The translations under genes and the position numbers were made by a program. A stretch of DNA of 64,000 nucleotides from Blastocatellia bacterium. GTDB lineage: Bacteria > Acidobacteriota > Blastocatellia > UBA7656. The notes beneath the pieces were generated by a model. It did not search any database and had not been told where the DNA came from. It was given only the letters and a program-made list of their open reading frames with translations. Shown one piece after another: positions 1-64,000 of this stretch. The stretch is taken from assembly GCA_963765495.1 (NCBI GenBank), contig CAVXWP010000001.1, forward strand, positions 480,001-544,000. Reading direction: 5' to 3'. Numbering within the stretch: the first letter of the stretch is position 1; the number at the start of each line of letters is the position of its first letter.

Positions 1-798
1 GTTGATCCCATTCTTATCAAGAAACTCTCGGAGATACTGCTCCCGCAAAGCCCTTTGCATTATCCTCGCTTGAGCACGCACCCCAAGCACAAGGCGCTCA
101 CCCCGCTGATCGGGCTTGAGACCGGCTCCGTCAGCATGGCAAAGCAGATTATGCCGAGCAAGGGAGTGCCGTTTTCAATCGAAGACTGGCCCAGCGTGGT
201 GATTCAGGGCCTTAAGGTGTTAAACGAGAACAACTGGTTCCCGGCCATGACGCTCATAGTCGGGAATCCCGGCGAGACAGACGAGGATGTAAAGGCCACA
301 CTCGATCTTATTTACGAGGTGGAGCGGCGAGGGTTATTTGCCTTCTTTATCCCTTCGATCTTCACTCCGCTGCACGACACGCGCATGGAGAAGAAGAAAG
401 GCGTGACCGAAACACAACAGCTCACGCCTCTGCAATGGCAACTGATGATGAAGTGCTGGAAGATGAATCTGCGGCCCGGCCAGTATAGCTGGTGGGGACC
501 GACCGCCTGGCGCGTAGGTTCTATTGTGTTGTGGCTCTACAAACTGAGGCGGCTCAACGGGCCAAACTTTACCTGGCCCCTGTGGTTATTCTCGGGAGCC
601 ATTCCTGAAAAAATGCTCGCGCGCATGGGCAAGATTTACGAGGGGCAACCCATAAAGATCAAGACCCGCAAAGAACTGATCGCCACGATGAAACCTCATC
701 AATTGCAATACCTGCGCGCCGACAACGGAGACCTGCCCGAAGGCTTCACGGCTCCGCCGCCGCTGAGGGCCGGGCACGCCCTCAGAGTCCTTTCGTAA
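1..798 (+). CDS. Radical SAM protein (B12-binding-type family), C-terminal part; 5' truncated by the window
   Basis: Frame 1 is open from base 1 to TAA at 796-798. IGLETGS...TLIVGNPGETDED resembles the back half of a radical SAM barrel. The CxxxCxxC motif lies outside the window. Confidence 0.65.
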   Translation, partial: VDPILIKKLSEILLPQSPLHYPRLSTHPKHKALTPLIGLETGSVSMAKQIMPSKGVPFSIEDWPSVVIQGLKVLNENNWFPAMTLIVGNPGETDEDVKATLDLIYEVERRGLFAFFIPSIFTPLHDTRMEKKKGVTETQQLTPLQWQLMMKCWKMNLRPGQYSWWGPTAWRVGSIVLWLYKLRRLNGPNFTWPLWLFSGAIPEKMLARMGKIYEGQPIKIKTRKELIATMKPHQLQYLRADNGDLPEGFTAPPPLRAGHALRVLS

Positions 799-802
799 AA
801 CG

Positions 803-885
803 TTGACAGGATTTACAGGATTTCCGAAGGATTTACAGAATTAGAAATCTTGTTAAATCCTCCCGAATCCTGTAAATCCTGTCAA
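803..885. repeat. REP-like palindrome, family A (GACAGGATT...AATCCTGTC)
   Basis: Perfect 20-bp inverted repeat TTGACAGGATTTACAGGATT (803-822) / AATCCTGTAAATCCTGTCAA (866-885) between convergent genes. Confidence 0.9.
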
Positions 886-900
886 AAATCCGAACCTTTA

Positions 901-3900
901 TCAATTTCCTTCGGCCTCGCGCACCTGCGGCGAGTGCAACGGCTCGGTCGCCTGTTCAGGCTTGACCTCAATATCCGCCTCTTCCATTTGACCTAGCGGC
1001 TCGGTCTTCTTTTTGGATTCAGCAGACTTTTTGGACTCGGTCGCTTTTTTAGACTCGCCCGTCTTTTTGGAATCGGTCGTCGCGGGGGCTTGCCTGAGCG
1101 CGTTGCCAAACTCTTCGGTCACCTGTTCGGTGCGTCGCGCCTGCTCGGCTTCGGTCACAGGTGGCCTCTGATCGGTTTCCGCCACATCATATTGTTGCGG
1201 GGCGCGTTGGCGCACGGCTATCGAATACTCTTCGTTGGCCGCTTCAAGATCGCCCATCGAATAGAGCACGCGACCGAGGTCCTGATGCGCCTGCGCGTAC
1301 TGACCCCCGCGTTGCTCTATCGCTGTGCGATAAGCCCGCACGGCCTCTTCCTGATTGCGGCTGCGAACATAAGCCAATCCCATCTGATAATTGGCTTCGG
1401 GATAGATGCCGTTTGATTGTTCGATGGCGGTCCCGTAAGCGTCAATCGCATCGGTTATTTCGCCCTTGCGCGCAAGCAGCAACCCTTTTTGAAAGTAAGC
1501 TTCGGGGAAAGTCCCGCCCTGTTGCTTTATGGCGCTTTCGAGTTCCTCCATAGCCTCGTTGTAATTGCCTGCGCGAATGAGTGCGCGGCCAAGTTCATAA
1601 TGGGCGCGGGGAAAGACGCCGTTGCGCTGTTTTATCGCGATGCGGAATTCGCGAATAGCCTCGTCGCCGTGGCCCAGATCATAAAGGACACGGCCTAAAT
1701 CGTGATGGGCCTCGGGAAAGACGGCCTGAGCCGTGGCAGCCCGAGTCGGAGCGGACGGAGTCGGAGCGGACGGAGGCGGCGAAGAGCCCAGTGTCTCTTC
1801 GCCTTCGTCCGAATCGCTGATCGATCCAAAAGATTCGGTGGTGAGCAGCGCCGTTCCGCCGTCGCCTATCACATGCGTCCCGGCGTCTCTCAACTGGTGG
1901 GTCTTTGCGAAATCTTCGCCCGAACGGACCTCGCGTTGAGCAATCGCCATCTCGAATTCCTCGCGGGCTCGTTCGAGCGCGCCGCTTTCATAGAGTGCGC
2001 GGCCCAGATTGCGATGGGCTTCGGCATCCATATTGCCGCGCAATTCGAGCGCGGTGCGAAATTCGGCTATGGCTTCGTCAAGCTGTCCGCGCCCGTAAAG
2101 TATCAACCCCAGATCGTGATGGGCGTTGGCCGCCCCGTCGCCTTGCGCGATAGCCTGATTGAGCGATTCGGCCGCGCGGTCGAGGTTGCCGAGCCTGGCC
2201 ATAGCGTTTCCTAAATTACGATACGCATCGGGGAAGTTGCCCCGCTGCTGCTCGATGGCCGTTTCGTATGCGCGGACGGATTCTTCTATCTCGCCGCGCG
2301 CATACAGGGCATTGCCTAGATTGTAATGGGCTTCGGCGTAACGTCCTCCGCGCTGTTCTATCGCGGTGCGATAGGCGGTGACGGCTTCATTCATTTCGCC
2401 CAGATCATAGAGCGCGACGCCCAGATTGTGCCACGCGGACGGGAAGCTCTCGCCAAGCTCTTTAGTCGCGCGTTTGAGGCTGATTACAGCCTCTTCGAGC
2501 GCGCCGCCCTCATACAGAGCAAGCCCCAGATCGTGATGCGCCACGGCATAAGAAGGGCGCTCGTTGATGGCGGCGCGATAAGAATTGATCGCGCCGTCAA
2601 GGTCGCCCATATCATAGAGCACGCGACCAAGATCGCGGTGCGCTTCGGCGATCTTCGGGTCGGCGGCAAGCGCTGCCTGTAAAGCATCGCACGCCTGATC
2701 GAGGTCCCCCATCTCGTAAAGCGCGCGACCAAGCATGTAATGAGCCTCGGGGAATTCCGAGCCGTGCTGGGTGATGACGTGTTCGCACGCCTCTACGGAT
2801 TCGGAGAGGTCGCCGTGATCGTAGAGCGAACGGGCCAGATCGAGATAGGCGGCCGGGAAATCGGGTTGCTGCTCTACGGCGCGGCGCAACTCAAGAATGG
2901 ATTCGTCAAGCTGGCCCGACCTGTAAAGAGCGATTCCCAGATAGTGGTGCGCCCACGGCATGTCATCGTTGAGCGCAAGCGCGCGGCGGAATTCCGCGAT
3001 TGCTTCCTGGGTGGCCGAAGACTCAAGCAACGCAGCCCCAAGGCTGTAATGCGCCGCCGGGAAGACTTCGTTTTCAGAGATAGCGGCCCGGTAGGAATCT
3101 ATCGCCTTGTCGAGCGCGCCCGTGCGCGCATAAGCGAGACCGAGACTGTAATGCGCCTCCGGGTACGGGGCTTCGCGGGTCTCAATCGCGGAGCGGTATG
3201 ACATTATGGCAGAAGCCACATCGCCTTTCGCGTTATAAGCGGTGCCGAGCCAGAAATGCGCGTCGGCAAATTCGGCGGCCTGCTCTATAGCCATGCGTTG
3301 CGCGCCTATGGATTCGTCGAGCTGCCCCTTGCTGAAATAGGCAAGGCCAAGATCGTGATAGGCTTCGGCGAATTCGCCGTCGCGTTGATCTATGGCTGTG
3401 CGCAGCGATTGTATAGCGCCTTCGAGATCGCCTACGCGATAGAGCGCGCGGCCCAGATTGCGATAAGAACGCGGGAAGACGGGCTGCTGTTTTATCGACT
3501 CGCGGAACTCTTTTGTGGCCTCTTCGAAGCGTTCCAGATCGAAAAATACGAGCCCGAGGTTGTGGTGAGCCTTGGCAAACTCTCCGCCGCGCTGTTCTAT
3601 GGCCGACTGGAATGTCTTGACCGCTTCTTCAAGTTCGCCGCTGCGATAATGGGCGAGGCCAAGATCGTGATAGGCTTCGGGGAAATTCTCGTTCTGCGAG
3701 ATAGCCGTCTTGAATGATTTGATCGCGAGGTCAAGTTTCTGCTCGGCCGAATATATGCGCCCAAGCTCGTAATGAGCATCGGGGTAGCTGCCTCCGCGCA
3801 GGCTGATTGCCGCGCCGAACTGCTCGGCGGCGCTCGCGGCATCTCCCAGATCATAGAGCGCAAGCCCCAGATTGTAATGAGCGCGCGGATAGCGTTGATT

Positions 3901-4842
3901 CTGCTCTATGGCGCTGCGATAGGCTTCAACCGCTTCGCGCAGATCGCCCCGGCGCGCAAGCGCCTGCCCCAGATTGTGATAAGCCCACGGGAAATCCGGC
4001 CTCTGTTGAATGGCGGAGCGGTACTCGTCAATGGCTCCCTGAAGATCTCCCTGCCGGGCAAGCGCGCGGCCAAGTTCGTGATGCGCGTCCGGGTAAAGCG
4101 GCTGCGCTTCGAGCGCGGAACGAAGCTCTGTGATCGCCTCGTCCAGATGGCCCAGACCGTAAAGCGCCCGCCCAAGCTCCAGATGGGCCTGCGGGAAACG
4201 CGCGCGCTGCTGCTCGATTGCCGCGCGAAAGGCCTCGACCGCGCCCTTGAGGTCGCCCATCGCCATAAGCACGCGACCAAGCTCGAACTGTGTATCGGGA
4301 TAGCTGCCGTGCCGCTGATCAATCGCCTTGCGAAGCGCCGAAGCCGCGCGGTCAAGGTCGCCCTTGCGGGCAAGCGTTATGCCGAGGTTATGCCACGCCT
4401 TTGGAAACTCGCCGTTGCGCTGTTCTATGGCCTGATTGAAGGCCGCAGCCGCTTCGTCAAATTCGCCCCGTCTGAGCAAAGCTATTCCGAGATTATGATA
4501 GGCCCACGGATGATTGCCGCCGCGTTGCTCTATAGCCTTGCGATACGAATCCACGGCTTCGGCGTATTCGCCCCGCCGCGCCAGTGTCAGCCCCAGGCTG
4601 TAATAGGCATCCGGGTTTTCAGGTTGCTGATTGATCGAAGTGCGAAACGATTCGATGGCCCCATCAACATCACCCATGTCGAGCAGCGCCCGAGCAAGCT
4701 GATAATGAGCGCGAGGAAAATTGTCTTCGCGCATCTTTATGGCCATTCGATAACTGTTTATCGCTTCATCGAGCCAGCCTTTGTTGTAAAATACGAGACC
4801 CTTATCCAGGTATTGCTGCGCGGTACTCAAAGAGCCTGTCAT
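901..4842 (-). CDS. Giant tetratricopeptide-repeat protein (1313 aa)
   Basis: Roughly 30 tandem units of the form AHxxLGxALxxxGxLDEAIxxxRxAIEQ. No signal peptide. Low-complexity insert and acidic/Lys tail. Confidence 0.9.
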   Translation of the reverse strand: MTGSLSTAQQYLDKGLVFYNKGWLDEAINSYRMAIKMREDNFPRAHYQLARALLDMGDVDGAIESFRTSINQQPENPDAYYSLGLTLARRGEYAEAVDSYRKAIEQRGGNHPWAYHNLGIALLRRGEFDEAAAAFNQAIEQRNGEFPKAWHNLGITLARKGDLDRAASALRKAIDQRHGSYPDTQFELGRVLMAMGDLKGAVEAFRAAIEQQRARFPQAHLELGRALYGLGHLDEAITELRSALEAQPLYPDAHHELGRALARQGDLQGAIDEYRSAIQQRPDFPWAYHNLGQALARRGDLREAVEAYRSAIEQNQRYPRAHYNLGLALYDLGDAASAAEQFGAAISLRGGSYPDAHYELGRIYSAEQKLDLAIKSFKTAISQNENFPEAYHDLGLAHYRSGELEEAVKTFQSAIEQRGGEFAKAHHNLGLVFFDLERFEEATKEFRESIKQQPVFPRSYRNLGRALYRVGDLEGAIQSLRTAIDQRDGEFAEAYHDLGLAYFSKGQLDESIGAQRMAIEQAAEFADAHFWLGTAYNAKGDVASAIMSYRSAIETREAPYPEAHYSLGLAYARTGALDKAIDSYRAAISENEVFPAAHYSLGAALLESSATQEAIAEFRRALALNDDMPWAHHYLGIALYRSGQLDESILELRRAVEQQPDFPAAYLDLARSLYDHGDLSESVEACEHVITQHGSEFPEAHYMLGRALYEMGDLDQACDALQAALAADPKIAEAHRDLGRVLYDMGDLDGAINSYRAAINERPSYAVAHHDLGLALYEGGALEEAVISLKRATKELGESFPSAWHNLGVALYDLGEMNEAVTAYRTAIEQRGGRYAEAHYNLGNALYARGEIEESVRAYETAIEQQRGNFPDAYRNLGNAMARLGNLDRAAESLNQAIAQGDGAANAHHDLGLILYGRGQLDEAIAEFRTALELRGNMDAEAHRNLGRALYESGALERAREEFEMAIAQREVRSGEDFAKTHQLRDAGTHVIGDGGTALLTTESFGSISDSDEGEETLGSSPPPSAPTPSAPTRAATAQAVFPEAHHDLGRVLYDLGHGDEAIREFRIAIKQRNGVFPRAHYELGRALIRAGNYNEAMEELESAIKQQGGTFPEAYFQKGLLLARKGEITDAIDAYGTAIEQSNGIYPEANYQMGLAYVRSRNQEEAVRAYRTAIEQRGGQYAQAHQDLGRVLYSMGDLEAANEEYSIAVRQRAPQQYDVAETDQRPPVTEAEQARRTEQVTEEFGNALRQAPATTDSKKTGESKKATESKKSAESKKKTEPLGQMEEADIEVKPEQATEPLHSPQVREAEGN

Positions 4843-5181
4843 AATATTGAAACCCCTCGTTAAATCAGAAAAAGTGGTTGCCTGATAATATCACGCGACA
4901 GCCGGACACAAAAAGTGGGGAGAGATGAGCTTGCAAGGGATGAGGTAGGATGAGATACCTCCGGGCCTGCCGCCTATACTATTCGAGCCGACGCGGCTCT
5001 ATTATTACACCAGCGCAAAGAGTTTTATCAAGCAGTACATGGCCAATCGATTTATCGGGAAGTGCTTTGAGCCGAAGGAGCAGCTTTCTTTGAGACCCGG
5101 CCTATTCCCATTTGCTTTCGGCTCAAAGTGATATTCAACACTGTTTATGTCGAATGCCGACGGATCAAAATTGAATAACTC

Positions 5182-6072
5182 TTACTCGGAAGCGGGCGCG
5201 GTTTCGATGAGCATATCAATAAATCGGCGTGCGGCGGCGGTAAAGACTTTGCCCTTGCGATGGATGATGCCGATGGGGCGAGTGAAATTACGCGTAAAAT
5301 TGACTGCGCTCAGGGTTCCGGAGCGAAGCTCGTTTTCGACCGTGGCTCGCGGGACTATCGTAACACCGAGATCGGCCTCGACCGAGCGTTTTATCGTCTC
5401 AATGTTATCAAACTCCATAACGTATTGAACGGTTGTATCGTAGGAGCGGAGTATCTTATCGACGGCCTTACGAGTAGGAATATCGCGCTCGAATCCTATA
5501 AACCGCTGCCCGCCGAGCGCGTTGATGTCAATCCGTTTGCGCGAAGAGAATTCGTGATCGGGGCTGCATACGAGCACAAGCCGGTCGCTGCGAAAAGGGA
5601 TGATCTCGATCTGAGGCCGCGCCGCAGGGTAAGCGACTATGCCCATGTCAACGGAGCTTGCAATCACATCTTCATAGATCTTATTTGTGCGGCTGTATTC
5701 GATATGGATGTTGACCTGCGGGTATGATTTGATAAAGCGTTTCAGCAGGGGCGACAACTCGTGAAGCCCGACCGAATAAATAGTCGCCACGCGAACCTGT
5801 CCGCCCACAACATTGCCGAGCCCCTGAACCTCTTCGGTCAGGTTGTCGAACCGCTCGATGATCTCGCGGCACCCCTGATAAAATGCCAGCCCGGCAGAGG
5901 TAGGAACCAGCCCGCCCCGGCTTCTTTCGACCAGCTTGCGTCCGAACCGTTCTTCGAGGCCGCGCACCTGCTGGCTGACGGCCGATTGCGATACGAAATT
6001 CATGCTCGCCGCTTTTGAGAAACTGCGCGTCTCTATCAAATCGCAGAAGACTTTCAAGGATTCGATGTGCAT
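5182..6072 (-). CDS. LysR family transcriptional regulator
   Basis: N-terminal HTH (SFSKAA...SQSAVSQQVRGLEERFG) plus substrate-binding domain; 296 aa. Confidence 0.95.
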   Translation of the reverse strand: MHIESLKVFCDLIETRSFSKAASMNFVSQSAVSQQVRGLEERFGRKLVERSRGGLVPTSAGLAFYQGCREIIERFDNLTEEVQGLGNVVGGQVRVATIYSVGLHELSPLLKRFIKSYPQVNIHIEYSRTNKIYEDVIASSVDMGIVAYPAARPQIEIIPFRSDRLVLVCSPDHEFSSRKRIDINALGGQRFIGFERDIPTRKAVDKILRSYDTTVQYVMEFDNIETIKRSVEADLGVTIVPRATVENELRSGTLSAVNFTRNFTRPIGIIHRKGKVFTAAARRFIDMLIETAPASE

Positions 6073-6196
6073 AACAGAGCCTTATCCTGCATCTCGGTGC
6101 CGCTCGACTTACTTATAGCATATCTCATCAGCGGGCAGTAAGCCTTGCTCTTTCATCCGAGCGCCAATAGTTTATACTCGATGCGTAAAAAACTTA

Positions 6197-6249
6197 GACA
6201 GGATTAACAAGATTTTCTTTTAATCTTTTTGATTCTTGTTAATCCTGTC
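6197..6249. repeat. REP-like palindrome, family A
   Basis: GACAGGATTAACAAGA (6197-6212) / TCTTGTTAATCCTGTC (6234-6249). Confidence 0.85.
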
Positions 6250-6273
6250 AAAAAAATCCACTGGAGGACGTGA

Positions 6274-8382
6274 ATGAACAGGCCCATCAGGTACATTGTA
6301 CCGCTCTTGCTCGCGTTTATCGCCAACGGAATTTCGCTTACCGCTCTGGCATCAACACCAACTAATGAGGCGGCAACGCGGTTCTTCCCGGCAAAGGATT
6401 TGATGAGGATAGGCGTTTACTACTATCCCGAACACTGGCCCGCCGAGCAATGGGACCGCGACTTCGCAAAGATGGAAGCGATGGGATTTGAGTTTGTCCA
6501 CATGGCGGAATTTGCCTGGGCATTCATGGAACCGGAAGAAGGCAAGTTCGATTTCGCGTGGCTCGACCGGGCGGTAGAACTGGCCGCGCGCCATCACCTG
6601 CGCGTTATTCTTTGCACCCCGACTCCCTGTCCTCCCGCCTGGATGGCTGAAAAATACCCCGAGACTTTTCTTGTAGGCACAGACGGGCGGCGCAGGGAAC
6701 ACGGCTCGCGCGGCAACAACGCGCTTGCCGACCCTACTTATCTGCGGTTGAGCCAGCGCGTGATCACCGAGATGGCCCGCCGCTATGGTCGAAACCCTGC
6801 GGTCTGGGGCTGGCAGTTGGATAACGAGCCGATTGCTCAGCCCGATTACAGCCCTTCGTCCGAGCAGGCGTTCCGCAAATGGCTCGAAGCCCGCTACAAA
6901 ACCATCGATGTGCTGAACCGCGAATGGGGGGCGGCTTTCTGGAGCCTGAAATACAACAGCTTTGATCAGATACGCATTCCCAACCCGACTATGCTTTACG
7001 GTCCGAGCCCGCACGCCATCCTGGATTTCCGCCGCTTCACGGCTGACCAGACGGCGCGGTTTTTGAACTGGCAGGCCGGTCTGCTTCGCCGCGACACCGC
7101 GCCCGCTCAATGGATCACGACAAACTACATATCCAACATAGGCAGTGCCGACCCGCGCCGTTCGGATGCGCTCGACTTTATCTCTTTCACGATCTACCCG
7201 GTCAGCGGCGGCCACAATCTGGGCGAAGACGGATTCCGGCTCGGGTGGCAGGACGGAATCGCTTTCGCCGGACCTTTCTACAAACACATCAAAGGAGCTA
7301 CGGGCGTGATGGAGTTGCAGCCCGGTCAGGTGAACTGGGCGTGGGTCAATCCGCAGCCTATGCCCGGAGTCGTGCGTATGTGGCTCTGGCACGCCTTTGC
7401 CGCCGGGTGTTCTTTCGCCTCTCCTTACCGCTTCCGCCAGCCGCTCTACGGCAGCGAGCAATATCATTACGGCATAGTTGGTACGGATGGAGTGACGCCC
7501 TCGCCGGGCGGTCTGGAGTATCAGCAGGTAGCGCGTGAAATGGCTATGCTGCGGACGAAATACGATGCGGCCCGAAAGCCTCCGGCTGATTATCTTGCGC
7601 GCCGGACGGCCATCCTCTGGAATCACGAAAACCTCTGGAACATAGATCAGCAAAAACAGAGCGGCATGTGGGATACGTGGGGGCACATGTTCCGCTATCT
7701 GGAAAGCGCCCGATCCCTTGGCGCGCCGGTCGATTTCCCCTCTGAATCGGATGACTTTTCGGACTATCCGGTGTTGATAGCCCCGGCCTACCAGTTGATA
7801 GATGAAGAACTGGTTCGCAAGTGGACAAGGTATGTTGAGCAGGGCGGCCACCTCGTGCTGACCTGCCGCACGGGACAGAAGAAGCGCAACGGTCAGTTGT
7901 GGGAAGCGAAATGGGCCGAGCCTATTTATCCGTTGATCGGCGCTGAGATCTCCTTCTTCGATCTTCTGCTGAATGACGGCAAGGGAGAGGTCACGATGAA
8001 TTCCGCCACTTACCCGTGGAATGTCTGGGGCGAGGTTTTGAAACCGATGGCAGGTACGGAGGCGGTTGCCACCTATTCAAATCAATTCTACGCGGGACAG
8101 ACGGCGGTGACATATCACCGCCTCGGCAAAGGCAGCGTCACATATATCGGCGTGCACACAAAAGATGGAAGGCTCGAAAAAGAGGTGCTGCGCGAGGTCT
8201 ATAAACGGGCCGGAATCGGTGTAGAAGACTACCCGGAAGGCGTTTATGTAGACTGGCGCGACGGCTTCTGGGTCGGAGTGAATTATTCTTCGAGCCCTGC
8301 GGAAATCAAGCTGCCCGATAAGGCCGAAATTCTATTTGGAAGCCGGACCTTGAAACCCGCAGACGTGCTTGTGTGGAGATAA
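6274..8382 (+). CDS. Beta-galactosidase, glycoside hydrolase family 42, with signal peptide
   Basis: GVYYYPEHW, AEFAW, WQLDNEP (acid/base), MELQPG (nucleophile), GSEQYH; GGAGG RBS. Confidence 0.92.
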   Translation: MNRPIRYIVPLLLAFIANGISLTALASTPTNEAATRFFPAKDLMRIGVYYYPEHWPAEQWDRDFAKMEAMGFEFVHMAEFAWAFMEPEEGKFDFAWLDRAVELAARHHLRVILCTPTPCPPAWMAEKYPETFLVGTDGRRREHGSRGNNALADPTYLRLSQRVITEMARRYGRNPAVWGWQLDNEPIAQPDYSPSSEQAFRKWLEARYKTIDVLNREWGAAFWSLKYNSFDQIRIPNPTMLYGPSPHAILDFRRFTADQTARFLNWQAGLLRRDTAPAQWITTNYISNIGSADPRRSDALDFISFTIYPVSGGHNLGEDGFRLGWQDGIAFAGPFYKHIKGATGVMELQPGQVNWAWVNPQPMPGVVRMWLWHAFAAGCSFASPYRFRQPLYGSEQYHYGIVGTDGVTPSPGGLEYQQVAREMAMLRTKYDAARKPPADYLARRTAILWNHENLWNIDQQKQSGMWDTWGHMFRYLESARSLGAPVDFPSESDDFSDYPVLIAPAYQLIDEELVRKWTRYVEQGGHLVLTCRTGQKKRNGQLWEAKWAEPIYPLIGAEISFFDLLLNDGKGEVTMNSATYPWNVWGEVLKPMAGTEAVATYSNQFYAGQTAVTYHRLGKGSVTYIGVHTKDGRLEKEVLREVYKRAGIGVEDYPEGVYVDWRDGFWVGVNYSSSPAEIKLPDKAEILFGSRTLKPADVLVWR

Positions 8383-8414
8383 GGCAGCCCGCCAACGGCA
8401 GAAAAGCAAGTTGA

Positions 8415-8517
8415 AATAGGCCGGGACGGACGCGGATCGGGCGGATATACGCGGATCTGAAACCATATGATCTGATCCGCGTTGATCCGCCTAAATCCGC
8501 GTCCGTCCCGGCCTATT
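8415..8517. repeat. MITE/REP-like element, family B (AATAGGCC...GGCCTATT)
   Basis: Perfect 23-bp terminal inverted repeat AATAGGCCGGGACGGACGCGGAT / ATCCGCGTCCGTCCCGGCCTATT with internal CGGAT/ATCCG units. Confidence 0.9.
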
Positions 8518-8630
8518 GCCCTTCTCCAATCCATGCACTTTGAATTAACGCCTGCACATTCGCCCGCCGCGTTGACTTGGCGAGAGAAAGTTTATAACGT
8601 GATTTATGGGGACGTTCTTGAATTGAAAGG

Positions 8631-9560
8631 ATGAGAATGAAGATAGGCATATCGCTTCCGCAACTGGGGCCGCAGGCTTCGCCGGAAAATCTGATCCGCG
8701 TGGCCGAACGAGCCGAACAACTTGGATACGATTCCGTCTGGGTGCTCGAACGCTTGATGGTTCCGCTCAACCCGCAGGAACCTTATCCCGCATCACCCGA
8801 CGGGAAACTACCCGATACTTACAAGATAGTCTTTGATCCGATTGAAACGCTCACCTTCGTCGCCGCCCGCACAAGCAAAGTGCGGCTCGGCACAAGCGTA
8901 CTAGTTTTGCCTTACCACACGCCGATTGAGCTTGCGCGAAGGCTTGCCACACTCGATGTGCTTTCAAACGGGCGCGTCTCGGTAGGCGTGGGCGCAGGCT
9001 GGTCGCACGATGAATTTGAGGCCGTGGGAACTCCCTTTAATCGGCGCGGTGCGCGCAGCGACGAATTTCTTCAAGCGATGATCGACCTCTGGACCGATGA
9101 CCCCGTGAAATTCGACGGCGAGTTTTATCACGTCGCCGAAGCTTACGTAGGCCCAAAGCCCGTTCAAAAACCGCATCCGCCAATCTACGTGGCAGGCTTT
9201 GGCGATTTCGCGCTCAAGCGCGCAGTCAGGTACGGGAATGGCTGGAACCCTTCCGGCGTTCCAAATTTCGAATGGTTTGAAGCGATGCTCAAACAGCTTT
9301 ACGAGATCGCCGGGCGCGAAGGGCGCGAGACGCCCGAAGTCGTGGTGCGCGCGTTTACTCTTGTGCTCGACAAGGCAGCGGGCGAAGGTCGCGGAGTCAC
9401 TATGGGCAGCCTCGACGAGATCAAGCAGGACATAGGGCGTATGCGCGACCTCGGAGTGACCGAATTGATCCACTCCCCGCCTGAAATCGGTTTCACCGAT
9501 TCGCCCGACATCGAGCCGGGCCTGGCGCTGATGGAACGGTTGATTGAAATCTCGCGTTAA
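8631..9560 (+). CDS. LLM-class (luciferase-like) F420-dependent oxidoreductase
   Basis: AEQLGYDSVW, TSKVRLGTSVLVLPY, LATLDVLSNGR, PKPVQKPHPPIYVAG; adjacent to cofG/cofH. Confidence 0.9.
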   Translation: MRMKIGISLPQLGPQASPENLIRVAERAEQLGYDSVWVLERLMVPLNPQEPYPASPDGKLPDTYKIVFDPIETLTFVAARTSKVRLGTSVLVLPYHTPIELARRLATLDVLSNGRVSVGVGAGWSHDEFEAVGTPFNRRGARSDEFLQAMIDLWTDDPVKFDGEFYHVAEAYVGPKPVQKPHPPIYVAGFGDFALKRAVRYGNGWNPSGVPNFEWFEAMLKQLYEIAGREGRETPEVVVRAFTLVLDKAAGEGRGVTMGSLDEIKQDIGRMRDLGVTELIHSPPEIGFTDSPDIEPGLALMERLIEISR

Positions 9561-9565
9561 GAATT

Positions 9566-9613
9566 ACAGGACAGGAATCACAGGACAGGAATCACAGGGC
9601 AGGAGTCGCAGGC
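9566..9613. repeat. Degenerate 14-nt tandem repeat (ACAGGACAGGAATC)
   Basis: ACAGGACAGGAATC x2 followed by a degenerate copy, filling the LLM-PPOX spacer. Confidence 0.6.
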
Positions 9614-9623
9614 GGCGCTCGAT

Positions 9624-10052
9624 ATGGATGATAGAGTGCGAGAGTTTATAAGCAGTCACGCGGTTGCGCGGCTTGCAACCGTGGACGGCGACGGGCGGCC
9701 TACGGTCATACCCCTCTGCTTTGTGCTTGACGGCGATCACATCTATTCGCCTGTTGACGAGAAGCCGAAATCCGTAGCCCCCGCCCGGCTCAAGCGCGTT
9801 CGCAACATAGAGGCGAATCCGCACGTCTCGCTTGTGATAGACGACTATTCGGAAGACTGGAGCCAGCTTGCTTATGTGCTCGTAGGCGGGCTGGCCGAGA
9901 TCGTCAAGCCTGAGGATAACCCCACCGAGCGCGAGCGCGTCATCCGGCTGCTGCGCGACAAGTACACGCAGTATCGCTCGATGGCGCTCGAAAATCGGTT
10001 GCTGATAAAGATCACACCCATCAGAATAAAACAATGGAGCGCTCAACGGTAA
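9624..10052 (+). CDS. PPOX-class probable F420-dependent oxidoreductase (Rv0121-like)
   Basis: VARLATVDGDGRP, VDEKPKS, LKRVRNIEANPHVSLVIDDYSEDWSQL, KYTQY. Confidence 0.88.
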   Translation: MDDRVREFISSHAVARLATVDGDGRPTVIPLCFVLDGDHIYSPVDEKPKSVAPARLKRVRNIEANPHVSLVIDDYSEDWSQLAYVLVGGLAEIVKPEDNPTERERVIRLLRDKYTQYRSMALENRLLIKITPIRIKQWSAQR

Positions 10053-10054
10053 AA

Positions 10055-11251
10055 ATGATGGGGTCTCAAATCTCAAATCTCAAATCTCAAATCGGCTTTG
10101 ATCGAGCGTTAGCCGCTGCGCGTGAGGGCGAAATCACTCGCGAGATAGCCCTCACGCTTATAAGCGCGAGCGATGAAGAGAGGCTCGCCTCACTCACTCG
10201 CGCAGCCGCCGAGGTGCGAGATCATCTAAAAGGGCGGGTGATCAGCTTCTCAAAGAAAGTCTTCATACCGCTTACAAATCTGTGCCGTGACTATTGCGGC
10301 TATTGCACGTTTCGCAAGGACCCCGGGGATGCCGGCGCGCACACGATGACGCCCGACGAAGTGCTTGAGGTGGCCGAAGCGGGCGCGCGTCTCGGTTGCA
10401 AAGAAGCGCTCTTTAGTCTGGGCGACAGACCCGAAGCTCTCTTTCCCGAGATGCGCGAAACGCTTCGGCGACTCGGGCATCGCACTACGCTTTCATATCT
10501 GGCCGAGATGTGCGAGCGCGTATTGAATGAAACCGGATTGCTGCCGCACGCAAACCCCGGACTTTTGGGGCGACGCGATCTGGAATCGCTCAGACGCTCA
10601 AACCCGAGCGCGGGCCTTATGCTTGAAAACGTAAGCGAGCGCCTTACGCTTGCGGGGATGCCGCACGACAACGCACCCGATAAACGCCCCGCGCTCCGGC
10701 TTCGCACGATTGAAGAGGCGGGAAGATTGCGCGTGCCCTTTACCACGGGGATATTGATCGGTATAGGCGAGACGCTCGCCGAGCGGGTCGATTCGCTGTT
10801 TGCCGTTCTGGAATTGAATCGGCGCTATGGTCACATTCAGGAAGTGATCATTCAGAATTTTCGCGCAAAGCCGCTTATACCCATGCGCCATCATCCTGAA
10901 CCCGGCCTCGACGATCTCGCCCGTACAATAGCCGTAGCGCGGTTGATACTTCGAGATATGAACGTACAGGCTCCGCCCAATCTGTCGGATGATAATTACC
11001 CTTCGCTGATCGAGGCCGGATTGAATGACTGGGGCGGAATCTCTCCGCTCACGCCCGATCACATAAACCCCGAAAAACCCTGGCCGCACATCGAAGCCCT
11101 GCGCGATCACACCCGCGCGGCGGGCTACGAGTTGCGAGAGCGATTGAATATCTATCCCGAGTTTGTCTTTCGAGACGAGTTTCTCGATCCGAAGCTGGCG
11201 ACGCGCGTGCGCTCAATGGCAGACAAATCGGGTTATGCGAAAGTAAGTTAA
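10055..11251 (+). CDS. cofG: Fo synthase subunit CofG
   Basis: SKKVFIPLTNLCRDYCGYCTF, GCKEALFSLGDRPE, PHANPG, QAPPNL, NDWGGISP. Start placed at ATG 10055 (10058 is possible). Confidence 0.93.
   Translation: MMGSQISNLKSQIGFDRALAAAREGEITREIALTLISASDEERLASLTRAAAEVRDHLKGRVISFSKKVFIPLTNLCRDYCGYCTFRKDPGDAGAHTMTPDEVLEVAEAGARLGCKEALFSLGDRPEALFPEMRETLRRLGHRTTLSYLAEMCERVLNETGLLPHANPGLLGRRDLESLRRSNPSAGLMLENVSERLTLAGMPHDNAPDKRPALRLRTIEEAGRLRVPFTTGILIGIGETLAERVDSLFAVLELNRRYGHIQEVIIQNFRAKPLIPMRHHPEPGLDDLARTIAVARLILRDMNVQAPPNLSDDNYPSLIEAGLNDWGGISPLTPDHINPEKPWPHIEALRDHTRAAGYELRERLNIYPEFVFRDEFLDPKLATRVRSMADKSGYAKVS
10064..10093 (+). repeat. Heptamer tandem repeat (TCTCAAA)x4 inside the 5' end of cofG
   Basis: TCTCAAA x4 read directly; encodes SQISNLKSQI. 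Confidence 0.85.
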
Positions 11252-11303
11252 TCTCGTCAGGCAATTTTGTATTGCCTGCAAGACTTGTGAAAGGAGAGCA
11301 ATT

Positions 11304-11726
11304 ATGAAAGAACTTTCTACAAGCTTAAAAGAGTTTATCGAGAATCAAGAACTGATGCGAATCGCCTATACAGACAGCAAAGGGTTTCCGCGCGTCGTGC
11401 CTGTCTGGTATGTAGTGCTTGAAGACAATTACTACGTCGGCACATACAAGTCGAGCGCAAAGTGGAAAGCGATTGAGCAAGACTCGCGCATGGGCTGGGT
11501 CATAGATGGTGGGGAGGACTACAAATATAAAGGCGTTTCCAGGTACGGACACGCGGAAGAAGTGACTGATGCCGACCAGCGTGCTACCGTATACAACGCG
11601 CTGGGTGTAAAATATTTTGGCTCGACGGATGACCCAAATTTTCTTGAGATATACGGCCAGGTCGATAACCAGGATACGCTTTACATGCGGCTCAAGGAAG
11701 ATGGCGGCAATTCGTGGGAATATTGA
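11304..11726 (+). CDS. Pyridoxamine 5'-phosphate oxidase-like (split beta-barrel) protein
   Basis: MRIAYTDSKGFPRVVPVWY...SAKWKAIEQDSR...GVSRYG; AAAGGAG RBS. Confidence 0.75.
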   Translation: MKELSTSLKEFIENQELMRIAYTDSKGFPRVVPVWYVVLEDNYYVGTYKSSAKWKAIEQDSRMGWVIDGGEDYKYKGVSRYGHAEEVTDADQRATVYNALGVKYFGSTDDPNFLEIYGQVDNQDTLYMRLKEDGGNSWEY

Positions 11727-11734
11727 GAAAAGTC

Positions 11735-12934
11735 ATGGCGCAATCAATGAATGAATCCTGCGAGGGTGAATCGGGCGGACCCTCCATCAGTTTATCCGCG
11801 ATTGATCCTCGGATAGCTGACATACTCGACCGGGCGCTTGAGGGGGGCGAGCTAGACTTCGAAGACGGAGTGGCGCTCGCCCAATCAAGCGGGCCGGAAT
11901 TAGAGGCGCTCATACAAGCGGCCGACCATATCAGGCGCGAGCGCGTGGGCGATTGTATTACCTATGTCGTCAATCGCAATATCAACTTCACAAATATCTG
12001 CTTTGTAGGTTGCCGCTTCTGCGCCTTCAGCCGCGCGCCTCGTGAAAAGGATGCTTATTTTCACTCTTTCGAAGAGATCGGACGGCGATCACAGGAGGCC
12101 TGGGAACGCGGCGCGCGCGAGGTCTGCGTGCAGGGAGGGCTGCCTCGCGGGCTTGATCCTTTTTATTACCGCGATCTTCTCCGCGTAATCAAAGAGGCCA
12201 CGCCCGATATGCACATCCACGCATTTTCGCCTATGGAAATAGTCTACGGCGTAGAGTTGACCGGGATGAAGCTGGCCGATTATCTGCTGATGCTAAAAGA
12301 GGCGGGGTTGGGAACGCTCCCCGGCACCGCCGCTGAAATTCTGGATGATGATGTGCGCCATAATATCGAGCGCATAAAGCTGAAAGTTTCCGAATGGGTC
12401 GAAGTCATTCGTACCGCGCATGGCCTCGGCATCCCTACCACCTCAACGATGATGTACGGCCACACGGAGACACCCACACACTGGGTTCGGCATCTTTTGC
12501 TGTTGCGCGATATTCAAAAAGAGACGGGCGGTTTTACGGAATTTGTGCCGCTCGGATTCGTACACGAATTCACTCAGTTGTATAAATCCGGCGATGCGCG
12601 GCCCGGGCCTACGACCGAAGAGCATCTGAAGGTACACGCGCTTGCGCGATTGATGTTGAACGGATGGATAGACAACATACAGGTCTCGTGGGTGAAGCTC
12701 TCGCGCCAGATGGCGCAGGACTGTTTTCGCGCCGGAGCAAATGATTACGGCGGAACCTTGATGAACGAAAACATATCGAGGCTCGCGGGCGCAACCGCCG
12801 GAGAGTATCTGTCGCCTGAGGATTTTCACGAGCGCATACGCGAGCTTGGCCGTATCCCCGCCGAACGTACCACTACTTACAAAATAGTAAACATCTACGA
12901 CAACATCGCCGCGGACGCAAAGGCACAACAGTAA
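11735..12934 (+). CDS. cofH: Fo synthase subunit CofH
   Basis: VVNRNINFTNICFVGCRFCAF, HAFSPME, PGTAAEIL, TSTMMYGH, GGFTEFVPL, NIQVSWVK, GANDYGGTLMNENISR. Confidence 0.93.
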   Translation: MAQSMNESCEGESGGPSISLSAIDPRIADILDRALEGGELDFEDGVALAQSSGPELEALIQAADHIRRERVGDCITYVVNRNINFTNICFVGCRFCAFSRAPREKDAYFHSFEEIGRRSQEAWERGAREVCVQGGLPRGLDPFYYRDLLRVIKEATPDMHIHAFSPMEIVYGVELTGMKLADYLLMLKEAGLGTLPGTAAEILDDDVRHNIERIKLKVSEWVEVIRTAHGLGIPTTSTMMYGHTETPTHWVRHLLLLRDIQKETGGFTEFVPLGFVHEFTQLYKSGDARPGPTTEEHLKVHALARLMLNGWIDNIQVSWVKLSRQMAQDCFRAGANDYGGTLMNENISRLAGATAGEYLSPEDFHERIRELGRIPAERTTTYKIVNIYDNIAADAKAQQ

Positions 12935-12955
12935 AAATAAATTAGAAGCGAGTAC

Positions 12956-13058
12956 AAATAGGCCGCGGGTGACACGGATGCGCCGGGTCTACGCGGATCT
13001 GATTTTACTGGGTTAATCCGCGTAAATCCGTCGCATCCGCGTCCGTCCCGACCTATTT
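12956..13058. repeat. MITE/REP-like element, family B
   Basis: AAATAGGCCGCGG...ATCCGCGTCCGTCCCGACCTATTT. Confidence 0.85.
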
Positions 13059-13235
13059 CAATTTCCCTGTTCTGTGTTTGAAGGAAAACCGAATAGCTCT
13101 CTCAGGTGTTTCTCCTTGATGTGAGACAGCCTTTTACGGCTGCCGCTACGAGTGATAGAATCACGCCGCAATCTAATTTCTCAGGTCAGGTAAAAAATCA
13201 ACAGTCGTCCTAACCGCCCGGTTGGAGCAGATTAA

Positions 13236-13829
13236 ATGTGGGATTCGCTTTCACAAATCAGCGCGCTTTCGGTCTTTCTCGTACTGGCGGCAATCGGATT
13301 TCTCTTTCTGCTGATCTCGTTTCTGTTTGGAGAGATTCTCGGATTTCTGGAATTCGAGCACGAGTTCGAGCACGAGTTTGGCGATGAGGGGCCGAGCTTT
13401 TTCAGCCTGCGAGTCATAGCGGTTTTCGTGACCGCTTTTGGCGGCATCGGAGCCATAGGGATTTATCGTGGTTACAGCACTCTTATAAGCTCGATGTTTG
13501 GCCTCGCCAGTGGAGTGGTGACGGGCGCTGTGGTCTATTTCTTTGCGAGACTCCTTTACTCGCAGCAAGCCTCGAGCATGGTGGATGCTTCCGACCTCAT
13601 AGGTGTGACCGCTCAGGTGATCGTCAGAATCCCGTCCGAAGGGTTCGGGCAGGTGCGCTGCGTCGTAGGCGAATCCATGATCGACAAGCTCGCCCGGTCA
13701 CGCGGGGGCGTAGAGATTCCGAATAACTCTACTGTGAGAATCGAAGAGATTGCGGGCGAAAGCGTCATAGTCAGCCCGTGCCCGGCAGAGGGCGAAGGCA
13801 AAGGGTTATTTCTTTTCACAAATGATTGA
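13236..13829 (+). CDS. NfeD-like membrane protein (flotillin partner)
   Basis: TM helices, a short His/acidic loop (EFEHEFEHEF), and a C-terminal OB-like part (LIGVTAQVIVRIP...GQV); directly upstream of flotillin. Confidence 0.8.
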   Translation: MWDSLSQISALSVFLVLAAIGFLFLLISFLFGEILGFLEFEHEFEHEFGDEGPSFFSLRVIAVFVTAFGGIGAIGIYRGYSTLISSMFGLASGVVTGAVVYFFARLLYSQQASSMVDASDLIGVTAQVIVRIPSEGFGQVRCVVGESMIDKLARSRGGVEIPNNSTVRIEEIAGESVIVSPCPAEGEGKGLFLFTND

Positions 13830-13850
13830 CAAGCACAGGAGGTTACGAAA

Positions 13851-15404
13851 ATGCTTCTCCAGGACCCGACCATTTTGATCATTATTGCAGTAGTAGTTTT
13901 TGCCCTTTTGCTGGCGCTTTCGGTCATCAGCAAGAACTATATCAAGGTTCCGCCAAACGAGGCGGCCGTATTTTCCGGGCGCAAACGAAAGCTCGCCGAC
14001 GGTCGCATAGTCGGCTATCGCCTGATAAAAGGCGGCGCGGCGCTTCGCATCCCGCTTCTTGAGAAGGTTGATTATCTCTCTTTGAATGTGATGACGCTGC
14101 CGCTCGAAATCCGCCGCGCCTACACGCTCAGAGGCGTTCCGGTCTCTGTAAAGGCGGTCGCAAACGTCAAGATCAAAGGCGACGATATATCTCTGCAAGC
14201 CGCCTCCGAGCGCTTCCTGGGGATGTCGCCCGCGCAGGTGCAACAGGTCATATTTCAAACGCTCGAAGGCCACCTGCGCGCCATACTCGGCACCCTGACC
14301 GTGGAAGAGATAAACAATGACCGGCAGAGTTTCGCTCAGAAACTCACAAGCGAAGCGGCCTCGGATCTCGAACGCATGGGCATAGGCGTAGATGTTTTAA
14401 CCATACAGGAGATCAGCGATGAAGAAGGCTACCTCGACGCTCTCGGCAAGAGCCGAACTGCCGAGGTCAAACGCGATGCCCAGATAGGCGAGGCCGAAGC
14501 CCTGCGCGATTCGAAGATACAGGCTTCGCTTGCGATGCAGGAAGGAGAGAAGGTCAAGCTCGACACCGAGGCTAACATTTCGCTTGCGCAGCGCGATCTG
14601 GAAGTAAAGAAGGCGCAGTATCAGGCCGAGATCGAAAAAGAGCGATCCACAGCCGATCAGTCGGGGCCGCTCTCATCGGCCAAGGCTCGCCAACTGGTCG
14701 TGGCCGAAGAGGTGCGGATTGAAAAGATTCGCACGCAGGAACAGATATCGGTTCAGGAACAAGAGATTCTCAGACGCGAAAAAGAGCTTGAGGCCACAAT
14801 AGTGAAACCTGCGGAATCGGCGCGAACGGCAGCCGTCCTGAAGGCCGAAGCTACAAAGCAGTCTTCCATCCTCGAAGCCGAAGGCAAGCGCGCATCGCTT
14901 ATCGCTATAGCCGAAGCCGAACAGGAAAGGCTCAAGAAAGAAGGTGCGGGCCGTGCCGCCGCTATCGAATCGGAAGGTAGAGCCGAGGCGGCAAAGATCG
15001 AAGCCATAGGTCTGGCTCAGGCGAAAGCCATCGAGGCGCAAGGTCTGGCCGAAGCGACTGCCATCTTCAAAAAGGCCGAGGCGTGGAAGCAATTCAACGA
15101 GGCCGCGCGTCTCCAGACTATTCTTGAAAAATTGCCTTCGATCATCGAAGCGTCGGCCCCGGTATTTGGCGCGGTCGCCTCTCCGCTCGGCAACATCGAC
15201 AAGGTGGTCGTGATCGAACAGGGCAACGGGAACGGGCAGGGCGGCGTGAATAAATTTGCCGCCACGGCGCCATCGGTAATCTTCGGGCTGTTACAGCAAC
15301 TCGAAGCGCTTGGCCTGAACGTGCCCAATCTGCTTGCGCAACTTGGGGTCGAGAATAAAAAAGAGATTGTTCCAAACACCCCCGTCGAAAGGATTGATTC
15401 CTGA
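13851..15404 (+). CDS. Flotillin (SPFH domain protein)
   Basis: N-terminal TM, KVPPNEAAVFSG, TLEGHLRAILG, YLDALG, AEVKRDA, EA-rich coiled coil. Confidence 0.93.
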   Translation: MLLQDPTILIIIAVVVFALLLALSVISKNYIKVPPNEAAVFSGRKRKLADGRIVGYRLIKGGAALRIPLLEKVDYLSLNVMTLPLEIRRAYTLRGVPVSVKAVANVKIKGDDISLQAASERFLGMSPAQVQQVIFQTLEGHLRAILGTLTVEEINNDRQSFAQKLTSEAASDLERMGIGVDVLTIQEISDEEGYLDALGKSRTAEVKRDAQIGEAEALRDSKIQASLAMQEGEKVKLDTEANISLAQRDLEVKKAQYQAEIEKERSTADQSGPLSSAKARQLVVAEEVRIEKIRTQEQISVQEQEILRREKELEATIVKPAESARTAAVLKAEATKQSSILEAEGKRASLIAIAEAEQERLKKEGAGRAAAIESEGRAEAAKIEAIGLAQAKAIEAQGLAEATAIFKKAEAWKQFNEAARLQTILEKLPSIIEASAPVFGAVASPLGNIDKVVVIEQGNGNGQGGVNKFAATAPSVIFGLLQQLEALGLNVPNLLAQLGVENKKEIVPNTPVERIDS

Positions 15405-15416
15405 AAAGGCAGATCG

Positions 15417-15520
15417 AAATAGGCCACGGATAACACGGATCGGACGGATTTTCACGGATTAGCTCAAACAGGGTCAGATCCGCGAAAATCCGCCGCATCC
15501 GCGTCCGTCCCGGCCTATTT
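15417..15520. repeat. MITE/REP-like element, family B
   Basis: AAATAGGCCACGGATAACACGGAT...ATCCGCGTCCGTCCCGGCCTATTT. Confidence 0.88.
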
Positions 15521-15570
15521 ATATTTCCCTTACTTTGGAGGTTCGTTTGTACGATCCTGTGCTTTTTAAT

Positions 15571-16230
15571 TCAGGGCGCTTCCTGCCGACGCCTGCGAAA
15601 ACGGCGGACCTTGGCCAGATTACCGCAATCCTTCATGTCGCACCAATGGCGACTCTTGTTGCGGCTCGTATCCAGAAATAACCACCCGCAGTTCTCCCCT
15701 CCGCATTGCCGCACTCGGGCGAGGTCGCCCGAGGTCAATAAATCTGCGGCTGATCGCGCTACGGGCCAGAGCATTTTATCAAGCGCCGCGCTCGTTTCGC
15801 GCCACGCCCAGTTGAACGCGCCCGCTGAGTAAACAAGCGTCTCGTGGCCTTTTGCTATCGCCAACTCTTCGTTTAATTTCTCAAGGTCTGCCCCTTCCGG
15901 CGGCCACCCCTCCGCTACCGATTTGAATATCCTGTATATCGCTTCCCTGAGCGCTCTGCCTCTCACAAGAACGGCTTCCGCTGCCTCCGGCCGCTCTTCG
16001 GCCAGCTTTAGCAGTCTGCGCGCTTCGGTCTCTGTTGCCAGTCCCACATCCCTCGACCACGCTGCCAGATCGGCGTAACCATTGATCTTCTCTCCATCCG
16101 CCCGGTACCCCGCATCCCGCAGAGCCTTCCGCGTCTTTACCTGATCTCTCCCTCCAACCGTGTTCGTAAAATCAAGGCTCAACGCCCCACCAATCAGCTT
16201 GAAGCTTTTTGCCGGTAACTCAAGCCCCAT
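15571..16230 (-). CDS. ABATE domain / CGNR zinc-finger putative transcriptional regulator
   Basis: LSLDFTNT; RQCGGENCGWLFLDTSRNKSRHWCDMKDCGNLAKVRRFR. Start set at ATG 16230 with a GGAGG RBS. Confidence 0.9.
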   Translation of the reverse strand: MGLELPAKSFKLIGGALSLDFTNTVGGRDQVKTRKALRDAGYRADGEKINGYADLAAWSRDVGLATETEARRLLKLAEERPEAAEAVLVRGRALREAIYRIFKSVAEGWPPEGADLEKLNEELAIAKGHETLVYSAGAFNWAWRETSAALDKMLWPVARSAADLLTSGDLARVRQCGGENCGWLFLDTSRNKSRHWCDMKDCGNLAKVRRFRRRRQEAP

Positions 16231-16267
16231 TCGAATACCTCCCTTCCAGGTCTCTAAAAAATTCCTC

Positions 16268-16344
16268 GTAACCTGCAACTTGTATTTGACAGGTTACGTA
16301 TCGAGGAATATGATGTAACTGCTTTAGATAGTTTAACTGGTTAC
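16268..16344. promoter_or_regulatory. Two GTAACY-N18-GGTTAC palindromes overlapping a sigma-70 promoter for dinB
   Basis: GTAACC(16268)-N18-GGTTAC(16297) and GTAACT(16315)-N18-GGTTAC(16344); TTGACA 16286-16291, 17 bp, TATGAT 16309-16314. Confidence 0.75.
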
Positions 16345-16396
16345 GTCGATCATTTCCACTGACGGCACAGGAGTCAGTATAGCGAAGGGAGAGAGA

Positions 16397-16864
16397 ATGG
16401 GCATGGAGAATGAAAAGCTTGTAGATGAATTAAGAAGGATTCATGACGGTGATGCGTGGCACGGACCGGCCTTACGCGAATTGCTTTCCGGCCTGACGCC
16501 TGAGCAGGCGAATGCAAGGCCAATCGAGGGCGGGCACAACATCTGGGAACTCGTCCTGCACATTCGGGGTTGGGAAAACGTCTTTTTAAGCCGCATCAAA
16601 GGCGATAATGTCAGTGAGCCGCCGGAAGGCGATTTCCCAGACATAGAGCAAGCGACTCAAAAGGCCTGGGATGAAGCCCTATCGGGGCTGGACGAGACTC
16701 ACGCAAAGTTGATCAGCGTGGTGGAAAATCTGGATGATAGGGCGCTTGAGGAGAGAGTCGCGGGCTATGAATATACGGTGCGTTTTCTGCTCGACGGCGT
16801 CACTCGCCATCACGTCTATCATACGGGGCAAATCGCGCTGCTAAGGAAAGCCTTTGTCAGGTGA
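16397..16864 (+). CDS. DinB family protein
   Basis: AWHGP, HNIWELVLHI, HHVYHTGQIALL metal-binding His pattern. Confidence 0.9.
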   Translation: MGMENEKLVDELRRIHDGDAWHGPALRELLSGLTPEQANARPIEGGHNIWELVLHIRGWENVFLSRIKGDNVSEPPEGDFPDIEQATQKAWDEALSGLDETHAKLISVVENLDDRALEERVAGYEYTVRFLLDGVTRHHVYHTGQIALLRKAFVR

Positions 16865-16876
16865 ATCGGATTTTTT

Positions 16877-16947
16877 GACAGGATTAGCAAGATTTTTAAG
16901 GATTAGCAGAACTCTCTTTTAATCTGTTGAATCTCGTTAATCCTGTC
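16877..16947. repeat. REP-like palindrome, family A
   Basis: GACAGGATTAG...TAATCCTGTC between convergent genes. Confidence 0.8.
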
Positions 16948-16956
16948 TGAGTCTTT

Positions 16957-17883
16957 TCAGGTTTGAGGAGCGATCTCTCGAAGGTCTTTCAGAATATCGG
17001 CCGGTTTCCAGTCATTGCCGCGATAAACTTTCAGCACTTTTCCGTCAGGTGTAATGACTGCCGTGCGCAACCCGTGGATGATCTGAGCGCCCTCGGCCCA
17101 GTAATTCAAGCCGAAATACTCGGCCACTTTTTTCACCTGTTCGGCAGTTCCCGTAGCGAATTCCCAGTGCTTGAAATCATCCGGGCTGTCTGTGCCCATA
17201 GAAGCCTGCCCGTAGCCGCGCAGCACCTTCGGCGTATCATATTCGGGATCAACCGTGATGCTGAGCAATTGCGTCTTTTTATAAAGCTCGGCGTTGTCTT
17301 TTAGCGCCTTCTCTATTTCGGCAAACTGCCGCGTCATCAGAGGGCAGTAATCCGGCAACGGGCAGCGCGTATAGATAAAGGTCAGCGCCAGCGCCCGCCC
17401 GCGATAGTTGTGAAGGCTCGTAGGTTTTCCGTCCTGATTGACGAGCGCGAAATCTGGAACCTCTTCGCCCGGCGAAGGCCCTACGCGGCTTTCGGGCTTA
17501 TCGACATAGGCAGGATCGGGGGTCTCGCGAGTAATGACCAGGTCTTCAAGCCACGAACGGTCATCTGCGACTACCAGAGTAGCCTGCACGCGGTCGCCCG
17601 GCTGCAAGTCGTTAAAGGCCCATTCATCTTTCAAAGTGAAGGGCATCGTCATGGCCTCCATATACCCCGGTATGGCTTCGTGAGAGATGATTACCTGATG
17701 GCCTCTTTCGTCTACCGAGACGACTTTGCCTGTGAAATCGTAACGCTTGCCTTCGGGCGCGCGGTGATTCCGGCATCCTGACAGCCCCGCAAACAATATA
17801 ATTACAACCAGCATCAGACCTGAAAATTTGTTAATGCGAGATGCTTTTAAGATCGTGTGAGAAGCTCTGTTCATAAAGATCAA
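16957..17883 (-). CDS. SCO family lipoprotein with N-terminal CusF-like copper-binding domain
   Basis: Lipobox LSGC; HEAIPGYMEAMTMPF (CusF-like); FIYTRCPLPDYCP; ITVDPEYDTP; IIHGLRT. Confidence 0.88.
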   Translation of the reverse strand: MIFMNRASHTILKASRINKFSGLMLVVIILFAGLSGCRNHRAPEGKRYDFTGKVVSVDERGHQVIISHEAIPGYMEAMTMPFTLKDEWAFNDLQPGDRVQATLVVADDRSWLEDLVITRETPDPAYVDKPESRVGPSPGEEVPDFALVNQDGKPTSLHNYRGRALALTFIYTRCPLPDYCPLMTRQFAEIEKALKDNAELYKKTQLLSITVDPEYDTPKVLRGYGQASMGTDSPDDFKHWEFATGTAEQVKKVAEYFGLNYWAEGAQIIHGLRTAVITPDGKVLKVYRGNDWKPADILKDLREIAPQT

Positions 17884-18039
17884 TTCTCTTCTATTGAAGG
17901 CCGAAGAACAACCTCAACCATCAGCTTACAGACGAACCGTAAGAGACCATACAATCAAGCCCGACCTGTCAGGACGCTGGACGGGTCGCTTGACTGCGTG
18001 CCCGGTTCTATTATTTCATTAAAGGCCAGGGAGATTATC

Positions 18040-18540
18040 ATGCATAAGAAATCGCTCTCAATCATTTTAGCCGCTGTCGCAATCCTGTTGTTTGGCGGTC
18101 TATCTTTTGCGCCGAGAGCCACAGCCCAGAACGAACACACTCTGGTGGGCGAATGGATAGTCACATCCACCCCTATAAACGGCGAGACGACTTCCCGTCA
18201 GGGCAACACGCTCGGGTTTCCTGAACGAGACATGTTTTTTGAGCAGAACGGCGATATACGCACGGGTGTGGTAGATCGTGAAGATGCCGGAACCAATGTC
18301 AAACCGCTCGGAGTATGGCGCGTAGACGGCGACAGGTTAAGCGCGACGTTTCAACTCTGGTGCCCCGATGCCAACGGGCCCTGCGGCTCAATAGTGATGC
18401 GGGGAAAGTTCACCGATGATGACCACATCAGAGGCACTATGGCTGCTTTCTTCGATGTGCCGGACGATTTCTTTCCTACGGGCTACGATACGTGGACGTT
18501 CTCATTCAGAGGCGAGCGAGTGCAGAAGGGAGGAAACTGA
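18040..18540 (+). CDS. Secreted hypothetical protein (paralog 1)
   Basis: ATG 18040 after AGGGAG; signal peptide; similar to the next ORF. Confidence 0.75.
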   Translation: MHKKSLSIILAAVAILLFGGLSFAPRATAQNEHTLVGEWIVTSTPINGETTSRQGNTLGFPERDMFFEQNGDIRTGVVDREDAGTNVKPLGVWRVDGDRLSATFQLWCPDANGPCGSIVMRGKFTDDDHIRGTMAAFFDVPDDFFPTGYDTWTFSFRGERVQKGGN

Positions 18541-19028
18541 TGGCAAATAGAGTTCGAATTACCAACAGATGGGCGGCTGCGCTTCTGGCGATCTGTCTCT
18601 TTCTGGCCGTGGCAACTCCTCAGACATTTGCAGGCGGCAAGGCGCTCGACGGGCGGTGGAGCGTGACCATCAAGATACCGGAATCTCCATTCAGCACTAC
18701 CAAACAGGAGCTTACCCTCACCTGGGTTGTGAGCCCTCGCGAGGCCAACAGCCTGCACGGGCGACTTCTTATCACCGACGCGGAAAATCGCACCGTGGGC
18801 GGCGTGTGGCGGCAGGTGGGCAAGAAGGTCTCTATAGCATTTGAGCTTCCCTGCACGGAAGGGGACACGTGCGCCTCGCTCATACTTCTCGGAAAGATCA
18901 AGGCGGAGAATACAAAACTCAAGAAGGGCAAGGTCATCGTCATGTGGGACACTCCCAATGATCAGGACCATACTTTCTATGATACATCTAAGGGTACTTT
19001 CACGGGCGACCGATTGCCCGACGAGTAG
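18540..19028 (+). CDS. Secreted hypothetical protein (paralog 2)
   Basis: TGATG overlap with paralog 1; GGAGG RBS; signal peptide. Confidence 0.75.
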   Translation: MANRVRITNRWAAALLAICLFLAVATPQTFAGGKALDGRWSVTIKIPESPFSTTKQELTLTWVVSPREANSLHGRLLITDAENRTVGGVWRQVGKKVSIAFELPCTEGDTCASLILLGKIKAENTKLKKGKVIVMWDTPNDQDHTFYDTSKGTFTGDRLPDE

Positions 19029-19132
19029 TCTTCAATCAATTCCAGGCAATTTCTGATGAAATCTTATTAATCCTCTACACGTCCTTGTCGCGCTTTATGC
19101 GCCGACGGTGCCATCCTTTCTTTGATACTCGA

Positions 19133-19159
19133 GTGTTACATTTTCGAAAAATGTGCTAC
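19133..19159 (+). promoter_or_regulatory. Putative NikR operator GTGTTAC-N13-GTGCTAC
   Basis: Lies 40 bp upstream of the nikR ATG, with an AT-rich near-palindromic spacer. Confidence 0.75.
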
Positions 19160-19199
19160 AGTAATTTTCGCGCAACGGGATTCCAGAAAGGAGTTTTTG

Positions 19200-19685
19200 A
19201 TGGGCAAGGTTCAAAAGATCGTGGAATACGGAGGGCTGCGCCGCTTTGGCGTTTCGATGGAAGATGAACTGCTTGAGCAGTTCGACAAGTTGATCGAGCG
19301 CAAAGGCTATGATACGCGATCCGAGGCAATCCGGGACCTGGCGCGCAATGCGCTTTCCGAAGAGGTCTTAACCGATGAATCGGCAGATGCCGTGGCGACT
19401 ATTTCACTGGTCTATAACCATCACGTACGCGACCTCACATCAAAGCTCACCCGGTTTCAGCATAAAGCGCTGGATATGATCGTCTCCACGCTCCACATCC
19501 ACCTTGACGCGCATAATTGTCTTGAAGTGTTGATCGTGCGCGGCCCTTACGGGCGGGTGCGCGAACTGGCCGAATCTTTAATAAGCGTCAAGGGGGTGAA
19601 GCACGGCAAATTCGTCACCGCGATGGCGGAAACCGAGACTCACAAACACAAAGCCCATTCACACTCGCACAAACATGAGCATTGA
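19200..19685 (+). CDS. nikR: Nickel-responsive transcriptional regulator NikR
   Basis: RHH domain (RFGVSM...RSEAIRDL), [17 protein letters not shown], His-rich tail; AAAGGAG RBS. Confidence 0.95.
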
Positions 19686-19743
19686 TTATCTTTGACCCGG
19701 ACACCCCTTCGATCTTTAGATTCGCGCGCTAAAGGAGATCATA

Positions 19744-22113
19744 ATGCCCTGCACATGTCGCAAGGCTTCAAGAATCGGCTCTCTGCTGCTTATCACTTTT
19801 CTGGCAGTCATTGCCGCTCAGGCCCAGGCGGTCGCCACTCGCACTCTTTCAGGCGCAGTCGTAACCGATAGAAACGAATCGGTCGCCGGAGCCGAAGTGG
19901 TTGCCCGATACAATTCGGGAGAGACGCGTGTGACGACCGATGCGGATGGTAATTTTCAGATAGCGGTTCCTGAGGGGCCGATTGAGCTTACGGTTGAGGG
20001 GAAGAACATCGAGCCGGTGAAGAGGACAATCGGGTCTGGTGAGATGATTGAAAATCTCAGGATTGCAATCAAATACGTGGTACCCGCGGTCCACGAAAGC
20101 GTGGTCATTCAGGGTGAGGGGCTCGACCCGACCATTGACCAGCGCAATGATGCGATCTATAAAAATACGCTTTTCGGACGCGATGATCAGCTTGTCCAGA
20201 CGCTCAACGCAGGAATCAACGCGGGCCAGCACGAAGGCGGCGGCAAGTCGCTTGAGATACGCCGCTTTGGTTACAACCTCGATCACGGCGGGGTGAACGG
20301 CGGGCTAAAGGTGCTTGTGGACGATGTGCAGCAGAATCAGGGAACGCAGGGGCACGGGCAGGGGTATCTCGGCCAGTTGAAAAGCCTGAGTCCCGAACTG
20401 GTCGAAGATGTAGAGATACGGAACGGGCCTTTCAGTGCGCAGTACGGCGATTTTTCCGGTCTCGGAGTCGTTCACATCCGTTTGAGGGAATCTTTCCCCG
20501 ATCAGATCACCGCGCGCTTGCAGGGAGGGTCATTCAACTCTCGTCGCGCATTTGCGGCCTACAGCCCCGTTTTGAAAAATGCCAGAGCGTTTATCGCCTA
20601 CGATTACTCCTATACGGACGGGCCGTTCCTCAATCCCGGTCGATACCGTAGAGACAACGTGACGGGAAACTATACGCAGCTGCTCGGCGAAGATCAGGCG
20701 CTCGGATTCAAATTGAATACCGGAGGCAATGATTTTTTCTCTTCGGGCCAGATACCGCTCGATCTTGTGACGGCGGGAGAGCTTGATCGCTTTGGTTTTA
20801 TTGATCCCTTCAACGGCGGGCGCGTAAAGACGGGCATCTTCAGCGCCTATTACAAGAAGGATATAAAGTCGGGCGGCGCTTTGAAGGTAGACGGTTTTCT
20901 TGGACGGTCTTTGTTCGATCTTTTTTCAAACTTTACTTTCTTCCTGAACGATCCCGTATACGGCGACGAGATCGACCAGCACGATTCTCGTCTTCAGCAA
21001 GGAGTCAACCTGCAATATCTTCGCCCGTACAAACTCTTCGGAGGGCAGGCGCTTCTGACGGCGGGCGGTAATGTGCTGGCCAATCAAATCCTTGTGGGGC
21101 TCTACCCGTCGGTCGGTCGCAACCCGAACAGGCTTGAGTTGAATCGGGCGCTCGGTATTGAAAACCAGAATGTTTTGCTGACCCGAGCGCGTGCCAGTGT
21201 GACCAACACAGGCGCATATGTGCAACAGGGAATAAATTTCATGGACGGCCATCTGCATCTGGAAGGAGGGCTGCGCTATGATTATTTCCATTTCGGCTTG
21301 AATGACGGAGTCAATGAAATGCCGACCGAAAGAATGATCTTTTCGGGGACCGACGGCGCGGGGCGTTTAGAGCCAAAGGCAGCCATAGCTTATACGGTGT
21401 CGCATCGAGCGCCTCTGACTTTCTACCTCAACTATGGTCGGGGCATTAACAGTCAGGATGCGCGCGGGGTGGTTCAGGATTCTTCCGGCCCGAGGATCGC
21501 TACGACCGATTTCTATCAGGCGAGCGTAGCCTACATCAGCAGAAGGGTCTCGTTCAGCACGGATTATTTTCTCATAGACCATTCCAACGAACAGGTTTAC
21601 ATACCCGATGACGGGAGCTTCGAATTTCAGGGGCCGAGCCGCTCGACCGGGTATGAAGTCAAGCTAGCCGCAGAATTTGTGCATAACCTGACTTTCAGCG
21701 GCGGGCTCACGCAGGTGACCCAGGCTTTTTTTCGAGGCACGTTCCCGAGGGTTTATGTTGATAGCTCGCCGCACACGGTTGCCAACGCGAGGCTGACTTA
21801 TTCCGGTCTTCGCGGATTTTATGGAACGCTGGCCTATCGCCACACGGGCAACTATCGGCTGGACGGAGAAGATGCCGGTATTCGAGCATCGGGGCTTGAT
21901 GTGCTCGACATCAGTCTGAAGCAGCGCATCCGGGCGTGGGTGGATTTTAACTTTTCGATTGATAATCTCACCGATAAACTATTCTTCGAGACGCAGAACT
22001 ACTTCGATTCGCGTGTGCGTCCCGATGCTCCTGTCATCGCCCGTATTCACGCCACTCCGGGATATTCGCGGGGTGTGACGGTGGGGCTGACATTTCACAT
22101 TTTTGGAAAATAG
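19744..22113 (+). CDS. TonB-dependent receptor (probable Ni/Co uptake)
   Basis: Signal peptide, carboxypeptidase-regulatory-like N-domain, plug with QHEGGGK and GHGQGY, C-terminal NLTD...VGLTF; in an operon with nikR and cbiMQO. Confidence 0.88.
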   Translation: MPCTCRKASRIGSLLLITFLAVIAAQAQAVATRTLSGAVVTDRNESVAGAEVVARYNSGETRVTTDADGNFQIAVPEGPIELTVEGKNIEPVKRTIGSGEMIENLRIAIKYVVPAVHESVVIQGEGLDPTIDQRNDAIYKNTLFGRDDQLVQTLNAGINAGQHEGGGKSLEIRRFGYNLDHGGVNGGLKVLVDDVQQNQGTQGHGQGYLGQLKSLSPELVEDVEIRNGPFSAQYGDFSGLGVVHIRLRESFPDQITARLQGGSFNSRRAFAAYSPVLKNARAFIAYDYSYTDGPFLNPGRYRRDNVTGNYTQLLGEDQALGFKLNTGGNDFFSSGQIPLDLVTAGELDRFGFIDPFNGGRVKTGIFSAYYKKDIKSGGALKVDGFLGRSLFDLFSNFTFFLNDPVYGDEIDQHDSRLQQGVNLQYLRPYKLFGGQALLTAGGNVLANQILVGLYPSVGRNPNRLELNRALGIENQNVLLTRARASVTNTGAYVQQGINFMDGHLHLEGGLRYDYFHFGLNDGVNEMPTERMIFSGTDGAGRLEPKAAIAYTVSHRAPLTFYLNYGRGINSQDARGVVQDSSGPRIATTDFYQASVAYISRRVSFSTDYFLIDHSNEQVYIPDDGSFEFQGPSRSTGYEVKLAAEFVHNLTFSGGLTQVTQAFFRGTFPRVYVDSSPHTVANARLTYSGLRGFYGTLAYRHTGNYRLDGEDAGIRASGLDVLDISLKQRIRAWVDFNFSIDNLTDKLFFETQNYFDSRVRPDAPVIARIHATPGYSRGVTVGLTFHIFGK

Positions 22114-22141
22114 ATGATAAAGCAGACGGCAGGAGACTGGT

Positions 22142-23269
22142 ATGCATATTCCTGACGGGCTTCTCAGCCCCTCGACTTGCGCGGTGCTTTATACAGCCGC
22201 CGCACCTTTCTGGTATGTTGCGCTCCGGCGAATCAAGCGGCTGTTGAACACGCGGATGGTCCCGCTGTTATCCGTCTTTGCGGCCTTTTCGTTTGTGATA
22301 ATGATGTTCAATCTGCCGCTGCCGGGCGGCACTACGGGCCACGCGGTCGGCGTAGGCATCGCAAGCATCGTGCTTGGTCCGTGGGGTTCGATGCTTGCCA
22401 TCTCGGTGGCGTTATTGATTCAGGCTGTCTTTTTCGGCGACGGCGGCATCACGGCTCTCGGGGCCAATTGTTTCAACATGGCCGTTGTCGGCTCGCTTGT
22501 GGCTTACGGCGTCTACCGCACCATAGCCGCCGGGTCTGCGATCCACTCTGCGAGGCGAGTCATAGCCGCCGCGCTTGCCGGTTATGCCTCAATCAATGTA
22601 GCCGCGCTTATTGCGGCCATCGAGTTTGGCATTCAACCGATGCTTTTTAGAAATGCTTCGGGCGCGCCGCTCTACGCGCCCTATCCTCTCAGCGTAGCCG
22701 TCCCGGCGATGATGATAGGCCATCTGACATTTGCGGGACTGGCCGAACTTATCATCACAGGCGGCGTTGTGGCCTACTTGCAGCAGAGCGATCCTTCGTT
22801 GTTGAAGATGACCGCCCCGTCCGCATTCGCCTCATTGCAGAAAGGGCAGGGAATCGAGCGAAAATCGGGCTGGCAAACCACGCGCCCGCTATGGGTAGGT
22901 CTGGCCCTGCTGATGATACTCACACCATTAGGATTGCTGGCAGCGGGCACGGCATGGGGCGAGTGGGGAGCCGGAGATTTCACCGATCCGGTCGCACGCC
23001 AACAGATAGCGGCGGCTTCCGGCAATCAAGCGCCGCCCGCTCAGCCGCCCGAAGGAATGCTTCGCCTCTCTTCTATCTGGACCGCTCCGATGTCGGATTA
23101 TGCGCCTCCATTTATGCGGAGCGCGGCGTTCGGTTATATCATGTCGGCCCTGGTCGGAACGGGGCTTATAGTTCTGCTTTTCCTGCTGATCGGCTTGGTC
23201 ACGCGCAAGGCTGTCAGACGCCCCGAAGCAGAGGATGAGAGATCAAACGATGATTCGGGAACCAGTTGA
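22142..23269 (+). CDS. cbiM: Ni/Co ECF transporter S component CbiM/NikM fused to a NikN-like (PDGLE-type) domain
   Basis: N-terminal MHIPDG, PGGTTGH, FFGDGG; C-terminal GTAWGEW...APMSDY. Confidence 0.9.
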   Translation: MHIPDGLLSPSTCAVLYTAAAPFWYVALRRIKRLLNTRMVPLLSVFAAFSFVIMMFNLPLPGGTTGHAVGVGIASIVLGPWGSMLAISVALLIQAVFFGDGGITALGANCFNMAVVGSLVAYGVYRTIAAGSAIHSARRVIAAALAGYASINVAALIAAIEFGIQPMLFRNASGAPLYAPYPLSVAVPAMMIGHLTFAGLAELIITGGVVAYLQQSDPSLLKMTAPSAFASLQKGQGIERKSGWQTTRPLWVGLALLMILTPLGLLAAGTAWGEWGAGDFTDPVARQQIAAASGNQAPPAQPPEGMLRLSSIWTAPMSDYAPPFMRSAAFGYIMSALVGTGLIVLLFLLIGLVTRKAVRRPEAEDERSNDDSGTS

Positions 23270-24137
23270 AGAGACGGCAACATCAAACCGGGCAGCTTCT
23301 GTAAAGCCTTTGCGGCGCAAACGGCGCAGGAGTTTTATAGAGCGCACGATTACGCATCTGTTCAATGCCGTTGAGCATTCGCTCTACGCCGAAGAGATTG
23401 CGCGAGCCGACGGATTGCTACAGCGGCTCGATCCTCGCGTGAAGGTAATCGGGTTGACCGCTCTCATCATAGCCGCCGCCACGGCTCACAAAATATCAAT
23501 CATCCTTCTGCTGTTTGCCGTTGGGACGGCGCTCGCTCTTTTTTCGCGAGTCTCCTTCCGCACGCTTGCGACACGTGTGTGGGCGAGCGCCCTGCTCTTT
23601 ACGGGATTGATCGCGCTGCCCGCGATTTTTATCACTCCCGGTCGCGTCGTCTATCGCCTGCCGTTTGTCGAATTGCCGGTCACGGCTCAGGGCCTTACGA
23701 GCGCCGCCTATCTGATCTCAAGGGTAGAGACGGCGGCCACTTTTTCGATCCTGCTGATCCTGTGCACACCGTGGAGCCATGTGCTCAAGGCGCTCAGAGT
23801 CTTGCGCGTGCCCGTGCTGCTCGTCGTGATTTTAGGCATGACGTATCGGTACATTTTTTTGATGCTCCAGATTGCGCGCGATATGTTTGAATCGCGGCAG
23901 AGCCGTCTGGTAGGCAATTTGCCCCCCTCTCAACAAAGACGCATTGCCGCCGCAAGCGTGGGCGTATTGTTAAGCAAGAGCCTTCTACTGAGCGGCGAGG
24001 TTCACATGGCGATGCTTGCTCGCGGCTTTCGCGGCGAGGTTTATACGCTCGACGATTTCAAAATGCGCGCGCGTGATTTTGTGGCGCTCGCCTTATTCTC
24101 TGCGGTTGCAGTTGCGGCCTTCTGGTTTGGGCGATAA
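23250..24137 (+). CDS. cbiQ: Ni/Co ECF transporter T component
   Basis: LDPRVK, MTYRYIF, AMLARGF. The start is uncertain (23235 or 23250). Confidence 0.9.
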   Translation: MIREPVEETATSNRAASVKPLRRKRRRSFIERTITHLFNAVEHSLYAEEIARADGLLQRLDPRVKVIGLTALIIAAATAHKISIILLLFAVGTALALFSRVSFRTLATRVWASALLFTGLIALPAIFITPGRVVYRLPFVELPVTAQGLTSAAYLISRVETAATFSILLILCTPWSHVLKALRVLRVPVLLVVILGMTYRYIFLMLQIARDMFESRQSRLVGNLPPSQQRRIAAASVGVLLSKSLLLSGEVHMAMLARGFRGEVYTLDDFKMRARDFVALALFSAVAVAAFWFGR

Positions 24138-24157
24138 AGGATAAAGGGTAAAGTTCA

Positions 24158-24976
24158 ATGGAGCTTATGCGAGTTGATACGATTTTCGATATTCAGGATG
24201 TGACTTACAATTACAACGATGTGACGGCGCTCGACCGGATAAGTCTCAGGATCGAATCCGGCAAGCGGATAGTCCTGCTGGGCGCAAACGGATCAGGCAA
24301 ATCGACGCTGCTCAGAATACTCGACGGATTGTATTTCCCAAGCGGCGGTCGCGTTTCGGCCTTTGGCGAGCCGTTGACCGAAGAAAGCTTCGAGGATGAG
24401 GGCTTCGCATTAGGCTTCAGGCGGCGCGTAGGGCTTGTCTTTCAGAACCCTGATGTTCAACTCTTTAATCCAACCGTATTTGACGAAATCGCCTTTGGGC
24501 CGCTTCAACTCGGCTGGTCAAAACAGCAGGTCAGAGAGCGGGTTGCCGGGGCGCTTGAAGAGATGGATATTACTCATCTGAAAGACCGTCCGCCGCATCG
24601 GCTTTCAGGCGGCGAGAAGAAACGCGTGGCGCTCGCCTCGGTGATAGTGCTCGACCCCGATGTATTGTTGCTGGATGAGCCTACGGCGGCGCTTGATCCA
24701 AAGAGTCAGGGGCAGGTCATAGATTTACTTGTAGGCTGGCGCAGCGGACGAAAGACCGTTGTGACGGCGACTCACGATCTGGATACTGTTGAAGACATCG
24801 CGGATCATTGTTTCATATTCCAAAACGGGCGCGTCGTAGCCGAAGGTCCGCCCGACGCTATCCTTCACGACGAAGCATTGCTCAAACGCACCAACCTGCT
24901 CCATGCCCATCGCCACGTGCACCCATCCGGCAAGATTCATTCTCACCCGCACCTGCACCACAACCACGAACATTAA
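24158..24976 (+). CDS. cbiO: Ni/Co ECF transporter ATPase
   Basis: GANGSGKST, FQNPDVQLF, LSGGEKKR, LLLDEP; His-rich C-terminus. Confidence 0.92.
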   Translation: MELMRVDTIFDIQDVTYNYNDVTALDRISLRIESGKRIVLLGANGSGKSTLLRILDGLYFPSGGRVSAFGEPLTEESFEDEGFALGFRRRVGLVFQNPDVQLFNPTVFDEIAFGPLQLGWSKQQVRERVAGALEEMDITHLKDRPPHRLSGGEKKRVALASVIVLDPDVLLLDEPTAALDPKSQGQVIDLLVGWRSGRKTVVTATHDLDTVEDIADHCFIFQNGRVVAEGPPDAILHDEALLKRTNLLHAHRHVHPSGKIHSHPHLHHNHEH

Positions 24977-25005
24977 TAACTAAAATTTTGGGCGAAAGCT
25001 GAACA

Positions 25006-25091
25006 AAATAGACCACGGATCAACTCGGATTAGCTCAAATAGAATCAGATCCGCGTAAATCCGTCCGATCCGTGTCATCCGTGGCCTATTT
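25006..25091. repeat. MITE/REP-like element, family B
   Basis: AAATAGACCACGGAT...ATCCGTGGCCTATTT between convergent genes. Confidence 0.85.
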
Positions 25092-25132
25092 CTATTTCCT
25101 CACGCTACATCTTAAGGAAACCCAGAACGCGG

Positions 25133-25681
25133 TCAGGCCTTCTGGAAATCGGTTGTCAGGGCGTAGGTGCCCCAGTGCAGGGTGAACCTTCCGCCGTTGC
25201 CCTGCTTTGTCAGATTGATCGTCATCAACTCGACCGAGTCGTCAGTCTTCTCCATCGCCAGAGGCGCTTCGGCCACGTGCGATTTGTCTTCGTCGCTGAT
25301 TATCAACTGCCAGTTGTCTTTATCGACGCGCTTCGCCGTCAGCACGTACTTTCCTTTTGGAACGGTCTTATCGCCGAATTTCAAATCTACATCAGTCGTG
25401 AGGGTTGTAGCCGAATTGGCTCCCATTCGCCATTCATCACCCGGGCTCAATAACCCCATAATGTCTCGCCCCTTCAAGGCAGGGCGTCCGTAATCAACAG
25501 ATACTTTTCCTCCATCCAGATCCAGAACAGCCTCGCCGCGATCCGGGTTTGCCGTCGCGCTGCTTTCGGACCGGCCCGCGGTGTTGCCCGTCGCGTTGCT
25601 GTTGGCCGCAGTGCCTCGGGCGGCGCAAGCCATCGTCGCGAATAAAATCGCAAAGGCTGTGATCAAATACATCTTTCTCAT
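25133..25681 (-). CDS. DUF2911 family lipoprotein
   Basis: Lipobox-like TMAC; VDYGRPALKGR, WRMGANSAT, VPKGKY. Confidence 0.82.
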   Translation of the reverse strand: MRKMYLITAFAILFATMACAARGTAANSNATGNTAGRSESSATANPDRGEAVLDLDGGKVSVDYGRPALKGRDIMGLLSPGDEWRMGANSATTLTTDVDLKFGDKTVPKGKYVLTAKRVDKDNWQLIISDEDKSHVAEAPLAMEKTDDSVELMTINLTKQGNGGRFTLHWGTYALTTDFQKA

Positions 25682-25815
25682 CAATTAATCTCCTTCGAAT
25701 TAGATAAAGCCCTTCATCAAGGAAGTAGCCGATTGGTAAATCCCTCTGACCACCGAAATGTTTTCGGCGCGAATATTATTCTAAACGTCGGGAAGCGTTT
25801 TCAGAAGCTCTCGCT

Positions 25816-28122
25816 TCAAAAATGGAATCGCACCGAACCGGACAGGAAACGCGGCGGCGAAAACTGCACCGGAGTAAATTCGCTCTCTTTCGCTATTCGA
25901 TAAACCCTGTCGGAGGCGTTCTCCACATTGAATTGCAGGCTCACTTTGTTGCGTTCCTTGCGGAAAAGGTCGATCCCGAAATAGAAGTTTGACACGAAAT
26001 GATCGGGCAATCGCACAAGCGACGGCTCGCCTAAAGAGTTCGGCAACTCGGCCGGGGTGCCGCTCCCGTATTCGAAGGCGGCGCTGGCCCAGAATCCGCT
26101 TCTGTGCTCGCGCCAGGTCAGCCCCGCTACCGCCGTGTGAATCTGATCGAAGGCCGCCGGGTTGCGCTCGCCCGGCTCTACGTTTTCAACCGTGAATCCG
26201 CCCGCGACCGGGCCTGTCTGGAAGGCGCGTTGTGCCGTGTAGCTGAAATAGCCCGAGAGCCCGAGAGGCTTGATTTCAGCAAGTTGAGAGGAGAGTTCTA
26301 TGCCGTAGGCTTTACCGCGCGCAAAAGAAGTGGGCGCAAAGATGCGAACGTTTGCAAGTTCTGAGGTCTCGAAGGTGTTTTTGTCCGAGCGCCAGTAGGC
26401 GGTCATTCGAATCACCAGTTTATCGCGCACGGATCGGTTCACCCCTGCTTCAAAGTGATTGCTGCGAGCTATCCTCGGCGGCTGTCCTTCAAATCCGAGC
26501 GCCGCCGAAAGCAACAGGTCTTCAATCGGCGGCGGCGAAAAAAAGCGGTTATAGGCGAAGTGCAAAACGGTTCGCCCGCCGTCAAGCGCATAGGCGAGAT
26601 TGATTCGAGGGCTTAAGGCGTGGCCGCTCGTCACAAGGCTGTATTGATCGTAACGCACTCCTAAATTGGCAGTGAGGTTTTTCAAAAGCGTTATCTTGTC
26701 TTGAAAATAAAGGCTGGCCTGGCCTCCGGTCTTGCGCCCGCGAAAATTAAAAGGCTCGATCTCTTCTTCCCCTGCGTCGCGCGGGTCGAGGAAAAAATCT
26801 TCTCTCAATCTGAGTTGCACAAGGTCCAGCCCCATCTTTATCGAGTGACGCGAGCCTCGATAAATCGAATAATCGCTTTTAGCACCAACCGTCACATCCT
26901 GGCGCAGCCCGCCTGCCTGAATCGAGAAGGGGTCGGTTGTAGGAAGCAGCCGCGCGCTCGCAAACCGTTCGTAGAGCGATGATGTGAGGACCGAAGAGGT
27001 CGAAAAAATATGGGTCCAGGAAAGCGCGGCGGTCTGCTCGCGATTGCGCGCAAAGAAATCTCGCCCGCGCAATTCATCCTCGGTAGTATTGGGCAGTTCG
27101 AGATTCGTCCCGTCTCCGCTCAGCAATAACTTGAAGTTGTCGGCGGCGCGCGGCCTGTAATCGAATTGCGTGAACAAGTGCGATCCTTTGCCCCTGTCGT
27201 GAAAACGGCGCTCTTCGGGCGTGTTCAGGAAACGGTCGCTTTGAATCCCCTGGGCGTACAGAAAATAGCCGAATCTCTCAGTATGTCCGCCGTAATCCAC
27301 CTCGGCCGTGTCTCGTAGATAGTTGCCTGCGCTCAGGCTCAGGCTGCCGTGATCATTTGCATCGAATCCGTTGCGAGTCACTATGTCGAGTATGCCGCCG
27401 AATCGGTTTCCGAACTCAGCCGGGAAACCTCCTGTGATGACATTGACCGATTGTATTATGCCGGGCGCAAGCCCCGGCGTGAATAACTGGTGCGGGTTGT
27501 CAAAAAAGGAGACGCCGTTGATAAAAGTATTTAGCGAAAGCTCATTGCCGCGCAGATGAACAAGGTTGTCGTGACCCGCAACGGCGCTCGAAACAAACGG
27601 TGTAATGATGTCTGTCAATTGGGCGCGCCTCGCCTCGGGCAGAATATCTATCTGCTCGCGGTCGAGAGCGGTCGCGGTCGCGGCTTCCGTCTCGTCAATC
27701 AGCCTGTCTCGGGCCTGGACAGCCACCTGTTCCTGAATTGATGCGGCGGGCGTTAATTGAAAATCTATCTCCTGTAAAGCGCGCGGCCCAAGCGTTATCG
27801 TGGTCTTCTCGGTATAGAATGTATCGGCCGATGCGCTCACGCTATAACGCCCGGGGCTGAGGTTCGCAAACGAAAATCGCCCCTCATTATCGGTCGTCAA
27901 TGTCAGATCAAGGTCCAACAAATCGCTTTCAAGTTTCACAGATGCCGATGCGAGTATATGCCCGGTGTTTTTGGCAGTAACTGTTCCGCTTATTCTCTGC
28001 TGTGCCAGGACCGGCGAACCGAGCAAGAGCAGCCATAACGCAATAGTTCCGATTCTTTTGCCCGCGCTGCCGCGCGAATGCCGGTTGAGGGGAATGCTCA
28101 TATCAAATAAATAGTTCTTCAT
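25816..28122 (-). CDS. TonB-dependent receptor
   Basis: ATG 28122 with a GGAGGT RBS; carboxypeptidase-regulatory-like domain, plug (HLRGNE, ITGGFPAEFGNRFGG), C-terminal Phe. Confidence 0.9.
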   Translation of the reverse strand: MKNYLFDMSIPLNRHSRGSAGKRIGTIALWLLLLGSPVLAQQRISGTVTAKNTGHILASASVKLESDLLDLDLTLTTDNEGRFSFANLSPGRYSVSASADTFYTEKTTITLGPRALQEIDFQLTPAASIQEQVAVQARDRLIDETEAATATALDREQIDILPEARRAQLTDIITPFVSSAVAGHDNLVHLRGNELSLNTFINGVSFFDNPHQLFTPGLAPGIIQSVNVITGGFPAEFGNRFGGILDIVTRNGFDANDHGSLSLSAGNYLRDTAEVDYGGHTERFGYFLYAQGIQSDRFLNTPEERRFHDRGKGSHLFTQFDYRPRAADNFKLLLSGDGTNLELPNTTEDELRGRDFFARNREQTAALSWTHIFSTSSVLTSSLYERFASARLLPTTDPFSIQAGGLRQDVTVGAKSDYSIYRGSRHSIKMGLDLVQLRLREDFFLDPRDAGEEEIEPFNFRGRKTGGQASLYFQDKITLLKNLTANLGVRYDQYSLVTSGHALSPRINLAYALDGGRTVLHFAYNRFFSPPPIEDLLLSAALGFEGQPPRIARSNHFEAGVNRSVRDKLVIRMTAYWRSDKNTFETSELANVRIFAPTSFARGKAYGIELSSQLAEIKPLGLSGYFSYTAQRAFQTGPVAGGFTVENVEPGERNPAAFDQIHTAVAGLTWREHRSGFWASAAFEYGSGTPAELPNSLGEPSLVRLPDHFVSNFYFGIDLFRKERNKVSLQFNVENASDRVYRIAKESEFTPVQFSPPRFLSGSVRFHF

Positions 28123-28270
28123 TGCCTGCACCTCCATATGCACAACTCGATCAAAAACAGAGCCGTGCAAAACTCCTACAGGTTTTATAAAAAAAGGCAG
28201 CGACGAGATGATTGCCGACCACACTTGTCGGGCAAGCGACGAGAGGCGGCAACCGGGTTGCCTGCGAGGA

Positions 28271-28708
28271 TCAAGCTATTAAATTGGCAGGAAACCGAGG
28301 AGGAGCGCGCGGAGAAGAAGGGCGCGACCATACAGAATCAGACGTGATGATAAAACGATCCGTTCTGTCGGCAGCGGAGCAGGATATGTCCAGGGCATAA
28401 CTCGCTGTGTGATCGCCATCGCGCAAATTCAAGAAGGTTGCCGCCTGTGGTGTGACACATCCTTCGGGGCAACTCGGCAGCAGACTTGTGGCGGCTATCT
28501 TATCGCGACCGTCCTCCGACTGGCCTTTTACAAAAGGCAGGTGCGGCGTGCAGCAGCAATGGCCTTCTGTGACGCAACAGGCCATCGAGCAGACATTCGG
28601 CGAAGGCAGTATCAGATCAACCGAAGCAGCGATCCATCCGAGCGCAATCGCAAGTAAGACGCACGCTGCGCGAAGCTTCAGGAATCGCTTTTGCCAGGTT
28701 GCTTTCAC
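28271..28708 (-). CDS. Cys-rich leader protein with C-terminal RAPP motif (DUF2946/CruR-like candidate)
   Basis: N-terminal hydrophobic segment, CSMACC...HCCC, CPEGC, and SPRAPP eight residues before the stop; directly upstream of the TBDR. Confidence 0.72.
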   Translation of the reverse strand: MKATWQKRFLKLRAACVLLAIALGWIAASVDLILPSPNVCSMACCVTEGHCCCTPHLPFVKGQSEDGRDKIAATSLLPSCPEGCVTPQAATFLNLRDGDHTASYALDISCSAADRTDRFIITSDSVWSRPSSPRAPPRFPANLIA

Positions 28709-28849
28709 GGTGTTATTGCTCTTTCAATTTCGGATTACCCGAGTCTATTTCAATCCCGGCTTAAAATCAAATGATTATAAACATTACAAAGCGCCGGGCT
28801 CTCAGGGACAGGTCAATTCAATCTGCCAAAATGTTTAAAGGAAAATGGG

Positions 28850-28877
28850 AATAGGCCGCGTCCGTCCCGGCCTATTT
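28850..28877. repeat. Internally deleted family B element
   Basis: AATAGGCCGCGTCCGTCCCGGCCTATTT: both ends kept, interior lost. Confidence 0.75.
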
Positions 28878-28947
28878 CAACTCGCCTTTCGCACAAATTA
28901 CCCTTTAATACTGATGCCGCCTGCTGCCCGTAAAATAAAAACTAGAT

Positions 28948-31656
28948 TTACGGCTTGGCTTCGACCCAGTTGCGGCCTACGCCGAGGTCAACCGTCAGCG
29001 GGACCGCAAGTTTGTAAACCGTTTCCATCTCTTCGCGCACCACTGCGGTTGTGCGTTCAACTTCGGCTTCGGGCACTTCAAGCAGCAGTTCGTCGTGAAC
29101 CTGAAGTATCATCCGTGCGCCGAGCCGTTCGCGGATCAGCCGGTCGTGGACGCGAATCATAGCCATCTTGACCAGGTCGGCAGCGGTGCCCTGAAGTGGC
29201 GCGTTGATCGCTTCGCGTTCTGCGCGGGCGCGAAGGTTGTGGTTGCGATTGTTGATATCAGGGATAGGCCGTATGCGCCCGAACAGGGTCTTTACCAGCC
29301 CGGTCTCGCGCACACGCTCGGGCGTCTCTTCCATATAGCGGCGCACGCCCGTGTATGTCTCGTAATAATTATCTATCGCCTTTTTGGCCTCGGCTCTGGT
29401 CAGCCCGGTCCTTTGCGCCAGCCCGAACGGGCCTACATCATACGCGATGGCAAAATTGACTACCTTGGCAAGGCGGCGATATTCGGCCTCTTCCTCGGGG
29501 GTCTTCGCGCCAAACACGGCCCGCGCCGTTCGCGCGTGTATATCTTCGTTATGATTGAACGCTTCGGTCATCACAGGGTCGCCGGTCAGGTGCGCGAACA
29601 GGCGGAGTTCGATCTGTGAATAATCGGCCGACATCAACAGATAACCGGGCGAAGGCACGAAAGCCGCACGAATGCGGCGACCGAGTTCCGAGCGTATCGG
29701 AATGTTTTGAAGATTTGGATTAGTGGATGAGAGCCGCCCCGTCGCCGCAACCGCCTGATTCAACGTAGTGTGAACGCGGCCCGTTCGCGGGTCTATCAGC
29801 TTCGGCAGCGCGTCAACATATGTGTTCTTGAGCTTTGTGATCTCGCGATATTCGATAATCAGCCGGGGCAGTTCATATTTGGCGGCAAGCTCTTCGAGCA
29901 CGTCGGATGATGTTGATATGCGCCCGGTCTTTGTTTTGCGGCCGACTTCGAAATTTAGCTTCTCAAAGATTTCGCCAAGCTGAACGGTCGAATTGATATT
30001 GAACTCTTCTCCGGCAAGCTTGTAAATCTCTCCGGTGAGCCGACTGATCTCGGCCTCCATCCCACGGTTTGCCTCTTCAAGCGCGCCGGTGTCGATGCGT
30101 ACGCCTATGCGCTCCATCTCGAAGAGTATCTCGACCAGAGGCAATTCTATATCGTTATAGACGCGTTCGAGTTCGGCCGTCTCAAGGCGTGCGCGCAAAA
30201 CGTCCGCGAGGTGAAATGTGAGATCGGCCGCCTGCAATGCCTGCGCGTCCGAAGCATCGAAATCGTCTACGGTTTCGGCCAGTTCCAACCCCAGGTATTC
30301 TCGCGCAAGGTCGGCTACGCGGTAGCCGGTTCGATTCGGATCGAGCAGATAAGCCGCAAGCATCGTATCCTCTTCAACGCCTTCGATGCGAATGGCGGGT
30401 TCGAAATCGCGAATGCACCCGTCGCTTGATCCTTCCGAGGCGGGCGACTGTCCGCACACATAGCGGTCAAGCGCCGTGAGCGCCCCCTTCCAATCGTGCA
30501 CCGATTTTCGTAAGAGACCGTTTTCCAGCACCTCTTTTACGCCTGTCAAAGGATCAATTCCAGGTTCAAATTTCTCGAAATCAATCAACGCGGCATTCAT
30601 CATAGCCGTAGAGATCGCGATGCCGTAAGGCACGCCTCCGCGCTCGGCTATGGACAGGGCTATGCGATCAAGCGACCAGAGCGATTTGATAAACTTTTCG
30701 AGTTCATTGGCGGTCGTGATTCGCGCGTATCTGGGCTTGCCGGGCTTGCGGGCCGCGACCGTGGCCACGGAATCGTGCGTGGCCGCATCGGCAAACTCGC
30801 GTGTGAGTTGCGAAAACTCAAGCTCGGAAAACAGTTCGTAAGCGGCCTTGCGGTCAGGCTCCTCGTAGCGCAGGGCTTCAAGGTCAAGCTCAATCGGCAT
30901 GTCGCATTTGATCGTAGCCAGTTCCTGCGATTGGCGGATCAGCGGGATATTGTTTTTGAGGCTCTCGCGATAAGTCTTGCGCGATATTTCGTCGGCGTGA
31001 GCGAGCGCGTTTTCAAGTGTGCCGTATTGCTGGATCAGTTGCTTTGCGCCTTTTTCACCTACGCCGGGCGCGCCCGGAATGTTATCGGATGAATCGCCCC
31101 ACAGCCCCAGCAGATCGACTATCTGATCCGGGCGCACGCTGAATTTCTCTTCGACCGCCTTCGCATCCATCAGAGTCATTCCGCCCGCCCGCTCCGTACG
31201 CAGCACCTTGACGTGCTCGTTTACGAGTTGACACATGTCCTTGTCGTTGGTCACAAGCACAACGTCAAGCCCGGCCTGGTCGGCTTTGCAGGCGAGAGTC
31301 CCGATGATGTCGTCGGCCTCGTATCCGGGCACTCGCGTGAGAGGAACGCGCAAGGCTTCACACACGCGCTCGATGTAGGCAAGCTGCGGGACAAGATCAT
31401 CCGGCATAAGCCCTCGCGTGGCCTTGTATGCCTCGAAGGAGTCGTGACGAAACGTGCGTTCCGGGGAATCGAATGCCACACCCAGATAATCGGGCTTTTC
31501 CGAAGCGATCAACCGGCGCAACATCATCGTGAATCCGTAGATCGCGTTTGTCGCAAGCCCGCTCGAATTCGTCAATCCGCGAATCGCGTAATAGGCGCGA
31601 TATACCTGCGACATCCCATCGACCAGGAACAGTCGCTTGTTTTGAGTTTCGGCCAT
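28948..31656 (-). CDS. polA: DNA polymerase I (5'-3' nuclease plus polymerase; degenerate 3'-5' exo domain)
   Basis: LFLVDG, YEADD, GDSSDNIPG; ATGRLSS, DYSQIELR, QVHDEL. Confidence 0.96.
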   Translation of the reverse strand: MAETQNKRLFLVDGMSQVYRAYYAIRGLTNSSGLATNAIYGFTMMLRRLIASEKPDYLGVAFDSPERTFRHDSFEAYKATRGLMPDDLVPQLAYIERVCEALRVPLTRVPGYEADDIIGTLACKADQAGLDVVLVTNDKDMCQLVNEHVKVLRTERAGGMTLMDAKAVEEKFSVRPDQIVDLLGLWGDSSDNIPGAPGVGEKGAKQLIQQYGTLENALAHADEISRKTYRESLKNNIPLIRQSQELATIKCDMPIELDLEALRYEEPDRKAAYELFSELEFSQLTREFADAATHDSVATVAARKPGKPRYARITTANELEKFIKSLWSLDRIALSIAERGGVPYGIAISTAMMNAALIDFEKFEPGIDPLTGVKEVLENGLLRKSVHDWKGALTALDRYVCGQSPASEGSSDGCIRDFEPAIRIEGVEEDTMLAAYLLDPNRTGYRVADLAREYLGLELAETVDDFDASDAQALQAADLTFHLADVLRARLETAELERVYNDIELPLVEILFEMERIGVRIDTGALEEANRGMEAEISRLTGEIYKLAGEEFNINSTVQLGEIFEKLNFEVGRKTKTGRISTSSDVLEELAAKYELPRLIIEYREITKLKNTYVDALPKLIDPRTGRVHTTLNQAVAATGRLSSTNPNLQNIPIRSELGRRIRAAFVPSPGYLLMSADYSQIELRLFAHLTGDPVMTEAFNHNEDIHARTARAVFGAKTPEEEAEYRRLAKVVNFAIAYDVGPFGLAQRTGLTRAEAKKAIDNYYETYTGVRRYMEETPERVRETGLVKTLFGRIRPIPDINNRNHNLRARAEREAINAPLQGTAADLVKMAMIRVHDRLIRERLGARMILQVHDELLLEVPEAEVERTTAVVREEMETVYKLAVPLTVDLGVGRNWVEAKP

Positions 31657-31756
31657 AAAAGGGATAGTACGGGCCGCCTTTTCTGAGTGTCAAGGAGACG
31701 CATCCGAGCGGGTGGGAATGGACCTATTTTACTTCTGCCCGTCTGAGGTCCGAGAA

Positions 31757-31787
31757 TTGAAATCTCAGATTTGAGATTTCGGATTGA
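31757..31787. repeat. TCTCAAA/TTTGAGA-type heptamer hairpin
   Basis: TGAAATCTCAGATTTGAGATTTCG. Confidence 0.55.
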
Positions 31788-32005
31788 AGCGTGTGCGCGC
31801 CCGCAATTCAGTCTAAAACATCCCGGCAGATATTATCGGGGAAGCGCAGGCACGGCGACGCCAGCTAAAGTGGATTCCGGCCGCTCACTATTAACGCATC
31901 ACTGGCGCATAAGACCGGCGATCTGTCAGATATGGTCTTTTGTCGCCACCCGGACTTGTTGGTCGTAAGTGGCCGCCGCCCCCGTGCCTTCGCTTCCCCA
32001 ATTCC

Positions 32006-35000
32006 CTAACTCGATTTCGGTTTCTTTCTCTTGTAAGAAAACTCCGGCGTAGTCTGCCCGGTCTTGGGCACCACGACGATTACATTTACAAATTTGCCCT
32101 CGGGGACACGCTTATTCATCTTCTTATCATTGCTGCTGATTCGCTTGCAGATGTTTGTGGATGAATCGCATTTCTCGTTAAAGACGAGTTTTTTCATCTT
32201 CTGACCATCTACATAAATGTTGGTCTGGTTCATGCGGAAGTTTCTGCCGAATACCTGAAGCTGGCCTTTCTTTCCGCCTTCGGGGTCGAAATCAACCTCT
32301 GTGATTATCGGCAGCGGCCACACTTCGAATTTACCGGCGGAAGTGACGGTGGCGGAATTGCCCGCGCCGTCGTAAAGCGTTATCCGCACTTTGCCTTTTG
32401 TCGTGTCGAGTGGCGCAGGCACCTGCCAGTCATAGCTCTGCTGCTCGCCGCTGCTCGGCGCTATGAGCGAGATTATCCGCTGGAAGGTCGTGCCGTTGTC
32501 GGTCGAAAGCTCTATGACTCGCTGCACAACGCCCACGTTGTCATTTTCGGTCCACTTGATGGTTGCGACCGTACCGCCGCCGAGCACAGTGTCTGTGTTT
32601 GGCGAAAGCAGCAACACATCCGGCGGGGAAGTGTCGGGTGGGCCGTTGACTATCTCGAACGGATTTGCGGACACAGACGAGACAGGCAGATTGACACCAT
32701 CAAGCGCCGTGACCTTTATCCTTCCGAAAGGCGTTGGGAAGGATGGTATCTTCCAATCGAAGGTGCGCGCGGTTCCGTTGAGCACGGCTATGGTGTTATA
32801 GGTCACACCGTTGTCGGAGGAGAACTCTACGCGCTGGCTTTGAATCTCTTTATCGTCGGATGCATCCCAGAGGATGCGGACAAGATCGCCCACCATAAGT
32901 CGTTCCCCGCCCTGTGGATAAGAGAGTTTGACCGTCGGCGGATCATCCGTGCTTCCGCCGCCGCCGCCGCCGTCTCCACCACCATCGTCCTGCGGCTGCG
33001 CGTTATAGGCGACAAGCGCGAAATCCTGATCGGTCGCATCTCCATTGCCGGGCACTCCGTCGCCCGCGATGGTTGCGGCCACTACGTGGATTGTAAATTC
33101 GCCTGTGACGCCTTCGGGCAGCCAGACCGATTCCACGTTGTTCAATTTATCCGCTACGCCGGATTCAACCGATATCGTTCCCGCGAAATTGTTTCCCAGG
33201 TAGGTCTTTCCGCCGATTTCCACGCGGAGGTCGAGGTCGTTTACAACAGGGTTTCCGGCGGGCGAGCCGGGCGCATCCGACCAGGCCAGCGTAACGCGGA
33301 AAGGTTTTGTCGGGTCGGCGACAAAACCGCTCAGGGTAAACTCTTCGCCGGTAGCCTTGAGCATCTGGTCCTCATCCACCGACATTCGGCTCACGCCGTC
33401 AAGCGCGCGGCCTATATTCAAGAGTCCCCACCCCTGGCTATTGCCCGGCAGGTTGTCGCCGGCAAGCGTGCCCGTCAGGTAATCGGTAGAGTTGGTCAGA
33501 AATGCCTTGATCATCGCCGGGCTCGCGGGTCGGCTGGTAGTCTCTTGAAAGTACTGTCGGATGAGAGCCGCCGCTCCGGCAACTGCCGGGGCCGAGTGGC
33601 TCGTACCTGATGACCAGGTGTAAAGCGACTGGCCCGGAGGGAAATCTTTTGGTCCGCAGACACCCCCGGCATTGAAGGCGGGGTCCTGAGATTGCGCGCC
33701 CTGAATATGCGTGCCGGGCGCTACGATTTCGGGTTTTACGCGCCCGTCGGTAGCCGGGCCGCCGGAGGAAAAACTTATTACCGAATTTACGTCACTGGCT
33801 CCCGACGATGGAATCTGGCATCCGTCGGTGGCCGTGGGTCTGAAGTTCTGGCTCGCGCCCACGGTGATTACGTTCTTGGCCGTTCCCGGCGACGAGAGAT
33901 GTCCGTTTGGTCCCTGATTGCCCGAAGAAAATACTATGGTCATCTCCTGATTGCCCGAGACTGACGAGCGCGCGTCTCTCACAAGCACGTCGTAAAGCTG
34001 GCTGTCGAGCGAGTATGCATTATTGGCGGCTCCCCAGCTATTGCTCGAAATGCGAGCGCCGTTGCGGTACATCCCGTCTACCATCGAGGCGAGGCTCGGA
34101 TTGGTATAAGACGGAGCGAATATCTTTGTGGAGCCAAGCTTGACGAACGGGTGGATTCCAAGCCCGTAGCTGTATCCCACCGAATCAACATAAGGGAAGG
34201 CTGTGCCCGTATTGTAGCCGCCTATGATCGAGGCGTTGATTGTTCCGTGGCCGGTCGTATCATTTATGGGCGAATCGCTTTCCTCGCTGCCTTCCACGTA
34301 TCGGGCATAGACTACGCGAGCTACGCCCGCGACATTCAGGAAATCCGGGTGCAGCACCTCGGGGTCGAGCACGCCTCTATCCATTCCGCTGTCGGAAACG
34401 TCTACGATAAAATCCGGCGTCGAGGCCAGCCCTTTTGATTGCAGCCACGCGAGATACCCGGGCGGGTCGAGCACATTGCCGGAATGTTTTCCGGCGACTA
34501 TCAGCCCCTGTCTTTCGTCGTGCAGTACGGGCGCGTGCCACTCTTCGATCCAGACAACATCGCTTCCGCGCGCTATCTGCGCAAGCTCGGATGTGCGCAC
34601 GTTCATCCGCACGTTTCTGTATTTGAGAACATCGACAGGCTCGCCCACGACCCGTCCTGAAAGCGTTCTCACGGCAAGGTTTTGCATCTGTGTATCGGGC
34701 TGAAGGTCCTTCACGAGTTGAACCGTGACGGTGATCTCCCTGTCGGAGTCGAGGGAAATTTCAGGCGCGATCTTATAGGCGGGTTTGTAAGCGCCCGACC
34801 ATTGAACGAATCCCCCATTGGCAACCGCGAGGCGGTTGATACGATTCAGGTTGCTCTCGCTTGCGCGAACGAGAAAGGCGTTATTGGGAATATAATTGAT
34901 GATTTCAGCGGCTTCGGCCAACTGGTCGATCCACTCGCGTTTGGCCGGACCTACCATCTGAACGAGGTAGAGCTGTTCAACGGCCGGGTCGGGCCTGGCA

Positions 35001-35389
35001 AGCGCGTTTACGGTTGGAAGCTCGCCTTCGGTAGTATCAAAGGCCCCGGCTCTCAGGAAAATAACATTCATATCGTCGCGCACTGCCGACCCCGCGGCCG
35101 AGGCTACGCTGAGCATTTCGGCGGCCTGTCCCGGCGCGTCGAGCAATGCAAAAGCCCCGTAATCGGCAATGACCGAGCCTCCCTCAGCCAGTAAACGGTC
35201 GCGCAGTTGTTGCTCCCCGGCATAAACGATGACCTTATGAGCTGATGTTTTACTGCGATAAAATGAATTGAACTGCGGCTGCGGGTTTGCGCGCGGCGCG
35301 GAATCTGATCGAGCGGGAAGATTGCCCGCCGACACGAGCGCAAGAACGAATACTGAGACGCAAAGAATATGTAGCTTGAATCGAGACAT
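32006..35389 (-). CDS. Secreted S8 (subtilisin-like) serine peptidase with C-terminal Ig-like repeats
   Basis: Signal peptide; catalytic D (DVSDSG), H (GHGT), S (SGTSHSAP); TAKNVITVGA; two PxVxLxxP...W Ig-like modules. Confidence 0.92.
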   Translation of the reverse strand: MSRFKLHILCVSVFVLALVSAGNLPARSDSAPRANPQPQFNSFYRSKTSAHKVIVYAGEQQLRDRLLAEGGSVIADYGAFALLDAPGQAAEMLSVASAAGSAVRDDMNVIFLRAGAFDTTEGELPTVNALARPDPAVEQLYLVQMVGPAKREWIDQLAEAAEIINYIPNNAFLVRASESNLNRINRLAVANGGFVQWSGAYKPAYKIAPEISLDSDREITVTVQLVKDLQPDTQMQNLAVRTLSGRVVGEPVDVLKYRNVRMNVRTSELAQIARGSDVVWIEEWHAPVLHDERQGLIVAGKHSGNVLDPPGYLAWLQSKGLASTPDFIVDVSDSGMDRGVLDPEVLHPDFLNVAGVARVVYARYVEGSEESDSPINDTTGHGTINASIIGGYNTGTAFPYVDSVGYSYGLGIHPFVKLGSTKIFAPSYTNPSLASMVDGMYRNGARISSNSWGAANNAYSLDSQLYDVLVRDARSSVSGNQEMTIVFSSGNQGPNGHLSSPGTAKNVITVGASQNFRPTATDGCQIPSSGASDVNSVISFSSGGPATDGRVKPEIVAPGTHIQGAQSQDPAFNAGGVCGPKDFPPGQSLYTWSSGTSHSAPAVAGAAALIRQYFQETTSRPASPAMIKAFLTNSTDYLTGTLAGDNLPGNSQGWGLLNIGRALDGVSRMSVDEDQMLKATGEEFTLSGFVADPTKPFRVTLAWSDAPGSPAGNPVVNDLDLRVEIGGKTYLGNNFAGTISVESGVADKLNNVESVWLPEGVTGEFTIHVVAATIAGDGVPGNGDATDQDFALVAYNAQPQDDGGGDGGGGGGSTDDPPTVKLSYPQGGERLMVGDLVRILWDASDDKEIQSQRVEFSSDNGVTYNTIAVLNGTARTFDWKIPSFPTPFGRIKVTALDGVNLPVSSVSANPFEIVNGPPDTSPPDVLLLSPNTDTVLGGGTVATIKWTENDNVGVVQRVIELSTDNGTTFQRIISLIAPSSGEQQSYDWQVPAPLDTTKGKVRITLYDGAGNSATVTSAGKFEVWPLPIITEVDFDPEGGKKGQLQVFGRNFRMNQTNIYVDGQKMKKLVFNEKCDSSTNICKRISSNDKKMNKRVPEGKFVNVIVVVPKTGQTTPEFSYKRKKPKSS

Positions 35390-36048
35390 TTGACACCTGC
35401 CTGGGTTATGCAGACACGTTTCTTAACCAGTCCGGCACAGGCCGACCATTAAAAGCGACCATTAAAAGAGTGATCAAAAGATTTGTTCATTCAACCAGAC
35501 TTACGTGTTTGCATGTGGGGGAAAATCAACGAAGGGGCAAACAAATAAACAACTTGCCAACTTGTGTGCGATGGTAAGATAAGGCCCTCCGAGTGTCAAC
35601 ACTTTTATCAGCCAAAAAACCAAACTTGTGCGCCCTGGCCGGTTGAGTTAGTTTCTTGGCGGCCTTTTTGTAGTTGGCGGTCCCGTTTTTTTCTCAATCA
35701 AATTTGAGGAGTTATGCGCATTCGCCTGATTGCTGTCTGAGCGCCCCTATGCGCCACGGGTTTATTGTGGCTGCCCGGATGGCCCGAGATGGCCTGAGAT
35801 GTGCTTCGCACACGGCGGGCGATGACTGTCATCGCGCTGACGACGGATTCGGGCAGGGACAAGCCCGCGCTGTGCGAAGCACATTATGCGCCAATCGCCC
35901 CTACATCTTATCCGACTTTGCAACAGCCCTGCATATCTATCGCGTTCCATTGAAAAGTATTGAGGACAGATGCTACGCTATCAACCTGCGATGGCCCCGT
36001 GCGATCCCGAGACCATCCCTTTTAATCGGTTGGAGGCAAGAACTACTA

Positions 36049-38478
36049 GTGGGAGCCGATTACGCCGGAAGCAAGGCGAGAATATACTGCGGGGTCTTTC
36101 TCATCAGTCTCTCCATTTTAATGCTTGAGCTGGTGCTGACTCGTATATTCTCCGTAACGATGTATTACCATTTCGCCTTCATGGCAATCTCGATAGCCTT
36201 ATTTGGGTCAGGTGCAAGCGGTGTATATGTTTATCTGAAATCAAGACGCTTCACCCAGGACCGCGCGCTCAAAGACATGGCCGTGTGCTCTATGGGGATG
36301 TCGGTCTCCATACTGATTGCCCTCGTTGTTTTGCTCAATGTGAGTGTAGGGCTTGTTCCCTCATTTCGCAGCTATCTGACGCTGACGGCTCTTTATCTGG
36401 TCTCGGCCGGACCGTTCTTTTTCGGCGGCATAATCATATCGCTTTCGATGAAGCATCTGGCGGCCACATCGGGGAAGCTCTATTTTTTCGATTTGATCGG
36501 CGCAAGCCTCGGGTGCCTGATGGTGATTCCGGCGCTGAACTGGCTTGGCGGGCCGGGGGCCATGATGGCAGTAGCGATCATTGCCGCGTCAAGCGCCCTT
36601 GCCTTTTCGTGGAAGATAGAGGACGGGCGCAAACTCACGCGCCTGGCCCTCGTGCTTGCGACGGCGGTTATAGCGCTTGCGGCCTTTAATCAGAGATTCA
36701 ATATCCTGGCCGTCAGATGGGCAAAGGGGCTGCCTGAAAAGCCTTCTATTTTCGCAAAGTGGAATTCATTTTCACGCGTGACCGTCTCAGGCGACCTGAG
36801 CGATGTAAAGCCGTTGTGGGTAACTATAGATTCCGACGCGGCCACGCCCATCCTCCATTACAGCAACAATGCCGACGCGATGGATTACGTAGAGCGAGCC
36901 GTTTCGGCGCTCGCTTATCAGATAAAGCCTGCGCCCCGTGTGCTGATCATAGGTCCGGGCGGCGGGCGCGAGGTTGTGACCGCGCTTGAATCAGGGAGCC
37001 GGGATGTTACGGGTGTCGAGGTCAATGGAATCATTGTCCAGGACGTGATGCAGCAGGAGCCCTATAGAAGTTTTTCCGGCAATCTTTACAACCGGCCGGA
37101 AGTCAAAGCCGTGGTGGACGAAGGCCGCAGCTACATACGCGCAAGCAGCGAGCGTTACGACATAATTCAAGCCTCGCTCATAGATACGTGGGCCGCCAAT
37201 GCGGCGGGCGCGTTTGCGCTGACGGAAAACAACCTCTACACGGTCGAAGCCTTCAAGCAGTACATGGATCACCTGAATGATGACGGCATTCTGACCATGA
37301 CGCGATGGCTGCTCGACCCTCCGCAGCAGGAGCTTCGGCTGGTCAGCCTCGCCCGCGAGTTGATGGCCCGCGAGGGCGTGCCAAATCCTGAACGCCACCT
37401 CGCCATATTCAAAGCGCCGGGGCGCGGCGAGCGCGTCGAAACCAGTTTCCTGTTTAAGAAGAGCGAGTTCACCGATGAGGAAGTGCGAACGCTTGAGGCT
37501 CACGCCGCCAGAACGGGCTGCGAAGTGATGTACACGCCCCTGACCCGACCGGCAAATGTCTTTACCGAGCTTGCGACCACTTCCGACCGGGAAGCTTTCT
37601 ATAACAAATATCCCATCAACGTGCGCCCGACTTTTGATGACAGTCCCTTCTTCTTCTATCACGTCGAGCTTGCCGACGTGCCGGAGGCATTTCGACTCAC
37701 GAACGAATCGCAGAAGACAAACATGGGCGTATTCGTGCTGTTCAGCCTGTTGATTATAACCTTGATGCTTGTGGCGGCATTCATACTCGGCCCTCTCATT
37801 CTATCGAAAGGGCGTTTGATTACCGATTCTCCGGCATCTACCCTGACCCGGTTGCTTTACTTCGGATTTCTGGGGCTGGGATTCATCATCATCGAGATGG
37901 CGATGATTCAACGGTTCATACTCTTTCTGGGCCACCCCGTCTATGCGCTCGCCGTTGTGCTGTTTTCCATTCTGCTGTGGAGCGGTATGGGCAGCCTCGT
38001 GACCTCCAGGGTTTCAAACCGCAGACTTGAAACAAGCGCCGCGTGGGCGCTTGCGACCATCGCAATTCTTACTCTGATCTATGTGCAGGTGCTTCCCCTG
38101 CTGATAGACAGATTCGGCGGACAGGCATTAGGCGTTCGAATGCTTATCGCGATAGTCTTTCTGATACCGCTGGCGCTGCTGCTCGGAATGCCCATGCCTT
38201 TAGGCATAAGACTTCTCAACCAGCGAGCGCCGCATCTGATCCCGTGGGCGTGGGGCATCAACGGCGCGACTTCTGTTATGGGGTCGGTAGCCTCGGTGAT
38301 AATAGCCATGAACTGGGGTTTCAGTCGTGCGCTTGTAGTTGGCTCGCTAGCCTATCTGTGTTCGATGGTCTTGATAGCATTTCGCGCTCGCAGCGACCGG
38401 GGCCGGGCTTTCACCGAAACAGATGCTTCGGAAGCGAACTCCAGGCCGGAGCCGGTGCTGGTTCCCGCAGGCGATTGA
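36049..38478 (+). CDS. Membrane-bound spermidine-synthase-like class I SAM-dependent methyltransferase
   Basis: GTG 36049 after GGAGG; N- and C-terminal TM bundles; VLIIGPGGG, GVEVN, DEGRSY, YDIIQ, ENNLYTVEAF, WAWGING. Confidence 0.82.
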   Translation: MGADYAGSKARIYCGVFLISLSILMLELVLTRIFSVTMYYHFAFMAISIALFGSGASGVYVYLKSRRFTQDRALKDMAVCSMGMSVSILIALVVLLNVSVGLVPSFRSYLTLTALYLVSAGPFFFGGIIISLSMKHLAATSGKLYFFDLIGASLGCLMVIPALNWLGGPGAMMAVAIIAASSALAFSWKIEDGRKLTRLALVLATAVIALAAFNQRFNILAVRWAKGLPEKPSIFAKWNSFSRVTVSGDLSDVKPLWVTIDSDAATPILHYSNNADAMDYVERAVSALAYQIKPAPRVLIIGPGGGREVVTALESGSRDVTGVEVNGIIVQDVMQQEPYRSFSGNLYNRPEVKAVVDEGRSYIRASSERYDIIQASLIDTWAANAAGAFALTENNLYTVEAFKQYMDHLNDDGILTMTRWLLDPPQQELRLVSLARELMAREGVPNPERHLAIFKAPGRGERVETSFLFKKSEFTDEEVRTLEAHAARTGCEVMYTPLTRPANVFTELATTSDREAFYNKYPINVRPTFDDSPFFFYHVELADVPEAFRLTNESQKTNMGVFVLFSLLIITLMLVAAFILGPLILSKGRLITDSPASTLTRLLYFGFLGLGFIIIEMAMIQRFILFLGHPVYALAVVLFSILLWSGMGSLVTSRVSNRRLETSAAWALATIAILTLIYVQVLPLLIDRFGGQALGVRMLIAIVFLIPLALLLGMPMPLGIRLLNQRAPHLIPWAWGINGATSVMGSVASVIIAMNWGFSRALVVGSLAYLCSMVLIAFRARSDRGRAFTETDASEANSRPEPVLVPAGD

Positions 38479-38489
38479 TGAGGGGCTGA

Positions 38490-38597
38490 TGCGTGATCCG
38501 TGATTCGTGATTAACCAGACTTGCAAGTTATCTTGAACCTGCGGCTGCCTGAAAATCACGGATCACGGATCACGCATCACGAATTACGCATCACGAA
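38490..38597. repeat. ATCACGV heptamer inverted array
   Basis: GCGTGATCCGTGATTCGTGAT ... ATCACGGATCACGGATCACGCATCACGAATTACGCATCACGAA. Confidence 0.8.
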
Positions 38598-38598
38598 A

Positions 38599-39351
38599 AT
38601 GAGCAATTTACTACGCGACACCTTTTCGACCATCTCATCTTCGGTCGAGGCCCGTCTGTTTGCAGAGTACGGCGCGGTCTTTGTTACCTCAGCCACGCCT
38701 CCGCCTGTCCTCATCTTTACCGATGCCGCGGAGGTTGAGCAGTACCAGTTATCTCTGCCGGTCAAAAGCGCCCTCCTTGGAGAGCATAAGATAGAGCTTC
38801 AATCGGAGGCGCTTGTTCGGTTGACTCAGGCCGCCGCCGAAATTGAAGCTCGGGGAGGCCGCATCACCGCCCGCGCAAGTGATTCGGGAAGGCGCTCATT
38901 TGATGAGACCACGAATCTCTGGAATCGCAATCTGACTCGCGGCCTTGAGCACTGGCAAAATCTCGGTCGAATGGATTTCAATCAGGCGCGTGAAATTCGC
39001 GAGGCCGCCCTGACAGATCAAATAGCAATTGTCCTGGACATCGAAGAAGCCAGCCAGCTTTACTTCGGCACATATTTCGACAGGACTATACTTTCATCCG
39101 TAGCCGCGCCCGGCGCTTCTCAGCACCTCTCGATGCTCGCCTTCGATGTGGCCGAGTTTCAAGATGAGCAGGTCGAAGGCGCGCTAAACCATTCGGGCTG
39201 GTTTCGAACGGTTGTGAATGACCTCCCTCATTTCACATTCCTCGGTCGCAGCGAAGATGAGCTTCCCAGTCTCGGGCTCAAACAATACACCTGCGAGTAC
39301 GGCTCGCGAAACTATCTATTCTGGATTCCTGATCTTGAGGCGCTTCGGTAG
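38599..39351 (+). CDS. M15-like (D-Ala-D-Ala metallopeptidase fold) protein
   Basis: SGRRS and APGASQHLSMLAFD (SxHxxxxAxD), plus DLPHFTF. Confidence 0.6.
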   Translation: MSNLLRDTFSTISSSVEARLFAEYGAVFVTSATPPPVLIFTDAAEVEQYQLSLPVKSALLGEHKIELQSEALVRLTQAAAEIEARGGRITARASDSGRRSFDETTNLWNRNLTRGLEHWQNLGRMDFNQAREIREAALTDQIAIVLDIEEASQLYFGTYFDRTILSSVAAPGASQHLSMLAFDVAEFQDEQVEGALNHSGWFRTVVNDLPHFTFLGRSEDELPSLGLKQYTCEYGSRNYLFWIPDLEALR

Positions 39352-39515
39352 CGCGAGATGCACATTTATGTCTCAACCGTGTGAAAGTAATGTGCCTACA
39401 GAGCGCGAATCAAAATTCATCTCAAAAGAGAAACCACGCCTTGAGATAGTTGTTTTCCGAGCAATTACGCAAGTTAGCGTCAAAATTGAAAAAAACGCGT
39501 CGCGATTTGAGTCTG

Positions 39516-39531
39516 TGGCACACAGGTTGTT
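39516..39531 (+). promoter_or_regulatory. Putative sigma-54 -24/-12 promoter
   Basis: TGGCACACAGGTTGTT versus consensus TGGCAC-N5-TTGC; one mismatch at -12. Confidence 0.45.
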
Positions 39532-39656
39532 TAGGTAATAAGTGAGTTCGGATATAGATCTCGAACACTCACAAGCGTCCACAGTTCGCACGCTCGTTTA
39601 TTGAATAATATTATTAAAACCAGGCGTGGCGTAGCCAAAGCGTATTGTGAAAATGA

Positions 39657-39688
39657 GAGGGGGCTTTAAGCCTCCTCTTTTACTTTTT
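39657..39688 (+). terminator. Rho-independent terminator
   Basis: AGAGGGGGC-TTTAA-GCCTCCTCT followed by TTTACTTTTT. Confidence 0.7.
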
Positions 39689-39801
39689 ACGCGGCTTTCA
39701 ATTCATCGGCAATAATCTTTATCGCCTACCAATTCTTATATCTTCATTGCATAACCACGGGGCAGGTTCAGTTTAATATGGATTGGATGTAGAATAGACG
39801 A

Positions 39802-40239
39802 GTGGAGAATAGAGACTCTACAACTATAAGAGCCGGAGTAACCGACCTGGCGGTGGCGGGCAAGATTCTTATCATCGAGGACAACACCGATTCCCGCGAC
39901 ATTCTATCAAAGCTGTTGAGGATGAGCGGGTACGATGTCGTTGCGGCATCTGATGGTGAAATCGGGCTGGCACGAGCAGCGGAGTATCTGCCAAACCTGA
40001 TTGTCACCGACATCAATATGCCCAAAATGGATGGAATCGAGTTTGTCAAAAAGGTGCGGCAGGACTCGCTGATGGCTCACATCCCCATTCTTGTAGTGAC
40101 CGCGTTTGGTTCGAACGTGGCTCGCGAAGCGATCAAGGCCGGGGCCGATGCGGCAGCCGAAAAACCTTTTGACTTCGACAAATTTCTCTCTACTGTAAAC
40201 AACCTTATCACACGCGGACGCACGGCTTCCCGCAATTGA
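39802..40239 (+). CDS. Single-domain response regulator (CheY-like)
   Basis: ILIIEDN, TDINMPKMDG, VVTA, KPF. Confidence 0.92.
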   Translation: MENRDSTTIRAGVTDLAVAGKILIIEDNTDSRDILSKLLRMSGYDVVAASDGEIGLARAAEYLPNLIVTDINMPKMDGIEFVKKVRQDSLMAHIPILVVTAFGSNVAREAIKAGADAAAEKPFDFDKFLSTVNNLITRGRTASRN

Positions 40240-40255
40240 ATTGCGCCAATCCGCC

Positions 40256-40873
40256 TCACTGATTTACCCGTGAACTGATCTCCTGCACGCGCGCCAGCAT
40301 GTCATAAAATATAGGCGAGGCTCCTTTATCTCCGCGTCTGAAGCCCCCTGCGTCTGCTGTAATCTGATCGGTCGAGTTCTTGATCGTGACATAGAAATGG
40401 CTCTCTTTGGCGGACTTCATGACATCGACTACGAATCTGGGCGCCTGTTTATCAAAAAAGCGCGTGATCATAGGTTTGTCCTTGCCCACGGCCTCTTCGG
40501 TCTGAGCGAATTTCTTGGCCTCGTTCATGATGGCTTCGAAAATGAGCACATGTTGAAGCAGGTATGTGCCCGAAAGGACCAGCCCGTCCTCATTTTTCAT
40601 GAGAATGGTGAACCGTTTTGTAGACTGAGGGACGTTAGAGATGTAAAAACTCGTTCCCTCGGCGCTGACAGTCTTATCTTTGCTGTGTTTTTTGGCCTCC
40701 ATCCGCATCGTCGATATTTCGGCGGCGGACGGGTCTCTGGGCACACCCTTTTCGACCTTCGGCCTCGGCTGTTTTTGAGCAGGGTCGTATGACTTCTGGC
40801 CCAATGACGTTATTGGCGCTAAGACGATCAACAGCGCCAGGCTCAGGAATTTTTTAACCATATCAAACTTCAT
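40256..40873 (-). CDS. Secreted hypothetical protein
   Basis: GAGGT RBS and signal peptide; no recognised motif. Confidence 0.7.
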   Translation of the reverse strand: MKFDMVKKFLSLALLIVLAPITSLGQKSYDPAQKQPRPKVEKGVPRDPSAAEISTMRMEAKKHSKDKTVSAEGTSFYISNVPQSTKRFTILMKNEDGLVLSGTYLLQHVLIFEAIMNEAKKFAQTEEAVGKDKPMITRFFDKQAPRFVVDVMKSAKESHFYVTIKNSTDQITADAGGFRRGDKGASPIFYDMLARVQEISSRVNQ

Positions 40874-41008
40874 AAACTTACCTCAGGAATTGCAACACCC
40901 TTTACTAACGCGCCGATTGGCGAAGGGTTGCATTTTCAGGCGGGCGCAAGGCGGAAAGATTTGAACCCCGATTGACTGCCCAACTGCTCATTAAAAAAAC
41001 GAAGCCGA

Positions 41009-42007
41009 TCATTTGGCTTCAAGTACCTCATTGCCCGCAGGCAATGACTCTTTCCTGCTCCCCTGCAACATATATATTATTGCGCCGGGCAGGCTCGTCA
41101 CTAAAAGTACGCCAAGCCACAGGAAGGCCAGCGCCGAAGACAACTCTGCCGGTCGGGACGAGTCCACGACAACCTGCGAGAAGAAGAATATGTAAGAGAA
41201 TTCGCGCCATCCCATCCCGTTTACAGAAACAGGCATCATGCTTATCAGGCCGATTGCCGGGATGAATACTACGTAATCCATCCAACCGTGCGTCGTGTGC
41301 ATGCCTATGGATTCAGCCGTTAGCATATTGACCACCGAGCAGCCGAATTGCACTATCAGAGACAATATCATCACGACCGCAATCAGCTTCCACTTGCCCC
41401 GGTAGGAATTGACCGACTGAAACAATCGCTCGACCTTCTGGTCGGCCTCTTTCATTTTGAACAGGGCAAGCAATTTGTGGAGCAGGTTGTAGGTAGGGCG
41501 GTAAAAGAGCGCCAGATTCGCTCCGGCGAATGCCAGACCGATCAGGACGAAGATCGGAGCCAGCAGAATCCCTTTTATCGCGGTCCCGGCAATTGCCGCA
41601 ACTACGGTGGCCATCAAAAGCAGGGCCGTCATTCCAAAATCTCTGTCGAGAAAAACCGAGGTCGTTGATCGCCCGAGTTTGCCCGTCTCTTTGTTGAGAT
41701 AATAGACGCGGAACACATCCCCGCCTATACCGGTCGGCATAAAGTTGTTGAAAAACATTCCGAGAAGGTAAAACCGCAGAAGCTTGCCGTAGCCGATTTC
41801 TATGCCGAGAGGTTGCAGCAGCAGATACCACCGATATGCGCTCAACCCCTGTATAAGGAAATATACCAGGATCGCCAGACCGAAATAGGTTATGCTGGCA
41901 TCTTGCAGGATGGTCTTCAGATGGCCAATATCAATCTTTCTGAATATGTATACGTAAAGGCCGAGGCTCACCGCGATCTTTAACGCTGTTATTGCAGTCT
42001 TCTTCAT
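41009..42007 (-). CDS. Lysylphosphatidylglycerol synthase TM / flippase-like membrane protein
   Basis: AYRW, FFNNFMPTGIGGDVFR, DR, PVSVNGMGWRE. Confidence 0.88.
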   Translation of the reverse strand: MKKTAITALKIAVSLGLYVYIFRKIDIGHLKTILQDASITYFGLAILVYFLIQGLSAYRWYLLLQPLGIEIGYGKLLRFYLLGMFFNNFMPTGIGGDVFRVYYLNKETGKLGRSTTSVFLDRDFGMTALLLMATVVAAIAGTAIKGILLAPIFVLIGLAFAGANLALFYRPTYNLLHKLLALFKMKEADQKVERLFQSVNSYRGKWKLIAVVMILSLIVQFGCSVVNMLTAESIGMHTTHGWMDYVVFIPAIGLISMMPVSVNGMGWREFSYIFFFSQVVVDSSRPAELSSALAFLWLGVLLVTSLPGAIIYMLQGSRKESLPAGNEVLEAK

Positions 42008-43695
42008 TCCGAGCCTGTTTGTCTGCTCCTGTTCGATATTAGCACTACTTGAGGGGTTTCACCTCGATCAAGAAGGCCCCTCAACTTTAATCGAAAAACC
42101 GGCCTGCTTGCAAGAATTATTGTTGGAACGGAAAGCGATTGCTCGACCTCTCGATAATCTTCCTCCGTCATCAAACAGTAAACATCTTTGCCGGAAGAAA
42201 AGATGTTTTTCAGGTCTTGAAGTTCATATTCTTCGAAAACGGGTCTCCGTAGATAGAACACCATGCTCGGCGATGCGAATCTGTAATATCCAACCAGGGC
42301 ATCAGCGCCCGCCTTTTCGCCTATGATTTCCGACAGCGCCCGCGCGGGTTTGTAGCGTTCGAAATCCGGCAGCGTCCACAGCACAAAGACCCAGTTGACT
42401 GCAATTATCGGTATAATTGTCCACACGACGCATGCAAAATCCCTGCGGCGCAAAGCCGTAAAGACGGCAAAGGCCCCACCCGCAAGCGCGATGACGCCAA
42501 TAGCCGTGGCCCCGGCCAGATAGTAGTCTCTTATCAAATAGCCAAACAGATAAAGAATCGCCGCGCCGCCCATTGCTGTCAGAACGCCTATCGCAACCAT
42601 AATCCACCGGGTCAATCGAGGAGCGGGACGCCCGTCACCCGGCTCTGTAAATCGAGCCAGCAGGCAACCCACTATCGCGGCAGCCGCCGGATAGATCGGA
42701 AGGATATAGAGGTCTTCCTTGTTGCTTGAAATCGAGAAGAATATAACTATCACCGCTATCCAGATCAGGAGGAGCAACCGCGTATCCGGCCTCTTTTCAT
42801 CGACGGTTTGCTCGCGCCTTTTGAGACGAAAGCGCGCCGCAAGCCATACGGCCACAGGCAATAAGATTGACCACGGAAACATGTCGCCAAGTATGACGGG
42901 CAGATAGAAGAATAAGCTCCGGCGCGGCCCCCACACAGGCTCGGTGTAGCGCGAAAGATTGTCTTTTAGAAGAAATGTCTTGATATAGAGCCATCCGTGC
43001 TCAGAATAAACGGTCGCGTACCACGGCAGCACGATTGCCGTGACTATGACCAGTCCTGCGGGCAGCATCACACGTCTGATTCTGCTCAGATCGCCTGTAA
43101 CGGCAAGATATATAAAAAAGGCCAGGGCGGGCAGGACGACGGCTACAGGCCCTTTGGTTAAAATGCCAAACCCAACCGCCGCATACATCAATGCCAGATA
43201 AAGCCGTCTTCGATGGGGGCGGTTTTCGGCCAGAACAAAAAAGAGCAGCGCGAGACCCATGAACATGGCCAGATACACGTCAATCATTATCCGGCGTGAA
43301 AACATCAGAAAGCGCGGAGAGGCCCCAAGCGCAAGGGCCGCAAACAATCCCGCTTCGATTGAGAGCATAAGACGACCGAGCGCAAAAGCGGTCGCTATCA
43401 TGGTCAGTGCGCCAATCATTATCGCGAAACGCTCGGTCGTTTCCGAAACACCGAAGAGATGATAGAAGGCAGCTACTATCCAGTAAGAGAGCGGCGGCTT
43501 GTTGAATCGGGGCTGATAGTTGAACGTAGGGTTTATATAGTCGGAGGCTTCGATCATCTCGCGGGGGGTCTCGGCATAAAAGGCTTCGTTTGAGTCCCAG
43601 AGCGAGGACGCGCCCAGATTGACGAAATAAGGGGTCAGGGCCAGGGCCACGAGGAGGGCAAGTGCGAGCCGCCTGTCGGCAAATAAGGTCTTCAT
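42004..43695 (-). CDS. ArnT-like glycosyltransferase (GT-C, family 39/83)
   Basis: DSNEAFYAETPREM, FNKPPLSYW, LTKGP, YILPIYP; overlaps the next gene by ATGA. Confidence 0.88.
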   Translation of the reverse strand: MKTLFADRRLALALLVALALTPYFVNLGASSLWDSNEAFYAETPREMIEASDYINPTFNYQPRFNKPPLSYWIVAAFYHLFGVSETTERFAIMIGALTMIATAFALGRLMLSIEAGLFAALALGASPRFLMFSRRIMIDVYLAMFMGLALLFFVLAENRPHRRRLYLALMYAAVGFGILTKGPVAVVLPALAFFIYLAVTGDLSRIRRVMLPAGLVIVTAIVLPWYATVYSEHGWLYIKTFLLKDNLSRYTEPVWGPRRSLFFYLPVILGDMFPWSILLPVAVWLAARFRLKRREQTVDEKRPDTRLLLLIWIAVIVIFFSISSNKEDLYILPIYPAAAAIVGCLLARFTEPGDGRPAPRLTRWIMVAIGVLTAMGGAAILYLFGYLIRDYYLAGATAIGVIALAGGAFAVFTALRRRDFACVVWTIIPIIAVNWVFVLWTLPDFERYKPARALSEIIGEKAGADALVGYYRFASPSMVFYLRRPVFEEYELQDLKNIFSSGKDVYCLMTEEDYREVEQSLSVPTIILASRPVFRLKLRGLLDRGETPQVVLISNRSRQTGSE

Positions 43696-43923
43696 CAACA
43701 AGGAAAGCTTACTATCACAGCCCGCCTTTGCCCGCAAGAGCGGCAGGACGACAATCTTCGCCGCGCGATATTCCCTGCAATATTCTCTGCAATATTCTCT
43801 ACTCGCGCTTGCCCGCTATATAGATACGGCCCGGGCTCATTACCCCGCTCTCCGATGGTCGGCAGACATATTCACCGCTCCTGTGCTAAATTTGCCTACC
43901 CGATCACACTGGAGGAAAAAACA

Positions 43924-44751
43924 ATGATCCGAATGATATTTTCATCTCTTTTTCTAATGGCAATCGCCTGTCTGTCGGCCTCGGCCCAAACTGCCGATAT
44001 CGTTAGCACGCGCGATATGAGCGACATCAACTGGATGGAGTTCAGAGACGTGGTTCCGACAAAGATAAATACCGTGATACTGCCCACAGGCACGCTTGAG
44101 CCGCACGGCGTAATCAATAACGGTGCCGACATCACCGCGCCTGTGGCGATGGCGCACAAAATGGCCCGCGAAGTAAACGCGCTTGTCGCGCCTGTCATTC
44201 CCTACGGGATCACGGGCAGCATGGATGCCTATCCGGGCGCGTTCTCGATTTCCGAATCCGCTTATCGCGCATACGTGACCGACGTGATGACGGGGCTGGC
44301 TAAGAACGGGTTTCGCAACATCGTTGTGCTGAACGGGCACGGCGGCCCGCAGACAGCCGTGCTCACACAGGTAGCGATGTCCATAGGACAGGAAAAGCGC
44401 GTGCGAACGCTCGTTATCAACTGGTGGAGTTTTGCCTCTGATGTGACGCTTTCGGTCTTTGGAGAAGACGGCGGCCACGCCGGGTGGAACGAGACAGCCG
44501 CCATTCAGGCGGTTGACCCCAGGCTTGTGCACCCGGAGAGGTATTCCGACGAACTGGCTACACCCTATCCTGCGCCCGGCACCTATACGGCATACCCTTC
44601 ACCCTCTTCAATCGGGCTGTACAAGGAGGGCCAGGGCTACCCCAAATTCGATCAAAAGAAAGCGGATGAATACTTTTCAAAAGTGACGGAGAAAGTCGCG
44701 CGTCTTATCATAGATACCCGGCGAAAGTGGGACCTGGCAGGAGTCAATTGA
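43924..44751 (+). CDS. Creatininase family protein with signal peptide
   Basis: PTGTLEPHG, NGHGG, GHAGWNET; GGAGG RBS. Confidence 0.85.
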   Translation: MIRMIFSSLFLMAIACLSASAQTADIVSTRDMSDINWMEFRDVVPTKINTVILPTGTLEPHGVINNGADITAPVAMAHKMAREVNALVAPVIPYGITGSMDAYPGAFSISESAYRAYVTDVMTGLAKNGFRNIVVLNGHGGPQTAVLTQVAMSIGQEKRVRTLVINWWSFASDVTLSVFGEDGGHAGWNETAAIQAVDPRLVHPERYSDELATPYPAPGTYTAYPSPSSIGLYKEGQGYPKFDQKKADEYFSKVTEKVARLIIDTRRKWDLAGVN

Positions 44752-44835
44752 GATTTGAGATTTGAAGCGCGAGAGCGAATTTCAGAATGCTTGAATGAGT
44801 CAGCCTTTACGTATCGAATCTCGAATCTCAAATTC
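44746..44835. repeat. TTTGAGA/TCTCAAA heptamer inverted array
   Basis: AATTGAGATTTGAGATTTGA ... CGAATCTCGAATCTCAAATT between convergent genes. Confidence 0.7.
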
Positions 44836-44841
44836 TATCCG

Positions 44842-45945
44842 TCAGTACCAGCGCGCAGATGTTGATAATACCGTAAGATCGCGGTCAAGCGTTACGTTCA
44901 TCTGAAGCGGGAACCGCAGATCGCGCAGCAGGAGCGTGTAGCCTGCATCGGTCTCTTCTACCGTGGCTGAGGTGAAACGAGCGAAGTTCAAAAACCGGCG
45001 CGTATCGTTTGACTGGCGAAGCGCCTCCAGGAATCGAGGCTCGATCCTGGGGGCTTCGCGCCATCGGGTATTTTTTTGTATGAGGTCCACTTCGCCTGAA
45101 TAAACGAGCGTGTCTGTGACGGCGACCGACCCCCATGCGGGAGGGTAAGCGGGTACGGGCCACGCGGCCAGAGTGTAAGAGTTTTCGACCGGCGGATTTT
45201 GCCTGGCCTGTTGCAAAGCGGATTGATGCGCCAGCCACATCCCCGCGTAATAGACACCCAGAAACAGAAGCGAATAGCGCGCAAGCCTGTTGCCCGCGCG
45301 ACCCCATCCTAGCACGGACCCGGCTATGATTATCGCAAGACCGACAAACCAGACGACGCGCGCACTTACGGGAATGGCCGCCATTCCGTATTGCGGCTGG
45401 CGAAAAGCGAGCGCGACTACAAGCGACGCGGCTACGGCCAAGACAAGCCAGAATACTATTCGCAAACCGTCTTTTGCCGTCAGCCACACGACGGCTGACC
45501 CGAGTATGAGCCATATCCACGGATCGGCGACAAAGATCGTATCGCCGTAAAACCAGCGATTGCTAAAGGGCAGAAGCGGGCGCACCCCGTAGTTGTTCGT
45601 GAAATCCATGAAGAGGTGTCCAAGGCCCCCAAGCAGCGCTAACCAGAATATCCTCATGGGTCTGACCGGCCTTCGAAACAGATCGCGGCGCAAGCGGAAC
45701 CTGCGGTTTAGATATACCAGAGCGAGCGTCAATAACCCTGCCAGCAGCGCAAGACCTATAAACGAATGCGTGAATCCGCGATGATGCTCCAGATAAGAGA
45801 GCGTGTCGCTCCAGATCGCTGTCAGCGCATCTATGTCAGGAAGATTTGATGAGATAACGAGTGTCGTAGTGGCAAGCGGGGTTGCGCGTTCGAGCCCGGC
45901 CTTTGCCAGACCAAGCCCGAGAAGTGTGTGGCTGAGGTTTTCCAT
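44842..45945 (-). CDS. Membrane-bound metal-dependent hydrolase (YdjM-like)
   Basis: MENLSHTLLG, PDID, HHRGFTHS, HLFMD...YG. Confidence 0.88.
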   Translation of the reverse strand: MENLSHTLLGLGLAKAGLERATPLATTTLVISSNLPDIDALTAIWSDTLSYLEHHRGFTHSFIGLALLAGLLTLALVYLNRRFRLRRDLFRRPVRPMRIFWLALLGGLGHLFMDFTNNYGVRPLLPFSNRWFYGDTIFVADPWIWLILGSAVVWLTAKDGLRIVFWLVLAVAASLVVALAFRQPQYGMAAIPVSARVVWFVGLAIIIAGSVLGWGRAGNRLARYSLLFLGVYYAGMWLAHQSALQQARQNPPVENSYTLAAWPVPAYPPAWGSVAVTDTLVYSGEVDLIQKNTRWREAPRIEPRFLEALRQSNDTRRFLNFARFTSATVEETDAGYTLLLRDLRFPLQMNVTLDRDLTVLSTSARWY

Positions 45946-46029
45946 CTGAGATTGGCTGGCCTACCATAAGATGAAAGAGCGGTCGGTGACGGTGTTATAC
46001 GTTACCGACCGCCAGCCTTTGCCGGATGA

Positions 46030-46821
46030 CTAACGAATACCTGATATCGTTCCGGAATCGGGCGGGGGCAGGTCTTTGACCCGTTCAGGCGCGACGACTG
46101 CGAGCCGCTTCTCGGCTTCTCCGCCCTGGCCCGTTGCGCGCTCGGCCTTTGCCGCCTCGAAATAGGCGTCTCCGGCCTTTTGCTTGTCTCCCGCCCTTTC
46201 ATAGGCGAGTCCCAAACCTCGCTGAACACCCGCGTTCGGGACATTTGTGGATGTGAGCAATTTTTCGTAGAGCGGTATAGCCTTATCGGTTTCGCCTGCC
46301 GCCGCGTAGCTTTCGGCGAGCGCCATACGCGCCAGATCCGATGTCGGCTGGCTTTCGTCTTTTATAGCCTGCTCAAGCAACTGTCTGCCACGGTCGCGGT
46401 CCAGATGAAGATATGAGACTCCCGCGTAATAGCGCCCGATTGTGCCGTAAAAGCTTGGATAGTTTTTAGACAACGCCTCAAACGCATCGGCTGACTCCTG
46501 CCATTTCGTCTTTTCGTCGGTGTAGGTCTTTCCCGTTTGAGGGGTGCTGTCGGTCGTCGTCGAATCGAGGACAGGCGCTTTGTACTTATCGAATGCCTCG
46601 GCGAAGGCCGTAGCCGCTTTCGAATCTCTGTATTCGAAAAAATAATACCCGGCCGTGTAGAGCACGACCAGCCCGGCTATAACGCCGACGGCGATAACTA
46701 CGGGCCGACCTCTTTCCTGAAGCCAATCCTGTGTCTTCTCATAGAAGCGGATCATCGGGTCGTTTCTGAAACGCATCTCTTTGACCGAGATCCGGTTTTT
46801 TTTCCTGCTCATCTTTGCCAA
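46030..46821 (-). CDS. YfgM-like membrane-anchored TPR protein
   Basis: Basic N-terminus, a single TM, then TPR helices. Confidence 0.72.
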   Translation of the reverse strand: MAKMSRKKNRISVKEMRFRNDPMIRFYEKTQDWLQERGRPVVIAVGVIAGLVVLYTAGYYFFEYRDSKAATAFAEAFDKYKAPVLDSTTTDSTPQTGKTYTDEKTKWQESADAFEALSKNYPSFYGTIGRYYAGVSYLHLDRDRGRQLLEQAIKDESQPTSDLARMALAESYAAAGETDKAIPLYEKLLTSTNVPNAGVQRGLGLAYERAGDKQKAGDAYFEAAKAERATGQGGEAEKRLAVVAPERVKDLPPPDSGTISGIR

Positions 46822-47040
46822 AACTCTAAATCCTCCCGGATGCCTGACCGGGCGCGCCTCGGAACTTTTCCGAACGGACTTTTGAATCGCGCGCCATACG
46901 GCCGACTGCCCTGACTGGTAAAGTAAACGACAACATAACGGCCGCAGGCCGAAATTGTCAAGATTGGCGCGCCGGCAGATATGAGTGGGGGTCTATATGG
47001 CAGGGGTATTTAGTTTCCTAAAACGTAGCATAGGAAAGTT

Positions 47041-47090
47041 GAAATAGACCGGGACGGACGCGGATGCGATTGATTTTCGCGGTCTATTTC
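47041..47090. repeat. Short family B element
   Basis: GAAATAGACCGGGACGGACGCGGAT...GGTCTATTTC. Confidence 0.8.
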
Positions 47091-47238
47091 TATTCCCTGA
47101 TCTTTATTTTGAAGAAAACTGGATACTTCAAAATCGAAGCTCGTCGTTGTCAACGCTTGCGCTTGTTCTGTCTTCAGGCGGCATGGTATAAATCTCGAAT
47201 TACATTTGCTTGAAAAACGATGTCTTACACGATTATAG

Positions 47239-48567
47239 ATGCTAAATCTCATCATTACTAAACTAATCATCAGGCCGATCGTTTCAATCTTTGCGTTTGC
47301 GCAGGGAGCAGCCTCTGCGCTGTGGACCTTTCCATCCGTTTTGGGCTCGGCGATCTTGATAGCCTGGGGGGCGGAAGCGGCTCAATTTCTGGTCTCGCAA
47401 GGGCTGGCGCTCGCAATACTTGCGTGGTTGCAGACGCTGCCGGAATTTGCGGTCGAGGCCGTGATAGCCTGGCAGGCGGGAGAGGTGGCCCGCACAAGCA
47501 CGGACCCCTATCAGGTGCAGCACGCAACGGCGCTGATGACGGCCAATTTCACCGGGAGTCTCAGGTTGCTGGTCGGACTGGGCTGGCCTATGATCTATGC
47601 GACCGCGGCCACGTTTTATCGCAGGAAGCACAAGAAGAGGCTCGGCGCGATCACGCTCGAACCCGAGCACTCGGTCGAGATAGTCTTTCTGCTCATCTCG
47701 ATCTTCTATTTTACAATCGTCTGGTTCAAGGGCACGCTCAACTGGGTTGATACGGTTTTGTTGAGCATAATCTATTTCGTCTATCTCTATTTTTTGAACA
47801 AGATTCCGCCGCAGAGCGAAGAGAAGATGGAAGACCTGGACCGGATTCCGCGATACATACTCCAGCAGAAGCGGGCCATGCGCAACGCGATCATCGGAGG
47901 GCTGTTTGCCGGGGGCGGGTTGATACTCTACTTTACGGCGCACCCGTTTCTGGAGAGCCTCAAATCGATTGCCGTGGGGCTTGGGATTTCCACGTTCGTT
48001 TTCATTCAATGGGTCGCGCCTTTTTTGTCCGAATTTCCAGAGAAAGTCTCGGCATTCAACTGGGCGCGCCGCATCGTCACAGCGCCCATGGCGTTGATGA
48101 ACATGGTCAGCTCGAATATAAATCAGTGGACAATGCTTGTGGCCATGCTGCCCATCGCATACGCGCTGGCGCTGGGCGGATTCGGCACTATAGTTTTCGA
48201 TCATCATCAGAAGGTTGAAATACTTTTGACCATAGGTCAGTCGCTGCTTGGCGCGCTTTTGCTTGCAAACATGCGATTTGCCTGGTGGGAGGCCGCGTTA
48301 CTTTTCGCGTTATGGCTTATTCAGTTTGTGCTATCGGGGTTTGAAAGACCGCTCGACCCGTCTGTGCCTTCCAACAGCCTTGCCGTTTACGTCGCGGGCC
48401 TCGTTTCGGTAGGGGCCACCGAAATAGAGTTGCTCGCTCAGCGCGGGAAGGAAATCATAACCGGCCTCTATTTTCTGTGGACCGCCATCATTATCGCGCT
48501 GGCCTTCAAGCGCAGGGGCTTCGAAGCGCTGACTACTTTCCCTCGCTTGATGCGCGAGCACTGGTAA
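47239..48567 (+). CDS. Na+/Ca2+ exchanger-family (CaCA) membrane protein
   Basis: Alpha repeats QTLPEFAV...ANFTGS and SEFPEK...SSNINQWT. Confidence 0.82.
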   Translation: MLNLIITKLIIRPIVSIFAFAQGAASALWTFPSVLGSAILIAWGAEAAQFLVSQGLALAILAWLQTLPEFAVEAVIAWQAGEVARTSTDPYQVQHATALMTANFTGSLRLLVGLGWPMIYATAATFYRRKHKKRLGAITLEPEHSVEIVFLLISIFYFTIVWFKGTLNWVDTVLLSIIYFVYLYFLNKIPPQSEEKMEDLDRIPRYILQQKRAMRNAIIGGLFAGGGLILYFTAHPFLESLKSIAVGLGISTFVFIQWVAPFLSEFPEKVSAFNWARRIVTAPMALMNMVSSNINQWTMLVAMLPIAYALALGGFGTIVFDHHQKVEILLTIGQSLLGALLLANMRFAWWEAALLFALWLIQFVLSGFERPLDPSVPSNSLAVYVAGLVSVGATEIELLAQRGKEIITGLYFLWTAIIIALAFKRRGFEALTTFPRLMREHW

Positions 48568-48601
48568 CAACAGTCGCCTGCTTTATCGGAGGCTTGCATC
48601 T

Positions 48602-49081
48602 ATGACGATAAAGACTTTACTTGTGCCGACCGATTTCAGCGAAAACGCCCGGAGGGCTTTCGAGCAGGCATACTCTCTGGCCTGCCAGCTTGGCGCAAAG
48701 CTCTATGTGCTGCACGTTCAGGATGAAAGCAATCTGAGAACGGCGATCAAAGAGGGGCTTTTCGATCCCGGTTCCACGGATGAAGGTCTGAGAGAAGCCG
48801 TCGAGCAACTGACCGAGCAGAGGTTTTCGGAGATGCTGGCCGGTATAGACCAGACTCAAATCGAAATAGAGCATCTGTCGCGTCGGGGCGATTCGAGAAT
48901 CGCTATCATTGACTTCGCCGTCGAGGTCAGCGCCGATCTGATTGTGATAGGCATGCGCGGGGCCGGTGTTATAGAAAAGCTCAAGAGCGCCCTTATGGGT
49001 TCGATAGCCGAATGCGTCCTCAGACGCGCGCCCTGTCCTGTTCTCGTCGTCCGCCTCGACCACAAATCCGCCGACGGGTAA
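48602..49081 (+). CDS. Universal stress protein
   Basis: LLVPTDFS, ADLIVIGMRG, MGSIAECVLRRAPCPVLVV. Confidence 0.93.
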   Translation: MTIKTLLVPTDFSENARRAFEQAYSLACQLGAKLYVLHVQDESNLRTAIKEGLFDPGSTDEGLREAVEQLTEQRFSEMLAGIDQTQIEIEHLSRRGDSRIAIIDFAVEVSADLIVIGMRGAGVIEKLKSALMGSIAECVLRRAPCPVLVVRLDHKSADG

Positions 49082-49138
49082 ATATTCTCAGAATTGAGAA
49101 CCTTACACATCGGCGGATGATCGGGCTCAGTGGAGCGA

Positions 49139-50497
49139 TTACTCCAGGATTCTGAATTTGGAAATAGACCACTTGCTGCGGTTGCCGCGATTGTCTGTAG
49201 CGGTAACGCGAACATAACGCGCACGCACAGGGGTGAAAGTGGCCCGCGAGCGGGTGTTGCCTCCCTCGCCTTCAAAGACTGCCTGCCAGCGATTGCCGTC
49301 CTCGCTTACCTCGATCTTATAACGACCCGGAAACTCCCTATCGTTTGGCGCATGCACCTGCACAAGCTTTGAAATAGTGTAGCTTCCACCCAGATCGAGT
49401 ATGACCCAGTTGCCAATGTAGTTATTGGTGTTTGTTGAGGCATACGTACTCTGATTGCCGTCAATTGAAGCGGTCAGGTTGGAAAAGCCGTTGCCTCGTA
49501 TCCGGCGAATCTCGCGCTCAAGCCGCTTGTCGTCTTCGTCGCGGTCGGTTACGTCGTTGTCCCGGTTTGTGCGAAGCTCTGCGATAGACCACCAGTGAGT
49601 CCGGTCCTGATTCCTTGTCGCCGTGATGCGAATGTAGCGAGTCGTTATCTCGTTGAACTGAGCCTCGCTTCGACCTGACGTGCCACGCCCGCTCCAGACC
49701 TGACGGAACTGGCTTTCGTCTTTGCGCCGGCTGGCTTCTATCTTATACTCCGCCGGGAAATCGTCGGGCCACTGACCGTGAACCTGCACGACGCGCGATA
49801 TGTCATACTCGCCGCCCAGATCGTAAAGCACCGACATGCCCGAGTAATTAGCGGTGCCGCTTGTGGCTCGTGTCTCCTGATTTTTGTCGAGCGCCTTGTC
49901 AATATCTTTAAGATCGCCCGTCACACGCGCAGGTCCGGGCCGCTCGGGTGTGCGGTCATCTCCCCGATCCTGAGCGGGTATATCGCGGGGATTCTTCGCG
50001 GCGGGATCGATTGCGAGTTGTACCTCGGCTACGGACCACTCGTTGTTGCCGCCCCCCGTTTTTGTAGCGGTGACGCGAAGAAAACGCGCTCGAATTGCCG
50101 GAAACAAGGCGCTGCTCGTGCCGCGCTCGCCCGGGCCTTCCCACGCCCACATCCAGGGTCCGCTTGTGGAGTTTGCCACTTCGACCTTGTAGCGGCCCGG
50201 ATAAAACGTAGGCCATCGTCCCCCTACCTGATAAACCCCTATGATGTTTTGCTGCGCTCCCGCATCGAGCGTGTAGCTCATGCCTGTGTAGTCGGCTTTG
50301 CCCGAAGTAGCGCGAGTCTCCAGCCGTCCGTCATATATCTTCCCGATATCGAGCAGGTCGCCCGTCACAGAGGCCGGATCAACCTTGCGAGCCTGTATGG
50401 TTAGATCGGGCTTCTGTTGGGCGAAGGCTCCGGCCGAGGTCATTAAAACTGCCAGGAGCGCGGTTGCCATCGAAACTGCGACTGATTTTAGCTTCAT
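49139..50497 (-). CDS. Secreted protein with three discoidin (F5/8 type C)-like domains
   Basis: Signal peptide from ATG 50497; three repeats of D.G...P..YK.E...W...ARY.R.TAT...WS.AE. Confidence 0.8.
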   Translation of the reverse strand: MKLKSVAVSMATALLAVLMTSAGAFAQQKPDLTIQARKVDPASVTGDLLDIGKIYDGRLETRATSGKADYTGMSYTLDAGAQQNIIGVYQVGGRWPTFYPGRYKVEVANSTSGPWMWAWEGPGERGTSSALFPAIRARFLRVTATKTGGGNNEWSVAEVQLAIDPAAKNPRDIPAQDRGDDRTPERPGPARVTGDLKDIDKALDKNQETRATSGTANYSGMSVLYDLGGEYDISRVVQVHGQWPDDFPAEYKIEASRRKDESQFRQVWSGRGTSGRSEAQFNEITTRYIRITATRNQDRTHWWSIAELRTNRDNDVTDRDEDDKRLEREIRRIRGNGFSNLTASIDGNQSTYASTNTNNYIGNWVILDLGGSYTISKLVQVHAPNDREFPGRYKIEVSEDGNRWQAVFEGEGGNTRSRATFTPVRARYVRVTATDNRGNRSKWSISKFRILE

Positions 50498-50728
50498 CTC
50501 GCTTCTCTTTCCTCTCTCTCTTAAAAATGCTTTAATGCGATGGTGTTGAATGGGCGCGCGTTGCTCAGATCGAAAGATGAGCGCCCGGAAAGTCAGGCAA
50601 AAGCTCGTTTCAGTAGCGGGATAATCGTCCGCGTCCAAAAGATGTTAGCACGCCCTCAGAGGGGCTGACAATGACTCGACGGCGCGTCGAAAAGCATGCC
50701 GTCGAGTGGTGCTTCGTCATTTATGGTG

Positions 50729-50737
50729 TGCTATAAT
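50729..50737 (+). promoter_or_regulatory. Extended -10 promoter of rnpB
   Basis: TGCTATAAT ending 15 bp upstream of the P1 5' strand. Confidence 0.7.
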
Positions 50738-50751
50738 CCCATCGGTTCTTT

Positions 50752-51250
50752 GGAGTGGGTTGGACGGTCGCTGGCTCTTCTTTGATTTCAAATTGAAATT
50801 TCAGATTTGAGATATACAGGAGGGCGAGAGGAAAGTCCGAACACCGCAGGGCGGCGAACTGGCTAACGGCCAGGCGGGGCGACCCGACGACAAGTGCAAC
50901 AGAGAATAGACCAGCCGATGGTCTCACACGACGCCTTGAGCGCCGCTGTGGGAAACAGGTGATGGGTGAAACGGTGAGGTAAGAGCTCATCAGCACGCGT
51001 GGCGACACTGCGTGGCTAGGCAAACTCTTCGCGGTGCAAGACCAAATAGGGAGACGTCACGAGGGCTGCCCGCCCGATGCGTATTTCATTTGAAATTCGC
51101 AACAGTCTCCGGGTAGGTCGCTTGAGCGAGCGGAGCAATCCGCCGCCTAGATGAATGACCGTCACTGGCCAGGAGAGCGAAATCAGAGGGCTTCGGCCCG
51201 CCTGACCGCCGCCTGTAGCGAGGACAAAATTCGGCTTACAGACCCACTCC
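50752..51250 (+). ncRNA. rnpB: RNase P RNA, bacterial type A
   Basis: P1 GGAGTGGGT/ACCCACTCC; GAGGAAAGTCC; AGTGCAACAGAGAA; GGGTGAAACGG; GCAAGACCAAATAG; CCTAGATGAATG; ACAAAATTCGGCTTA. Confidence 0.96.
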
Positions 51251-51329
51251 GATAGCCGGAAAATGGATGGCGGCTCCTGAGCCGAATCGCCATTCAACCT
51301 TAAAAATTGTGGTTCGTGGGGAGTGTGCG

Positions 51330-52049
51330 GTGGAAAGAAACAAATACCTGTTCGGTCTATTAGGACTCATCTTTGGAATTACCCTTGGTTTTTTCGGAAC
51401 TCGATACATCAATCAGAGTGCGGCAGGCACGACCCCCGGCACTCAGGCTACGGGGGCGATGGGCGCTGGCGGACAGGGCGGACAGGGCGGACAGGGGCAG
51501 GAAGCCCAAATGGCTTCGGTCCGCGATACGATAGAGAAGGCCAAGAAAAACCCTGACGATTTCGACGCGCAACTCGGCGCGGCAAAAACCTATTTCCAGA
51601 TCGGAAGAACTACCGAAGCAATCGAGTACCTTGAGAAGGCGTACAAAATCCAGCCCGATAACATAAACGTCACTGCCAATCTGGGAATCCTTCACTCCGA
51701 AGAGAAGAATTATCCCGAGGCCGAAAAATGGTTCCGTCGCGCGCTTGAGCTTGACCCCCAAGAGGACGAGCTATACGTGGAACTGGGAGCTACGTTTATT
51801 CAGCGAAAACCGCCGGAACCCGATAAAGCCATTGAAGAGATAGACCGGGCGCTCAAGATAAAGCCTAAAAACGGTCACGCGCTCGGGCATCTTATAGAGG
51901 CATATATTTTGAAGAAGGACGCTCAGATGGCCGAAAACACGCTGAATCGTTTGAAAGAGGCCGAGCCGAATAACGACAGGATTTCGATTTACCAGAATCT
52001 AGTGTCGGACCTCAAGGCCGGTAAGGCTGTGACTCTTCCCGAGGAATGA
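51330..52049 (+). CDS. Membrane-anchored TPR protein
   Basis: GTG 51330 after GGGGAG; N-terminal TM, GQG linker, TPRs. Confidence 0.82.
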   Translation: MERNKYLFGLLGLIFGITLGFFGTRYINQSAAGTTPGTQATGAMGAGGQGGQGGQGQEAQMASVRDTIEKAKKNPDDFDAQLGAAKTYFQIGRTTEAIEYLEKAYKIQPDNINVTANLGILHSEEKNYPEAEKWFRRALELDPQEDELYVELGATFIQRKPPEPDKAIEEIDRALKIKPKNGHALGHLIEAYILKKDAQMAENTLNRLKEAEPNNDRISIYQNLVSDLKAGKAVTLPEE

Positions 52050-52064
52050 TTAGAGTAGGTTGTA

Positions 52065-52325
52065 ATGTCTCTTATAAGGCTAATAATTTATAGCATCCTT
52101 GCGTATCTGATCTTACGCTTCATCCGGCGACTTCTGGGCGGATTTACTCCTTCTCCTTCGTCTGCGCACAGGTCGGGAAATTTTTCTTCCCGCACCCCTC
52201 GCTCTTCGCCAACTGTACGGTGCGATAATTGCGGGATGTATGTAGCTCAAAATACAGCACTTCTGATCGGCGACGCAGGTTTTTGCTCAAAGAAATGCGC
52301 TGAGAACAGAGCCCAAAAAGCTTAA
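52065..52325 (+). CDS. Small membrane protein with CxxC...FCS metal-binding motif (PP0621-like)
   Basis: TM, then VRCDNCGMYV...FCSKKC. Confidence 0.7.
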   Translation: MSLIRLIIYSILAYLILRFIRRLLGGFTPSPSSAHRSGNFSSRTPRSSPTVRCDNCGMYVAQNTALLIGDAGFCSKKCAENRAQKA

Positions 52326-52583
52326 CGATATAATAAGAAAAACTATCCCCGTAATGGTTTCTTGCATCGTTTCTATTACTTTTTCCGTCCTTAAAAATTG
52401 GAGGAAGAGAAAATCTTGCACTGAGATTTTCTTGGGGAGCGTGGCCGCTTCAACAAAACAGTGCCAGTCACAGCAGTATATGTTCCAATTATTCTCAGTT
52501 TGAGGATAGTCCCCCTGATTTTTGGTGCATGGGTGATCTGGCTTCTGTAGAGCTTTATAATTTATATTAGTAAGGAAGCAATA

Positions 52584-53612
52584 ATGAAGATACGTAATGC
52601 ATTGAATTATCTGACCGGCAAGGGAGGCTCTGATCGGGGATCGGAGCCGGGTCCGGGTGCCGGGCATGTCTGTCCTGAAGAAATAGAGATCCTCAATTAC
52701 ATCGAAAATAGAGTAACAGAGGATACGAGTGCGAAGCTTGAACGCCATTTCGCGCAATGCGACAATTGCCGCGAGTTGCTGGTTTTGTATGTTCAGCTAA
52801 GGGACGAGCTAGCCGCCGGTAATGATGCGGCCGGGATGCCTCCTGTGACCGATAGCGAGGTCGAACAGCAGACTGCTCACGTTCTGGCTATGATCAAGGA
52901 AGACGAATGGAGGCGTCGTCAGACCGCAGCCGACAGGCCGCAACGCAGGTCGCTGAGCGGTATCTTTGTCACTTATACTCAACTCGGGGTTTTTGCCGTT
53001 ATATGCGCGATAGCGATTAGCGTTGTGTATCTTATTACAAAGTCGCCCGCGCCTGATACGGCGGCAATGCAGGCGCTCGCGTCGGCTATTGAGAAAGACA
53101 GACGCATAGAGCCTCGCATATCGGGCGATTTCTCGCATTCGAATTATTCACAGACCAGGGGCGAGGAACGCAAATATGAAGTCCAGTTTGATCGCGCCCT
53201 TAACAAGCTAAAAGATGCCGAGCAAGAATCGGCATCGCCGAAAGAGCGGATGGCGCTTGCTCGGGTATATCTGGCGCGCAACGATGGCAAGGACACGGAA
53301 GATGCCTTGAAAATATTGCGCGGTCTTGTCGATAAAGGCGAGCGCTCGCCCGAATTGTTCAACGACCTGGGCGTTGCGCTTTACGTGCAGGGGAAATATA
53401 AGGAAGCCGTGATCGAATTCAACAAAGCGCTTGAGATGTCGCCCGATTTTGATCAGGCAATATTTAACAAGGCGCTGGCCGAAACCGAAGCCGGATCGTC
53501 GGAAGAGGCCATGCAAGACTGGTCACATTTTCTGAGAGTAGCTAAAGACCCGCAGTGGAAGGCCGAAGCCCAAGGCCGCCTGAGCGCGCTTGAAAAATCC
53601 ATGAACCGATGA
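52584..53612 (+). CDS. zf-HC2 anti-sigma-like domain, TM and TPR protein
   Basis: ERHFAQCDNCRE (HxxxCxxC), one TM, EPRISG, TPRs (NDLGVAL, FNKALA). Confidence 0.8.
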   Translation: MKIRNALNYLTGKGGSDRGSEPGPGAGHVCPEEIEILNYIENRVTEDTSAKLERHFAQCDNCRELLVLYVQLRDELAAGNDAAGMPPVTDSEVEQQTAHVLAMIKEDEWRRRQTAADRPQRRSLSGIFVTYTQLGVFAVICAIAISVVYLITKSPAPDTAAMQALASAIEKDRRIEPRISGDFSHSNYSQTRGEERKYEVQFDRALNKLKDAEQESASPKERMALARVYLARNDGKDTEDALKILRGLVDKGERSPELFNDLGVALYVQGKYKEAVIEFNKALEMSPDFDQAIFNKALAETEAGSSEEAMQDWSHFLRVAKDPQWKAEAQGRLSALEKSMNR

Positions 53613-53732
53613 TGCCCCTTAAAACTTATCTTGCGAAAAGCCCCCTTCGCCTCACCTTAATGCGCCGATAGGTTCTCCTTATCAAATCACCCGAACCGAG
53701 CTAACAGGGCAAGCCATTCTGCGCGGGGGGCT

Positions 53733-55484
53733 TTACTTGAGCCACGCGTCGTCTATAACCGTGTCTACGGTGACGGGTATGCTGCTGATGAATTCGCGCG
53801 CTGCCGCAGTCATTTCGCGTTCCAGGATGGTTACGCATTCTTCGGCTTCGGCTTCGGCTACCTCGACCACTATTTCATCGTGTATGCAGTTGACTATCTG
53901 GGCGTCGAGCGGTTTGATTGCCTCGTAAAGAAGCGCGAGCGCGCGTTTGACAATATCGGCGCTGCTGCCCTGAATGGGCGCGTTCTTGCCGAGTCGCTGT
54001 GTAGCCGCCACCTGTGAGCGTTCGTTCTGATCGAATTCGAAATATATCAAACGGCCTGAACGCGTGCGGCTCTTGCGATCGCGAACGGCTCGCCCGGCTG
54101 CCTCGCGCAGCCACGCGGCAACCCCGCTATAGGCCGCGAAGTACTTTCGTATCAATTGCTCGGCCTGCTCCGCCGAACAGTCAATACGCGCCGCCAGCCC
54201 TTGCGCGCCCAGCCCGTACATTATTCCGTAATTAAGTTGTTTGGCCGCCGCGCGCTGGTCTTTCGATACACTCTCAAGCGGAATCGCAAACATCTGGCTG
54301 GCAGTAACGCAATGCAAATCTTCGCCCGACATAAGTGCTTTCACAAGAGCCGTATCCTGAGACCAGTCGGCCAGTATTCGCAACTCTATTTGAGAGTAAT
54401 CGGCAATCGCAAGCTTGCGGCCCGAAGGGGCGTGAAAGCACCCGCGGTATTCGGGAGTGTTTGGCACCTGTTGAAGGTTGGGATTCGAGCAACTCATCCT
54501 GCCGCCGGTCGCTCCAATCTGGCGGAAGTCCGCGTGGATGCGCCCCGTTTCCGGGTGAATGTGTTCGAGCATCGGAAGCCCGTAGCTGCTCAAGGATTTC
54601 TGCACGCTTCGGTATTCGAGCAGTTTTGCAATCGCCGGATGCTCTTTGGCGAGCGGCTGAAGCTGCCAGTTTCGCGTGCCTTCGACCTTGATGCCTATGC
54701 GCGAGAGCGCTTCTACTATTTGCGCGGGGCTGTCGAGGTTGATGTCCGGGTCGCCGAACAGAGTGAGTTGCGGCACCCCGGCCGCAAGCTCGCTCTTAAG
54801 ATCGGATGAAAGGATTTCGTGCGCTCGCTCGACATCGCCCACGAGCCGCCGCCAGCAATCTTTATCAATCGCCATCCCGGCAAGCTCCATAGCCGATAGC
54901 GGCAACACGCAGTCGAATTCAAGTTTAGCCGCCTCCATCAGGTCGTGCTCTTCAAGCTCTTCGATGAGCGACTCTCGCAGAGGCAACATCAAGGCAGCGT
55001 CCTTGGCCGCATACTCGTATTGTATTTCGGCAAGCTCACCTGACCAGTCGCTCGCCTGCATAGCCTTATCCACAGGCTGATTTAAAAAGCGCTCGGACAC
55101 CGCAGCAAGGGCGTGTCCGCCTTCGCTGCGGCCTCCGCCGATCAACTGGCTTGCAAGCATCGTGTCGAATATCCCTCGCACTTCAATATCGAAGTGATGC
55201 ATCAGCATCTTCAAATCGAATTTCGCATTGTGCAGAATCTTTGTTATGCGGGCCGCTGTCATCAGCTCGCGTAGTCCCGCGTGATCGAATGCTGAAAGCC
55301 GAAACAGGTCTATGACAAAGTTTCGCTCAGGCGTAGATATTTGCGCCAGCCGCACACGACTCGTGAGCGGGTCAAGCCCGGTTGTTTCCGTATCCAACCC
55401 TATGGCTGAATAATTTGCTATGTGTATAACGGCTTCTTCCAGAGCCGTCTCAGTGGTGACCAACGTGAAAGGTGTTTTACTCAC
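53733..55484 (-). CDS. Second family A DNA polymerase: 3'-5' exonuclease plus polymerase, no 5' nuclease
   Basis: ExoI DTETTG, ExoII HNAKFD, ExoIII YAAKD; motifs DYSQIELR, KQLNYGIMYG, IHDE. Confidence 0.92.
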   Translation of the reverse strand: MSKTPFTLVTTETALEEAVIHIANYSAIGLDTETTGLDPLTSRVRLAQISTPERNFVIDLFRLSAFDHAGLRELMTAARITKILHNAKFDLKMLMHHFDIEVRGIFDTMLASQLIGGGRSEGGHALAAVSERFLNQPVDKAMQASDWSGELAEIQYEYAAKDAALMLPLRESLIEELEEHDLMEAAKLEFDCVLPLSAMELAGMAIDKDCWRRLVGDVERAHEILSSDLKSELAAGVPQLTLFGDPDINLDSPAQIVEALSRIGIKVEGTRNWQLQPLAKEHPAIAKLLEYRSVQKSLSSYGLPMLEHIHPETGRIHADFRQIGATGGRMSCSNPNLQQVPNTPEYRGCFHAPSGRKLAIADYSQIELRILADWSQDTALVKALMSGEDLHCVTASQMFAIPLESVSKDQRAAAKQLNYGIMYGLGAQGLAARIDCSAEQAEQLIRKYFAAYSGVAAWLREAAGRAVRDRKSRTRSGRLIYFEFDQNERSQVAATQRLGKNAPIQGSSADIVKRALALLYEAIKPLDAQIVNCIHDEIVVEVAEAEAEECVTILEREMTAAAREFISSIPVTVDTVIDDAWLK

Positions 55485-55629
55485 TCGTAGCGCTTTCTTT
55501 TCCTGTCAATTTCAAGCAAACCAGCGTGATCAAAAATTCTCGCACCAAGACAGGGGACAATCAAGGTAATGATCGGCCGAAAGCGACTGTATGATCAGGA
55601 CAACGGCAACAGACCACGGGTGGAACGGA

Positions 55630-55719
55630 TGCGTGATCCGTGATTCGTGACCTTTAGGGAACCCGTTTGTAAATGACAAGTTAAAGCCTGCCAAATCACG
55701 GATCACGCATCACGAATCA
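55630..55719. repeat. ATCACGV heptamer inverted array overlapping the mscS stop
   Basis: GCGTGATCCGTGATTCGTGA ... AATCACGGATCACGCATCACGAATC. Confidence 0.78.
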
Positions 55720-57037
55720 ATTCAGCAGGTTTAACGCGTTTCTGAAAGCCTTTTCTCGCCCTCTCGATTGTATCGCTTCGCAACTCGCGCTCATACTGCA
55801 CGTCAAACACATAGGCCGTCACAACGAGCTTTGTGACAGGCTCGTTTCTGTATTCCTCGTCCACCTGCACTTCAATTGGCTTGTTGATGTAAACATAAGG
55901 CGAGATGGCTACCGCCTCGTAGGCTATTCTCTTGCCTTCTTCGATATCGATATCAGCAGGCAAGAGCAATTCCGTAGTGACCTGGCTTTCAATCGCGCCC
56001 GAATTTGAATTGGAGACAGGCGAGCGCGCCACATCGGAGTTGGGAATCGCAACTACGGACCCGTCCGGCGACAACAGGTGAAAAGCCCTCAGACCTATTC
56101 GCAGCACTTCGCCCTGATGGTTGCCGATCTTTATCCGGTCGCCGATTTGAAAGGGTCTTTCAAGCAGAATTACCATCCCGCTTATGATGTCTCTGAGCAG
56201 TTGTTGTGAGCTAAAGATCAAAGCCACCGCTGCCAGAACAAGCAGGACAACGATGGCCGCCGCCGAATTGGCAAAGATGCCGACGACCGCCGTTATTGCC
56301 AGAAACCACCATCCAAAACTTACAAACGGGATGGCTCTGCGCAGCCATAACGTCTGATCTTTTCTGCGCCCGGCTATTCGATTCAAGACAAGCACGAGCG
56401 CCTTGTGCACAAGGTAAAAGAATCCAAGAGTGAGCAGAGCTAAGATAATTGCCCTGAACGAGAATGACCCTGTAAGCTTTTCAATCTCTTCGACGATCTT
56501 TTTTTGAATCCCTTCGACTTCTCCGTCTTTCGGCTCGGGCCGGGCAACCGTCGGTTGCGTTTGCGGCTCGGGCTCAAGTGCAGGCGGCTCGGCCGGTTGT
56601 GTTTGAGTTTGAGGCTGCGCGGCAGGTGGCTCTGGTTGTTGAGTCTCGGCAGGACTTTCATTAGCAGGACGTTCATCAGCAGGATTTTCACTCCGAGGCT
56701 GACTGCTCTCTTCTTGCGGCCTTTCGGGCGCGGGGCTTATTGTCTGCTGCGGCACAGGCGGGGGAGGCTCTGCCGGAGCCTGCTTTTGAACTGTGGGCGC
56801 GGGTTTTTGGGGCGCGGGTTTTTGGGGCGCGGGTTTTTGGGGCGCGCTTTGTTCGGGCTGTTTCGGTGTTTGTTTTTCGACCTGCTCGGGTAGGGGAGGT
56901 TCAGGTCCTGGTTTTTCCTGTTTTTGCTGATGGCCAATGCGGGCCGCCATGCTTTTCCCAAAGCAGGTCGACCCTGCCAGGCAAATCATACCCAGAAGTA
57001 AAAGGGATAAAATGTGTCTGAAAACTCTGGTCATCAA
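55703..57037 (-). CDS. MscS-family mechanosensitive channel with Pro/Gln-rich N-terminal extension
   Basis: DIISGMVILLERPFQIGDRI, GEVLRIGLR, IPNS; signal-like N-terminus and QKPAP x3. Confidence 0.88.
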   Translation of the reverse strand: MMTRVFRHILSLLLLGMICLAGSTCFGKSMAARIGHQQKQEKPGPEPPLPEQVEKQTPKQPEQSAPQKPAPQKPAPQKPAPTVQKQAPAEPPPPVPQQTISPAPERPQEESSQPRSENPADERPANESPAETQQPEPPAAQPQTQTQPAEPPALEPEPQTQPTVARPEPKDGEVEGIQKKIVEEIEKLTGSFSFRAIILALLTLGFFYLVHKALVLVLNRIAGRRKDQTLWLRRAIPFVSFGWWFLAITAVVGIFANSAAAIVVLLVLAAVALIFSSQQLLRDIISGMVILLERPFQIGDRIKIGNHQGEVLRIGLRAFHLLSPDGSVVAIPNSDVARSPVSNSNSGAIESQVTTELLLPADIDIEEGKRIAYEAVAISPYVYINKPIEVQVDEEYRNEPVTKLVVTAYVFDVQYERELRSDTIERARKGFQKRVKPAELIRDA

Positions 57038-60000
57038 TGTAACATGTTCCGGGTTCGCAGTTCTTTTGCTAGAGGAATATAAATAACACGGTTTACGGCA
57101 AACTGCTCCTGGCCGTCATCGCGGATTTCTTTGACCAGCAAATTTATGTTAGTCAGGTATGTCAGGGTCGAAAGGCTCGATGTTCGGTCGGTCCCAAAGA
57201 CATCGGCATGCTCGCCCGCCGTCAGGCTCCCGTGCTGGATTATCATGCTCAGGGTCAGTAGTTTTTTAACGTGCATGTCTGAGAGGAAATCGAATCTCAA
57301 TCGTTCGAGCGGTTTGATTATAAGCTCGTTCCCCTGGACGTCTGCGATGGACTTCAGCCAGTAAAAAATGGCCGCCAGAGAGTTTCCCTCGGTCGCCCTG
57401 CTCAGGTCTTCAAAGTATTCTCTTCTTATCATCTCCTGCTGTTTGTCGGCTGAAGCCTTGCGATACTTTTTCTTTTGCTCGATAACCTCGTCGGGCAGAA
57501 ATCTCAAATCGAATCCGCTGACCTTGTGCCGCGAAAGAATGACCTCTTCGAGTTGCGCGGGCGTCAGGTTTTCCGTGTTGACCACGAAAGTGAAATGATC
57601 CGAGATGTGAAGTACTTCATCCAGATAGAGCCAGCCGAATTTCCTCATCGAGATCACCCACAGCACCTGATGGCTCGTGGCGGCGACGAGCAGCAACAGT
57701 TTTCTCATCCCTTCGAATCCGCCAAGCGCGCGGAGGTAAAGTTGATGCGCGTCTTCGAGCACGACGACGGTTCGCTGCGCCATCTCGCCGAGCCGCTCGT
57801 GTATTTCATCAAAACTCTCAGCGCCTGTTATGCCCAGAATCGCCGCAAGCTCCGCAACCATTTCCCGCTCGCTCACGACCGTGGATTTGAACTCTTTTCT
57901 GTAAACCGGATAATCGCCCAGCACATGTTTGATCAGCGAATTTATAAAACTGGTCTTTCCGCTTCCAAGCTCGCCGATTACCGCCACGGCGCAATGCATG
58001 CCCTGTTGCCACCTCTTGCGGGCAGTCTCGACCATCTGCAATTCCTGCTCGCGAGCCACGAGAAAATCGCCCGCCTCGAGCGGGGCTATGTCAAACAAAC
58101 GCTGATAGATGAACGGCAGGTTTTTGATTACGCCTTTATCCAGCCTCGCCTGATCGTAGATGGCAAGAATTTCCGAGGGCGTGAATTGTTGAAGCCCCAG
58201 ACTGCTTTTAAGGTCTTTGACTACCTCCTGGCTGATCGGTCTGTATCTGGCGACAATCGCCCCGGAGTTTCTTCCCATCCATTCAAATAATTGCGTTACG
58301 AGGCGCGAAGCTCGGGCCAGAAATTGCCTCTGCTTCAGCCGCACCTGAATGTCGAATGAGGTGCGTTTCAAGACCAGAGTCTCGAAATCTCTCATCCGCT
58401 CGTCCACCTGCGCGATTATCTTTTCATATACCTGATTCTTTAACTGGATTATTCTTTCCAGAGTCGATTCCATCCTGTTTATCGCCCGCTCGATGCCGCC
58501 AAGCGACAACTCTTTCAAACGCGCGGTATCTTCCTCGCCATACTCACCCGGCGTAAGATTGTCGAGTACTTCCAGACAGGTCTTGAGGTTGAAGTTGACT
58601 ATCCTGTAACCGTCGGTCACCGCGCGGATCGTTTCATCCACCTGCTCGAACATGATGCGGTTGACATTGGCCAGATCGCGCGCGATTTCCGTCTCAAGGT
58701 AAGAGCGTGTGATCTCTTGCATAGGCACGATCTTCAAATCCACTCGGGGCGGAGCGAGGCCGTCGGTTCTGTTTAATGCAAGTTCTTTTTCATCGAGCAC
58801 AAGACAATTGACCGGCGCTTGGTCGGCAAGCGTTGAAAATCTCTTGAGCATCACTTCGATCAGCGCATTCAATTCCCGGCTTTCGCGCACGCGAGTCAGA
58901 TTCTCAAGCGTGCCGTTTTGCACGAAGGCAGTGAGGGCTTCGTGTTGACTTGCGATCTCGGTTTTCAAAGTGGCGATGGAGTGATTCGAGTCGAAGACCC
59001 GGACGAGTTGCTGGCGGCTCCCTTCGCATTGAGCTTTCGTAGCGCGAATCCCGGTCACAAGCTTTTCGTCAATGCTTTCAAGCACGTCATAGACTATCTC
59101 ATCAACCGTCCGACTGACGTTATCCATCAGGATCACGACTTCGATGTGTTTTGCATAAGCGCCTGCCGAGCCTGTTTGATAGTTCTGCCAGATGTCGAAT
59201 GATTGGGCTATGAGCTTGCGCGCCTTCTCTCTTGCTTCGTACACCTTCGAGAAGCGAAACCTGCGCGAAGGTAATTCGAAGGTTCCGGCTGTTTCCAGGT
59301 CTTTCAAAAAGGCTGAATAAGCGACCGAGAACGCCAGTCTCATCTGTCGCCTGATGTCGGCGCTATAATTATCGAGGTCATCCGATACTGCGCGGAAATC
59401 CGCGTCCAGATTGCGGCAGACCTCTTCAAGGCTCCGAGCCGCCTCAGATTCGCTTACCGCTCCCGTTTCGAGCGCGTTTATTTGCGATTCGTATTTTTCG
59501 TCAATCTTTTTGTAAAGCGCCTGACTCCGTTCGAGGGCAAACAACGGCTCCGCGCCCAGGAGGTTTGCCGTTTTCGGCAATTCGGGCAGCAGAAGTCCCG
59601 CGAAATAATATCTGGCCAGTCGCCTGAATTGAATGGTTCGCCTCAAATCAGACCGCGCACCGAACACCCTGCGGATCATCTTGTATCCTCGTTTTAGCCG
59701 CTTGCGCGATCTGACATAAAACGAATCGCCCTCGGCGCTCAGAAGCCTTTCCGGCTCCTGAACGACTGAAATAGTTCCTTCGCTCGCTTCCGAAAGAGCG
59801 TCGAGCGCGGCAAGCAGTTCAGCGAATCCTGTCTTCGGGTTTTCGGCGCTGACTTCGGTCGTTTGCCGATAAATCTCTTTCGACAGCACTCGGGAAAAGA
59901 TGATCCGGCTCTCTCGAAAAACATCTATCATCCTTCTCGGTTCGTTGACGGACAGGGCTTCTTTCCTGAGCGCTGAGACGGCCTTTAAGCATTCCTCTCG

Positions 60001-61569
60001 CGTAGCGGATATAAAGCTCTGCCAGTTTGCGGTCTGCGGATCGAGGGTCGTTTGCTCGAAATTGCGTTGCAAACCCAGCAGCCCTTCGCGCAGCCCGAGT
60101 GCCGCCCTGTTCAATTCATCCGATGCAAAGCGAGGCAGGTGGAAACGCGCTTCATCAGACGGCGAAACACTTATAATCGGCTCATCGCCTGTGATATCGC
60201 TTGTGAAATTGACTGTGATATCGCTTACGGCAGGGATTATGACAGCCTCATCGCCCGTGGCGGCGGATTCGTCGATCCTGTCGCGCTGTTCTCTGGTTTC
60301 GCCTGCGCGCGCAAGAGCCAGTTTGAAGGCGACGGGGCCGAGCATGAGGTTAAAGCCTATGGTTCCGAGTACGATGGTCTTTATCTCTGACCCGATGCCC
60401 GGCAGATTGCGTTCGACTATGATGGCGAGTCCAAGCACAACGCCCGCCTGCGAGATAAAACTCAGCCACGCGTTCTGCTCTATTTTTGGCGGCTCGCCCG
60501 CAATCTTTACGGCCAGTCGCGTGCCCGCGAAAATCGCGATTACGCGCACGACGACAAGCGCCAGAGCGATGAGCGCCACCTGCCTGAGCGCGTTCAGGTC
60601 CAACCCCGCACCGGCTATCGAAAAGAAGACTACATAGACCGGCAGAGAGACCTCCTCTACCGGGTGGATAAACTCATCACCAAAACGCGAGAGGTTCTGG
60701 ACCACGAATCCGGCGGCGATGAACATCAAAAGCGCTTCGAGATGAAATCGCGTGGCGGCAGTCGTAGCCACAAAGATCAGGGCTACGATAAAGAGCCACA
60801 TCTCTGCGTGTACGAATCGGATGTAGGCGATGATGATGCCGCCAAGCAAGACGCCCGCAAGGATTGAAAGCAGCAATTCTTCGCCTACGTTTAAGAGTAT
60901 ATGCGGGTCAAATGTCGCGCCTTCGGTCGAAAACAGACTCGCAAGCGACATGGCAATCGCAAGCAGTATGACCATCACCACATCTTTAGCCACCGCCGCG
61001 CCCAGCGTGATGTCGCTCAACCTGCCCTTTGATTCGGTCTCGTTTATGACGGCGATGGTCGCCGCCGGGGAAGTGCCTACGGCAAGCACGCCGAAAATCA
61101 TCCCCACAGAGAGAGTAAGCGGAACGCTTGCGCCTCCGAGAAAAGGTATAAATGAACGTATGGCAAAGACGGTCCCCGAAACGGCGATCAGGATCAGCAA
61201 TCCTTTTATCAGCACGATGAGCGAGAGGCTTTTCGCCACCGCTTTTAGCCCGCTCATCTTCATCTCTGCCCCCGCCGTGAGCGCGATAAGCCCTATTGCA
61301 AGGCTGTTGATGAGCGTCAGGTCTTCGACTACTTTTACCGAAAAAAGGTCTATGACGTAAGGGCCGAACATCACGCCCGTGATGATATAGCCTGTGATCT
61401 TTGGCAGACTGATAGAGTTTGTGATCTCTCCGAAGGTATAGGCGGCGAGCAGAACAAATCCAAGCGTAGCGAGCGATTTCGGATGCAGAGGCGTATCGAC
61501 CTCGACCTGCAGGAATTGCAGGGCGTACATCAACAGAAAGAGCAATCCTATTATGAGGACTCGTCGCAT
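57034..61569 (-). CDS. Cation:proton antiporter domain fused to a long helical region and a C-terminal P-loop ATPase/winged helix (1511 aa)
   Basis: Residues 1-420 form a CPA (LPKITGYII.G..FGP, TSPAATIAV, FFSIAGA.L, SQAGV); FLVAREQEL, GELGSGKTS, VVVLEDAH. Confidence 0.85.
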   Translation of the reverse strand: MRRVLIIGLLFLLMYALQFLQVEVDTPLHPKSLATLGFVLLAAYTFGEITNSISLPKITGYIITGVMFGPYVIDLFSVKVVEDLTLINSLAIGLIALTAGAEMKMSGLKAVAKSLSLIVLIKGLLILIAVSGTVFAIRSFIPFLGGASVPLTLSVGMIFGVLAVGTSPAATIAVINETESKGRLSDITLGAAVAKDVVMVILLAIAMSLASLFSTEGATFDPHILLNVGEELLLSILAGVLLGGIIIAYIRFVHAEMWLFIVALIFVATTAATRFHLEALLMFIAAGFVVQNLSRFGDEFIHPVEEVSLPVYVVFFSIAGAGLDLNALRQVALIALALVVVRVIAIFAGTRLAVKIAGEPPKIEQNAWLSFISQAGVVLGLAIIVERNLPGIGSEIKTIVLGTIGFNLMLGPVAFKLALARAGETREQRDRIDESAATGDEAVIIPAVSDITVNFTSDITGDEPIISVSPSDEARFHLPRFASDELNRAALGLREGLLGLQRNFEQTTLDPQTANWQSFISATREECLKAVSALRKEALSVNEPRRMIDVFRESRIIFSRVLSKEIYRQTTEVSAENPKTGFAELLAALDALSEASEGTISVVQEPERLLSAEGDSFYVRSRKRLKRGYKMIRRVFGARSDLRRTIQFRRLARYYFAGLLLPELPKTANLLGAEPLFALERSQALYKKIDEKYESQINALETGAVSESEAARSLEEVCRNLDADFRAVSDDLDNYSADIRRQMRLAFSVAYSAFLKDLETAGTFELPSRRFRFSKVYEAREKARKLIAQSFDIWQNYQTGSAGAYAKHIEVVILMDNVSRTVDEIVYDVLESIDEKLVTGIRATKAQCEGSRQQLVRVFDSNHSIATLKTEIASQHEALTAFVQNGTLENLTRVRESRELNALIEVMLKRFSTLADQAPVNCLVLDEKELALNRTDGLAPPRVDLKIVPMQEITRSYLETEIARDLANVNRIMFEQVDETIRAVTDGYRIVNFNLKTCLEVLDNLTPGEYGEEDTARLKELSLGGIERAINRMESTLERIIQLKNQVYEKIIAQVDERMRDFETLVLKRTSFDIQVRLKQRQFLARASRLVTQLFEWMGRNSGAIVARYRPISQEVVKDLKSSLGLQQFTPSEILAIYDQARLDKGVIKNLPFIYQRLFDIAPLEAGDFLVAREQELQMVETARKRWQQGMHCAVAVIGELGSGKTSFINSLIKHVLGDYPVYRKEFKSTVVSEREMVAELAAILGITGAESFDEIHERLGEMAQRTVVVLEDAHQLYLRALGGFEGMRKLLLLVAATSHQVLWVISMRKFGWLYLDEVLHISDHFTFVVNTENLTPAQLEEVILSRHKVSGFDLRFLPDEVIEQKKKYRKASADKQQEMIRREYFEDLSRATEGNSLAAIFYWLKSIADVQGNELIIKPLERLRFDFLSDMHVKKLLTLSMIIQHGSLTAGEHADVFGTDRTSSLSTLTYLTNINLLVKEIRDDGQEQFAVNRVIYIPLAKELRTRNMLH

Positions 61570-61588
61570 ACTTTTTTCTTAGAGGCGA

Positions 61589-62836
61589 TCACGCCGCCTT
61601 GATCTCTTCGGCGTCAACGAGCAGAGATTTCGTCAGCCGGGGGCTTAAAAATTCGTTTATGATGACCGAAACGAGCACCGCGCTTACCACCAGATTTGTG
61701 AACTGATTCTGATATACCTGCTGATAGTTGACCGTCATGGCGACGGCTACGCCGCCCTGCGATAAAAGCCCCAGACCTGTGTGACGTGCAAGCCTGTCGG
61801 GATGTTCCGATGTGGCATAGGCTATCGAGCCGCCGATATATTTGCCCAGATAACGCAGCAGGAAATATCCGGCGATAAGCCCCGCGTTTACGTACCATCG
61901 TCTGCCGTAAGGCACCTGCCAGGCCGCGCCTGCAAATACCAGCAACACGACGTAGAAAGGCTTTTCGATTGAGTGAAGAACCTCCAATAGCTGGTTTCTG
62001 ATCCTGGATGTGTTGGCAAGCATAATGCCGAGCACAAAATTGATGAACAGGGGCGACAGGTTCAGGTAATAGGCCGCGCCGCTTGAAAAGACCACGATGC
62101 CGATCAATGCGAGCAGCAGCTTTTGCCTGCTCTGTTCGCGGCCCAGAAAAAGATAAAAGAGCGAGCCCAGAAGGATGCCGAAAGTTATATTGACTGCCAC
62201 CCATTCGGTTCTGGTCAAAGGCCTTATGCCGCTGGTCTCTCCTATGTGAAAAATGCAGAAGACGAACCCGAACAGTATAATACCCAGTAACTCGTCAAAC
62301 CTGACGGCAAACTGCAACAGGTCCGAGATGTTGCCGCTTGCGTTGTAATGATTCTTCACGACTCTAATAGCAGTCGGGGCCGATACGGCTCCCGTAGCTC
62401 CCATAACCACCGCGCTTGAAAAGACCGCAAAGATCCTTTCCTGTCCGCTCAGACTGCCTGAGAGTAAGTACCACAGGACCAGAGCAAAGGCTCCGCCAAG
62501 CAAGAGGAATGTGACGAGCGATTCGGTTAGGGCTACGCGGTAGAATTCCATGTTGATGCGGCCCATCTCTCGAAAGCGAACCTGCAAGCCCACGAGAAGT
62601 CCTATCGAACCTATAGCCAGGCTCATGATCGGGCCTAGCTGACCGACGACTTCGCGCGTCATCACGCCCGTGACATACGGCCCGACCAGCACGCCCAGGA
62701 TTATGTATTCGATACCTGATGTGAAAAAGAGACGGCTTTGGAGTTTACCGATCAAGAAATGGGCGCTCAGATACCCGACGGCCAGGATAGTTATGAATTG
62801 AATTATTGTAATAATAGCCATGATCTTTGATACCAT
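61589..62836 (-). CDS. Cation:proton antiporter family protein
   Basis: About 12 TMs; EYIILGVLVGP, LSPLF, IEKPFY, LLSQGGVAVA. Confidence 0.85.
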   Translation of the reverse strand: MVSKIMAIITIIQFITILAVGYLSAHFLIGKLQSRLFFTSGIEYIILGVLVGPYVTGVMTREVVGQLGPIMSLAIGSIGLLVGLQVRFREMGRINMEFYRVALTESLVTFLLLGGAFALVLWYLLSGSLSGQERIFAVFSSAVVMGATGAVSAPTAIRVVKNHYNASGNISDLLQFAVRFDELLGIILFGFVFCIFHIGETSGIRPLTRTEWVAVNITFGILLGSLFYLFLGREQSRQKLLLALIGIVVFSSGAAYYLNLSPLFINFVLGIMLANTSRIRNQLLEVLHSIEKPFYVVLLVFAGAAWQVPYGRRWYVNAGLIAGYFLLRYLGKYIGGSIAYATSEHPDRLARHTGLGLLSQGGVAVAMTVNYQQVYQNQFTNLVVSAVLVSVIINEFLSPRLTKSLLVDAEEIKAA

Positions 62837-62916
62837 GAAAGATGGCTGTCAGCCGCCGAGAAGCGCGCGCTTATCAGTGATTGCATTCTGTCAGCGACCA
62901 GCCGAGAGCGTCAAGT

Positions 62917-63071
62917 AAGCAGTAGGCAGTAGACAGTAGGCAGTTATTTTGAAGCCATGACTTGATCCGCGAAAATCCGCCTGATCCGCGTCATCCGTGG
63001 CCTATTTCAACTTTTCTAATCATGTACTTGGATAGAAAGCGATAATTGTCCTTAAAAAACTGCCTACTGCC
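62917..63071. repeat. Composite repeat: GCAGTAG heptamer array and its inverse flanking the right half of a family B element
   Basis: GCAGTAGGCAGTAGACAGTAGGCAGT (62919-62944); ATCCGCG...ATCCGTGGCCTATTTC (62965-63008); ACTGCCTACTGC (63059-63070). Confidence 0.75.
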
Positions 63072-63114
63072 CATCCCGCTTTTCGCACGCCCCGGTTTTC
63101 GTTAACATACGGAC

Positions 63115-64000
63115 ATGGATCGGGGTAAATTTGAAAGCATAAGAGAGTTGCTTGAATCAAGAACGGCCTGCTCGCCGGATAAAGAGTTTCTCTTTTCCGA
63201 AAGCGACGGGCGCGTATTCACCTATTCCCAGTTTGATTGCGAGGTCAATCGCGCTGCGAATCTGCTCGCCTTCGCGGGCGTCACGAAAGGCGAACGCGTT
63301 AGCCTTCTTCTCACAAATTGCGTCGAATACCTGATCTTTTATTTCGCGTGCTTCAAGATAGGCGCGTGGGCCGGACCCGTAAACGCATTGCTTACGCCGC
63401 GCGAGATTGAATACATCATAAACAATTGCGAGGCAATGGTCGCCGTAACTCAATCAGACCTCTACGCCAAACTTGCCGAAGCCAGTACGCCATCGCTCAA
63501 GCGAATCATAATTACAGGCGATGGACAATCAAAGGCAGATGATTCACCGTTCATCATTGCGGATTCGACGTTCACAGACGATAGCGCGCCGCCTGTCTTC
63601 CAAATCTCAACCGATGACGAAGCTTTGATAATCTATACCTCTGGGACTACGGGCAAGCCCAAAGGCGTATTGCTCACGCACGGCAATATGCTTACAAACG
63701 CGGAAGAGATCGCCCGATGGCTGGCTTTGACAGAAGCCGACCGGTCGCTGATGATAATGCCGTTATTCCACGTGAACGCGCTTATGACGACAGCGATGGC
63801 CGCGCTGTGGGCGAGCGCAAGCGTAGTGCTCGCCCACAGGTTCAGCGCCTCTCGCCACTGGGAGATGATTTCTCGCTACGGCGTGACCTATTTCGGCTCG
63901 GTCGCAACGATGCTCTCCTTGCTCAATCACAATTACACGGACGGCATACCGCAGGGGCTGGACACCTCCGGTCTCAGATTCGCGCTCTGCGGGTCCGCGC
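63115..64000 (+). CDS. Class I adenylate-forming enzyme (acyl-CoA synthetase), 3' truncated by the window
   Basis: Open from ATG 63115 to the window end; IIYTSGTTGKPKGV, MPLFHVN. It is absent from the ORF track because it has no stop in the window. Confidence 0.9.
   Translation, partial: MDRGKFESIRELLESRTACSPDKEFLFSESDGRVFTYSQFDCEVNRAANLLAFAGVTKGERVSLLLTNCVEYLIFYFACFKIGAWAGPVNALLTPREIEYIINNCEAMVAVTQSDLYAKLAEASTPSLKRIIITGDGQSKADDSPFIIADSTFTDDSAPPVFQISTDDEALIIYTSGTTGKPKGVLLTHGNMLTNAEEIARWLALTEADRSLMIMPLFHVNALMTTAMAALWASASVVLAHRFSASRHWEMISRYGVTYFGSVATMLSLLNHNYTDGIPQGLDTSGLRFALCGSA

Follow-up and report, generated by a model that had tools for sequence, protein, structure and literature searches.

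A predicted ORC/Cdc6-like AAA+ ATPase and a dedicated clade of MscS-type channels form the conserved core of a bacterial operon with optional CPA membrane domains

In this work we describe a conserved operon within a 64,000-nucleotide stretch of bacterial DNA (the window), composed of a gene for a divergent CPA-superfamily membrane protein (CPA-A), a gene that joins a second CPA domain (CPA-B) to a long helical stalk and a predicted ORC/Cdc6-like AAA+ ATPase, and a gene for an MscS-family channel. Its conserved core is the ATPase together with a dedicated MscS clade, and some members carry the CPA part as an additional N-terminal fusion: among 73 loci picked by their match to the ATPase alone, 72, spread over three phyla, have an MscS gene adjoining the ATPase gene in the same orientation. 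We propose that the operon encodes a nucleotide-switched module for the release of ions or osmolytes, a reading to which we give an even chance. Literature searches returned no published description of the operon or of the ATPase-MscS module, in agreement with an earlier note on this DNA, which had not recognised it as a characterised system.

The open reading frame listing places the three genes on the minus strand at 62836-61589 (CPA-A, 415 aa, ATG start), 61569-57034 (CPA-B fusion, 1511 aa, ATG start) and 57037-55703 (MscS-like, 444 aa), confirming the three co-oriented genes of the earlier note as well as the 19-nt gap that it saw between the CPA-A stop and the fusion ATG (61570-61588). 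The ATGA overlap that it placed at 57034-57037 stands in substance, as an overlap of stop and start, with its letters and coordinates slightly off: the junction reads CAT-TGA-TGA-CC on the minus strand, the fusion stop TGA occupies 57036-57034, and the start codon of mscS is ATG 57034-57032, which gives an overlap of 1 nt, or else TTG 57037, which gives one of 4 nt. A consensus scan alone gave a promoter-like site 5' of the CPA-A gene (62885..62914, minus strand; TTGACG-18-CAGAAT, with TG preceding the -10 hexamer), for which the evidence is weak, since the scan returned 8 sites where shuffled sequence would be expected to give 4.7.

The adjacency of ATPase and channel genes was counted over the window and the second, paralogous ATPase-MscS copy of its host genome (P0051/P0052), other genomes of the same phylum (9 of 10), loci L004, L005, L007 and L008, the phylum of G402 (L037, L039 and 30 of 30 top loci), short forms (6 of 6), loci with MscS upstream (4 of 4), four further fused forms, and the phylum of G401 (11 of 11). 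Adjacency is retained down to about 22-25% ATPase identity, mostly with spacings within a few hundred nucleotides and in some cases with gaps of 2-5 nt or overlaps of 4 nt; the lone exception (L024) carries NadA downstream of the ATPase instead of MscS. The three-gene order is conserved among fused-form loci, where CPA-A lies upstream in 11 of the 12 with upstream sequence and MscS downstream in all that have downstream sequence. Of the two co-occurrences that the earlier note proposed to check, that of the ATPase with an MscS clade is borne out; the CPA part is variable. The cytoplasmic helical-ATPase part has 2911 representative relatives (clusters), and the ATPase family is patchily distributed, occurring in 11 of 401, 69 of 351 (a single phylum) and 13 of 167 sampled genomes. 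Stand-alone ATPases of ~1000 aa and short ones of ~430 aa are commoner in two other phyla sampled, the short two-gene form consisting of an ATPase of ~430 aa and an MscS of ~310 aa.

The channel gene of the window (55703..57037, minus strand; P0003) was assigned to the MscS family by PF00924 (70.6 bits, cut-off 20.2; 74.7 bits in a genome scan). Its product has a signal-peptide-like N-terminus, a Pro/Gln-rich low-complexity region of ~180 aa, three predicted transmembrane helices, a beta domain and a short C-terminal domain. Neither PF21088 (TM2/TM3 pore) nor PF21082 (C-terminal alpha-beta) matched P0003 at E<=0.1; PF21088 matches the paralogue P0052, and PF21082 is absent from P0003, P0052 and the L085 MscS. 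A TM3-like segment and a C-terminal domain of ~90 residues are present in all 34 aligned partner channels (P0003 and 33 others). In a quick tree, the 57 MscS proteins encoded next to the ATPase, P0003 among them, group as a single clade with SH-aLRT 100 and a stem length of 3.02, and nine MscS paralogues of these genomes and loci whose genes do not adjoin the ATPase fall outside it; this monophyly bears out the idea that the ATPase is tied to a particular MscS clade.

The C-terminal end of the fusion protein (residues about 1150-1511; 57037..58122, minus strand) is modelled as an AAA+ base, a lid and a winged helix (AF2 pLDDT 88.3), the last at about residues 1427-1506 (57052-57291), where a winged-helix-like end had been expected. 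Foldseek aligns this ATPase over its full length to Cdc6/Orc1 (E 1.8e-10 to 5e-9, with the Cdc6/ORC range extending to 1e-8) and also matches the archaeal AAA+ proteins 2fna and 2qen, VIA gives Cdc6 7jgr_G at Z 16.1 and 2qby_A at Z 15.6, and a profile search reaches ORC4 at E 3.9e-6. Within the 1511-aa translation the motifs reported in the earlier note (FLVAREQEL, GELGSGKTS and VVVLEDAH) are all present: Walker A, GELGSGKTS (G1199-S1207), maps exactly to 57949..57975 as that note had it, and Walker B, VVVLEDAH (V1268-H1275), to 57745..57768, both on the minus strand. G1199, G1202 and G1204 are invariant, K1205 and the Walker B residue E1272 are each kept in at least 90% of 30 homologues, and in the lid helix R1347 is invariant and H1348 kept in at least 90%; Walker A, Walker B and the lid arginine persist down to about 20-25% identity. 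The P-loop module is accordingly intact, as first described, and its conserved motifs predict an active ATPase.

Family assignment by Pfam profiles is borderline, with AAA_16 (29.6 bits, cut-off 32.6) and AAA_22 (24.4 bits) both just below their cut-offs in the fusion, AAA_16 at 32.9-33.1 bits in the paralogue P0051, and the relatives P0064 and P0090 exceeding the nSTAND1 cut-off (29.2 and 29.3 bits against 27.1); some relatives reach NACHT models. A search of the fusion for C-terminal repeat sensors (TPR, WD40, LRR) found no Pfam repeat family, and the protein ends 5 residues past the winged helix. The initial label of a STAND/AAA-like ATPase is therefore retained as far as an AAA+ P-loop ATPase is concerned, but the modelled ORC/Cdc6-like fold and the lack of C-terminal sensor repeats set it apart from typical STAND proteins. 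The genomic context, in turn, argues against a role in replication.

Between the membrane domain and the ATPase, the roughly 700 aa of helical sequence predicted from the translation agree with an AF2 model (pLDDT 88.6, pTM 0.80). A disordered linker (residues 430-472) precedes a stalk of about 640 residues (about 484-1124; 58198..60120, minus strand), modelled as helices of 54-88 residues packed antiparallel into a bundle, with small beta tips. No PDB entry matched the stalk by Foldseek at E<=1e-3, and VIA returned generic helical bundles alone, the best (Z 14.7) being designed proteins. The fusion is not an artefact of assembly, since 33 of 46 non-self matches are full-length (1468-1517 aa), and it is not unique to this assembly but recurs in several phyla. 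In two assemblies (L007 and L008) the gene is broken into ORFs of 763 and 736 aa at a point that corresponds to about residue 776, directly after a near-invariant AGTFELP tip, a natural split that would be expected for parts of one complex.

Both CPA domains diverge from their superfamily. CPA-A (61589..62836, minus strand) scores 50.2 bits against PF00999 in a protein scan and 52 bits in a genome scan, the lowest of the genome's seven CPA loci, and CPA-B (residues 1 to about 435; 60265..61569, minus strand) scores 88.8 bits in the genome scan; the two are the lowest-scoring of the seven, both above the PF00999 cut-off. An hmmscan of the entire 1511-aa protein did not list PF00999 and gave TIGR00932 at 34 bits against a cut-off of 238. 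A search of CPA-A and the fusion for RCK/KTN domains (PF02254 TrkA_N, PF02080 TrkA_C; E<=0.1) found none, as the earlier note had stated for both genes. In cation/proton antiporters an N-D, D-D or Q-D pair in TM5 forms the ion-binding motif with its essential aspartate. CPA-B aligns to MjNhaP1 (4czb, E 3.4e-4), with TDPAT corresponding to TSPAAT and FND to AKD, which supports the TM5 register of our MAFFT alignment. In this alignment the genome's five canonical CPAs carry FND, ISD, FQD, LND and IDD; CPA-B carries AKD or VKD, with LRE and SKE in two orthologues, so that all seven aligned CPA-B sequences have a [KR][DE] motif where other CPAs have N/D/Q-D. The TM5 motif of CPA-A is RFD in the window, and the aspartate is replaced in 5 of 8 aligned CPA-A sequences (LNQ, KMN, LIN, YLN, FLN). 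By these motifs the CPA domains of the operon appear degenerate, CPA-A being the more degenerate paralogue, and such deviations at the ion-binding site mean that CPA-A and CPA-B may not transport at all. The heterodimeric antiporter first proposed is consequently doubtful, given the K-D of CPA-B and the many CPA-A orthologues that lack the TM5 aspartate.

Across the family, the N-terminal part of the ATPase protein may be none, a CPA domain or an SLC12 domain, the last (KCC4, E 8.5e-64) being fused in another lineage to the same helical-ATPase part, and in a sister family members of the CPA-B clade are fused to a 6TM K+-channel domain. In L004, L006, L009 and L106 the genes for TrkA and TrkH separate CPA-A from the fusion, and genes for CNNM, further MscS proteins, a CPA and CitMHS-TrkA_C occur nearby. 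Neighbouring genes are otherwise housekeeping, with conserved synteny.

In the mechanism that we propose, the nucleotide state of the ATPase, ATP or ADP, would govern how it binds the cytoplasmic cage of its MscS-type partner and sets or overrides the gating of that channel. In fused forms it may further couple gating to a K+-type transporter (the CPA pair here, SLC12 elsewhere, often in an operon that also holds TrkA-TrkH), with the stalk tethering the ATPase to the divergent CPA2-like CPA-B. Such a module would release or balance K+ and osmolytes for turgor and ion homeostasis, nucleotide control taking the place of the usual RCK/KTN domains. In favour of this reading are the adjacency of the two genes, the separate clade of the partner channels, the conserved ATPase motifs, the recurring ion-transport genes, the natural split of the fusion and surroundings unlike those of a typical defence locus. 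We infer that ATPase and channel bind, which of them controls the other and what ion is carried, and the K+ specificity is a guess taken from genomic context. A more specific version, which we hold tentatively and consider rather unlikely, is that an ATPase ring docks beneath the heptameric MscS cage to form an ATP-switched channel while the stalk couples K+ transporters, which would make the operon a prokaryotic volume-regulation hub and the first class of AAA+-gated channels. Counter to our preferred reading, winged-helix AAA+ proteins of the ORC/Cdc6, TnsC and BrxC kind usually act on DNA and STAND relatives act in immunity, and we know of no ATPase of ORC/Cdc6/STAND type that gates a channel. 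The patchy distribution, the NadA gene at L024 and the altered ion-binding sites of the CPA domains also weigh against it.

Four other explanations were weighed. By analogy with the Cdc6/ORC, TnsC and RFC-type loaders to which its fold is closest, the AAA+ protein might spend ATP on building the heptameric MscS ring, inserting it, remodelling it or taking it out, and perhaps do the same for the transporter dimer, rather than gate the channel acutely; the one-to-one gene pairing and tight translational coupling would suit such a dedicated partner, but a permanent fusion of ATPase to transporter suggests a stable complex over a transient chaperone, and to our knowledge no membrane-channel loader of the AAA+ ORC/Cdc6 type has been described, so that we regard this as improbable. 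We likewise think it improbable, to a slightly greater degree, that the operon serves in anti-phage defence or abortive infection, with an ORC/STAND-like NTPase sensing an invader and opening MscS or CPA effectors to depolarise the cell. The nSTAND1 or NACHT matches of P0064 and P0090, the Avs, NLR and BrxC entries that VIA lists at Z 12-14, the patchy phyletic distribution and the two paralogous copies in one genome are what such a system might show. However, nine family proteins gave nothing better than E 1e-3 in PADLOC-DB 2.0 (the best, mad8 at E 0.0034-0.0044, covers the P-loop region alone, and the MscS and CPA-A proteins had no match), a search of 72,556 plasmids and 50,697 phage records found no copy, housekeeping neighbours keep their synteny, TrkAH and other ion transporters sit within operons of the family, and no sensor repeat domain follows the winged helix. 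In the main text of an eLife 2020 survey of NTP-dependent conflict systems, the terms MscS, mechanosensitive, antiporter and ion channel do not appear. The membrane-depolarising sensor-effector raised in the earlier note is thus disfavoured by the neighbours, the embedded TrkAH and the PADLOC, plasmid and phage searches.

The plan of an AAA_16 module followed by a DNA-binding domain is that of MalT/LAL regulators (MalT 8bob, Z 13.2 in VIA), and the winged helix has weak profile matches to MarR/SmtB-type repressors (E 0.012-0.034), which would be compatible with a nucleotide-dependent transcription factor that controls the adjacent mscS gene and never touches the channel. Against this, many lineages have the ATPase joined covalently to polytopic membrane transporters, the stop/start overlaps imply stoichiometric co-translation, and the partner channels have diverged as a dedicated clade, unexpected for a merely regulated target; we judge such a regulator slightly more improbable still. 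That the genes adjoin by chance or local history, for which L024 is the sole support, has a negligible probability: the synteny counts, 72 of 73 loci in three phyla at ATPase identities as low as those given above, contradict it, in a genome that holds 10 MscS genes in 7.3 Mb.

The nucleotide-switched release module that we favour has partial parallels among known systems. The bCNG proteins are cyclic-nucleotide-binding MscS-like channels and Synechocystis PamA is an MscS-family protein that binds PII; as in these, a nucleotide-related regulator in the cytoplasm accompanies an MscS-type pore and beta domain in the operon, but the regulator is an ORC/Cdc6-like AAA+ ATPase of 430-1500 aa, either free-standing or fused to a transporter, instead of a cNMP domain or PII, and the partner channels form their own clade with a C-terminal domain that Pfam does not recognise (P0003, P0052, L085 MscS). 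KefC and KefB, CPA2 proteins that carry a KTN domain and have KefF/G as ancillary proteins, are RCK/KTN-regulated K+ systems, as is TrkH-TrkA. These share with the operon a CPA2-like or K+-transport membrane part served by a cytoplasmic nucleotide-binding module, TrkA-TrkH even lying inside several of the operons, whereas its CPA genes lack RCK/KTN, its nucleotide-binding module is an AAA+ ATPase on a long helical stalk, and CPA-B carries K-D in TM5 in place of Q-D or D-D. The AAA+ base, lid, C-terminal winged helix and an N-terminal F-x-x-R-E-x-E-L lead-in to Walker A are common to ORC/Cdc6 and Arch_ATPase proteins (1fnn, 2qby, 2fna, 2qen), at 12-18% identity; the operon's ATPase differs in being attached to membrane transporters and paired with MscS. 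STAND conflict systems (Avs, NLR-like, nSTAND) offer an AAA_16-type P-loop and, were the operon defensive, membrane proteins that could be effectors, in contrast to an ATPase here that has no TPR/WD40/LRR array or PADLOC match and sits among housekeeping and ion-transport genes. The eukaryotic KATP channel, Kir6 with the SUR ABC ATPase, might be a functional analogue, as a channel set by a nucleotide-reading NTPase; the protein families are unrelated and the likeness rests wholly on inference. In textbook accounts MscS channels are gated by membrane tension alone and CPA2 and Trk are under RCK/KTN nucleotide control, so that our proposal, if true, would reveal a new way in which channels and transporters are controlled and would give the initiator-type AAA+ fold a new role. 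The small size of the short two-gene form (ATPase ~430 aa, MscS ~310 aa) suits it to direct biochemistry, patch-clamp and cryo-EM, which makes the question immediately testable.

The core of the system that is conserved across taxa is the ATPase gene together with an adjoining gene for an MscS-like protein. Loci were gathered by similarity to the ATPase alone in genome searches of three phyla, and MscS adjoins the ATPase in 72 of 73. In the window's own phylum this module was found in 11 of 401 genomes, and among the ten others MscS lies directly downstream in nine; the exception, L024, has NadA there instead and a divergent CitMHS-TrkA_C transporter upstream. The phylum of G401 (titled KSB1) has the module in 13 of 167 genomes, with MscS adjoining in all 11 full loci, while that of G402 (titled Rhodothermales) has it in 69 of 351. 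In the latter, MscS adjoins the ATPase in the 30 best loci (30/30), in four further fused forms and in all six short ATPase-only forms (399-433 aa taking the longest ORF at each; two of the ORFs, as called at 298 aa, start later), and in 4/4 further loci it lies upstream of the ATPase instead. The total also takes in the window, L011, L004, L005, L007, L008, L037 and L039; outside it stand L006, L009 and L010, where the contig ends before the ATPase 3' end, repeats of counted loci (L034-L036, L038, L040, L041, L043 and L103), fragments (L042, L120 and L121) and the distant SLC12-fused forms L080 and L081. The earlier note had raised the question of whether the ATPase always accompanies both this MscS clade and paired CPA antiporters; the MscS half held (72/73) and the CPA half did not, as stand-alone ATPase forms lack a CPA. 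The window's own genome carries such a soluble paralogue, P0051 (941 aa; a helical part, AAA_16 and a winged helix), which is 32% identical over the ATPase to the fused protein of the window, P0002, and has an MscS-like gene, P0052, directly 3'. A metagenome neighbourhood scan using Walker A/B patterns only confirmed no relative.

The partner MscS proteins are themselves a distinct lineage. In a quick maximum-likelihood IQ-TREE run on 66 proteins, all 57 ATPase-adjoining proteins fell into one clade with a long stem (SH-aLRT 100), within which partners of CPA-fused ATPases form a sub-clade, and all nine non-adjoining paralogues, a small set gathered by tblastn with partner queries, fell outside it. 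The partner in the window, P0003, comprises a signal-peptide-like N-terminus, about 180 residues of Pro/Gln-rich low complexity and three predicted TM helices, and ends in an MscS beta domain (70.6 bits) followed by a short C-terminal domain. The motif PQKPA is repeated three times in the Pro/Gln-rich region (residues 1 to ~180; window 56500-57037). Similar N-terminal extensions, predicted to be periplasmic, occur in the partner MscS of five other CPA-fused loci (L004, L005, L007, L008 and L037), and those of partners of stand-alone ATPases are much shorter.

In the window the three genes lie on the minus strand as ORFs of 415 aa (P0001, the CPA-A protein; 62836..61589), 1511 aa (P0002; 61569..57034) and 444 aa (P0003; 57037..55703). 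The gap between P0001 and P0002 is 19 nt, and the P0002-P0003 junction reads CAT-TGA-TGA-CC, such that P0002, through its stop codon, overlaps P0003 by 1 nt if the latter begins at an ATG and by 4 nt if it begins at a TTG; the ORFs and junction sequence thus bear out the co-orientation, 19-bp gap and stop/start overlap described in the earlier note. Upstream of P0001 there is a weakly supported promoter-like site. The 5' neighbour is a divergent plus-strand gene from 63115, whose adjacency to the operon is not kept at other loci. On the other side, 218 nt downstream and on the same strand, lies a 583-aa family-A DNA polymerase (53733-55484, minus) that has a 3'-5' exonuclease domain and is without a 5'-nuclease domain; its adjacency was likewise not kept at the other loci compared.

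Both CPA components are divergent members of their superfamily. P0001 matches PF00999 weakly (50.2 bits), and residues 1 to ~435 of P0002 form the CPA-B domain (88.8 bits in the genome scan; TIGR00932, 34 bits); hmmscan with the whole of P0002 did not list PF00999. Among the seven CPA-family loci of the genome, which also holds ten MscS-family loci, the two in the operon diverge the most by a wide margin, at 88.8 and 52 bits versus 193-254 bits. A domain scan found no RCK/KTN domain in P0001 or P0002, in agreement with what had been claimed for both genes. An Asp in TM5 is essential for CPA transport. When operon-type CPA domains were aligned with the five canonical CPAs of this genome, the latter read FND, ISD, FQD, LND and IDD at the TM5 site, while in CPA-B a basic residue precedes the acidic one in all seven sequences aligned (AKD, VKD, LRE or SKE). 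CPA-A reads F-D in the window, and the Asp is replaced by N or Q in five of the eight CPA-A sequences aligned. Alignment of CPA-B with MjNhaP1, in which TDPAT becomes TSPAAT and FND becomes AKD, supports the register. Judged by these altered motifs, the CPA pair may work as a modified transporter, form a half-dead heterodimer or serve as a sensor or scaffold. Of the 12 loci that have sequence upstream of the fusion, 11 carry CPA-A there and L010 does not.

The CPA-ATPase fusion is real and old. A word-indexed search with P0002 returned 47 matches, one of them itself (P0004, 100% identical, 1498 aa), and 33 of the 46 non-self matches align over 95% or more of the query (1511 aa), with lengths of 1468-1517 aa and sources that include KSB1, Acidobacteriota, Ignavibacteria, Rhodothermales and others; the possibility that the fusion is unique to this assembly is therefore set aside. 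An exhaustive search with residues 440-1511 recovered 2911 representatives at E<=1e-3, of which 959 at E<=1e-30. By length these form three groups, namely proteins of ~1000-1030 aa without a membrane domain, CPA-fused proteins of ~1470-1510 aa, and a few longer ones. Of six longer representatives searched against Pfam, five have PF00999, and P0118 (1817 aa) has CarboxypepD_reg-type matches below cut-offs. An ATPase tree, built from 40 of the 58 fused and 45 of the 107 stand-alone proteins with 20 short ones left out, resolved several fused clades and one stand-alone clade of 36 rows (SH-aLRT 98); at least 6-7 changes of label are needed, a figure from which no number of fusion events was drawn.

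The N-terminal part of the fusion is variable. In the distant lineage of L080 (2701-7719, plus; 1672 aa) and L081 (2275-7281, plus; 1668 aa), an SLC12 domain takes the place of CPA; in L080, the locus scanned, this KCC/NKCC-like membrane domain (KCC4 7d99, E 8.5e-64) is followed by a long middle region and AAA_16, and after the fusion by a 238-aa ORF (7731-8447, plus) with a marginal match to the PF00924 MscS beta domain (21.1 bits). A sister family of ~1300 aa (P0035-P0039) belongs to the CPA-B clade, being 59-62% identical over the CPA domain, and after a ~640-residue linker carries a 6TM Ion_trans/Ion_trans_2 K+-channel domain where the ATPase would be. In two assemblies (L007 and L008) the fusion occurs naturally as two separate ORFs, of 763 aa and 736 aa (7256-9547 and 9574-11784 in L007, likewise in L008), with a 27-nt gap and an ATG opening the second ORF; the split falls at about residue 776 of P0002, just beyond the stalk's near-invariant AGTFELP hairpin tip. 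Although the title of L008 is 'uncultured Heliomicrobium', its locus is nearly identical to that of Blastocatellales L007, and the L008 bin label may therefore be wrong. Two candidate MscS-ATPase fusions, L082 and L083, were rejected because the MscS match is out of frame with the long ORF, which indicates adjoining genes with MscS upstream.

Between its CPA and ATPase parts, P0002 has a segment predicted to be disordered (residues 430-472) and then, over residues ~484-1124, a stalk modelled as a bundle of very long antiparallel helices (pLDDT 88.6, pTM 0.80), consistent with the ~700 aa of helical sequence previously proposed. Foldseek found no PDB match at E<=1e-3 with the 701-residue stalk model searched whole rather than domain by domain. 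In VIA it matched nothing more specific than generic or designed helical bundles; BAR, flagellin and bacterial dynamin scored Z ~10, and no homology was drawn from any of these. Residues ~1150-1511 are modelled as an AAA+ base, lid and winged helix (pLDDT 88.3). Walker A residues G1199, G1202, G1204 and K1205, Walker B E1272 and lid R1347 and H1348 are invariant or at least 90% conserved among 30 homologues, so the P-loop module is intact and, with the predicted winged helix, is as the earlier note had it.

The ATPase-MscS pair is conserved and translationally coupled, its ATPase motifs are intact, the ATPase is covalently tethered to K+-type transporters in several lineages, and TrkAH is embedded in the operon: TrkA and TrkH lie between CPA-A and the fusion in L004, L006, L009 and L106. 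Near the module in L004, L007, L024 and L026 are a CNNM/CBS gene, extra canonical MscS genes, a canonical CPA gene and CitMHS-TrkA_C transporters. The variable N-terminal part and these surroundings point to K+/ion homeostasis. We suggest that the AAA+ protein would switch its MscS partner in a nucleotide-dependent manner by acting on the channel's cytoplasmic cage, and that in the window the stalk would link this switch to the CPA-A/CPA-B pair, with ion or osmolyte release under nucleotide control, for turgor and K+ homeostasis, as the outcome.

Other roles can be envisaged for such an ATPase, whose best structural matches are Cdc6/ORC (Foldseek E 1.8e-10, VIA Z 16.1), with TnsC, BrxC, RFC, MalT, NLR and Avs ranking slightly below, and whose family profile matches ORC4 (E 3.9e-6). 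That it serves as a loader or assembly factor we consider unlikely, and a MalT-like transcription factor slightly more so. Defence, scarcely more plausible than the latter, would fit the patchy distribution of the module and the fact that some ATPase relatives reach nSTAND1 or NACHT models; however, the best PADLOC match among nine family proteins was E ~3e-3 and to the P-loop only, tblastn with the ATPase module gave no match in 72,556 plasmids or 50,697 phage records, and the ATPase is without a C-terminal sensor repeat domain.

All components are members of known families, and ion-flux modules under nucleotide regulation are known as a kind of system; within the reach of our searches, no account was found of an ORC/Cdc6-type AAA+ protein partnered with a dedicated MscS clade. 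Names for ten of the representatives were only 'hypothetical' or 'ATP-binding protein', and P0094, a P0051 homologue, falls in the ESM Atlas only within 'hypothetical' or 'ATP-binding' clusters. The literature searches returned no description of the AAA+/MscS pair or the CPA-AAA+ fusion, examples of which supplementary neighbourhood tables may hold; a term search found neither in the main text of PMC7159879.

Several smaller features of the surroundings were also observed. Bacteroidota-type loci are flanked by housekeeping genes, for an amidase, uridine kinase, pantothenate kinase and SDR, whose order is kept. CitMHS-TrkA_C transporters recur close to the module in L007 and L024, and the stand-alone pair in L026 (1162-6211) is preceded by a canonical MscS, an HtrA-like PDZ protease, a separate CPA gene and an LRR protein. 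The KSB1 genome has a 238-aa ORF some 7.5 kb upstream of its fusion gene (L042/L121, G401:C102:16799-17473, and L004 1-381). This ORF aligns to the ATPase-family profile over no more than its first ~160 and its last ~64 positions, with a partial match to MscS coming next, and it resembles what a deletion would leave of a further ATPase-MscS pair.
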